Shown: piece after piece, positions 1 to 42,060 of the stretch
How the letters are laid out: every line of letters begins with the position of its first letter
Numbering within the stretch: position 1 is the stretch's first letter
Assembly: GCF_001194135.2 (NCBI RefSeq)
Contig: NC_068989.1
Span: 77,130,814 to 77,172,873 of the forward strand
DNA from: Octopus bimaculoides
Taxonomy: Eukaryota
Length of the DNA: 42,060 nt
Reading direction: 5' to 3'
Program-made: the position numbers and the translations under genes
Notes under the pieces: generated by a model
Seen by the model: only the letters and a program-made list of their open reading frames with translations
What the model was told of the DNA's origin: nothing
Database searches by the model: none

Positions 1-66
1 TATATATATATATATATATATAATGAGGCACGCACAGACACACACGCACACATACACACACACACA

Positions 67-114
<48 letters not shown>

Positions 115-118
115 AATA
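1..118. repeat. (TA)n and (CA)n microsatellites
   Basis: Read directly. Confidence 0.95.
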
Positions 119-1442
119 TACGGGTGTGTTCATATATGTATGGATATATCTACATATATGTATACACGACACCCAAAGGAGTGATTTTTACCTTTCATTG
201 GTCTACCATTTGCCATAATGTCATCTGTGCTCAAGAAATTTCCCGAATTTTCACGCTAAATTGACAAAACATGCCAGATGATTTTTGTAGCATTATTTTC
301 TCGTTAATTAATACCAAATTTCCATCGGATATCCTAAACGAGTAAATTTCTCACATTTGCTTGACTTTTAGATACCCCTTATTGCAGGCGAAATCCTTGA
401 TTTCAGTAATGTGCAAGCCATATAAAGGCAGAGAAGTACAAGTGATATCTATTATGGTGATTTCTTATAAATATAACAGTAAAAAAGTTTATATAAATTA
501 ATATATTGATGAAAACTTGTTTCAGGTTGTTAGTGTCTATGGAATTTCTTCTGAAGTTTCTGCAATATATGAGACTTTGGGTCACGGCCTTATATTAAAT
601 AGAACAACCCTTTACTGATTATCAATTTTTCCGACAACTAGGCAACGAGTTACTGTGAGTTAAGTGAGTTTTCCTATTTATTTAATTATATGTCACGAAA
701 ATCAACATAGAAATCCAGGAAGATTTATCATTAATTTAAGCTAACAAATTCCTCTAAATATCGGAAGTCTTTATTTAATTTAGTAATCATGTAAACATTG
801 AAAAAGAAAAAAAAAAAGAAACCTTTTATAATAATTTTTTGTTTGTTTTTGATGTATTTCATTTGGCACAGAAATTAAAAGCCGTTACCAACACCCAAAA
901 CAAACCATAAACACCACTGGCAGTTTTTTTCATAAATGAATATGAATGTCAAGTTTCTGATATATAAAGTGAATATTGGATACTTAGCCAAATTTAAATC
1001 TAAAAATAACAGCGATGATAGTAGTAAATGAGGTTTATGCCACCCATAGAATCTTTTCTTAAACGCTTGGAAGATTGCCAATAGATATCCAAAAGTTTCA
1101 GCGATGTATTGATGGAATAATTGAATGAGAAATAAGCAAACACAAATTAACCTTCCAGTGAGAGAGATAAATTTGTCAAATTGAAAAATGTAGCATGCTG
1201 CAATAATCTATTTTCGTTCAGTACCAACGTTTCTGCTTATATAGGTCTTACTTTAAATGCATCATTTCTATGTTCTAAACATTTAGACTACCCGTACGTC
1301 TGCACAAATCGCGTTTATTAAGGAGGGCTGGGTTAGATTTTTACAAGTCCGAAAATCTCAGAGCGGAAGGTATGGGAATAACAAGTACTCATTCTTGTGC
1401 ACTTGATGCTAACGCAGACATTTATAAGGGCAAGTGCACATA

Positions 1443-2100
1443 GGCGCAGGAGTGGCTGTGTGGTAATTAGCTTGCTTAAAGGCGGGAAGATGGCTGAATC
1501 GTTAGCACGCCGGGCGAAATGCTTAGCGGTATTTCATCTGCTGTTACGTTCTGAGTTCAAATTCCGCCGAGGTCGACTTTGCCTTTCATTCTTTCGGGGT
1601 CGATAAATTAAGTACCAGTTACGCACTGGGGTCGATGTAATCGACATAATACCTTTGTCTGTCCTTGTTTGTCCCCACTTTCTTTAGCCCCTTGTGGGCA
1701 ATAACGAAATAAGTAGCTTGCTTACCAACCACATGGTTCCGGGTTCAGTCCCACTGCGTGGCACCTTGGGCAAGTGTCTTCTACTATAGCCTCGGGCCAA
1801 CCAAAGCCTTGTGAGTGGATTTGGTAAACGGAAACTGAAAGAAGCCCGTCGTATATATGTATATATATATATATATATATACATGTGTGTATGTGTGTTT
1901 GTGTGTCTGTGTTTGTCCCCCCACCATCACTTAACAACCGATGCTGGTGTGTTTACGTCCCCGTAACTTAGCGGTTCGGCAAAAAGAGACCGATAGAATA
2001 AGTACTAGGCTTACAAAGAATAAGTCCTGGGGTCGATTTGCTCGACTAAAGGCGGTGCTCCAGCATGGCCGCATTCAAATGACTGAAACAAGTAAAGAGG
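1443..2100 (+). mobile_element. tRNA-derived SINE family A (CORE-like head, internal microsatellite), interrupted by a nested SINE
   Basis: A-box-like GGCTGTGTGGTAA and B-box-like GGTTCAGTCCC, followed by ACCTTGGGCAAGT (as in the MIR/CORE domain start). Internal (TA)n(TG)n at about 1850-1910 and 3' end GGCGGTGCTCCAGCATGGCCGC...GAAACAAGTAAAG. Homologous copies at 15581, 33489 and 37141. Confidence 0.85.
1479..1709 (+). mobile_element. tRNA-derived SINE family B (Meta-domain-like), young copy nested in family A
   Basis: Head GGCGGGAAGATGGCTGAATCGTTAG and B-box GAGTTCAAATTCC. Central GTCGACTTTGCCTTTCATTCTTTCGGGGTCGATAAATTAAGTACC resembles the MetaSINE/Sauria central domain (from memory). Flanked by a 15-bp TSD with one mismatch (1464-1478 / 1710-1724). 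Confidence 0.85.
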
Positions 2101-2264
2101 AAAAAAAAATAAAGTCGAATCATAGTTTTCCGTTCCGCTTCTCTGTCTCCCTCAATTTCTCTATTCCTCTCCCCACGCTACATCTCCTTTCCACCTTTCT
2201 ACAATGCCAGGTATATTCAAAGGTGCAATTTTACTGTGATGCAGAGTCACAATATATATACTCT

Positions 2265-2328
2265 TTTTATCTTTTATTCTAGTACATGTTTCGGCCTTAA
2301 GGCTGATGCAATGCTAGAACACCGCCAT
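2265..2328 (-). mobile_element. SINE 3' tail fragment related to family A
   Basis: Reverse complement GGCGGTGTTCTAGCATTG...GCCGAAACATGTACTAGAATAAAAGA parallels the family A tail GGCGGTGCTCCAGCATGG...GAAACAAGTAAAG. Confidence 0.5.
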
Positions 2329-3586
2329 GTATGTATGTTTGTATGTATGCATCTATAATTATTCATACATTTATATATATACCTGCAATATATTCTTAAA
2401 AGTTCATATATAAGAATATATGGAATATATAAGAGTGCATATATAAGAATAATCTTGGCATGGGCATATATGTGTATGAGAATATAAGCATCTGCGAATA
2501 AGCAATTAAAAAATATCCACTTAAAATCTAATTTTTCATTTGTAGATGTATTAACAAGGTTGCTCAACAGTTGCTAGACTCACCATGCCCTACATTTTGG
2601 TAGTGTTCAGAGAATGTTGAAAGGACTGTCTACTGCAGCAAAGCAATATGTCCATATAAATATTATTATCCTTGTAGTCTAGCAACAATGAAAGTTTTAT
2701 TTTATATATGAAGGTAAATATGTATTTTATTCACAAATAACTGCATACAAGCCAAGACATGCATGTAAATTCAGCCATAGACACTGACACATTTATTTGG
2801 ACACACATGCGGATAGGTATATATATATATATATATATATATATNNNNNNNNNNNNNNNNNNNNNNNNNNNNNNNNNNNNNNNNNNNNNNNNNNNNNNNN
2901 NNNNNNNNNNNNNNNNNNNNNNNNNNNNNNNNNNNNNNNNNNNNNNNNNNNNNNNNNNNNNNNNNNNNNNNNNNNNNNNNNNNNNNNNNNNNNNNNNNNN
3001 NNNNNNNNNNNNNNNNNNNNNNNNNNNNNNNNNNNNNNNNNNNNNNNNNNNNNNNNNNNNNNNNNNNNNNNNNNNNNNNNNNNNNNNNNNNNNNNNNNNN
3101 NNNNNNNNNNNNNNNNNNNNNNNNNNNNNNNNNNNNNNNNNNNNNNNNNNNNNNNNNNNNNNNNNNNNNNNNNNNNNNNNNNNNNNNNNNNNNNNNNNNN
3201 NNNNNNNNNNNNNNNNNNNNNNNNNNNNNNNNNNNNNNNNNNNNNNNNNNNNNNNNNNNNNNNNNNNNNNNNNNNNNNNNNNNNNNNNNNNNNNNNNNNN
3301 NNNNNNNNNNNNNNNNNNNNNNNNNNNNNNNNNNNNNNNNNNNNNNNNNNNNNNNNNNNNNNNNNNNNNNNNNNNNNNNNNNNNNNNNNNNNNNNNNNNN
3401 NNNNNNNNNNNNNNNNNNNNNNNNNNNNNNNNNNNNNNNNNNGAATCGAAACGACGTGTACAGAAATGAAATAACGTCATTGTCGGTACCCGCCTCCCCA
3501 CCAAAAGAATATGTAATCCCAACGAAAAATTACTGCGTTAATAAATCATGATACATAACATTATCTGGAACAGACTGATTATCATA

Positions 3587-3799
3587 GAGGGTGTCCACAA
3601 AGTCTGGGTACATTGGGGATTAAGACATACTTTAAGAAATTTTTATTTCTTATATTTAATTGTATATGTTATGATCTTATTTACTCCATGTACCCACATG
3701 GGGATTAACACATACTTTAAGAAATTATTGTTTCTTACATTTAATTGTTTATGTTATGATTTTATATACTCCATGTACCCAGACTTTGTGGACACCCTG
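3587..3799. mobile_element. Tc1/mariner-type MITE with internal tandem duplication
   Basis: Perfect 26-bp TIR AGGGTGTCCACAAAGTCTGGGTACAT (3588-3613) and its reverse complement (3773-3798). TA on the left (3585-3586). The interior is two diverged 85-86-bp units (3610-3695, 3696-3780). Confidence 0.85.
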
Positions 3800-5503
3800 T
3801 TTATGTCTTCGGCAGCGTCGACTAAGCACCTAACGTTATATTACGCTGTCAGACCCCAGCATGGCAGTAACATATATAATCAGAATATAATTTCTTGGTC
3901 TGAATGCAGCCATACTAAATTTCTGTTGCAATAGTATGTATTTTCAAAATATGAGTAGAAAATACCAACGTGTACTTGATTTACACAAAGTATATGGAGG
4001 TTACATGTGTGCATTCGACACTGAATATGTAGCAGAGATCATATGTAGCTTCAGAAAATGGAATAAGAATACTATCAACCTATGAGACATGAGACAGTTG
4101 TCAAATGTCTATGTGATATTATTCATTCAAAGGGTAGTGCTTAGGATTAAATATGAGAAATTAGAGTGAAGTAGTGGGCAGCACACACATGAAAGGAAAG
4201 AATACTTTTGAAATGTATCTGTGAAAACCATATATCAGACCAGACGTAATGGTTAGGACAGAAAAACATAGTGTGCACAACAATAGAAACTAATTGTTGC
4301 AAAGAGGTCTTCATTGTGTTAAAAGGAAAATTAAATATCTATGACGGGCTAATTAGAAATCTGTAGATGCATCTCAGTGATTATAACTTTAGATTTAGAC
4401 CTATGTAAACTGCAGTGATTGTTTATGCAGCTAACTGCCTCAGCAGCAGTTTTGCTTCTGCATAGCTAATTAAGAAACCACAATTATAAGCCATTAATGG
4501 AAATGTGGAAATTTGTATAACATGTCAGAAATTTATCCAGTAGCAAGTATGTATACATGTATTTCGATATACATGGATAGCTATATGCACACGTAAGTGA
4601 AGACATACAAAACTACATTTTCAAATACATTCATACATTCACAAACTTACGTACATGCGTAGATCTGTTTGTTATATGAGTACATATATACATACATANN
4701 NNNNNNNNNNNNNNNNNNNNNNNNNNNNNNNNNNNNNNNNNNNNNNNNNNNNNNNNNNNNNNNNNNNNNNNNNNNNNNNNNNNNNNNNNNNNNNNNNNNN
4801 NNNNNNNNNNNNNNNNNNNNNNNNNNNNNNNNNNNNNNNNNNNNNNNNNNNNNNNNNNNNNNNNNNNNNNNNNNNNNNNNNNNNNNNNNNNNNNNNNNNN
4901 NNNNNNNNNNNNNNNNNNNNNNNNNNNNNNNNNNNNNNNNNNNNNNNNNNNNNNNNNNNNNNNNNNNNNNNNNNNNNNNNNNNNNNNNNNNNNNNNNNNN
5001 NNNNNNNNNNNNNNNNNNNNNNNNNNNNNNNNNNNNNNNNNNNNNNNNNNNNNNNNNNNNNNNNNNNNNNNNNNNNNNNNNNNNNNNNNNNNNNNNNNNN
5101 NNNNNNNNNNNNNNNNNNNNNNNNNNNNNNNNNNNNNNNNNNNNNNNNNNNNNNNNNNNNNNNNNNNNNNNNNNNNNNNNNNNNNNNNNNNNNNNNNNNN
5201 NNNNNNNNNNNNNNNNNNNNNNNNNNNNNNNNNNNNNNNNNNNNNNNNNNNNNNNNNNNNNNNNNNNNNNNNNNNNNNNNNNNNNNNNNNNNNNNNNNNN
5301 NNNNNNNNNNNNNNNNNNNNNNNNNNNNNNNNNNNNNNNNNNNNNNNNNNNNNNNNNNNNNNNNNNNNNNNNNNNNNNNNNNNNNNNNNNNNNNNNNNNN
5401 NNNNNNNNNNNNNNNNNNNNNNNNNNNNNNNNNNNNNNNNNNNNNNNNNNNNNNNNNNNNNNNNNNNNNNNNNNNNNNNNNNNNNNNNNNNNNNNNNNNN
5501 NNN

Positions 5504-5568
<65 letters not shown>

Positions 5569-5951
5569 CTCGTGTATAGGTAGCTGAATGAGATCATCCT
5601 GAGATCGACTGAGTTGTATATTTCTTATGCATAAATTCATGATAGAACATAATAAATAGCATTTCTTAGAATATTTCTTGACTCATTTAAACATGGGTGC
5701 ATGCATATCAATTCACTTAAGATAAATATCGAGATGAATAGATGTGAATAAAATGACAATCTGATATACACGGGTGTAGAAAATGAGTATACACATACAC
5801 ATGTATTATCAGTTCTACATCTTTTTCAGACACACATATACTCGCACGCAGGCACGCACAAATTTAAATATTTATGTAAGTATATGCGTATGTCTATTGC
5901 TGAGTATGTATTAATCAGTATATAAGTATACGACTACCTTTTTTCTTTGCT

Positions 5952-5955
<4 letters not shown>

Positions 5956-6030
<75 letters not shown>
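5956..6030. repeat. (TA)n microsatellite
   Basis: About 37 uninterrupted units. Confidence 0.95.
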
Positions 6031-6033
<3 letters not shown>

Positions 6034-6169
6034 CAGACAAAAACGTAATAACCAGGAGACGTCATGATTACGATGAAGTAAAACCCAACCTAATATAACA
6101 GCAGCAACGTTGACGATCGCAACGATCGATCAGTGCCGCCGCTAATGGTAACAAGAGAACAAGCAACAC

Positions 6170-6530
6170 CTTCAGTATCACTGGCATCATCACCTTCAAC
6201 TAATTTCTATTAAAGTAAACATCGCTACCACTAGCAAAATGAATATCACCAACACTCTCACCACCAGCAATGCTACCACCATGAACAAAATTGTCACTAC
6301 TAACAAAAACAGCATTCTAACCACATCAATCACAACAATTTTCAGTAGAAACAGTGTCACTATCATCACCAGCACCACCACCATACACAGAGCTAACATC
6401 ACTACATCGAACACTTCCTTTGTTTCCTCAGCTACCAGTATGACAAGCACGACTGCAATTATTACTATCATCTTCATCACAATCGCCACATGCACTACAA
6501 CGACCATCGACACCGACATCAACACCAGCC
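6170..6530. repeat. Cryptic, decayed trinucleotide low-complexity tract (ACC/ATC/ACT/AAC)
   Basis: Period-3 A/C-rich sequence giving Thr-rich and Val-rich pseudo-ORFs. Confidence 0.7.
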
Positions 6531-7128
6531 TTACTTTTGTCTGGCTATCAAATAAATTCGTTTGTAATATTTCATAAACACATCATTTATTTTTCGAAAT
6601 GAAACATTTATTTCCATGAAAAAACAATAGAACATATATGAATATGATTGAGTATTTTTATTGAATATATATATATATAAATATATNNNNNNNNNNNNNN
6701 NNNNNNNNNNNNNNNNNNNNNNNNNNNNNNNNNNNNNNNNNNNNNNNNNNNNNNNNNNNNNNNNNNNNNNNNNNNNNNNNNNNNNNNNNNNNNNNNNNNN
6801 NNNNNNNNNNNNNNNNNNNNNNNNNNNNNNNNNNNNNNNNNNNNNNNNNNNNNNNNNNNNNNNNNNNNNNNNNNNNNNNNNNNNNNNNNNNNNNNNNNNN
6901 NNNNNNNNNNNNNNNNNNNNNNNNNNNNNNNNNNNNNNNNNNNNNNNNNNNNNNNNNNNNNNNNNNNNNNNNNNNNNNNNNNNNNNNNNNNNNNNNNNNN
7001 NNNNNNNNNNNNNNNNNNNNNNNNNNNNNNNNNNNNNNNNNNNNNNNNNNNNNNNNNNNNNNNNNNNNNNNNNNNNNNNNNNNNNNNNNNNTATATATAT
7101 ATATATATGTGACTGCTTGTGCGTGTGT

Positions 7129-7167
<39 letters not shown>

Positions 7168-7339
7168 TATCTTTGTGAGCGCGTGTGCGCATGTGTACGT
7201 GTGTATGTGTCTCAATACTAAAATACAAGAAACCGACATGATTAATTACTGAGTCATACAATAAAGGGAGCGTTGTTAATACTTATCGTTGTCTATGGAA
7301 CAAATTCTATCTGTTTTGTCGTCTTGAATATACAGTGAT

Positions 7340-7505
7340 AGTACGCTGAATTTCCAAATTCGAAAGAGCATAGCAAAAAAAGGCCTCGGGATCAATTGTG
7401 CCTTTCAGATTTTCGGAGGCGATAATACAACAACGTCTCAAGACTGGGGTGGATGATATCAACTACCACCTTCCCTCAAAAGCTTTGGCCTTTTGCTTGA
7501 ATAAA
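7340..7505 (+). mobile_element. Degenerate SINE family B copy
   Basis: GGATCAATTGTGCCTTTCAGATTTTCGGAGGCGATAAT...GACTGGGGTGGATGATATCAACT...TTTGGCCTTTTGCTTG aligns by eye with the family B central domain and tail. Confidence 0.5.
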
Positions 7506-8084
7506 AGCCTATCAAGCTATGGGGAAAAGATTGTCAGAACCTTACGATACGTCAGAAGACTTCATCAATAATCTGAACAGTTTTTATATTTTTATTTTAC
7601 CTATACGCACGTTTTTTACCCTTCCTTAATTAGTTACTTTCTTTTTCGAGGTGAGTTCAAATGTCACTTTCTGACGTCGTTGAAATATATCATCTAAATT
7701 CATAATAGCTATGACCAACTTTTTTCTTTTTGAATTTCTCCGTCCTTCTGTTAATGTGTATAAAAGTAAATGAGCCAGGCTTGAGGTTTATATGCCACCC
7801 TAAAAGATATGATTCTGAAAAAAAGATATATATGAGAAAACTTCTTGTTATATCTCAGTGACTTCTTTTGTTGGGATCATTGAATTTACATGTTAAGCGG
7901 GAGAGAATAACATAAGAGACCCTCGTCTAGAATATCTATAGTAAAGCGCAATTAATACCAGAGTAGCTTGCGTTGTCCATGTGCAAGCAATACGATTACA
8001 TATTATATATAGACACACTAAAAAAACGGGGTAACGAATTGGGAAAGTTCGCTCACGATCATTACGTCATTTGTTAGCTTCTTG

Positions 8085-8160
8085 GACCGGATGGCATGGT
8101 GTATCATTGAACAAAGAACATTATTTCACGTTAGTCCAGTCCATATTTTTAAATGAGTAT
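8085..8160 (+). mobile_element. Degenerate SINE fragment (family C, shared with 14690-14830)
   Basis: TGTATCATTGAACAAAGAACATTATTTCACGTTAGTCCAGTCC resembles the reverse complement of the 14770-14800 segment (CTCTTCAGCAAAACACTTCATCTCACGTTGC). Confidence 0.35.
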
Positions 8161-8839
8161 GAGTAAGGATAATAGTAAAATTAAGCTAACAAGGACCTGG
8201 CTTCCTTTTCAGGGAAGGCTATTGTACACTGAATCAACTAAACGCCATTGATTTCAGGACAACACCCGGCATAATAGGACAGTAGATGACATTTTAAAAA
8301 TATATAGATACATATAAAAACATACCGGTATAAATACACACACCCATATATACAACGACGCAGGTGTGTGTATGTATATTTGTACACAAACGTGCGCACA
8401 CATTAAAAATATGTGTATGTATGTTTGTATATATGAGCGTATATTTGTGTAATATTGCGTGTAATGATAGAGTAAGTCATATATTAATAGACTGCAATAT
8501 AAAATTATAAAGCTCTTGAGATAACCAGAGTGATAAATAAATAGTTGAATGGGTAAATGTGGCATATGCGCAAAGTAAATAGTAGTCATAGATGTATAAA
8601 CATTGTTTTAGTAAGCTAAAATGTACTTCACCATGGTAACAAATACTAAAACAGAAATAGACAGTTTAATGGCATACCAAGTGATGTGTTTTTTTCTTTA
8701 ACGTTTTCTCTTGTACTTGTCTCCTTTGTGTTTTGCATTAATGTACCAATCTTAATAGATAAACAATGGATAGACGCTTTCAAACAAGAAATAGTCTCTG
8801 AGAAGCATAAATAAATTTAATATCAAACAACGGCAGCAG

Positions 8840-9028
8840 CATTGAAGATGATGATACTAATGGTGATGATGATGGGGATGATGATGTTAATGGTGATGAC
8901 TACGATGTTATTAATGGCAACGACGGTTAGGGTTATAGACGATAGTGATGAAAATAATGATAATGATGAAAATGCTGACAACAGCAATAACACCAACATC
9001 AAATCGCAACAACAAGCAACTTGAAACG

Positions 9029-9086
<58 letters not shown>

Positions 9087-9310
9087 GAATAAATGTCCTA
9101 ATGAGAATAGCAGACTTTAATAATATAAACGTAAGTGGCGGAAGGAATTTCAGAAAATTATTATTATATTTATTATTATTATTATTATTATTAATATTAT
9201 TATTGTTATTATTAATATAATAATTATTATTATGGTTGTTGGTGTTGTTGTCGTTGATGTTGTTGTTCTTGAGTTTAGTTGTAGTAGTCATTGTTGCCGA
9301 AGCTCTAGTA
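8840..9310. repeat. Compound trinucleotide region (GAT)n/(AAC)n/(ATT)n/(GTT)n/(GTA)n
   Basis: Pure (ATT)n at about 9029-9086, with flanking degenerate triplet runs. Confidence 0.85.
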
Positions 9311-10444
9311 GTAGTTGTATTTTATTTTATGTTATTTTTATGAAAACTTTCATTCTAAATGAGACGTTTTGTCGGTTTTGTCCCTCATGAAGTCTTCTTA
9401 GTAAATTCTTTTTTTCTTTTTTTCTTTTTTTTCTTTTTACAACTCGCTTTTTTTTTCTCTATCATGATACATGATTTACTATTTTGGCGGCTTCTCTTAA
9501 CCTTTATTTTCTGTGTACGTAAAAGTAATTGATTTTAATTAAATTTACTCGCAGGAAAACATTTAACTTTCTGTTGCTGCAAGCCACTTAATGAAAGCCA
9601 AGTACTCAGCAGCGCATTGTACTTGTGTCGGCTATTGCTATGTAAATAAATAGAACCTTTGCCTCACATACAAAGGTCAATGATTGGCCTGATCAGATAT
9701 TTGAATTGTTTTATTCATTATCGAGCTACCGACCACTATTTCACTTCAGCCCCAAATTTCAAATTATTTTCTGCAACATCATCCATTGTATTTAATTTCC
9801 TTTTTGTTCATGCCGCAGAACGTCTCTGGGGGGGTTTATTTCTTTTATGCTACAAATCTTACAACGTGGCGCGGTTTGTGAAGCAAAAATACGTATTCAA
9901 TAAAGCAATTAGAAGTTGTTGCCACAATCAATGTATTTAGCTTAATCAGGAATTCAGTTCCTCTACGTATGTGCAACGAAATTAATCCGATTTTCTATGA
10001 ATTGATCTATTATTTACAAATCCAAACTTCGTGCTGCTGCTTGTCCAACACCGTTTCTGATAGAATTCTTCTTGTAGCTATATATTGCCATTTATTCTTA
10101 TTTCTTTTTAATAAGCAAAGGAGGGACATAGCGTAGTTAATCCCTTTACCAGAAAGATAAGGAATATACTTGAACTTACTTCAAACGAGATCCGTAGGTA
10201 GCTCGTGGTTTCGATAACTTGAAAGTCACCACTTACCAACAACACCGTGGCATAATAAAGGCCTTAATCTGTCAAGTGTGAGCTTAGCTAGAAGATGTAA
10301 TATCCATGGTAATTCATCTTTTAAGACATGCATGTGAATTATATGAGGGGGTTATTAAATGCAAAGTCTGAGCATATCTTAGTTATATTCACACATCACT
10401 CTGATCGTCCCTATAGAAAATAGTGAATAAACATTGCTTTCAAA

Positions 10445-10616
10445 TTTTTGGCGCAACGATTTCGTGGTAAATCTATTACTTCAGTCCCACAACCCAAATG
10501 GTACTAAATTTATGAAGTCCGAAATAATGCAAGACAAAATTAGCCTCACCGGAATTTGAAGACAGAACGTAAAGAGTTTGTCCGCCGCGCTTACGATTCT
10601 GCCAGCTCACCGCCCT
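10445..10616 (-). mobile_element. SINE family B copy
   Basis: Reverse complement starts GGCGGTGAGCTGGCAGAATCGTAAG, then TTTACGTTCTGTCTTCAAATTCCGG and a decayed central domain. Confidence 0.7.
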
Positions 10617-10639
10617 CACAGAAAATAGATATTGGCTTC

Positions 10640-10770
10640 TAGTTTTAGAACAATACCAACATCGACCTCAGTTCTCAACTGGTAGTTATTTTGTTGACAC
10701 TGAAAGGACAAATGTCAAAGTCGAACTCAGAACGTAAAGGTGGAAGTTTGCTCTACCTGCTCGCCGCCCT
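10640..10770 (-). mobile_element. SINE family B copy, internally deleted
   Basis: Reverse complement has a GGCGGCGAGCAGG head, TTTACGTTCTGAGTTCGACTTTGAC, CCTTTCAGTGTCAACAAAATAACTACCAGTT and GGTCGATG. Confidence 0.65.
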
Positions 10771-13700
10771 CACAAGGAGTAATTATGAACTGTAGACATA
10801 GAAAAATAAACTGTTTTTTTAAAAAAGAAAAAGATAAGCACTAATCCATAAAAAAAGTTTCATTCATATGTATATGAGTTATGATACCGCTGGTATAGAT
10901 GTTAAGCAAACTTGCAATTCTTGCGATATTGTCTTGTGATATATTAATGTAATTCATATGCCAAGCGTTCATAACTATTCATAGATGACTGGTTATATTT
11001 AGTTAGAGGCATACAAAACATGGGTGATTTGAAACTTATAGAAATGTCTTCAAATAGAGTATGACATTTTAATTGCTTTATAACGGAGACAAAGCTAGAG
11101 GGTTTGCCATATAAAAGATTTTAAATATGTAATGATATATAAAATGTTACTTAATCGAATTTCTCGGATTTTACGTTTGCATTAATCTACTGGAATATTT
11201 GCACGAAAGAGGGGAAAATATAGTAACAATTAATCACAATAAAAAATTGTAATCAGATGTATCGTATATATGTGTTTAGCACCAAGGGGAATTTATATAA
11301 TTTCTGTGAAGCCCGCGATTTATATTTGAACCTGAAGTTTGGCAGGTAGAGTTGCAAAACCAGTTAGTAGATTTCGAATTGACGCCTGTTTAAAAATAAG
11401 GAAACATCGAATGGGAAACAGAAAGATACTACTAAGTAATATAGTACAACCCTATATTGAAATCCTTCATGTTCGTGAAATAGAATATGAAGTATATGAG
11501 AAAATAGTATTTGACTATGAAGGAATAATCTGGAAATCAATCTTATATAATGATCAAAAATGGAAAACAGTATACTTTTTATTTCTAAATAGACAAACCT
11601 TAGCATTGTTCGTGGTCTAATAATTTCTAAATAGAAACTATGATTTTTAATTCAGTACATTGTTTTGAAAAGTTATACAGAAGTACATTATTACTTTGAC
11701 TAGAAAAAACGTTTTTAACTAACCAAAAATTCTGTATATTATGCAAAATCTGTTCATCTCAGGATTCGAAATGAGAGATATATTTCAAACTTAAATATCC
11801 AATCTACTATTTGAGCAATATTATTTATTAGCAATAATATATAATTACATTTAACATATATTAGTTTATGTATTTAATATATATTATGTACTTGAATATG
11901 TACAATGAAGATATTTTATTTACTATGAAATTGATCACGAAATTGGTAAAGAGACATTTATTGCATGCATTATTTGTTCATCATTTCACTTTCATTCAGG
12001 CATTTTATTGTATAGATTTACATTATATTTGTACATAAAATTGCCAGTCAATCGCTTAATTTAATGAAACATAAACTCCTTTGTCGATTCGTACTTGTTT
12101 TGTTTCTTTTTTTATGTTCGCTTTTTTAAAGTATTTAAACTGTATTTTTGAATTTTAGATAATTGTATATTGCTAGAAAATACAATTTTATAGCAGAACG
12201 TCATTATTAGATTAACTGTATAGCTTTGTAGTTATAAGCGTCTACATTTAGATCCTAAAAGATTGATATGAGCAGATTTCTGTGCGTGTGTATGTATGTA
12301 TGTATGTATGCATGTACGTATGTTTATATCTATGTGAGTATGTGTGTGTGCGTTTCTCTGTGGATGTCGATGGAGGCACAATTCAAAAACTCTTGTTTAC
12401 TATGACACCATACATAGACTAATATCATTGTCACATATATTGTTAAGTATGTTTCTCTGCCGTGCATATAAAACACATTAAAAAAACAAAGACTTATCCA
12501 TGTATCTATTGAAATATATTATAGGATTGCTAGACGACTGGTGGTTAACAACAGCAGTTATAACACTAACCTTTGTGTATATATACCTTATTATAACAGA
12601 TATTTGGCCATTTTGCATACCACAGGAATTGTACCAAACGAAGTTTCAGAGTTTATAAATATTCGTTGACCAACTTCCGAATACGTTGGATCGTAGGTTT
12701 GAACATCTTGAGCGATTCACCGCATCTCCAGTATAAAAACGAACACCTTCTTTCTTATCGTTGATTTACATTATATATGTGAATAATTGAATATGTAGCA
12801 CTCTGGGTACATATTTCTAGAGCAGAGCATTACTGAAGAAAAGGTGTTTCTATTTTGTTTAGTGATTCAAAATGCTGAGCTTAGTATTTACGCATGTACA
12901 CAAGGACGCCTATACAAATATGCAAACATGTAAATATGCATATGTGTGTAACTGCATCCCTTTGATGTTGGTTATATTTCATGCTATGCATTATACCCAT
13001 CTGTATATCTTTATTAAGTACGATTTTGTAGAACTCAATAAAAGCTCTTTTTTGTAACATTCAATACACATTAATTCTAAATGTATGCGTTTCTTACATC
13101 CATATGTATCGCAAGATATGCGCAACTTCAAATATATTACATGATATTCATATTGTAGCAAAAGGTATACACAGTTTCACTAACACATACACATATAAAA
13201 ATATTTACGAATCTACTCTACTCTACTCCATACACGTCTTTCGTCTCAGGCTCAGCGGCCCTGATTACCTATCGCATTGAACAGTAATAAAATATTTACA
13301 CCATATTAAACTTAGTCTATTAATTCAAATATCTTATCTTCCGATTCATCACTGTCAAATATGTTTCTATTCGCATTTATTCCTATGTTCAGAATTGTAT
13401 CTTCCTGACTGCTCATAATCAATTAAATTATCAGTGTGTTAAACGAATTTCACTCCCTTTTCAAATGTGCATTGGAGAGACAAATTGCCACAAAGTCTAT
13501 TAGGAATAAAACTGACGGTATTTACTTAAATCTGAAATCAAATTTACTTGCCTAAACATTCATGTTCATCATTGGTTCTTAATTGAGGCAGAATAAATGT
13601 TTTATATGGTTTATTTGAAAATCTAATGGCTAAATATTTGTGTAGTGGTATCAAGCACAAAAGATAATCCATTTAGTGTATTCTATCATCTCTATAGACG

Positions 13701-14552
13701 TTTCTTTTGGATTTTCGTTTTATAATTTTTATGTTATCAATCTATTTATTTGTAAAATGTCCACTCTTAGTAAAAAGTGCATATGCAGTATATAGAACAT
13801 TCATTTTCAAAAGGGTAGCCATCAGGCATTCATATTAGGGAGTACAAGCTAGTTAAATTTAATATGTTGAGTTCGTCGAAACTGTAGTAATGTATAATAT
13901 TATGTAAGGTATAGTATTTCATTCGCTCAATCACGCCTTAGGTTAGACTTCGTTTCGCATGCTATCATACTGAAGTAAATTATGAAAACTCTTTCATAGG
14001 CTAATTACATGAAGGTACATATTCACAGTGTACTTCTTCCGAGTTGGATGATAACATTAGAATTCCATTTAAAGTCACACTGTCAATCCTATTTAATTGC
14101 AAAACTAGCATGTTAGTATGCTGCAGTGGAATATTCTTTACTCATCGAGATTCTTCAGAAATTAGGTTGAAGCATTATCAGTTAAAGAAATTCGGTTTCT
14201 TATCTTAATTCTTGTGTCGTTACATATCTATGTTATAATGTTAGTGAAACTCGTCGAGTTGCGCATGAGGCAAATATTATAATTCGAAAGAATTGCTAAA
14301 ACAAGTTTAAAATATCACGTTGCATTTTATTAACATATACCAAGATAGCTGATGCTCTCTCTCTCTTTCTCTACATACACATAACTATACATACGTTTAT
14401 ACATATACCTACATACATGCATATACACACATATATATATATATATATANNNNNNNNNNNNNNNNNNNNNNNNNNNNNNNNNNNNNNNNNNNNNNNNNNN
14501 NNNNNNNNNNNNNNNNNNNNNNNNNNNNNNNNNNNNNNNNNNNNNNNNNNNN

Positions 14553-14592
<40 letters not shown>

Positions 14593-14689
14593 ACACTCAC
14601 ACATATGACGTATGATTTTTGAGCTTTTTGCCGAATGACATGCAAAATGATTTGTTTATAGTGATCAAATGTTCGGGTCGCACATTACT

Positions 14690-14830
14690 TCACTCTCTAC
14701 ACCAAATTTACGTTGCCTTATCAGGTGCACTGTGTACAACGCGTCAGCAGTCGAAGTGATCGCTAAGCAACGTGAGATGAAGTGTTTTGCTGAAGAGCAC
14801 AACGCACCATCCTGTCTAAGAATTGAAATA
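14690..14830 (-). mobile_element. SINE fragment (family C)
   Basis: GCAACGTGAGATGAAGTGTTTTGCTGAAGAGCACAACGCACC...GAATTGAA is a B-box-adjacent SINE segment in minus orientation, similar to 8085-8160. Confidence 0.5.
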
Positions 14831-14849
14831 TATATACGTTGGTTTAATA

Positions 14850-15050
14850 TTTTGGCAAAAGGTTGGCAATTTTGAAGTGAGGAGTGTGCAAGTCGATCAT
14901 ATCGACTCTAACACTTCATTGGAATTCTATTTTATTGATCCCGAAAGGAAGAAAGGGAAACTCGACGGCGTAGGAATTTGAAACAAGCGGGAAAAAATGC
15001 GGCTAAGCGTTTTCTTTCATGTACACAAAGAATCTGCCAGCTTGACCCCT
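14850..15050 (-). mobile_element. SINE family B copy
   Basis: Contains GTCGATCATATCGAC, TTTTATTGATCCCGAAAGGAAGAAAGGGAAACTCGAC, GGAATTTGAA and AATCTGCCAGCTTGACC, the reverse complements of the family B motifs. Confidence 0.7.
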
Positions 15051-15266
15051 TACAATAACGAAGTATTAAAATTACTTTTTTTAAAAAAAAAAGCTACTAA
15101 ATTGTACCAAGTAGACTGCGACTGTTGTTTGTTTGCTGCATAGGATGAGGTTAGAGAAGCAGCCCTATAAACGGAGAACATGAGACAAAAATGAGAGGGA
15201 GAGGAAGAGGAGATAGAGAGAAACATACAGGCTGATCAGCAATAGAGAGATCTGAATAAGGTAGAA

Positions 15267-15340
15267 GAAAGTACGACAGTAAGTTTAATGAAAGTACGAC
15301 GGCAAGTTTAATGAAAGTACGACAGCAGGTTTAATGAAAG
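15267..15340. repeat. 23-bp minisatellite, 3.2 copies
   Basis: GAAAGTACGACAGTAAGTTTAAT repeated at 15267, 15290 and 15313 with few substitutions. Confidence 0.9.
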
Positions 15341-15580
15341 GACGTGGTGTATTAGATATTTAATCTACAGTAGATTTCAGCTTGTTGATTTTGCGAGCGA
15401 AATTTACTGAATATGCCGTATATTCACGCTCGACTCTGCCATATTGCCATCCCCATTTCTCTGTTTATGCGCACACAGACACGCGAGCAATGTGTGTGCT
15501 TATTGTTGTATGAGTCTGCTTTTGTACATATAAGTGCATGTGTGTGTGTATTATTACTGGACAAGTTTGATAAAAGATAT

Positions 15581-16147
15581 GACGCAGGAGAGGTTGTATG
15601 GTAAGTAGCAAGTAGCTTGCTTACCAACCACATGGTTTCGGGTTCAGTCCCACTGCGTGGCATCTTGGGCAACTGTCTTCTATTATAGACTCAGGCCGAC
15701 CAAAGCCTTGTGAGTGGATTTGGTAGACGGAAACTGAAAGAAGCCAGTCGTATACATATATATATATATANNNNNNNNNNNNNNNNNNNNNNNNNNNNNN
15801 NNNNNNNNNNNNNNNNNNNNNNNNNNNNNNNNNNNNNNNNNNNNNNNNNNNNNNNNNNNNNNNNNNNNNNNNNNNNNNNNNNNNNNNNNNNNNNNNNNNN
15901 NNNNNNNNNNNNNNNNNNNNNNNNNNNNNNNNNNNNNNNNNNNNNNNTTTGTGTTTGCCCCCCCCACCACATCGCTTGACATCCGATGCTGGTGTGTTTA
16001 CGTCCTCGTGACTTGGCAGTTCGCCAAAAAGAGACTAATAGAATAAGTACTAGGCTTAAAAAGAATATATCCTGAGGTCAATTTGCTCGACTAAAAGATG
16101 GTGATCCAGCATGGCCGCAGTCAAATGACTGCAACATGTAAAAGAAT
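15581..16147 (+). mobile_element. SINE family A copy (gap in internal microsatellite)
   Basis: Near-colinear with 1443-1478 plus 1725-2100, without the nested insert. N-gap 15771-15947 sits in the internal (TA)n. Confidence 0.85.
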
Positions 16148-16437
16148 TAAAAAAAAATAGAACTGATCTTGAAACGAGGAATTTCCATGAGACGTGAACT
16201 TAGTGGTGTGTGTATGCAAGCATAAATTCATGCAAACAGACACACGCGCGCGCAGACACGCACACACACAAACACAGATACATAGAGAGAGAGAGAGAGA
16301 GAAAGTGAGATTAAAGTACAAAATATGGAATATTGATAGTGATTCTCTATTTTTTTTTAATTACTTCAAGTAATTATTAAAAAAAAAACTTTTCAAAATA
16401 TACACAGAAAAGTATTTTCTGTGTATATGAATAAACA

Positions 16438-16560
16438 TAAATAGATAGATAGATAGATAGATACATACATACATAGCTGGCTTGATAAATAGAGAGATAC
16501 ATAGATAAATAGATAAACAGATAGATAGATACATAGATAGATAGATAGATAGATAGATAC
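16438..16560. repeat. (GATA)n/(CATA)n microsatellite
   Basis: Read directly. Confidence 0.9.
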
Positions 16561-17234
16561 ATTGTGTGTACGTGTGTGAGTGAGAGAGTGTGTGAGAAGG
16601 AGAGATTTTAGGATGAATTATAGATGTGCTACTGGTCAACTCGGTGGATGAGCGGAAATGAATCGCCCTATATTTATTTTTAGTTCAGTATTATCATGAA
16701 TATGTAATACAAACAATTGAAAACCTAAATGAAAAAATAATTACAATGTTAGAAAAATTGCTGAAATCGTAAAAATTTCGATATTTACCTAATCAGTATA
16801 TGATAACGAATCCATTAACATCAAAATGAGCGAGATCCTGTTGGTGTTGTGTTGATACATTTCTCCTCTGTGGAAGTGTTGTTCACCGGTCTATGCTACG
16901 AAATTAATGAAAGTACATTTGTGAATCATGTCAGAATATAGCTATGATTAAACTATGTAATTAATTAAGCTTAAAGAAAATTATAAACAAGCTGATGCAA
17001 ACAAAACTCCTTAATAGGAAACGAATTGTAAACACAGAGCCCCTCTGTATAAGATTTTTAGAGAGCAAAAACAATGGAGAGATAGATCTACATGAAAAAT
17101 ACATAAAAATTATACAGTTATAAATTTATATCTATCTATCTATCTATCTATCTATTTATCTATCTGTTATATATATTAATTTACAATTCATAAATTAATT
17201 AGACGATTCAATGCGAATGTAGATTATTCTTTAA

Positions 17235-17640
17235 TACGAGATGAGTCCTAAACGTATCCGACCTATGGGAATGAAAAAAAAGCCCAAACAAAACAAAAAC
17301 AATTATGTACATTTCACAAATTTTATTTAATTACCTTCAATATACTGCCCGTGGGGTCTAACGTACTTTTCCCAGCGGTTCCACTGCTGCTAGTAACAAC
17401 ACTAGAACAGGAGGATGCTTAGGAGCTCCAACGTCGCTTTTCTCATAATTTACTCTGGCGACGCAAATTACTTCCCTTTCAGCGTGGTCTTAAGTTTTGA
17501 GAAGAGCTAGACATTACACAGTGCCAAGTCGGGAGAGTAGGGATCTTGTCGAGCTACTGATATGCCATTCATGACCAAGAAAGTCTAGATTATGTGGGCA
17601 GGATGAACGTTTGCATGCATTTACAACCAAAATCCTGCAA
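17235..17640 (-). pseudogene. Mariner transposase C-terminal relic with one TIR
   Basis: Minus-strand translation gives HANVHPAH..FLVMNGISV..QDPYSPDLALCNV*LFSKLKTTLKGK*F...RWEK..HGQYIEGN*, matching mariner HDNAPAH/YSPDLAP/RWEKC motifs with stops and frameshifts. TA plus TIR-like CGAGATGAGTCCTAAACGTATCCGACCT at 17235-17264. Confidence 0.8.
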
Positions 17641-18079
17641 TCACACATAAATAATTATAAATACACACATTTACTCCTACATACATGAAATCAACTTGAC
17701 TTTCTCTCTCTATCTTTTCAACATTATCCAGTGTAAACCTTCATGTTTTCAAGTTGCAGTTTATGAGCGATTTATTTACTATTTCTAGTAAACTTCCATT
17801 TTATAGCTTGTCTTGCCGCCAATCTGTCATGTCTTCATGTGTAACTTTTGAGAGAATTGTGAATAGAAGCAAGTATTTTTGCAGGCTGAGATCCGTATAA
17901 ACCTTGCGGCTACGAAGAGTCTTTGGTAAGTATTCAGATTTTGTAAAGAGATGATATACTGGCCTATATGCTGTTAAATTTATGTGTCTATAATGATTGT
18001 AATATCTAAGTTTAGCTCCATAATATAACGAAACACTTTATTAGAGGAAGTAACATTACCAAAACATATTCTCTGCTAT

Positions 18080-18410
18080 TTTCCATTCTACATCTCAACA
18101 GTCCCACATGATCATTGCATAGGCTGGAATAAAGTGGGAGTCATCCTGCAACCTCTCTGCACAACATGTATGCTCCATCGTCTTTCTTTATTTGTCACAG
18201 ATGCTATAATACCCTGTATTCCTCAGGATAGGCTAGTCGCTTGAATTGCACAATCTCGGGGCCACTCGACATGCTCGTTTCCACTATCCTTTCCATTCCT
18301 TGCGTCCAAAAATTCCAAACCCACTAATTCTATGCCATACACTCCTTTTTCACTATATATCTAAGGGCCAACAGCTCTTGAAGTCGAGAAAAACTGGCTG
18401 TCAATGGCTA
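18080..18410 (-). pseudogene. Highly decayed LINE reverse transcriptase fragment (RTE-like)
   Basis: Across frames: PVFLDFKS (18377-18397; cf. AVFLDFEKAYD), GVWHRISGFGIFGR (cf. GLW..L..YGI.G) and VQRGCRMTPTLF (18127-18162; cf. VRQGC.MSP.LF), in the correct order. Confidence 0.45.
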
Positions 18411-18948
18411 CCATTTTATAAATTTAGCTTTTTAAGCTGACATTGCTGCCCAGATACTTCCTGCTAAGGCTATGCATGTTGCAGTCTACTTTATAAACAT
18501 GATAAGGAACAATAGAAACTAAGCACATGTACTACAGGAGAAAATAAAACGTATCATTCTCAATTCGATGTGATTAATAGTCTTGGTTCACAATCAAATC
18601 GATCTTGATCAGGTATAATACTGAAAGTCAATTATGAAGTTAGATCGAAACATTAGATTAGATATATCTATTAGGCATAAATGAAATGACGTAATTTGCC
18701 AGAGCTTGTTACTATTCAGCACTGGCTAACTTTAAATTAAAAAGTTTTCAAAGTTATTCCTGTGACCATATTAAGTTTACAGTGCTGTTTTAATTGATCT
18801 CATCTTACGATATATCTCTTGTGTCTTGTAAATGTCTGAGTTCATTAAAGTTGATGCTCTGTTTCAACTTCATCTTGTTAATCCATTATGACATCTTCTA
18901 AAATGTATCAATCCACCAGCTGCAGTGCATTTTCTCTCGCTCTTGCTC

Positions 18949-18999
18949 ATTATGCATACGTGTAGTCCGCATATTATGCATACGTGTAGTCCGCATATT
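18949..18999. repeat. 24-bp perfect tandem duplication
   Basis: ATTATGCATACGTGTAGTCCGCAT twice. Confidence 0.9.
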
Positions 19000-19082
19000 C
19001 ATCTCTAGTCGGTAATACTGGGAAATAAAAGGTTACAGCTGCTCTAATAGTTCTTCATAGAAACAGTGTGCACTATACTGGG

Positions 19083-19086
19083 TAGC

Positions 19087-19130
<44 letters not shown>

Positions 19131-19160
19131 AAGTAGTAGTAGTAGTAGAAGTAGTAGCTG
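19083..19160. repeat. (AGT)n microsatellite
   Basis: Read directly. Confidence 0.95.
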
Positions 19161-19429
19161 CTGTGCTGTTGCTGGTGCTGGTCTTGTAGCTGTCTTTGTT
19201 GTGATAGTAGCAACACATGGTAGTATTTTATGTTAAAAGTAGAATATATCAGTCGTTATGTAAAAGTAAATGGCAATTCACCGGTTTCGACGATGACTAT
19301 TCACTTGTTTGAATATCTGTACTCTTCATTCATTGAATTATCATGTTATGTGGCTGAGTGGTCCATATATATGTGTGCTCTTACCATAATTCTAATGCAG
19401 AATCAACGCGACTTAGCTTACTTCCAGAC

Positions 19430-19616
19430 CTTACACGTACCTTTACAATCCGTCCAACAGATATCCTCTCTGCTTGTACACAATATCCCAAGCAAAAACT
19501 TAAATGAGCAAGCGACGGGGGTGAAAAGCACATCCGATGCTCCAAATACTACGCAGTGGGATCAACCCGGGATTTAGTGATTGCAAATTGAAGGCGTCTT
19601 AACCACTCGGCCAAGC
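19430..19616 (-). mobile_element. tRNA-derived SINE head and body
   Basis: Reverse complement GCTTGGCCGAGTGGTTAAGACG...CCCGGGTTGATCCCACTGCG has an A box and a B-box-like motif but no complete cloverleaf. The downstream boundary is approximate. Confidence 0.55.
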
Positions 19617-21803
19617 TATGTCCAGTGATCAGGGAGGTAGGATCGCTGATTTCTATCAATTTCTACCTCAATTGGGTGAAATTTTATTCTGTGTCATTCA
19701 AGTATTTCTGGAACAATTCCAGTAATGGAGTGGTGTGGATTTGAGATTAACATAGCGTTCGAAGTGAAAGCCAGAGTAAGATGCATAGTTCACGATTCAG
19801 ATTGTAATCTTATTAACTGACGCCGCTGGAAAACTTCAGCATCAATCAGTTAATCCCTCGCATTGTTCGAATACTGCGTGTATTGTTTTACTGATTCCAG
19901 AAGCAAATAAATAAATAAATAAATGCGTATCACGTGATATATAAGTCTCTGTGAAACTAGAAATCAATACGCAAATGATAATCGAAATGGTTTCGGTATT
20001 TCTTATTTCTATTAAACACTTAAATCTATTTTCCTACTCTAACATGAATTGGGTGCCATTTTTTCAGGAATTCAGTGCGGCTGCAGTAATGCAATACTAC
20101 ATATCGACCCATTGACCAGTAATCCGATACAGTAATCATTCCGACATCTGCCATTAGCCAGGAAATGGTTGAAAATCAGCAAAGGACCGAAAGGTTACAA
20201 AGACCAAAATATAAAGGAAAAAAGGAAAAATAATGTTCAGAGGACCATTTGTAAATCTAAAAATATGAAATGTTTCTGTATACAGTTACCACTTTTATCT
20301 TCGTAGTTACTTATTACTTCAGTTTGGAGTGGAAGTTCATAACAGATTATAGTCAATTTAGATGTCATATAATACCACTTTCACTTATTGTTTGACACCA
20401 TATATATAGACTCTCAATGGTACTTTTTATTTACTTCGTTTTTCAATAGAGAATACATGATAAAACCAGTGAACAAATTAGCAAAGTAATATCACTGTCA
20501 GACATAATAATAGCTTATGTTTCCAATAATTGCCTTCATATTATCAATACCATGGGACTCGTAGAATATACGTATAAATATATACATGAGCATGTGTGTG
20601 CGTTTGTATGTACATATAGATAAGTACATGCACGTATTCACATATACATGGACTTATGCAAGAGCACACACATTTTGATATAGATACATATACAGTTTTA
20701 TATGTGAGTAAGTATGCGTGTATGCATATGTGCCTGTGTATCTTTAACAAAATATCAGCAGTTTTGGAAGCTTATAAAAGCCAAGCGATCAAGAACTAGA
20801 GTATTTTATTTCGGTATTAAACTTTCTTTCGCTCGAACGGTGCAATATGAGATGAGCTAATAATCAGCTAATTATATCCCAGTTTATTAGACATAGCAGT
20901 AGTTTGTCTGGGATTTCTTAGAAACTTAACGGAATTTGCCTGTTGACTTCATGGAACGCATCGCATACGTACACAGAGAAACGAGATATATTTCTAGTTT
21001 ATGGATATTTCTTTGTATTAAGGAATAATTTGTGATAAATATATTCATATGTTCAAATTAGGAAATTGAAACTTGCAATAATTCAAACTCAATGTGTAAA
21101 GTTAATGGTATATTGCTTTTTAAAAGGCGGTAACTTTACCAAGTAGCTGAGTGTGATTCATCAATTTAAACTTATTTGCAATGTCGCTTGAGAATGAAGA
21201 GTTACCGATATGAAGGATGCATCAATTTTATGTGTATATTAAAACTGTAGTGAGCTTCACAAACGACATGGAAATGAGCTCCATTTTTTATTCCCAAAAA
21301 TGTCAGGCCTTAATTTTCTTCTTTCCATATAAATAAATATATTATAGTAGTAACACACATACAAGCAAACACACAGACAACATGAGCCGACATAAGATCA
21401 CGTGCAGATACATAGTGTGCACATACACTTCATATACTACTTGTAATTATAAAGACACATTAATTTAAATAGTGATTCTGCAGAAGATTATTCCGGTGTT
21501 GTGCAGTTTCCTAGCTTCAGGGTATTTGTATATATAATGTGTAGTATACAAGATTTATTCAGAGAATCAAATTTATATTCATCTATTAAAAGTTTTGCCC
21601 CTTTCTTTATTTTTGTGTATATGTTTATGTATACATACNNNNNNNNNNNNNNNNNNNNNNNNNNNNNNNNNNNNNNNNNNNNNNNNNNNNNNNNNNNNNN
21701 NNNNNNNNNNNNNNNNNNNNNNNNNNNNNNNNNNNNNNNNNNNNNNNNNNNNNNNNNNNNNNNNNNNNNNNNNNNNNNNNNNNNNNNNNNNNNNNNATAT
21801 ATA

Positions 21804-21835
<32 letters not shown>

Positions 21836-21873
21836 CGTATGTGTGTATGCATGCATATATGCAATTATACATA

Positions 21874-22110
21874 CAGGGTTGGCCGAAAGTCATCTCACAG
21901 TAAATGAAAACTCTTTAATTCAAAGATTAAATCCCAAAATTATTTTAAATGAGACTTCGCTAATAAATAGAGAAATGTTGAAACAAAACGGTGATTTTAA
22001 CTCACAACTTTCAATTATTAAACATTCCTAATTGGAATGAATAAGTAAAATTGAATATTAAGTATTTGTGGAATCTTGATTTACTGTAGGATGACTTTCG
22101 GCCAAACCTC
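21874..22110. mobile_element. Tc1/mariner-type MITE
   Basis: TIR AGGGTTGGCCGAAAGTCATCTCACAGTAAAT (21875-21905) matches the reverse complement of 22079-22109 at 28/31. Preceded by TA-C; AT-rich interior. Confidence 0.8.
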
Positions 22111-22129
22111 TCTATATATGTATATATAT

Positions 22130-22208
22130 AAATATATATATGTGTGTGTGTGTGTGGGTGTGGGTGTGTGTGTGTATCTCTCCCTCCCTCCCTTCCTCCA
22201 TACATACA

Positions 22209-22244
<36 letters not shown>

Positions 22245-22262
22245 CGGAGAGAGAGAGAGAGC

Positions 22263-22312
<50 letters not shown>
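22130..22312. repeat. Compound (TG)n, (CATA)n, (GA)n microsatellite
   Basis: Read directly; runs into a gap. Confidence 0.9.
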
Positions 22313-23882
22313 NNNNNNNNNNNNNNNNNNNNNNNNNNNNNNNNNNNNNNNNNNNNNNNNNNNNNNNNNNNNNNNNNNNNNNNNNNNNNNNNNNNNNNNN
22401 NNNNNNNNNNNNNNNNNNNNNNNNNNNNNNNNNNNNNNNNNNNNNNNNNNNNNNNNNNNNNNNNNNNNNNNNNNNNNNNNNNNNNNNNNNNNNNNNNNNN
22501 NNNNNNNNNNNNNNNNNNNNNNNNNNNNNNNNNNNNNNNNNNNNNNNNNNNNNNNNNNNNNNNNNNNNNNNNNNNNNNNNNNNNNNNNNNNNNNNNNNNN
22601 NNNNNNNNNNNNNNNNNNNNNNNNNNNNNNNNNNNNNNNNNNNNNNNNNNNNNNNNNNNNNNNNNNNNNNNNNNNNNNNNNNNNNNNNNNNNNNNNNNNN
22701 NNNNNNNNNNNNNNNNNNNNNNNNNNNNNNNNNNNNNNNNNNNNNNNNNNNNNNNNNNNNNNNNNNNNNNNNNNNNNNNNNNNNNNNNNNNNNNNNNNNN
22801 NNNNNNNNNNNNNNNNNNNNNNNNNNNNNNNNNNNNNNNNNNNNNNNNNNNNNNNNNNNNNNNNNNNNNNNNNNNNNNNNNNNNNNNNNNNNNNNNNNNN
22901 NNNNNNNNNNNNNNNNNNNNNNNNNNNNNNNNNNNNNNNNNNNNNNNNNNNNNNNNNNNNNNNNNNNNNNNNNNNNNNNNNNNNNNNNNNNNNNNNNNNN
23001 NNNNNNNNNNNNNNNNNNNNNNNNNNNNNNNNNNNNNNNNNNNNNNNNNNNNNNNNNNNNNNNNNNNNNNNNNNNNNNNNNNNNNNNNNNNNNNNNNNNN
23101 NNNNNNNNNNNNNNNNNNNNNNNNNNNNNNNNNNNNNNNNNNNNNNNNNNTTGCACTGCTTTCGTTGCAGACAGTTAATATCAGGCAGGTGGTGAGACAA
23201 CGAATAGACAACATATGTTACGAAAAATAGTACTGCATTTCTGTGGATTGTTTTTAAATAAAACAGCATGAAATGCATTACTGATCACAAACGAGATGTG
23301 TTGCGATCGTGGTATGTGTTTATTTATAATATCACGATGCAAGACGTGCTGTGAATAATATTAAGTTTATACACCGTTTCTGTATACGTGAATACTTTAA
23401 TAATTATAAAATAAAACAGTATTTTAGAGATATTAGAGTTGATAATGATGATGGTTTTGTGAGTTAATAACGTCAATGATAATGAAGCGAAAGGGATAGT
23501 TAACGATCCCATTACACGGAATGCAATGTAAATATGTATTTGCCAAAGAATGAATTTATAAGCGATGTCTATCTTTATATGCCAGTGTGTTTGTTAGTCA
23601 GCAAAATATAATCAACTGGCGTTAGTATAAACAATGTCTGTAAAATAAGATGTTGGTCTGATGTGAAGACGAGTGTGTTCTGAGGTTTCAAACAGGGCAG
23701 TGTGCACTTCTTCTTCTTGACTTCGTTTTCCTCTGTGTGTGAGTGCATACACTCATGCATACATACACACATACATACATAGGTTCATACATAGGTTCAT
23801 GCATACATATAAACATACATGCATGTATACATGCATATGCATTTATAGCGTAAGATATAATATTATATATACCGGTTTCAAA

Positions 23883-24084
23883 TTTTGGCACATGGTCAAC
23901 AATTTTAGAGTTGAGATAACTTGATTAAATCGGCAGTAGTACTTTACTGGTGCTCATTTTATCGTCCCCAACATGATGAACGGCAAAGTTGAGCCGTGTG
24001 GAATGTGGACTCAGGACGTAAAGACGGGCAAAAGGCCGTTAAGTATTTTCTCAGCCATGATGACGATTCTGCCACCTAGCCGTC
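23883..24084 (-). mobile_element. SINE family B copy
   Basis: Tail TTTTGGCACATGGTCAACAATTTT, central ACTGGTGCTCATTTTATCGTCCCCAACATGATGAACGGCAAAGTTGA and head GACGATTCTGCCACCTAGCCGTC, all reverse complements of family B motifs. Confidence 0.7.
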
Positions 24085-24371
24085 ATATCGCCGGCTTAAT
24101 ATTACAATATAACAATAATTATAATGAAGTTATTCACTGATATCGAAAAAGTGAAAACAAGCAATGTTAAATCTCTGAACGAGGTGTTAACAGTAACTGC
24201 ACGATAAAGTGAAGTATATTTGCCATTTAAATGTGGCTGACCCCTAAGGGTGGATGTTACTGTTGCTTTTAGCCCCAGGAGAACATCTCCTCCAGCTGGC
24301 TTATCGACACATATCTGTGTCCTGTCTATTTTTGCCAAGGGAAGTTATCCTTCCCATCTTGATCTGCGATA

Positions 24372-24416
24372 CGTACGGACCCGAGTTTCGGGGTTATTTC
24401 CCTTCTTCAGCGTACG
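24372..24416 (-). ncRNA. Minimal type I hammerhead ribozyme (second copy, stem II variant)
   Basis: Reverse complement reads CGUACG-CUGAAGA-AGGG-AAAUAA-CCCC-GAAA-CUCGG-GUC-CGUACG, identical to 25283-25327 except C for U at the stem II base. Confidence 0.8.
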
Positions 24417-25282
24417 ATAATCGCCGACCTTTGATGAGAATGACAATCCCTTGGCAATATATAAGTCTTTTTCCAGACAGGACACAGATATGTGTCGATA
24501 AGCCAGCTGGAGGAGATGTTCTCCTGGGGCTAAAGGCAACAGTAACATCCACCCTTAGGGGTCAGCCACATTTAAATGGCAAATATACTTCACTTTATCG
24601 TGCAGTTACTGTTAACACCTCGTTCAGAGATTTAACATTGCTTAATANNNNNNNNNNNNNNNNNNNNNNNNNNNNNNNNNNNNNNNNNNNNNNNNNNNNN
24701 NNNNNNNNNNNNNNNNNNNNNNNNNNNNNNNNNNNNNNNNNNNNNNNNNNNNNNNNNNNNNNNNNNNNNNNNNNNNNNNNNNNNNNNNNNNNNNNNNNNN
24801 NNNNNNNNNNNNNNNNNNNNNNNNNNNNNNNNNNNNNNNNNNNNNNNNNNNNNNNNNNNNNNNNNNNNNNNNNNNNNNNNNNNNNNNNNNNNNNNNNNNN
24901 NNNNNNNNNNNNNNNNNNNNNNNNNNNNNNNNNNNNNNNNNNNNNNNNNNNNNNNNNNNNNNNNNNNNNNNNNNNNNNNNNNNNNNNNNNNNNNNNNNNN
25001 NNNNNNNNNNNNNNNNNNNNNNNNNNNNNNNNNNNNNNNNNNNNNNNNNNNNNNNNNNNNNNNNNNNNNNNNNNNNNNNNNNNNNNNNNNNNNNNNNNNN
25101 NNNNNNNNNNNNNNNNNNNNNNNNNNNNNNNNNNNNNNNNNNNNNNNNNNNNNNNNNNNNNNNNNNNNNNNNNNNNNNNNNNNNNNNNNNTTTCACTTTT
25201 TCGACATCAGTGAATAACTTCACTGGAAAAAGACTTATATATTGCCAAGGGATTGTCATTCTCATCAAAGGTCGGCGATTAT

Positions 25283-25327
25283 CGTACGCTGAAGAAGGGA
25301 AATAACCCTGAAACTCGGGTCCGTACG
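25283..25327 (+). ncRNA. Minimal type I hammerhead ribozyme
   Basis: Stem I CGUACG (25283-25288) pairs with CGUACG (25322-25327). Core CUGAAGA is 25289-25295. Stem II is AGGG-AAAUAA-CCCU (25296-25309), then GAAA (25310-25313), short stem III AC-UCGG-GU, and GUC triplet (25319-25321) with predicted cleavage after 25321. All core nucleotides are in consensus order and spacing. Confidence 0.85.
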
Positions 25328-26077
25328 TATCGCAGATCAAGATGGGAAGGATAACTTCCCTTGGCAAAAATAGACAGGACACAGATATGTGTCGATAAGC
25401 CAGCTGGAGGAGATGTTCTCCTGGGGCTAAAGGCAACAGTAACATCCACCCTTAGGGGTCAGCCACATTTAAATGGCAAATATACTTCACTTTATCGTGC
25501 AGTTACTGTTAACACCTCGTTCAGAGATTTAACATTGCTTAATAATTATAATGATATATTTACATACTATCATTCTGTATATGTATATATGCGTATAGAA
25601 ATATGTCTTCATCTTTTATCTTTTACATTTTCTACGCATTGAACTGGCGGGGCACACTTATATTTATTCAGCTTGGTACCTATACTATTGAAACGTTTAA
25701 GGAAGCGCTGAGTTACGGGTACCTGATCACACCAACTCCGTTGCTCGATACGCACACGCACATAGATATATATTTAGAATATATTATATATTCGTATGTA
25801 AAAATAGTAATAATGATAATATCATCAGCAACGTTATAATAAAGATCTGGAAATAGAGTTAAATCGAATATGTAGCCTAAAAAACAAATATATTTCCTAT
25901 TTAGAGTAGGCACATTAGGTAGGATAAAAAAAAATCAGAAAAGCACCGCACACATCCTTCGTAAAACGCTTTTAATACAGTAGAAATACAAGAGCACCGC
26001 AACCAACCACGGCGCATATCCAAGGCGCACAGAGCTGCGCTCGGTAGTACGGTGTAAGAACGTGATATGAATAAGAC

Positions 26078-26126
<49 letters not shown>

Positions 26127-26145
26127 CAACAACAACAACAACGAC

Positions 26146-26182
<37 letters not shown>

Positions 26183-26200
26183 GTAATAATAATGATAATA
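26078..26200. repeat. (TAA)n with (CAA)n core
   Basis: Read directly; abuts the RLE fragment. Confidence 0.95.
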
Positions 26201-26443
26201 TGTCGGCATTATAAAATCAAAACTGCTGACAAATGGTATAAACACAATCCTGAAGCTGTGACTGAGGGAGAAAATGTATCGATTCTCTGGGACTTCCCCG
26301 TACATACCGACAAGGTTATAAAAGCTAATAAACCGGATATTATTATAAAAGATCAGACAAAGAAGATGTGTTTATTAATTGACATGAGTATTCCCTGCGA
26401 TCATAATATAGCGGCGAAAGAATTTGACAAGATCATTAAATAT
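26201..26443 (+). pseudogene. Restriction-like endonuclease (RLE) domain fragment of an R4/Dong-type non-LTR retrotransposon
   Basis: Open frame CRHYKIKTADKWYKHNPEAVTEGENVSILWDFPVHTDKVIKANKPDIIIKDQTKKMCLLIDMSIPCDHNIAAKEFDKIIKY has the WYxHxP, ILWDF, NxPD, LIDxxxP and KExxKxxKY motifs of the PD-(D/E)xK RLE. Truncated at both ends. Confidence 0.85.
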
Positions 26444-26739
26444 ACAAACTCTCGTATATTGTATGTATGTATGTATGNNNNNNNNNNNNNNNNNNNNNNN
26501 NNNNNNNNNNNNNNNNNNNNNNAGTTTCGGGGATAATGATTCACTTGTTTCTTGTTTTGAGACAACTCTCCTTTCAATTGATCTGAACAGAGACCGAAAT
26601 GGCGAAGAAAAAGTATAGAAGGATAAGTGAAGTAGAAAATTAAGATGAAAAGTGAAAGAAGAAAAGGTGGAGGACGAGGAAGAGGAGAGGAAAATAGTGG
26701 AAGAGCAGTACGAAGATGTGAAAGACGAAAGTAGTTGTT

Positions 26740-26772
<33 letters not shown>

Positions 26773-27468
26773 TAAGAACATCAACAGCAACAAAAAGAAG
26801 AATTGTGGAAGTAAAGATAGTAGCTAACATTATTCAGTAAATAAAGATAGCAACGCACCATCTTCCCATGATTAGAATATATAAGAATATAAGAACACAC
26901 GCGTTCACTATTTTCTTGACGATTTGTAGTTTATTTTTCTTTTTAATGGTTTCATTATTTATTCATGTTTACTCTTATTTAACGTCGATGCAAACTTACA
27001 TGACCTGCAAGAGAAATTCGGAAAGGATTTCTGTCATCCAGTTTAATCAATTGATTGCGAAGACAAATCCAGCAAATGAAACAATAACACGGAAATAAGT
27101 AATAACAACGAGGTCAGCAACAACAACAAACGGTTAGAACGGTGGAGCAAGGCCTGCAAAAGCTGCAATAGCGAACACACGAATGTAAAGGAAAACACGC
27201 TGAATGTAGTAGTTCAAACAAAACGTTATAAAAATTTTAAGAAAAATCCTCGTTACGCATATACATTTTTTTTCTTTTGAAACGTAAATGAAGAGTTTAC
27301 TGCTTCCGTCAGTCGGTGAAAGATTGAACCGCCACTTAACTAATAGGGTTTAACGTAGACAATAGTGGTTTGCATATAAAAATATATATATATGCGTGTA
27401 TATGTATGCATCTATGCACACACACACACCCACACACGCACACGCACACACACACACACATACACACA

Positions 27469-27523
<55 letters not shown>

Positions 27524-28372
27524 NNNNNNNNNNNNNNNNNNNNNNNNNNNNNNNNNNNNNNNNNNNNNNNNNNNNNNNNNNNNNNNNNNNNNNNNNNNNN
27601 NNNNNNNNNNNNNNNNNNNNNNNNNNNNNNNNNNNNNNNNNNNNNNNNNNNNNNNNNNNNNNNNNNNNNNNNNNNNNNNNNNNNNNNNNNNNNNNNNNNN
27701 NNNNNNNNNNNNNNNNNNNNNNNNNNNNNNNNNNNNNNNNNNNNNNNNNNNNNNNNNNNNNNNNNNNNNNNNNNNNNNNNNNNNNNNNNNNNNNNNNNNN
27801 NNNNNNNNNNNNNNNNNNNNNNNNNNNNNNNNNNNNNNNNNNNNNNNNNNNNNNNNNNNNNNNNNNNNNNNNNNNNNNNNNNNNNNNNNNNNNNNNNNNN
27901 NNNNNNNNNNNNNNNNNNNNNNNNNNNNNNNNNNNNNNNNNNNNNNNNNNNNNNNNNNNNNNNNNNNNNNNNNNNNNNNNNNNNNNNNNNNNNNNNNNNN
28001 NNNNNNNNNNNNNNNNNNNNNNNNNNNNNNNNNNNNNNNNNNNNNNNNNNNNNNNNNNNNNNNNNNNNNNNNNNNNNNNNNNNNNNNNNNNNNNNNNNNN
28101 NNNNNNNNNNNNNNNNNNNNNNNNNNNNNNNNNNNNNNNNNNNNNNNNNNNNNNNNNNNNNNNNNNNNNNNNNNNNNNNNNNNNNNNNNNNNNNNNNNNN
28201 NNNNNNNNNNNNNNNNNNNNNNNNNNNNNNNNNNNNNNNNNNNNNNNNNNNNNNNNNNNNNNNNNNNNNNNNNNNNNNNNNNNNNNNNNNNNNNNNNNNN
28301 NNNNNNNNNNNNNNNNNNNNNNNNNNNNNNNNNNNNNNNNNNNNNNNNNNNNNNNNNNNNNNNNNNNNNNNN

Positions 28373-28404
<32 letters not shown>

Positions 28405-29539
28405 TATACGTTGACGAACACAAACATACATTTACATTCACACTCACGCATACACAGTGGTGTAAAACATGTGACGTGAGCGAAAAATCAGTTCTCAATA
28501 CACCATGTTAATTACAACTTGCGTTGAGCACTCCTGTTTTGACAGAGTTTTTTAAATTCATATATACGTATGCGTGTGCATACGCGTGTACGTCTGGGTG
28601 TGCGTGTCTGTTTTTGTGTGTGTGTATGTGTTGTAAAGGTTCACGTGGAAAAAAATTACATTAGATTTGCCAATGACCTCTGTCTGAGAAAGTAAATAGA
28701 ACGTCACACTTCATAATATTTTGATTAGAATTATGAGAAACCTTTAAAATTCTATTTGTCACACGTGTTACACCCTCAGCAGCAGTTGATCTTTGAATTA
28801 TTATAGCACTGATGTCCCTTACAATTGTTATTCGAAGGTTCACGTCACAACGAGTATCTCTTTTAACTGCAAGACGATTCATCTTTTGGATTTAAATTGC
28901 ATGAAGCATGGAAATTCCCTTTCATGAATGTGAATTGATTCAAATGTTAGAAGAAATCTTAATGCCTTGCTTAAAGAGTTTTGCAACTGACATGCATGCA
29001 AATTCACTTTGAGTTTCAAAAAGAAAAAAGAAAAGGTTTTCCTGCATCTTCTCATGAACGGTTTTTATATTTCAAGTTAAAAGTTTTCACTATGAAAATG
29101 AATACCACTATTGTCACTGTCATGTCAACCTTTGAGAAATAACCTTGAAATTATACGCTTTTTTTTTTATAAAATGGCTGATAATTTAAATTCAATATTC
29201 CATTAGCATGGAAATTTATTGAGCAACATTTTAATCGCCAACACCCACAAAGCTTAGTTCTAGGATTTTAAAGAAGATTGATTAAACTGAAATGAGAATA
29301 ATTTTGTAATTTTCGTTGTAAACGATCACTTCTTCAAAACTCCGAATATATTTGCTGTGACGAAACACGAAATTTAACTAAAATATTTAGTACCCGTTCT
29401 TAACATTCTCATGGATAAATGACATGTAAATTTCGGTGTTATTTTCAATGTTGGGTTACAAGCAATCCTACATAAATTTCTGCGTTAGAGCTTTCCCATT
29501 ATATGTAGCTCATTGATGTTGGTGAGCTATGTTCCATCA

Positions 29540-30000
29540 CATGTTTTGCTGACTAGATTTCAGTGTTGTTGCAGAGCACGGTTTTTTTTTGTATTTTCCA
29601 AATCAGTTCAAAGAATTCTGTACTTGCTGCATGGCTGTTGAAAGAATTTTGAAGCAGCTTTCTTTGTTGGCGGACTAGCTACGTATCTTTGCATGTTGGT
29701 GTAAGTTTCATTTAGTTGATGATCCTGTTGTTTATGTTCGTCTATTTTGTTACCCTCAGATTATAGTCTGTTCTCCGACATTTTACCTTTTCGATGCTCA
29801 AATTGGGTTGGCACGCGTAATCTAACTGGGGATTGTTACTTTCAACCTTAGGAACATTTCACGACTATTAAGAATGTACCCTGATCATGATTGTTGAACA
29901 AATGCTATCATTTGCATCGGGCTTACTAAGAATCCTTCAGTTTCCTTGAGAACTTTTGAACATCAGATCTTTATAATTGCTGATCCAGTTCTGATTGTTT
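29540..30000 (-). pseudogene. Older, heavily decayed R4/Dong-type ORF C-terminus
   Basis: Minus-strand motifs in expected order across frameshifts: ELDQQ, VLKETEGF (ETEGF at 29930-29944), KVTI..TRANPI, DYNLRV and KIQKKTVL (within 29571-29600; cf. IQKxVL). Confidence 0.5.
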
Positions 30001-30647
30001 TCCCAAAAAACCTATTTTGATTTCTTATTTATTCATCCGTCTTTTTGTGCGACTGCCTTGGATATGAAGACGATTCAGTAATATATTATATTGCCGGGGT
30101 AATATTTCTTACTCTAATTACACGTATCGACATCCGGAATAATGAGACAGAATACCGTGACATCGTAATATGTATGTGATACACAAACAATAGGAAGTGA
30201 TGTAAAGTAAATGTGAAAGGGACCGATGGAAAGGAAACCTCTGTAACTCAATCGTACGAACTATACCTCTAGAGTCCTCTACTGAAGTAATTTGCGTTAC
30301 AATTAAAATTTAAACACACGTGAGCAGTAGATGTGTCTATAGACACTTATGTTGTCGATAGGCAAAATATTAATTCCTCTAAAACGAAGCACTTTGAAGA
30401 GTTTTCTCTTGATTAGTTAAGAATTAATTAGAGGCAGTTCTTCACAGAGACAAAGGTATATATGAAGATATCTATAAGACAAAACCACGCAGATGAAAGA
30501 TAATCTCATGATAACGTAGTGTATAAGAGAGTCCAGATGTGGACGTATACGTGCATATGTGCGTGTGTGAATTTGTTTATCTCTGCATCTGTCTTTTTCT
30601 CTATCGATATATACATCTATACACACATATGTTTATATACATATAAT

Positions 30648-30687
<40 letters not shown>

Positions 30688-32220
30688 TATATATGTATAT
30701 AATATGTTATATATAATATAATATATATATAACTCCGAAATACAGAGATGAAACTCCAACAGAGTGAAGCCGATTGCGTTGTGTGAATGGCCTTGTATGA
30801 ATTTAGTTGTGTAGATATTTTAAAAATATTTGTATATTTATACGAACTGGCGTGTAATTTTACATCACGATGTGTTTTGCGAATGGAGTTCACGATAAAA
30901 AGGATTGTGTGCATGACGTAGTTACTCAGAATTTTTGCTGGGAAATATTACATATTGATAATCATTATATAATGAGACAATCAGGAGAATTTATCACTGT
31001 GCTGAGTATTATTTATTACAATTATTGGCAATGCTACAACTGTTAAAATACTATCTGTATCTTCAGAAATATTTTGGCGAATAAAAAGAAAAGCGCTTGA
31101 AATAGTAAATGACTGAAACCTCCGGACGGCTGCTGTTCACATCAAATCCGCATATAATTCCTATAACTCTAACAGAAGGTCTTTGAAGTGATCACGGCCT
31201 AACAACACATGAGGCGAGTTAAATCTAACAAATCGCTTCCACCTCGAGGCTTCTGGGATGCGAACGTCTACTTTCAATCATTTTGGTAGAAAGATTTTAG
31301 ACTGGTTTCGCTCACATTTTAAACACACGAAAATATATAAATAAATTCTCAGACAAAATTTAATACGTTCTAGAAATGTATTTCTACTGCGTGCATACAG
31401 TTACTTAACAGCATTTTGCCTGCATTTCTTTCGAAAATATTTGACACGTATATTCACCAGGACATTTTGGAAATCTATTACTTTTGTCTTCTGCTAGTTA
31501 TACAAACTAATCACATGTGACAACTACGCATCATTTGTAGTTAGGATACATATTCCTACTTATACAGCAAAATACTTTCCATTATTGCAGCCTTTACTAA
31601 TCGATTGGAATAAATCTACACATATTGCAACAAACAATGTGAACATCTTATACACCTGAAAAATCTTTCTTTATTAAATATTTAAAAGTACGGTTTGGCA
31701 GATCTTAGACCTGAGGCCGGGTTTACCAATGAATATAATATTAGAATGTGGATATCAACGAATTCACCTAAATACTTACTTTCTTATCTACCTATCTACC
31801 TATCTACCTTCCCACATATCTATAAAACAAAATACCTACAAAATAGTGATCCTAAATTCCATTCAAATGTGTGATACACTGGGTAGAGAATCGTCTACCA
31901 TAGAGTCGGATTTGATTGGTAGAACAACGAGGAGAACCTTCATAAGAGGCAAAATAGAATGCTATATTTCCACTTACTGATTACAAGATCAATGAAATAT
32001 AAGTAGGCAAAATCTAAGATTTCATACAATCGACAAAAACCACTCAAAGTTGTTGCAAAAGTAAGGCATTCTTAAAAGTATAAGTCACTAAATGAATATG
32101 TATATTGTATTGATAGTGTATATATATAAATAAAAATATATATAAATACGTACGCACACACACTCACACACGCATACGGTAGATAGATAGATAGCTATCA
32201 CTCTATCTATTTATTCATCC

Positions 32221-32344
<124 letters not shown>

Positions 32345-33488
32345 CACGTCTGTACATTTATATTCATGAAATTGTTTTCAGTATTTCAATTTAGACTTTA
32401 TATTTTTTAGTACAGGTAATGCTATGGCTTAGCAGAGTATTCCTCCGATTAAAAGCATTGCATTGTTTGTGTATTCCGACCAACAAACTTTAATACAAGC
32501 CTCAGAGTTCAAAAAAGATGAATCAATATTTAATGTAGTATTTCTTAATTCCAAGTTTCTAATCATACCAATGTCGATGTTAATGTATGCCTTTGCAAGC
32601 TAATACAAGAATAGAAATGGTGTTTTCCTCAATGATTTATACAACTTTGAAATTACAATTTATATGCTAATATTGCCAAATCGAATAACATAAATGTGTT
32701 TGTAATGTGTAATTACGAAATCATTTTTTATTAGAGAGGTTACTGCAATTAATATAAACTATCATTACAATCACTTTCGTCTAGATTGAATTGACATGTT
32801 TTATTACATCCAACAAATCGTTAAAAAGAAAAAAAAATAAGATAAATTTTCCAAATAAAATCAAAAATTTGCTTAGCTTCTTCAGATAAAGACATCCTTC
32901 ATCACTTTGAAAATTAATATTATTGGTAATAATTTTATAGCTATTCTGAGAGAAATGTTTCCACTACAAAGACTGGAAGTATTAATATAATGTTATGCTG
33001 CTAGGAAAATAAAAACAAATGGAAACAATCAAGAAATTGGCGATCTGAATACTCAGCAGGAAAATAAAACAGAAAACAAGCGCAAATATGATTATTTTGT
33101 GACTTTCAAATCTGATAACGCTGTCAATATTAGTTTTACACAAAATTTATATTCGTTGTTGAAAAGAAGACACTAATATAAAACATATGTTTAAGTAATG
33201 GTTTCTGATGTAGGCACATAACTATTGTTTCCTAGGGGTGTTTTAGACACGCGATTATTTATTTATAAACATCGGGGAAATATTAAACTTAAAACTTCAC
33301 TGCATAATTGTAGCCAGCATGAATCAAAATTCAGCTACTATTATTGTTATTTGCGTGTGTTTGACTATCAGTATTAGTTCTATTAGACAAACAAACACAC
33401 ACATGCACACACACACACACACACGCACACACACACACACCCACACCCACAGACACACACACACACACACACACATATATGTATATAC

Positions 33489-33645
33489 TACAGGCTTCTT
33501 TCAGTTTCCGTCTATCAAATCGACTCACAATTTTTCGACCGATTCCAGGATATAGTAGAAGAGACTTGCCCAAGGTACTACACTGAGACTGAACTCGGAA
33601 CCATGTCTTTGAGAAGCAAGCTTCTTACCACACAGACACTCATAT
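33489..33645 (-). mobile_element. SINE family A 5' half
   Basis: Reverse complement GAGTGTCTGTGTGGTAAGAAGCTTGCTTCTC..ATGGTTCCGAGTTCAGTCTCAGTG..ACCTTGGGCAAGTCTCTTCTACTATA...GACGGAAACTGAAAGAAGCC runs into (TA)n(TG)n. Confidence 0.8.
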
Positions 33646-33989
33646 ATCTATATCCATATATCTNNNNNNNNNNNNNNNNNNNNNNNNNNNNNNNNNNNNN
33701 NNNNNNNNNNNNNNNNNNNNNNNNNNNNNNNNNNNNNNATATATATATATATATATATACACACAAATTCAAATGCTATCTGTGTTTCCTAAAACCCTTA
33801 ACCTTAAGAGCTTATGCGACTTCCAGTAGCATGGAATACCTCAGGTTAGAAAAAAATATATAGTTCGACTGAAATATATACAGAGTATTTGGTTAATTTT
33901 GACGATATTTATGACTCATTTTCTTAGGAATTTGATGTATTGCCTAACAGTCATCGGCGTTGAAGAGTATATAGATTAAGGTTGTAGTT

Positions 33990-34600
33990 GAGAAAACGTT
34001 ATCTGGAAGCCACCTGAATATTGAACAACAATTACCTGTATGATGATGATTCACGCAGCGCATCAAAATGCCGACTTCTGTAAGTCGTGACATGGATAGT
34101 TACAACGCAGGCCACATAGTCGCGGCCAGTCGGAAAGCACACAGCAAACATTCTGACTACATCTGCACGTGGGGGTTTATCTGCACATATTTAATTAGGG
34201 CATTAAGCTCAATTCAGATGGCTAGGTAAAGCTGCTGGAGAGGGTTGCTGTTGGAAGGCAATATGTTTGGCAATAGGATTCAGGTATTTGGAAGCCTTCA
34301 GGAAAGAGTTGAAATGGCTGGCGGTGAATTGTTACGACCAATTTCTAGCCTCGTAATTCCCCCGACAATAATACCATTAATTTCTATGTGAGGGCCGCGG
34401 TTGAGAAAGACATCATCTCCTCAGCATGGAACACCAATGCTGTGCTGGCGGCCAAAATCAAGAGGTGTTCCAAGATCTTCTAAGGGTGACAGTGTGGAAT
34501 GTATGCATCCAGTACCAGAGTCGTCTTGAAGCAGTGGTGGAAGCTGAGGGTACTTTGAGGAGAATATTATCTATCTTGCCAAAATTTTTTTGATATCATT
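33990..34600 (+). pseudogene. Tc1/mariner transposase relic, probably DD37D (maT-like), internally deleted
   Basis: From 34199: GIKLNSDG*VKLLERVAVGRQYVWQ*DS...KWLAVNCYD..NF*PRNSPDNNTINFYVRAAVEKD...AKIK/EVFQDL...SRLEAVVEAEG. This matches QQDSAP...WPPNSPDxNPxD...RLEAVVEAxGG, with stops and frameshifts. The 5' boundary is approximate. Confidence 0.8.
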
Positions 34601-35020
34601 TGACCTTTGAATATACATTTAGTTTTGGATGGAATATTGTTTTCTTTTCCTTTTTATGCAAACTATCGAATGTAGCCGGAACACCGTTTATAATGTTGTT
34701 TCAAAATTAGATAGTCTTTTGTGGGGAAGGGAGCAGGATGGAAGACAGTCTTCAAAGATGTTTCAGATGATTATATTGACCTAAAGTTATCTTTACAGGA
34801 AAAATATTAAATTATTGATCAGAATACGTATTTTTTCCCATATGGAGGAAACAATAAAAGATATCTAATTAACAATGTAAAAATAAAGAACAATGTAAAA
34901 TGAATTTATTAAACAGAAAAATACAGATACATAACATTAATTACGAAGCCGGAGAAAAAAAAAAACGAAACTCTAAACTACTACATTACGGCAATTCAAT
35001 ATTTGTTTCCAAATTTCCAA

Positions 35021-35490
35021 ACTATGATAAAAAGTGAGCCCAAAAGAGTCCCTAGCAGGACATGACTGTTGACTTTGCTGGACTATATGCTGATTGCACC
35101 GATAACATTTTTTTTTTTTTTTTTCACTAGGAAATGCTTTACCAAGTGTAGCAATTTATCACGGATTTCTAAGTTGGATAATTTTTACAGGAGGATATCA
35201 TGCGTGGGCCTGCTGAACGCTGTTGAAGACATGATACATGACATCAGATAACGGACCTTAACCCAAAGCTTTAAGGACATCATCGATGTGATAAAAAAAA
35301 AAAAACTGTGTTAAGCAGTCTGTGCCACAGCAAAACCATGCTCTTTGGAATTTAGAAAGCTATGGCTTTCCAGGAAGTCAGTTATACACCATTTCACCAC
35401 ATTTTCAAAACATTTGATGGTATGGAAGGTGAGTGAAATTGGTCGATTGACCGGTTTCCCTTTTTCGGTATACAGCTTGAGTCTAAAGTA
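35021..35490 (-). pseudogene. LINE reverse transcriptase fragment (CR1/L2/Jockey group)
   Basis: Minus strand reads EKGKPVNRPISLTFHTIKCFENVVKWCITDFLESHSFLNSKEHGF, then HIDDVLKALG..DVMY, HDILL*KLSNLEIRDKLLHLVKHFL and KVNSHVLLGTLLGSLFII. These correspond to NYRPISLT, QHGF, DVIYLD and SGVPQGxVLGPLLF. Confidence 0.8.
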
Positions 35491-36078
35491 TTTTCCTAGA
35501 TTGGCGGCAACATTACAAGTTCGTGTTTTCGTTTCGTTTAGAGGAATTACAACCAAACGTACTTTATATACAAAACAATATATGTACGTTCCTGCGCGAC
35601 GATATATAACGGAGATTTCTAAAAAATTATCATATTATTTTGATGCGTAAAATAAGCAAATGTAGAAACGTGAAATAATACATCATTTGACATTTTATTT
35701 TTTCCGTGAGCACTATGCGCAAAGAAATATAATAATATCGGATACGAATGAGAAAAAAAGAAAAATAATAAAAAAGAAAAGGAGACATAAATGTATGCCG
35801 TATCTCCTATGTCAGAAAAGACCGCCACATTATTATGGCATGATTTAGAAGGTCAAGGTGTATACGTTGTATTCGAAATGACTTATGTGAACGCATACAT
35901 TGTTTTGATAAGAACAAATACACACTGTGAAAAATGTATTTGCAGTTGTTCTCTGCAAACCTTAATGTGAATAGACACACACACGTGCAAATACATACAT
36001 ACGCATATATGTATATATATACATGCATATAAACAAAGGAACACACATTTATGTATATTGAATTTGAAAAGGAATATA

Positions 36079-36128
<50 letters not shown>

Positions 36129-37140
36129 NNNNNNNNNNNNNNNNNNNNNNNNNNNNNNNNNNNNNNNNNNNNNNNNNNNNNNNNNNNNNNNNNNNNNNNN
36201 NNNNNNNNNNNNNNNNNNNNNNNNNNNNNNNNNNNNNNNNNNNNNNNNNNNNNNNNNNNNNNNNNNNNNNNNNNNNNNNNNNNNNNNNNNNNNNNNNNNN
36301 NNNNNNNNNNNNNNNNNNNNNNNNNNNNNNNNNNNNNNNNNNNNNNNNNNNNNNNNNNNNNNNNNNNNNNNNNNNNNNNNNNNNNNNNNNNNNNNNNNNN
36401 NNNNNNNNNNNNNNNNNNNNNNNNNNNNNNNNNNNNNNNNNNNNNNNNNNNNNNNNNNNNNNNNNNNNNNNNNNNNNNNNNNNNNNNNNNNNNNNNNNNN
36501 NNNNNNNNNNNNNNNNNNNNNNNNNNNNNNNNNNNNNNNNNNNNNNNNNNNNNNNNNNNNNNNNNNNNNNNNNNNNNNNNNNNNNNNNNNNNNNNNNNNN
36601 NNNNNNNNNNNNNNNNNNNNNNNNNNNNNNNNNNNNNNNNNNNNNNNNNNNNNNNNNNNNNNNNNNNNNNNNNNNNNNNNNNNNNNNNNNNNNNNNNNNN
36701 NNNNNNNNNNNNNNNNNNNNNNNNNNNNNNNNNNNNNNNNNNNNNNNNNNNNNNNNNNNNNNNNNNNNNNNNNNNNNNNNNNNNNNNNNNNNNNNNNNNN
36801 NNNNNNNNNNNNNNNNNNNNNNNNNNNNNNNNNNNNNNNNNNNNNNNNNNNNNNNNNNNNNNNNNNNNNNNNNNNNNNNNNNNNNNNNNNNNNNNNNNNN
36901 NNNNNNNNNNNNNNNNNNNNNNNNNNNNNNNNNNNNNNNNNNNNNNNNNNNNNNNNNNNNNNNNNNNNNNNNNNNNNNNNNNNNNNNNNNNNNNNNNNNN
37001 NNNNNNNNNNNNNNNNNNNNNNNNNNNNNNNNNNNNNNNNNNNNNNNNNNNNNNNNNNNNNNNNNNNNNNNNNNNNNTATACATATATAAATCATATATA
37101 TATGTATATATATATATATTTATATGTATATATTCGTGAG

Positions 37141-37300
37141 TTTGTATTTATTCCCCCCCCCAGATCGCTTGACAACAGACGTAAGTGGGTTTACGTCCCC
37201 GTAACTTAGCGGTTAGGCAAAATAGCCTGATAGAATAAGTATTAAAGCGGTGCTGCAGCATGGCCGCAATCAAATGATTGAAATAAGTAAAAGAATAAAT
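37141..37300 (+). mobile_element. SINE family A 3' half with internal deletion
   Basis: ATCGCTTGACAAC...TTTACGTCCCCGTAACTTAGCGGTT.GGCAAAA...GATAGAATAAGTA then directly AAAGCGGTGCTGCAGCATGGCCGC. Lacks the GGGGTCGAT segment present at about 2010-2050. Confidence 0.8.
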
Positions 37301-37977
37301 GGATAATTTAACGTCATGGTTTCAGTGAACAGGTCACGGTCTCAAATAGCGATAATTTGGAAACATTTCGGGACGTGGAGGCCGTATGCACGATTCGCAC
37401 CTGAGACGAATTCAAATTGTTGTATTATGTCCAGATAGCGTAAAATCCGTTTGCTGATCTGTAGTTTTGCCGCGCATGTGTAAAACAAAATTTAGATGCT
37501 AGAAGTATAATGTAAACATGGACAATGTCGCATCAAAGTGAGACATCAATGATCGCCAGTCGACAAACAACCAGAGTCTCATTGTGATGCATAACTTGAA
37601 TTATGTAACTTTATGTATAACAAGCAATGTAATTTACAGCATTTATTGAGAATAACTTCCGCCATTCATGCTGGCACACATGTGCTCATAAGCACACACA
37701 CACACACACATACACACACACACACATACTCACACACAAACACATGATATATGTGTATGTGTGTGTGTGTGTGAGAGAGAATGTATGCGCACAAATGTGT
37801 ACTCAGGCACAATTTACACGAACATAGAGATAACGACAAAAGTAAAGAAACAAAATACTCTTCCAGATTCGTATATACAAGAAAACTTTTGTTGGAAAAG
37901 TCATATCTCAGGAGTCTAAGTCAAGGAGACTAAAATGCTTAGAAAGAATTATCCAAAATTCTGTCTACCTCTTTTTT

Positions 37978-38029
<52 letters not shown>

Positions 38030-39452
38030 GCATATATATATGTACATATATATATATATATATTATATGCATATGCATATGTGTTCGTGTGTGTATATCT
38101 GTATGTTTGTGTGTGATAGTGTGTAGGCACGCGCATGTTTCCTTATGATTGCATGAGTGTGTGTGTGTATGTGTGTGTGTATGCGTGTGTACGTGTGTAT
38201 GTGTGTTGCCAGTGTATATGTGAATGACTATGTATTAGTAAATGATGCAAAGATTACCTTTTTCTATCAATCTCAGAACACAAATCTTTATCTTGTTCTT
38301 GATAAAATATTATTAAGTTTCTGCGTGTTCTTTTACAGTCATTGTTTTTGCGTTATGTGGCAAATATACTGCGCTATAATGAACTTTACCTATATTTTCT
38401 AACCACAGACGTACGGTGCGAGAAATAAAAAAAAATATATCCGAGTGATTCATATATATATTTACTGTTCTGAGACAATGAGCTATTTTGACAACGTTAC
38501 AAAGGATGAGTATATTGTTTTGCGTCGCTGGAATATGAACTGTATTTCTACAGATTTCACTACTATTTTATTGAATATCATTCGTGAAGACCTGTACAGA
38601 TATTTTCAGTTTGGATTTTACTTTTGTGGTTTAGCTGAATATCAATGTCAGGTCAATAAATATGAGTTTGAGGACTGTAGTTCTTATGTTTCCTTTAGTA
38701 TGAAATCTATATTGATAGCCAGAGAATAAGGTTTAATGCATTGACATTCTGACAGTCATTTCTTTTTTTTTTTTATATCCATTAGTGACTGCTATAGCTT
38801 TTAGTATATAATTTTTCTGAACAACAGTTGTCAATGTGAAAAGGAGAATAAAACAACGACTTAAGACATTGAGAAATATGATATCGACTGTTTAGAACAT
38901 GGTATGTTTATTTCTCTATTGAATATAGAAGGGTTTTAACACCAAACATTCGAAATGAATGATTAAATATTATATTTCTATGTTGTCAGATTCTTTTCAT
39001 TTCCAATTCTAGACATTAAATGGTATTTATTGTTTAACCTAATAATTTAACAGAGCTAAATATAGTTAGCTTTAGTTATAAATTTATTGATTATACAAAC
39101 TGATAGTAGAACAATAAAAATCAACTTTTTTTTTCAGATTATCTCCGGAGTTATTTTTGTGGAAAATAGTAAAGTTCAAATTATTGATAGATCTTATTTG
39201 AGAACATTTCATGATAAAACTGACAATATTTCATGTATAATCTTTTATATCACTATCAACGATGCAGAAGGAAGCTAAACAAAGGCTCAAAACTTCAAAG
39301 TATCGATCTGCTTGGTATGGTGTGTAAAGGGTTAGATCAAACAATTACATATAACAAATGAAACTATATTGTATCTAGTGTTTGTTCGCATAAACTGACA
39401 TAGACACACACACATGCACACGCATGCACACACTTTGCGCATACATATATAA

Positions 39453-39486
39453 GGGCCACAGTCAAAAGACTGAAACAAGTAAAAGA
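39453..39486 (+). mobile_element. SINE family A extreme 3' tail remnant
   Basis: GGCCACAGTCAAAAGACTGAAACAAGTAAAAGAG matches the tail at about 2067-2100. Confidence 0.55.
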
Positions 39487-39550
39487 GTATATACAATATA
39501 TATACACGCATATATAAAAGAGTATATACAATATATATACACGCATATAT
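39481..39550. repeat. 35-bp tandem duplication
   Basis: AAAAGAGTATATACAATATATATACACGCATATAT twice, beginning in the SINE tail. Confidence 0.85.
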
Positions 39551-39685
39551 ATATATATAAATATATATACATATACATGCATATAGATATGTGCATGTGT
39601 ATATATGTATATATCTATATATATAAACGTATGCATATATACACACGTATATATGTATATATATATATACGTATATAATAAATAA

Positions 39686-39734
<49 letters not shown>

Positions 39735-40172
39735 NNNNNNNNNNNNNNNNNNNNNNNNNNNNNNNNNNNNNNNNNNNNNNNNNNNNNNNNNNNNNNNNNN
39801 NNNNNNNNNNNNNNNNNNNNNNNNNNNNNNNNNNNNNNNNNNNNNNNNNNNNNNNNNNNNNNNNNNNNNNNNNNNNNNNNNNNNNNNNNNNNNNNNNNNN
39901 NNNNNNNNNNNNNNNNNNNNNNNNNNNNNNNNNNNNNNNNNNNNNNNNNNNNNNNNNNNNNNNNNNNNNATATATATGTATATATATATATGTGTGTGTG
40001 TGTGTACGTAAACATAAATTGTAATATACCCATGCGTGTATATTTATATCAATATCTATCTATCTATCTATCTATATACACTTATATGTATGTATATATA
40101 TGTATTCACGTGTGTGTATGTAGTTATCGATACACGCATTCACATGCACGTAGACAGACACACATACCTATA

Positions 40173-40204
<32 letters not shown>

Positions 40205-40214
40205 NNNNNNNNNN

Positions 40215-40256
<42 letters not shown>

Positions 40257-40879
40257 TAGATATAGCACTTTATTCTGTGTGCATGCGTTTACACCTTCTA
40301 TGGCTTGAAAGTGTTGTACCTAATGGTACATGGTTATATCGATCTGATCAACTGGGCTTATGAACTTTGCATGCGACGGTCAAATTACCTGCCTGACATA
40401 TTGTGAGTTTACAACATATTACTAGTGTATTAAGTATAATAAAATTGCGAAATGTGTGTGAAATATATTTTGTCGTTAGGAAAGATTCACATAAGTTTTC
40501 TAGGTTGTCGTATAAATATAAAGTTTTATAAACAGTATTATATTCCGGCCCACTTGTAATCATCTCTTTTATTTTCATTTATTGTCTCCATATTGTTCAT
40601 TACTTTGGAATTAGGATACAATGCATTTAATTTCTTTTTTCTTTTGTTGGTATCCTGCTTTCTTTTGTTCCAATTTGTAACGATAAACCGACATTTCTGT
40701 AGTCAAACATTTGATTTACAGCTAACATGAATTTGTAGCTTCATAAAATAATTTCAGAGGTTTCGGAAGGTAACGGAAGGGTTACGCAATAAGTGAAAGA
40801 ATCTTATTACATAAATAATGTACTGAATGAAACAAGTTGAATGACATATAAACATACACAGAAATGCATACACACAAGT

Positions 40880-40936
<57 letters not shown>

Positions 40937-41293
40937 CGCAAGCAAACAGAGTCATGTATATGCACACATATAGCCCTATACATATATACATCTTTATGTA
41001 TATATATATAAGAATAGTTAACTATATATTCATAAGTATAGCAGCAGGCTATGGCTGCATGTGATAATATTCTAAAATAGGAATTTATCAATATGACAGA
41101 AAAGTTAAACAAAATAGTATGAAGCAAAACGCCGTAAAATAATCTATAGTTTGCATAATCCAGTCCATCTTGATTTCATTGTCTGCTTACTATAAATAAG
41201 TTAGAATCACAACATAAATTACAGAAAGTTCTGCAAAGAGGAAAAAATTAAAATCGAGACAAATATCAGATACGAATACCATTTATCCTTTCT

Positions 41294-41364
41294 TTCTTGA
41301 TTTATTTCTTTGATTCTTGATTTATTTCTTTGATTCTTGATTTATTTCATTGATTCTTGATTTC
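41294..41364. repeat. 20-bp minisatellite, about 3.5 copies
   Basis: TTCTTGATTTATTTCTTTGA unit repeated. Confidence 0.9.
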
Positions 41365-42025
41365 TTTCGTCATAGCTTGAGGTGTTGTATTTCGCAATTG
41401 GTGTTTTTTTTTGTTTTGTTTAATGCATGTAATCATATTGTTGTAACTTTTACACATTTAGCATTGCTATTTTTTCTCCTACGAAGTTCTATTCTAAAAA
41501 TAGTTAGCCAAACACTCAGTTTAAAATTTCCACAATATGATAAAAGATTAAATTATATATATACTTGTGTGTGTTTTATGACGATGTGTGTGTAAACGAG
41601 TGGATGTCTGTGCGTATGTGCGTCAGAGTGAGTGTGTGTAACTAAAACGCACATACACGTACATACATACAAACACTTCTTTATTACGCAGCAAGTAAAG
41701 CTATAAATAACAGATGCGAATATTTGGTTACAAAGCATTTGGAGTATGCGTGCTTCGTTGACAGTACGAACATTTAGAGAGGAAGTATGATGACACAACG
41801 AGTCAAAATGAATTTCTAGTGAGATATTATTTTTGTAATTAGCCTCCCTTAAAAAATCAGGTTTGATAAAGCTTCTGTTTGAAGAAACAATCGTATTTAT
41901 ATTGTACTAGTCGTTAATAATGTTGATGATGGGTGCCACAAAACTGCGGCTATGCAAGGCGGTGCTGTTGGTCAAAATAAGGATATAAATGGTGACACAC
42001 GTATACGCACGCGAACGCACATACA

Positions 42026-42060
<35 letters not shown>

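What the first reader, a model, noticed from the sequence alone, without database searches (positions are those of the whole stretch)
24125..25540. 352-nt circularly permuted monomer in inverted plus tandem arrangement with TSD: candidate retrozyme / circRNA-forming retroelement
Seen: the minus-strand monomer 24125-24476 runs CTGGAAAAAG...CATTGCTT-GT-TTTCAC...AACTTCA. The forward copy has the end segment TTTCAC...AACTTCA (25191-25222) joined directly to the start CTGGAAAAAG (25223), a head-to-tail junction. Compared segments differ at only 3 positions in about 350, and AATAATTATAATGA flanks both ends (24114-24127, 25541-25554). No coding capacity recognised. Established: non-LTR retrozymes are tandem monomers of a few hundred nt with one hammerhead each and yield circular RNAs; Penelope-like elements form direct and inverted partial tandems. 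Inference: a recent insertion reverse-transcribed from a multimeric or circular RNA and mobilised in trans.
Basis: partly seen in the sequence, partly recalled or inferred. Interest (0 to 1): 0.88.

Follow-up and report, generated by a model that had tools for sequence, protein, structure and literature searches.

The report
Hammerhead retroelement insertion with Penelope footprints
A young insertion of a 352-base non-coding repeat that carries a hammerhead self-cleaving ribozyme and shows the insertion scars typical of Penelope-like retrotransposons: a cephalopod example of a known kind of element (a non-LTR "retrozyme"), sitting in a badly assembled stretch.

Summary
An inverted copy (24125-24476, minus strand) and a forward copy (25191-25540) of a 352-nt unit differ at 3 positions. 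Their endpoints are permuted, and an exact 14-nt duplication flanks both ends.

- **Third piece.** 24475-24647 is a third, partial copy joined head-to-head to the inverted one. It is 100% identical to 25372-25544, including 4 nt of flank. The two sides of the gap do not overlap, so the copy number and any true tandem array remain unresolved.
- **Hammerhead.** Each full unit holds a complete type I hammerhead (25275-25333 on +, cut after 25321; 24424-24366 on -). It has the same architecture as four experimentally validated retrozyme hammerheads. Rfam models do not report it.

The circular unit is predicted to be unusually well folded (z = -7.4). It has no coding capacity.

The 34 extra nt at one end only, the head-to-head inverted copy, the AT-rich target and the duplication match the published insertion signature of Penelope-like elements. 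That signature includes the "tail" between two reverse-transcription start sites and priming from both strands.

Verdict: a recent insertion of a non-autonomous, Penelope-mobilised hammerhead element, a new member of a known kind. Circular RNA is plausible but untested.

The parts
24114..24127 (.). Left copy of the 14-nt target-site duplication AATAATTATAATGA. Its last 3 nt (TGA) are also the complement of the last 3 nt of T, giving a 3-nt microhomology at the priming site.
24125..24158 (-). 34-nt 'tail' on the minus strand (GT + T = GT-TTTCAC...AACTTCA). It lies beyond the ...CATTGCTT end and is present at this end of the insertion only. The same T sequence lies directly upstream of B in the forward copy.
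   Evidence: For the tail concept see PMC8557442, PMC3846280 and PMC11167929.
24159..24476 (-). Inverted copy of the 318-nt body B. Together with the tail it is exactly one 352-nt unit.
   Evidence: (I1: 318 nt, 99%)
24366..24424 (-). Type I hammerhead motif of the inverted copy. Core CUGAAGA is at 24410-24404. The predicted cut lies between 24378 and 24377. The base of helix II is an A.C mismatch (24390).
24475..24643 (+). Third, 5'-truncated forward copy (B150-318). It joins head-to-head to the inverted copy at 24476/24477 with a 2-nt AG overlap. It is followed by AATA (24644-24647) and then the gap. It is 100% identical to 25372-25544.
   Evidence: (D4, I2)
24648..25190 (.). Assembly gap (543 N, length only estimated). 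Its edges do not overlap. Its content, and so the number of units, is unknown.
25191..25222 (+). T segment (32 nt) joined directly to the start of B. This is the head-to-tail junction at 25222/25223. In head-to-tail context, T and B1-10 form a hairpin across the junction.
25223..25540 (+). Forward copy of body B (318 nt). It ends ...CATTGCTT directly at the right target-site duplication, with no tail.
25275..25333 (+). Type I hammerhead motif. Helix I is 25283-25288 with 25322-25327 (6 bp), plus a distal stem 25275-25279 with 25329-25333 beyond an internal loop. The core CUGAAGA is 25289-25295. Helix II is AGGG/CCCU with loop AAAUAA (25296-25309). GAAA is 25310-25313. Helix III is AC/GU with loop UCGG (25313-25320). 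C17 is at 25321, and the predicted cut lies between 25321 and 25322.
25541..25554 (.). Right copy of the 14-nt target-site duplication

Best explanation
This is one recent insertion of a short (352-nt), non-coding, hammerhead-bearing retroelement: a non-LTR retrozyme, meaning a non-autonomous derivative or passenger of Penelope-like elements (PLEs). The genome looks like that of an octopus. A PLE reverse transcriptase/GIY-YIG endonuclease supplied in trans most likely made the insertion.

Proposed course; steps 1-4 and 6 are inferred from the anatomy and from published PLE biochemistry, step 5 is partly shown:
1. The enzyme cut both strands of the AT-rich target AATAATTATAATGA 14 bp apart.
2. 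Both 3'-OH ends primed reverse transcription of element RNA.
3. On the bottom strand, synthesis began at the ...CAUUGCUU site and gave the forward arm (25540 leftwards).
4. On the top strand, synthesis began 34 nt further downstream at ...AACUUCA, with 3 nt of primer/template microhomology. This gave the inverted arm with its 'tail' (24125 rightwards).
5. The two cDNA ends met head-to-head and were joined through a 2-nt microhomology at 24476/24477. The junction itself is shown in the sequence.
6. Fill-in of the staggered cut produced the 14-nt duplication.

Both arms contain the same 3' part of the unit, and both orders B->T and T->B occur. The template was therefore more than one unit long: a read-through multimer, a circle, or two RNAs with a template jump.

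The hammerhead (cut after 25321) would process multimeric transcripts to unit length. By analogy with characterised retrozymes, those units could then be ligated into 352-nt circles. That part is inferred.
For: Shown here:
- Exact anatomy and near-identity of the copies.
- A 14-nt duplication found only at the two ends.
- A complete type I hammerhead in each full unit, with 0.03 expected per shuffled window.
- The same helix lengths as validated coral, mussel and axolotl retrozyme hammerheads, whose cut sites the same descriptor recovers.
- A common structure with 96.6% of cells paired, 7 of 10 pairs showing compensatory change, and 0 of 500 shuffles as good.
- Circular unit MFE of -116.8 kcal/mol against -77.7 +/- 5.3 for shuffles, z = -7.4.
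- Unit GC of 42.6% against 33.4% for the window, with no ORF or Pfam domain.
- No tRNA-like part.
- Copies 99.1-100% identical, while the window's other dispersed repeats are 76-93% identical, so the insertion is young.

From papers:
- PLE insertions are partial tandems, often with an adjacent inverted 5'-truncated copy and a 30-40-bp tail at one end. They break short-read assemblies (PMC8557442).
- A rotifer Penelope has an inverted pLTR, a 31-bp tail and a 9-bp duplication, and pLTRs suffice for mobilisation in trans (PMC3846280).
- A purified PLE protein cuts and extends both strands, prefers AT-rich DNA and starts reverse transcription at two internal sites. The tail is the sequence between those sites (PMC11167929).
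- Non-LTR retrozymes are ~150-450-nt type I hammerhead repeats of low GC, expressed as circles (PMC7229834). They are related to PLE pLTRs (bioRxiv 10.64898/2026.07.22.740005).
- PLEs make up ~6.8% of the Octopus vulgaris genome and include young families (PMC13282606).
Against: - Rfam covariance models report no hammerhead at gathering score, at E<=10 on 1.9 kb, or at E<=10 on the 75-nt motif alone.
- Pair 10.1-11.1 is A-U (forward copy) or A.C (inverted copy) instead of the usual G-C, and position 7 is A. Activity is untested.
- This is a single locus. There are no other copies in the window, and none could be retrieved from any collection available here. Family size, tandem arrays and the autonomous partner are therefore unknown.
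- The centre of the insertion is an assembly gap. The sequence before the gap duplicates the right end of the element including 4 nt of flank, which may be an assembly error.
- No PLE ORF was recognised in the ORF lists of the window; no profile scan for reverse-transcriptase or GIY-YIG domains was run over it.
Confidence: 0.78

Rival explanations
1. This is an ordinary 5'-truncated insertion of an autonomous Penelope-like element. B and T are merely its pseudo-LTR and tail, the coding body is missing or hidden in the gap, and there is no independent 352-nt element and no circle.
For: The architecture (inverted pLTR with tail + direct pLTR + duplication) is exactly that of autonomous PLEs (PMC3846280; PMC8557442). 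Most PLE insertions are 5'-truncated. PLEs are abundant in octopus. Gap length is only an estimate. A 100-codon open frame without ATG runs through B-GT-T on the sense strand, and PLE pLTRs do contain the start of the ORF.
Against: Inside contig B, T is followed directly by the first base of B (25222/25223). Inside contig A, B is followed by GT-T. The cycle therefore closes at 352 nt with no room for a 2.5-3-kb body. The hammerhead is of the canonical retrozyme type (6-bp helix I, 4-bp helix II, 2-bp helix III with a tetraloop), not the minimal form described for animal PLE pLTRs (PMC4209133; PMC7229834). The open frame has no Pfam match.
Confidence: 0.12
2. The structure is largely an assembly artefact. 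One or two real copies of a repeat were mis-joined or placed twice by a short-read assembler and gap closer, creating the apparent foldback, the permuted junction and the extra copy.
For: The window is a draft scaffold with 14 gaps. The 173 nt before the gap are an exact second copy of 25372-25544, including 4 nt of flank. The inverted copy is exactly one unit long, as a collapsed cycle in an assembly graph would be. PLE structures are known to break short-read assemblies.
Against: The inverted and forward copies differ at three positions, so they are distinct sequences. Each unusual junction (duplication/tail, B-GT-T, head-to-head, T-B, B/duplication) lies inside a contig and needs its own supporting reads. 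Other gaps in the window show no such flank duplication. The result reproduces, in detail, a biological signature the assembler cannot know about: a tail of 34 nt, a duplication and microhomologies. An artefact could change the copy number but not the nature of the element or its hammerhead.
Confidence: 0.07
3. This is a foldback or MITE-like DNA transposon with ~318-bp terminal inverted repeats, or a local inverted segmental duplication, unrelated to reverse transcription.
For: The arms are 318 nt and 99% complementary (I1), flanked by a direct duplication.
Against: The inverted repeat is not terminal on the left: 34 extra nt lie outside it and equal the sequence upstream of B in the other arm. 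To my knowledge, a 14-bp duplication fits no cut-and-paste superfamily. The unit contains a hammerhead and a closed head-to-tail order. There is no transposase and there are no other copies in the window.
Confidence: 0.03

Closest known systems
Non-LTR retrozymes of animals (Cervera & de la Pena 2020, PMC7229834), e.g. mussel Mg353 and axolotl Rtz353
   Same: - The unit size is 352 nt, against 353 for the mussel and axolotl constructs.
- There is one type I hammerhead per unit with identical helix lengths. Helix III is AC-NNNN-GU, as in mussel (ACGCGCGU) and axolotl Ax353 (ACACGUGU).
- A weakened pair at the base of helix II also occurs in axolotl Ax353, which has a U.U mismatch there.
- GC is below 45%, there is no coding capacity, and the predicted circle is strongly self-paired.
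   Different: - No long tandem array is visible: at most 1.1 contiguous units plus a partial copy.
- The copies are arranged head-to-head, with a target-site duplication and a one-sided 34-nt tail. These features are not discussed for retrozymes in the papers read.
- The core reads CUGAAGA with A10.1-U11.1.
- No sequence similarity outside the core.
- No expression or circularity data.
Penelope-like elements: pseudo-LTR / tail / inverted-copy insertion structure (Arkhipova et al. 2013, PMC3846280; Craig et al. 2021, PMC8557442; Frangieh et al. 2024, PMC11167929)
   Same: - A head-to-head inverted 5'-truncated copy lies next to direct copies.
- A 30-40-bp tail is present at one end only (34 nt here).
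- There is a short target-site duplication in AT-rich DNA.
- There are two 3' end points, consistent with two reverse-transcription start sites.
- There are microhomologies at the junctions.
- A hammerhead lies in the repeated part.
   Different: - There is no RT/GIY-YIG ORF. The whole unit is 352 nt.
- The duplication is 14 bp, against 8-10 bp in the rotifer examples read.
- The hammerhead is canonical rather than the minimal dimer-dependent form typical of animal PLE pLTRs.
L1 twin priming (inversion with 5' truncation), cited from my own knowledge
   Same: Both target strands prime reverse transcription. The result is an inverted and a direct segment joined by microhomology and flanked by a duplication.
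   Different: In L1 twin priming the two segments come from adjacent, non-overlapping parts of one RNA and there is a poly(A) end. Here both arms contain the same 3' region, there is no poly(A), and the end points are 34 nt apart.

Membership tests
Hammerhead ribozyme, type I | Conserved core C3 U4 G5 A6 N7 G8 A9 / G12 A13 A14 / A15.1-U16.1 / H17, surrounded by helices I, II and III, with helix I open | tested here: met
   CUGAAGA 25289-25295, GAAA 25310-25313, GUC 25319-25321. Helices are 6 bp, 4 bp and 2 bp. Chance expectation is 0.03 per window.
Hammerhead ribozyme, type I | Match to the curated covariance models (Rfam Hammerhead families) | tested here: not met
   No hammerhead hit at gathering score, at E<=10 on 1.9 kb, or at E<=10 on the 75-nt motif. 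No positive control could be run through the same tool.
Hammerhead ribozyme, type I | Structure shared with experimentally active members, with compensatory changes | tested here: met
   Alignment A1 with coral, mussel and two axolotl retrozyme hammerheads gives 96.6% of cells paired and 7 of 10 pairs with change on both sides. No shuffle out of 500 matches it, and all slid registers score far lower.
Hammerhead ribozyme, type I | Self-cleavage at H17 | not testable with these tools
   Needs in-vitro transcription. A10.1-U11.1 (or A.C) instead of G-C may lower activity.
Non-LTR retrozyme | Short unit (~150-450 nt), low GC, one type I hammerhead, no ORF, no LTR/PBS/PPT | tested here: met
   352 nt and 42.6% GC, with one motif per unit. 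Stop-to-stop frames are at most 103 codons with no Pfam hit.
Non-LTR retrozyme | Head-to-tail tandem copies (dimers to multimers) in the genome | tested here: inconclusive
   Both permuted junctions exist inside contigs (24157-24158 and 25222/25223). However, only ~1.1 contiguous units are seen, and the gap edges do not join.
Non-LTR retrozyme | Many dispersed copies in the genome | not testable with these tools
   No animal genome collection is on hand. There are no further copies in the window and none in the protein, metagenome or viral collections.
Non-LTR retrozyme | Expressed as unit-length linear and circular RNA | not testable with these tools
   Only a prediction is possible: the circular fold has z = -7.4.
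Penelope-like element (insertion made by PLE machinery) | [quoted passage not shown] | tested here: met
   34 nt (GT+T) at the left end only, 24125-24158. Definition.
Penelope-like element (insertion made by PLE machinery) | Adjacent inverted 5'-truncated copy (head-to-head) and/or partial tandem | tested here: met
   Head-to-head junction at 24476/24477 and T-B junction at 25222/25223.
Penelope-like element (insertion made by PLE machinery) | Short target-site duplication, AT-rich target | tested here: met
   14-nt AATAATTATAATGA, the only two exact copies in the window.
Penelope-like element (autonomous member) | ORF with PLE-type reverse transcriptase and GIY-YIG endonuclease | tested here: not met
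   There is no such ORF in the element or its contigs. The cycle closes at 352 nt.

The most novel reading that the evidence does not exclude
The inverted arm is exactly one unit long. It starts and ends at the same phosphodiester (T32|B1), which lies in a hairpin that forms only in head-to-tail RNA. This could be the footprint of one full turn of target-primed reverse transcription around a 352-nt circular retrozyme RNA. If so, the locus would be insertion-level evidence that a Penelope enzyme uses hammerhead-derived RNA circles as templates, priming from both target strands at its two start sites.
Probability: 0.2. Interest if true: 0.7.

Novelty: new member of a known kind. Interest (0 to 1): 0.45.

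Why it matters
Non-LTR retrozymes are thought to be mobilised by Penelope-like elements. The papers read here rest that idea on co-occurrence and on sequence similarity to pseudo-LTRs, and they name the mobilisation mechanism as open (bioRxiv 10.64898/2026.07.22.740005).

A young retrozyme insertion that still shows the duplication, the one-sided tail and the head-to-head arm is the kind of footprint that links the two directly. It also gives concrete predictions:
- two start sites 34 nt apart;
- a staggered cut of 14 bp;
- a template longer than one unit.

The finding adds cephalopods to the hosts, where I found no report of hammerhead elements in the searchable literature. It also shows that Rfam-based annotation can miss such ribozymes. 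The value is limited by resting on one locus in a gapped draft assembly.

Tried and rejected
- **Rfam.** Three searches (whole window at gathering score; 1.9 kb and the 75-nt motif at E<=10) gave no hammerhead, only chance hits to mir-9428 and algC.
- **Other copies via the protein collection.** I used the 101-aa antisense ORF that crosses both head-to-tail junctions as a handle: nothing found. An exact look-up of the 93-aa window ORF also found nothing on record.
- **DNA pattern scans for the hammerhead region.** Two metagenome scans and one viral scan gave 0 matches. No animal genome collection is available, so copy number, empty sites and the autonomous partner could not be examined.
- **SINE idea rejected.** There is no tRNA-like part and no A-rich or simple-repeat tail.
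- **Coding idea rejected.** There is no endless frame on the circle and no Pfam hit.
- **Systematic gap-flank duplication rejected.** None of the other 13 gaps shows it.
- **Neighbouring ORFs.** ORFs at 26192-26477 and 35311-35556 looked retrotransposon-like by eye, but neither gave a Pfam match. A six-frame Pfam scan of a region failed because of stop codons.
- **MFE fold of the 63-nt motif.** It gives helices I and II but pairs part of the core instead of forming helix III, so it is not by itself proof of the catalytic fold.
Full report
**1. What is in the sequence**

The window is a draft scaffold with 14 runs of N. The finding spans two contigs, 23151-24647 and 25191-26477, separated by 543 N. 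Define B = CTGGAAAAAG...CATTGCTT (318 nt) and T = TTTCAC...AACTTCA (32 nt).
- The minus strand of 24476->24125 reads B-GT-T, which is 352 nt.
- The plus strand of 25191-25540 reads T-B.
- The B copies differ at two positions: B87 (25309 T versus 24390 C) and B210 (25432 G versus 24267 A). The T copies differ at one (25205 C versus 24142 T). All three differences are transitions.
- AATAATTATAATGA occurs exactly twice in the window, at 24114-24127 and 25541-25554, directly against the element ends.
- No other copy of the unit exists in the 42 kb.

**2.

The last 173 nt before the gap (24475-24647) are a third, plus-strand, 5'-truncated copy (B150-318). It is joined head-to-head to the inverted copy at 24476/24477 through a 2-nt AG overlap. 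It is 100% identical to 25372-25544, including the first four flank letters AATA.

The gap edges (...GCTTAATA | TTTCAC...) share no overlap. A tandem junction would read GCTT-GT-TTTCAC. Continuity across the gap is therefore not supported, and three structures remain possible:
- (a) The pre-gap copy is the same DNA as the right end of the element, making the insertion about 521 bp. Contig B's left part would then come from another allele or copy.
- (b) The pre-gap copy continues GT-T-B, making the insertion about 873 bp. The four letters AATA would then be a wrong extension at a repeat fork.
- (c) More units lie in the gap.

A 352-bp indel polymorphism between alleles (a) and (b), arising by recombination between direct repeats, would produce exactly the contigs seen. 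This is speculation.

All 13 other gaps abut microsatellites and show no flank duplication, so this gap is caused by the repeat itself. Each unusual junction lies inside a contig. The arms also differ at three positions. The inverted pair and both permuted orders are therefore unlikely to be pure artefacts. A tandem array as such is not shown.

**3. The ribozyme**

Rfam finds no hammerhead, even at E<=10 on the 75-nt motif alone. By eye, and then by a descriptor scan, each full unit holds a complete type I hammerhead:

5'-GCGAU-UAU-CGUACG-CUGAAGA-AGGG-AAAUAA-CCCU-GAAA-C-UCGG-GUC|CGUACG-U-AUCGC-3'

It occupies 25275-25333, with the cut after 25321. The inverted copy has it at 24424-24366.
- All invariant core positions are present.
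- Helix I is 6 bp, followed by an internal loop and a 5-bp distal stem.
- Helix II is 4 bp with a 6-nt loop.
- Helix III is 2 bp with a tetraloop.
- The scan finds this one hit in the window, against 0.03 expected per shuffled window.
- With a relaxed rule for the base of helix II, the scan also finds the inverted copy. The same scan recovers the annotated cut sites of four experimentally validated retrozymes, from coral, mussel and axolotl (two), whose sequences I took from the supplement of PMC7229834.
- The helix III segment has the same length as in mussel and in axolotl Ax353.
- In an alignment of the six motifs, the common structure pairs 96.6% of cells. Seven of ten pairs show change on both sides, and no shuffle out of 500 does as well. 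Slid registers drop to 16-44%.

Deviations:
- Position 7 is A, which is allowed.
- Pair 10.1-11.1 is A-U in the forward copy and A.C in the inverted one, instead of G-C. One of the three differences between the arms falls exactly here. Ax353, a cloned and transcribed construct, has a U.U mismatch at that place, so the position tolerates weakening.

Activity is untested. The MFE fold of the isolated motif gives helices I and II but not helix III.

**4. The unit as an RNA**

- Closed into a circle, the 352-nt unit has an MFE of -116.8 kcal/mol. Dinucleotide shuffles give -77.7 +/- 5.3, so z = -7.4.
- Helix I continues into a long imperfect stem.
- GC is 42.6%, against 33.4% for the window.
- No frame is open around the circle. 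The longest stop-to-stop stretches are 100 codons (sense, no ATG) and 103 codons (antisense), and neither has a Pfam match.
- No tRNA-like part is present.

These are the traits listed for non-LTR retrozymes: ~150-450-nt repeats, type I hammerhead, GC below 45%, non-coding, and highly self-paired circles (PMC7229834).

**5. The insertion footprint**

The right arm ends at ...CATTGCTT against the duplication. The left, inverted arm ends 34 nt further along the unit (GT+T). Its last 3 nt match the target. That extra sequence is the one found upstream of B in the other arm. The published Penelope signature matches point by point:
- Partial tandems are often accompanied by an adjacent inverted 5'-truncated copy and by a 30-40-bp 'tail' at only one end. 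These structures cause problems in short-read assemblies (PMC8557442).
- A rotifer element has an inverted pseudo-LTR, a 31-bp tail and a 9-bp duplication. Pseudo-LTRs are sufficient for mobilisation in trans (PMC3846280).
- A purified PLE protein cuts and extends both DNA strands, prefers AT-rich targets and initiates reverse transcription at two internal RNA sites. The tail is the stretch between those two sites. Hammerhead cleavage is not needed for insertion in vitro (PMC11167929).

**6. Mechanism proposed**

The steps are inferred from sections 1-5:
- Nicks are made 14 bp apart on the two strands of AATAATTATAATGA.
- Each 3'-OH primes cDNA synthesis. One starts at the ...CAUUGCUU site and the other at ...AACUUCA.
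- The two cDNA ends are joined by 2-nt microhomology at 24476/24477.
- Fill-in creates the duplication.

Both arms carry the same 3' region, and both orders B->T and T->B occur. The template therefore exceeded one unit. It could be a read-through multimer, a circle, or two linear RNAs with a template jump from an RNA 5' end at B1 to the second start site.

Two observations lean slightly towards a head-to-tail RNA:
- The inverted arm is exactly one unit long, with both its ends at T32|B1.
- A hairpin forms across T|B1 only in head-to-tail context (z = -1.7, not significant).

The same two facts are also what template jumping, or a collapsed assembly cycle, would give. Neither cDNA 5' end lies at the hammerhead cut site. 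The template was therefore not a freshly cleaved linear monomer.

**7. Comparison and membership**

- The element works like, and meets the sequence-level criteria of, a non-LTR retrozyme. Tandem multiplicity is inconclusive. Copy number and circular RNA are untestable here.
- It is not an autonomous PLE, because it has no ORF and the cycle closes at 352 nt. Its insertion does bear PLE hallmarks.
- The hammerhead is the canonical retrozyme type rather than the minimal type of animal PLE pseudo-LTRs.
- PLEs are abundant in octopus, at 6.8% of the O. vulgaris genome with young families, so a partner is plausible.
- The host assignment (octopus-like) rests on my recognition of the SINE-like repeats in the window, not on a tool result.

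**8. Novelty and score**

Retrozymes in molluscs, and their link to PLEs, are published. I found no report of hammerhead elements in cephalopods. I also found no description of tail, duplication or head-to-head footprints for retrozyme insertions in the papers read. This is a new member of a known kind, with some value as a mechanistic footprint. Its value is limited by being one locus in a gapped draft. Interest 0.45.

Noticed in passing
window 1710-2111, 15610-16159, 33427-33627, 37095-37244: A dispersed SINE-like repeat family, 76-93% identical between copies and in both orientations. It is much older than the 99-100% identical hammerhead units. By eye it resembles the abundant tRNA-derived SINEs of octopus genomes, which is my only basis for the host guess.
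   Followed up: partly
window 26192-26477 (+), about 650 nt downstream of the insertion and running into the gap at 26478: An open frame reading ...ILWDFPVHTDKVIKANKPDIIIKDQTKKMCLLIDMSIPCDHNIAAKEFDKIIKY. From memory it looks like a conserved C-terminal region of invertebrate retrotransposon proteins. It has no Pfam match and is not a GIY-YIG or RT motif.
   Followed up: partly
all N runs of the window except 24648-25190: The other 13 gaps all abut microsatellites, mainly (TA)n, (CA)n, (GA)n and CATA-type repeats. This suggests a short-read assembly that broke at simple repeats.
   Followed up: yes
window 25268-25342 and 24366-24424: Rfam 15 covariance models miss this hammerhead entirely. A simple descriptor finds it and places it in the same architecture as validated retrozyme ribozymes. 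Annotation that relies on Rfam alone would overlook such elements.
   Followed up: partly
circular unit built from 25191-25540 plus GT: A 100-codon open frame without ATG lies on the sense strand. It runs from about B140 through B318-GT-T into B1-95 and stops in loop 2 of the hammerhead. It could be chance, or a relic of the ORF start that PLE pseudo-LTRs contain. It has no Pfam hit.
   Followed up: partly
window 25196-25232 (T|B junction): A hairpin (CAGUGAA/UUCACUG extended by CUUUUUC/GGAAAAAG) forms only when T is followed by B. The 3' end point of the tailed arm lies in it. This recalls the stem-loop at the reverse-transcription start sites of an Anolis PLE. It is not statistically significant on its own.
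   Followed up: partly
window 3614-3781; 15267-15344; 18949-18999; 41294-41368: Short tandem duplications with periods of 85, 23, 24 and 20 nt, in 2-4 copies each. Their meaning is unknown.
   Followed up: no

What the first reader, a model, noticed from the sequence alone, without database searches (positions are those of the whole stretch)
25283..25327. Intact minimal hammerhead ribozyme hidden in apparently junk DNA
Seen: CGUACG-CUGAAGA-AGGG(AAAUAA)CCCU-GAAA-C(UCGG)-GUC-CGUACG, a full core with three stems and a canonical GUC site after 25321. Established: minimal type I hammerheads with very short stem III occur in Penelope-like retroelements and in metazoan non-LTR retrozymes. Inference: this is a self-cleaving RNA of an octopus-like retroelement family. 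I do not know of a description of this family but cannot check.
Basis: partly seen in the sequence, partly recalled or inferred. Interest (0 to 1): 0.92.

Follow-up and report, generated by a model that had tools for sequence, protein, structure and literature searches.

The report
Hammerhead ribozyme in a small retroelement
The 45-base motif is a genuine-looking, canonical animal-type (type I) hammerhead self-cleaving RNA that sits in a ~352-base non-coding mobile repeat inserted by Penelope-like retrotransposon machinery: a new example of a well-known kind of element, not a new kind.

Summary
Bases 25283-25327 (+) spell a complete type I hammerhead: 6-bp helix I, CUGAAGA, 4-bp helix II with a 6-nt loop, GAAA, a 2-bp helix III with a UCGG loop, and GUC with cleavage after C25321. 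Rfam 15 gives no hammerhead hit. A covariance model built only from three experimentally validated retrozyme hammerheads (coral, mussel, axolotl) ranks it first in the window (24.5 bits, E=4e-5). A second, inverted copy ranks second (24416-24372, minus strand; 21.7 bits).

It is not the "minimal" Penelope type. It has the canonical metazoan architecture of the Schistosoma and axolotl ribozymes: a UAU/U internal loop after 6 bp of helix I, a distal helix and an A-rich loop 2. Helix III is too weak for a monomer, but two copies can form an 8-bp shared helix III, a double hammerhead.

The motif caps a 39-bp rod in a ~352-nt non-coding unit (circular fold z=-7.5, GC 43%). The locus is a head-to-head insertion flanked by an exact 11-bp target duplication. 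Its two arms end 34 nt apart, which is the "tail" signature of Penelope-like elements.

Best reading: a non-LTR retrozyme-like, PLE-mobilised non-autonomous element. Cleavage, copy number and host organism remain untested. The kind is known; interest is modest.

The parts
25283..25327 (+). Type I hammerhead ribozyme, 45 nt. Helix I 25283-25288/25322-25327; core CUGAAGA 25289-25295; helix II 25296-25299/25306-25309; loop 2 AAAUAA 25300-25305; GAAA 25310-25313; helix III A15.1-U16.1 and C15.2-G16.2 with loop UCGG 25313-25320; C17 = 25321, predicted cleavage between 25321 and 25322.
   Evidence: Sequence. Only locus found by my descriptor. Top hit of the independent CM R1, 24.5 bits, E=4e-5. 0 compact hits in 158 Mb of shuffles.
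25275..25333 (+). Extended helix I. Internal loop UAU (25280-25282) opposite U (25328), then distal helix GCGAU (25275-25279) paired with AUCGC (25329-25333). This is the 'loop 1' architecture of canonical type I hammerheads.
   Evidence: Fold. Same layout in Schistosoma N79 (UAC/U), axolotl Ax353 (UUC/U) and Ax330 (UGC/U), from sequences.
25242..25367 (+). 39-bp interrupted rod (6+5+4+8+5+11 bp): 25242-25288 pairs with 25322-25367. The hammerhead core, helix II and helix III sit at its tip.
   Evidence: Circular MFE helix list.
25191..25540 (+). Plus-strand copy of the repeat unit: A (32-nt 'tail', 25191-25222) plus B (318 nt, 25223-25540). Its 5' limit is hidden by the N gap. Its 3' end abuts the right TSD.
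   Evidence: Self-BLAST, sequence, circular fold -116.8 kcal/mol versus shuffles -77.9 +/- 5.2, z=-7.5, GC 42.6%. No Pfam domain. No protein homologues of any frame.
24125..24476 (-). Inverted arm: exactly one 352-nt unit in the order B - GT - A. It is 99.4% identical to the plus copy over B and has three transition differences in all (at plus-copy positions 25309, 25432, 25205). Its 3' end (the end of A) abuts the left TSD.
24372..24416 (-). Second hammerhead copy. It is identical except U11.1->C, which makes an A10.1/C11.1 mismatch at the base of helix II. Predicted cleavage after C17 at 24378.
   Evidence: CM R1 second-best hit, 21.7 bits, E=3e-4. Difference mapped.
24475..24647 (+). Direct 5'-truncated partial copy, equal to 25372-25544 at 100% identity. 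It is joined head-to-head to the inverted arm with a 2-nt overlap and ends in 'AATA' at the edge of the gap.
24114..24124 (+). Left target-site duplication, AATAATTATAA.
   Evidence: Exact 11/11 match to 25541-25551, flush with both element ends. A random-pair 11-mer match occurs at frequency 7.8e-5 in this window.
25541..25551 (+). Right target-site duplication, AATAATTATAA.
24648..25190 (.). 543-N assembly gap inside the composite insertion. It hides the 5' end of the plus copy and any tandem junction.

Best explanation
The motif is the self-cleaving hammerhead ribozyme of a small (~352 nt), non-coding, highly structured retroelement of the metazoan non-LTR retrozyme type. That type is a non-autonomous element copied and inserted by the reverse transcriptase/GIY-YIG endonuclease of Penelope-like elements (PLEs).

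Proposed working:
1. Multimeric or read-through transcripts carry the motif once per unit.
2. A single motif is held inactive, because its helix III has only 2 bp and the core CUGA can pair with loop 3 UCGG.
3. Two motifs pair their ACUCGGGU segments into a shared 8-bp helix III. This double hammerhead aligns both cores, and each strand is cut after C17 (25321), leaving 2',3'-cyclic phosphate and 5'-OH ends.
4. Unit-length RNA can then be circularised by the host RtcB-type ligase.
5. The RNA is reverse-transcribed at a staggered chromosomal break.

At this locus both DNA ends primed cDNA synthesis. Priming used two start sites 34 nt apart on the RNA: the end of B and the end of the A 'tail'. 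The result is two arms, head to head, flanked by an 11-bp target duplication.

Shown here: the sequence motif, its architecture, the fold predictions, two copies, the TSD, the tail offset and the absence of coding capacity.

Inferred: cleavage, dimer dependence, circularisation, PLE dependence and current activity.
For: Motif and significance:
-.
- CM R1, built only from coral, mussel and axolotl retrozyme hammerheads that were shown to cleave (sequences; model), puts the two copies first and second in the window at 24.5 and 21.7 bits. The next hit scores 12.4 bits.
- Helix-less look-alikes score at most 12.9 bits.

Canonical architecture:
- 6-bp helix I, a U-N-Y/U internal loop, a distal helix, a 4-bp helix II and an A-rich 6-nt loop 2, matching Schistosoma N79 and the axolotl motifs.
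- It also matches the published definition of canonical metazoan type I hammerheads: helix I 6 bp, helix II 4 bp, helix III 1-2 bp with a 2-4 nt palindromic loop.

Dimer model:
- Monomer MFE -13.7 kcal/mol with the core sequestered, against -7.4 for the hammerhead fold.
- The cofold MFE (-55.1) is the double hammerhead with the 8-bp helix III. The helix III duplex alone is -8.9 kcal/mol.

Retrozyme-like unit:
- About 352 nt, GC 42.6%, circular fold z=-7.5, a 39-bp rod closing helix I.
- No Pfam domain and no protein homologue.
- Circularly permuted copies: A-B in one arm, B-GT-A in the other.

PLE insertion signature:
- An exact 11-bp TSD flush with both ends.
- An inverted 5'-truncated copy adjacent to a direct copy, plus a 30-40 bp tail, as described.
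- One search reports the tail as the interval between two RT start sites, a signature unique to PLEs, and reports that both DNA strands are cleaved and extended.
- The literature proposes PLEs as the mobilisers of non-LTR retrozymes.
Against: - No Rfam hammerhead hit at any threshold tried.
- The 10.1-11.1 pair is A-U, not the usual G-C. The inverted copy has an A/C mismatch there, so activity may be reduced or lost.
- Only two copies are available, at 99.4% identity. There is therefore no within-family conservation or covariation evidence.
- No relatives turned up in the metagenome or viral collections. These collections are not expected to hold animal DNA.
- No uninterrupted tandem dimer is visible. 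The 543-N gap sits where it would be.
- The direct partial copy is followed by AATA, not by the GT-A junction that a simple tandem would give.
- Part of the arrangement may be an assembly artefact. PLE-type inverted or tandem insertions are known to break short-read assemblies.
- No PLE RT/EN was found in the neighbourhood scanned (23.7-27.3 kb).
- Frangieh et al. found that hammerhead cleavage was not needed for PLE insertion in vitro.
Confidence: 0.7

Rival explanations
1. The two copies are 5'-truncated remnants of the pLTR / 3' end of an autonomous Penelope-like element. The hammerhead would then be the PLE's own pLTR ribozyme, not that of a separate non-autonomous retrozyme family.
For: All the insertion hallmarks are PLE hallmarks: heavy 5' truncation, an inverted adjacent copy, the tail and a TSD. 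PLE hammerheads lie in pLTRs close to the RT start sites. Here the motif starts 61 nt downstream of the end of the tail. The gap could hide more sequence.
Against: - PLE hammerheads are described as minimal variants that lack helix III and the loop-loop architecture, with a longer helix II and a shorter helix I. This one has the canonical form assigned to retrozymes.
- The inverted arm reads B-GT-A, closing the unit at 352 nt with no ORF between.
- No RT or GIY-YIG signal was found in the neighbourhood scanned, 23.7-27.3 kb.
Confidence: 0.2
2. The hammerhead-like string is a chance motif at the tip of a hairpin in a foldback or MITE-like DNA element. It has no catalytic role.
For: 24.5 bits would occur by chance a few times in a gigabase genome (extrapolated). 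Rfam models do not recognise it. The locus is an inverted repeat flanked by a direct duplication, as for DNA transposons.
Against: - 0 compact hits in 158 Mb of shuffled sequence.
- Beyond the core it also has the U-N-Y/U internal loop, the distal helix, the A-rich 6-nt loop 2 and a self-complementary helix III segment. All sit in the positions seen in validated ribozymes.
- The inverted arms are offset by 34 nt at their outer ends. That is the PLE tail pattern, not a set of terminal inverted repeats.
Confidence: 0.05
3. The local arrangement is wholly or partly an assembly artefact of a repeat. This applies to the palindromic junction at 24475/24476, the 100%-identical partial copy before the gap, and the exactly unit-length inverted arm. 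The ribozyme-bearing unit is real, but its organisation here is not.
For: - The window has 14 N gaps.
- The partial copy 24475-24647 is 100% identical to 25372-25544 and ends in the first 4 nt of the TSD, right at a gap.
- PLE structures are reported to cause problems in short-read assemblies.
- A collapsed tandem would give exactly one unit.
Against: The inverted arm, its tail and the left TSD lie in one uninterrupted contig. The three substitutions between the arms show that they are distinct sequences. The exact TSD on both sides is not something mis-assembly is expected to produce.
Confidence: 0.3
4. The hammerhead is a domesticated host element, for example an intronic or UTR ribozyme acting on an mRNA, like the amniote HH9/HH10 motifs.
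For: Type I hammerheads have been co-opted in amniote introns.
Against: Two 99.4%-identical copies with a TSD indicate recent transposition, not an old conserved single-copy site. No exon or protein domain was detected nearby.
Confidence: 0.03

Closest known systems
Metazoan non-LTR retrozymes (Cervera & de la Pena 2020, PMC7229834), e.g. mussel Mg353, axolotl Ax353/Ax330, coral Amil224
   Same: - A canonical type I hammerhead in a non-coding unit of 150-450 nt, here about 352 nt.
- Low GC (42.6%) and a strongly structured predicted circle.
- A short helix III with a self-complementary loop, so a dimer is probably required as in axolotl and newt.
- A TSD longer than 4 bp.
- Circularly permuted copies.

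   Different: - No sequence similarity outside the motif.
- No uninterrupted tandem array is seen here: one unit per arm, in head-to-head orientation.
- 10.1-11.1 is A-U.
- circRNA expression is unknown.
Schistosoma mansoni Sm-alpha / Sm1 hammerhead (N79 derivative; crystallised type I hammerhead)
   Same: Near-identical layout: distal helix, a 3-nt/1-nt internal loop (UAC/U versus UAU/U), 6-bp helix I, CUGANGA, 4-bp helix II, 6-nt A-rich loop 2 (CAAAUA versus AAAUAA), and GAAAC...GUC.
   Different: The helix sequences are unrelated. N79 has an engineered long helix III, whereas this motif has 2 bp. Sm-alpha is described as a SINE-like element.
Penelope-like elements and their min-HHRs (Cervera & de la Pena 2014; Craig et al. 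2021; Frangieh et al. 2024)
   Same: Insertion anatomy: 5' truncation, an adjacent inverted copy, a 30-40 nt tail corresponding to two RT start sites, a TSD, and a hammerhead close to the unit boundary.
   Different: No RT/EN ORF. The hammerhead is of the canonical type, not the minimal PLE type, which has no helix III, a 7-8 bp helix II and a 4-5 bp helix I.
Newt satellite 2 and ASBVd double hammerheads
   Same: Helix III is unstable in the monomer, and the active form is predicted to be a dimer with an extended shared helix III.
   Different: Different hosts and contexts: a large satellite array in newts, an infectious RNA in ASBVd.

Membership tests
Hammerhead ribozyme, type I (canonical metazoan form) | Conserved core CUGANGA / GAAAY / RUH, with A15.1-U16.1 and H17 | tested here: met
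   CUGAAGA, GAAAC and GUC are all in register. The criterion is quoted.
Hammerhead ribozyme, type I (canonical metazoan form) | Three helices in type I topology (helix I open): helix I about 6 bp, helix II about 4 bp, helix III 1-2 bp with a 2-4 nt palindromic loop | tested here: met
   6 bp, 4 bp, and 2 bp with a 4-nt loop. ACUCGGGU is self-complementary with two G-U pairs.
Hammerhead ribozyme, type I (canonical metazoan form) | Loop 1 / loop 2 elements for the tertiary contact: an internal loop after 6 bp of helix I and an A-rich loop 2 | tested here: inconclusive
   The positions and composition match Schistosoma and axolotl (UAU/U; AAAUAA). The contacts themselves cannot be tested by sequence.
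Hammerhead ribozyme, type I (canonical metazoan form) | Mg2+-dependent self-cleavage 3' of position 17 | not testable with these tools
   Needs in vitro transcription. Fold predictions favour an inactive monomer and an active dimer.
Hammerhead ribozyme, type I (canonical metazoan form) | Scores as a hammerhead with a covariance model trained on validated members | tested here: met
   R1 (3 validated sequences): 24.5 bits, E=4e-5, best in the window. Controls score at most 12.9 bits.
Rfam RF00163 Hammerhead_1 (and its clan) | Score at or above the family gathering threshold | tested here: not met
   No hammerhead family was reported at gathering threshold or at E<=10 on 330 or 81 bases.
Non-LTR retrozyme | Canonical type I hammerhead inside a short (150-450 bp), non-coding, low-GC unit | tested here: met
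   352 nt, GC 42.6%, no Pfam domain and no homologue. Definition.
Non-LTR retrozyme | Tandem arrangement (at least a dimer), so that two ribozymes bracket a unit | tested here: inconclusive
   Both A-B and B-GT-A junctions exist, implying a tandem or circular template. No intact dimer is visible, and the 543-N gap intervenes.
Non-LTR retrozyme | Expressed as unit-length linear and circular RNA | not testable with these tools
   No transcriptome is available. The predicted circle is very stable (z=-7.5).
Penelope-like element (autonomous) | ORF encoding a TERT-like RT, with a GIY-YIG endonuclease in EN+ clades | tested here: not met
   No Pfam hit in the stop-free frames (at least 40 aa) of 23.7-27.3 kb. 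Nothing coding-like stands out among the six-frame open segments of the whole window (by eye; not scanned against Pfam).
Penelope-like element (insertion mechanism) | An optional 30-40 bp tail (two RT start sites), an inverted 5'-truncated copy adjacent to a direct copy, and a TSD | tested here: met
   The arms end 34 nt apart (GT plus the 32-nt A). They lie head to head with a 2-nt overlap. There is an exact 11-bp TSD. Definitions.
PLE-type minimal hammerhead (min-HHR) | No helix III or loop 3, helix II 7-8 bp, helix I 4-5 bp, no loop-loop elements | tested here: not met
   The motif has helix III with a loop, a 4-bp helix II, a 6-bp helix I and an internal loop.

The most novel reading that the evidence does not exclude
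This locus may be a genomic footprint showing directly how a canonical-hammerhead retrozyme is mobilised. PLE machinery would have cut both strands 11 bp apart and primed cDNA on both ends, from two internal start sites 34 nt apart on the retrozyme RNA.

The inverted arm is exactly one 352-nt turn: it starts at the base that follows its own end. That fits a one-round copy of a circular RNA template.

If so, it would be mechanistic, rather than merely phylogenetic, evidence for the retrozyme-PLE link in a mollusc-like genome. It would also be the first described retrozyme family of that lineage.
Probability: 0.3. Interest if true: 0.5.

Novelty: new member of a known kind. Interest (0 to 1): 0.3.

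Why it matters
Type I hammerheads in animal repeats, retrozymes and PLE hammerheads are established. Another family adds little by itself.

What could matter is the insertion anatomy. A 2020 review states that metazoan retrozymes carry no motif revealing which autonomous element moves them. The PLE link so far rests on co-occurrence and on pLTR similarity in Xenopus.

This locus combines a canonical-hammerhead unit with a TSD, twin inverted arms and the PLE-specific tail. If it is confirmed genome-wide, that would be direct structural evidence for PLE-mediated mobilisation.

The result also shows that the Rfam hammerhead models miss this motif. Annotation pipelines may therefore undercount such elements.

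Tried and rejected
- **Rfam 15.** I ran the gathering threshold on the whole window, and E<=10 on 25191-25520 and on 25265-25345. No hammerhead was reported. The only hits were weak chance matches to snoZ161_228 and algC.
- **Public DNA collections.** I scanned for CTGANGA-N14-GAAACTCGGGTC. Viral contigs gave 0 hits. Metagenome contigs gave 12 hits, none with a helix I of more than 3 bp or a helix II of more than 3 bp, so all are chance. I used them as negative controls. The prokaryote genome collection was not scanned because it is irrelevant here.
- **Other copies via mis-called proteins.** A 398-aa chimera of all open frames of the unit found no homologue.
- **Organism identification.** The LINE-like fragment at 26231-26449 has one homologue, on a jellyfish-metagenome contig, which is uninformative. 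There are no tRNAs and no Rfam genes. The organism stays undetermined. From memory, the sequence left of the insertion resembles an octopus SINE. That is a lead only.
- **Pfam.** A scan of the open frames in 23.7-27.3 kb found nothing. A first attempt with raw DNA references failed because of stop codons.
- **Alignments.** MAFFT alignments that included N79 or Ax330 (A1, A2) mis-aligned helix III or the GAAA columns, so I did not use them for the model. The model uses three sequences (A3).
- **Similarity to known retrozymes.** BLAST of the unit against the coral, mussel and axolotl retrozymes found no similarity beyond 9-11-mers.
- **The repeat finder.** The run on the whole window was swamped by N runs. 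A local BLAST replaced it.
- **A longer element.** I considered the idea that the AT-rich 3' flanks are part of the element (23/29 similarity in inverted orientation). I rejected it in favour of the exact 11-bp direct TSD.

Full report
**1. The observation**

Bases 25283-25327 (+) read CGTACG CTGAAGA AGGG AAATAA CCCT GAAA C TCGG G TC CGTACG. In hammerhead numbering every core position is canonical:
- C3-A9 is CUGAAGA (25289-25295).
- G12 A13 A14 is 25310-25312.
- A15.1 (25313) pairs with U16.1 (25320), and C15.2 pairs with G16.2.
- C17 is 25321, so the scissile bond lies between 25321 and 25322.

Helix I is six Watson-Crick pairs (25283-25288 with 25322-25327). Helix II is four pairs, with A-U at 10.1-11.1, closed by a 6-nt loop.

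A descriptor I wrote finds this as the only type I hammerhead locus on either strand of the window.

**2. Is it more than chance?**

- A loose descriptor hits 3.6% of 1000 dinucleotide-shuffled windows. Hits of the observed helix quality occur in 0.2%.
- A compact descriptor (helix I >=6 bp, helix II >=4 bp, short helix III) gave no hit in 4356 shuffled windows, 158 Mb scanned on both strands. The real window gives one hit, which also has a 5-bp distal helix.
- Rfam 15 does not report any hammerhead family at gathering threshold, nor at E<=10 on 330 or 81 bases.

Because of the Rfam result I built an independent covariance model (R1). It uses only three hammerheads shown experimentally to self-cleave in retrozymes: coral Amil224, mussel Mg353 and axolotl Ax353. 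Their sequences come from the supplement of PMC7229834, and the model was built.

With filters off, R1 ranks 25281-25329 (+) first in the window at 24.5 bits, E=4e-5. It ranks 24418-24370 (-) second at 21.7 bits, E=3e-4. The next hit scores 12.4 bits.

As a control I used twelve metagenome sequences that share all 18 specified core and loop-3 bases but lack helices. They score at most 12.9 bits.

A score of 24.5 bits alone would still be expected a few times by chance in a gigabase genome. The argument depends on what follows.

**3. Architecture beyond the 45 nt**

Helix I continues outward: after its 6 bp comes an internal loop, UAU (25280-25282) opposite U (25328). A distal helix follows, GCGAU/AUCGC, and then further pairing.

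The same layout is visible in validated type I hammerheads whose sequences I retrieved:

| Ribozyme | Internal loop | Loop 2 |
|---|---|---|
| Schistosoma N79 | UAC/U | CAAAUA |
| Axolotl Ax353 | UUC/U | CACUA |
| Axolotl Ax330 | UGC/U | CAAAAA |
| This motif | UAU/U | AAAUAA |

All have a 6-bp helix I before the loop.

Cervera and de la Pena define canonical metazoan hammerheads as helix I 6 bp, helix II 4 bp, interacting loops, and helix III of 1-2 bp capped by a 2-4 nt palindromic loop. This motif fits that definition.

**4. Monomer versus dimer**

- Folded alone, the 45-mer prefers a structure in which core CUGA pairs with loop 3 UCGG (-13.7 kcal/mol). The hammerhead fold scores -7.4 kcal/mol.
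- The segment ACUCGGGU is self-complementary: 8 bp with two G-U pairs, -8.9 kcal/mol.
- The minimum-energy cofold of two copies is exactly the double hammerhead with a shared helix III and free cores (-55.1 kcal/mol).

This is the behaviour reported for newt, ASBVd and axolotl motifs, which cleave poorly as monomers and well as dimers. I therefore expect dimer-dependent cleavage. That is inference.

**5. The element**

A local BLAST shows that the motif lies in a repeat. Three pieces are present:
- The plus copy is A (32 nt, 25191-25222) plus B (318 nt, 25223-25540). It begins at the edge of a 543-N gap.
- An inverted arm on the minus strand (24476 down to 24125) reads B, then GT, then A. It is 99.4% identical over B.
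- A direct partial copy (24475-24647 = 25372-25544, 100% identity) is fused head-to-head to the inverted arm.

The inverted arm differs from the plus copy by three transitions in all. One turns U11.1 into C in its hammerhead.

Because A-B and B-GT-A both occur, the template was tandem or circular, with a unit of about 352 nt.

That unit has these properties:
- GC is 42.6%, against 33% for the window.
- The circular fold is -116.8 kcal/mol, against -77.9 +/- 5.2 for shuffles (z=-7.5).
- A 39-bp interrupted rod (25242-25288 with 25322-25367) closes helix I.
- It has no Pfam domain, and no frame has a protein homologue.
- It has no similarity to the coral, mussel or axolotl retrozymes outside the motif.

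**6. The insertion**

The composite block 24125-25540 is flanked, flush with both ends, by an exact 11-nt direct repeat, AATAATTATAA (24114-24124 and 25541-25551). Random 11-mer pairs in this window match at a frequency of 7.8e-5.

Each arm has its 3' end at a TSD and its 5' end toward the middle. The two 3' ends differ by 34 nt: the plus arm stops at the end of B, and the minus arm continues through GT plus A.

Published descriptions of PLE insertions list exactly these features:
- strong 5' truncation;
- an inverted 5'-truncated copy adjacent to the direct copy;
- an optional 30-40 bp tail at one end;
- resulting trouble in short-read assemblies.

Frangieh et al. showed in vitro that a PLE protein cleaves and extends both DNA strands. 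It starts reverse transcription at two adjacent internal sites whose interval is the tail, a signature they call unique to PLEs.

I therefore infer that PLE machinery made this insertion. No RT/EN coding sequence was found in the neighbourhood scanned against Pfam (23.7-27.3 kb), and the six-frame open segments of the whole window show nothing coding-like by eye. The element is therefore non-autonomous here.

**7. What it most likely is**

The locus carries a canonical type I hammerhead in a roughly 350-nt non-coding, low-GC, highly structured unit. Its copies are circularly permuted and it has a TSD longer than 4 bp. That matches the non-LTR retrozymes of animals.

PLEs are the proposed mobilisers of such elements. 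The main rival is that these are simply 5'-truncated ends of an autonomous PLE. The hammerhead type and the closure of the unit at 352 nt argue against that, but only a genome-wide census can settle it.

Parts of the local arrangement may be assembly artefacts. The suspect features are the 100%-identical partial copy that ends in the first four bases of the TSD right at the gap, and the exactly unit-length inverted arm.

Alternatively, two insertions could have hit the same target. These possibilities do not affect the reality of the motif. They do limit what can be said about tandem structure.

**8. Weak points**

- Cleavage is untested.
- The 10.1-11.1 pair is A-U rather than the usual G-C, and one copy has a mismatch there.
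- Only two near-identical copies are available, so there is no conservation or covariation evidence.
- The organism could not be identified. "Octopus-like" remains a guess.

**9. Comparison with the literature, and novelty**

In the held literature I found no description of retrozymes or hammerhead-bearing repeats in cephalopods. The one exception is a count of 235 Rfam Hammerhead_1 loci in the giant squid genome.

Octopus genomes are reported to carry recently active Penelope families. A helper element would therefore be available if the host is an octopus.

The kind of element is well known, so this is at most a new family. The moderately interesting part is the PLE tail, twin-arm and TSD signature on a canonical-hammerhead unit. 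If general, it would be direct structural evidence for the proposed retrozyme-PLE dependence.

**10. Verdict**

- Observation: confirmed.
- Interpretation: partly supported.
- Novelty: a new member of a known kind.
- Interest: 0.3.

Noticed in passing
window 24125-24476 (-): The inverted arm is exactly one 352-nt unit: it starts at the base equivalent to 25223 and ends at the base equivalent to 25222. This could be a one-turn cDNA of a circular RNA, a tandem array collapsed by the assembler, or a coincidence of about 1%.
   Followed up: partly
window 24644-24647 and gap 24648-25190: The direct partial copy is followed by AATA, the first four bases of the TSD, immediately before the 543-N gap. 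The contig left of the gap may therefore already hold a complete insertion (24125-24643). In that case 25191-25540 would be a second insertion at the same target or a redundant assembly.
   Followed up: partly
window 25378-25393 (+): A perfect small hairpin, GACACA-gaua-UGUGUC, lies 6 nt from position 25372, where the direct partial arm begins. It may be a pause or template-switch site for the reverse transcriptase.
   Followed up: no
window 26231-26449 (+): An intact 73-codon frame (KWYKHNPEAV...ILWDFPVHTDK...KIIKYTN). From memory it resembles the C-terminal tail of invertebrate LINE-type RT proteins. It has no Pfam hit and a single homologue, on a jellyfish-metagenome contig. It is separated from the hammerhead unit by an (ATA)n/(AAC)n microsatellite at 26081-26200.
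   Followed up: partly
window 1710-2111, 15610-16159, 33427-33627 (-), 37095-37291: Four copies (76-93% identity) of a SINE-like repeat of about 400 bp. A further 77-nt inverted pair lies at 1544-1620 and 10496-10572.
   Followed up: no
window 23900-24110: The sequence immediately left of the insertion (...ggggacgataaaatgagcaccagtaaagtac... on the minus strand) resembles, from memory, the abundant octopus SINE. It is the only hint to the host organism and was not tested.
   Followed up: no
window 25202-25274 (-): A weak C/D-box snoRNA-like match (snoZ161_228; 16 bits against a gathering score of 45; E=3.2) on the antisense strand of the unit, with UGAUGA and CUGA boxes and a terminal stem. It is probably chance.
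   Followed up: no
window, whole: There are 14 N gaps (5790 N in total). GC is 33%. Microsatellites are dense, often right at gap edges: (CA)n, (TA)n, (ATT)n, (TAGA)n. An 85-bp tandem duplication lies at 3614-3781. No tRNA or Rfam gene is present.
   Followed up: no
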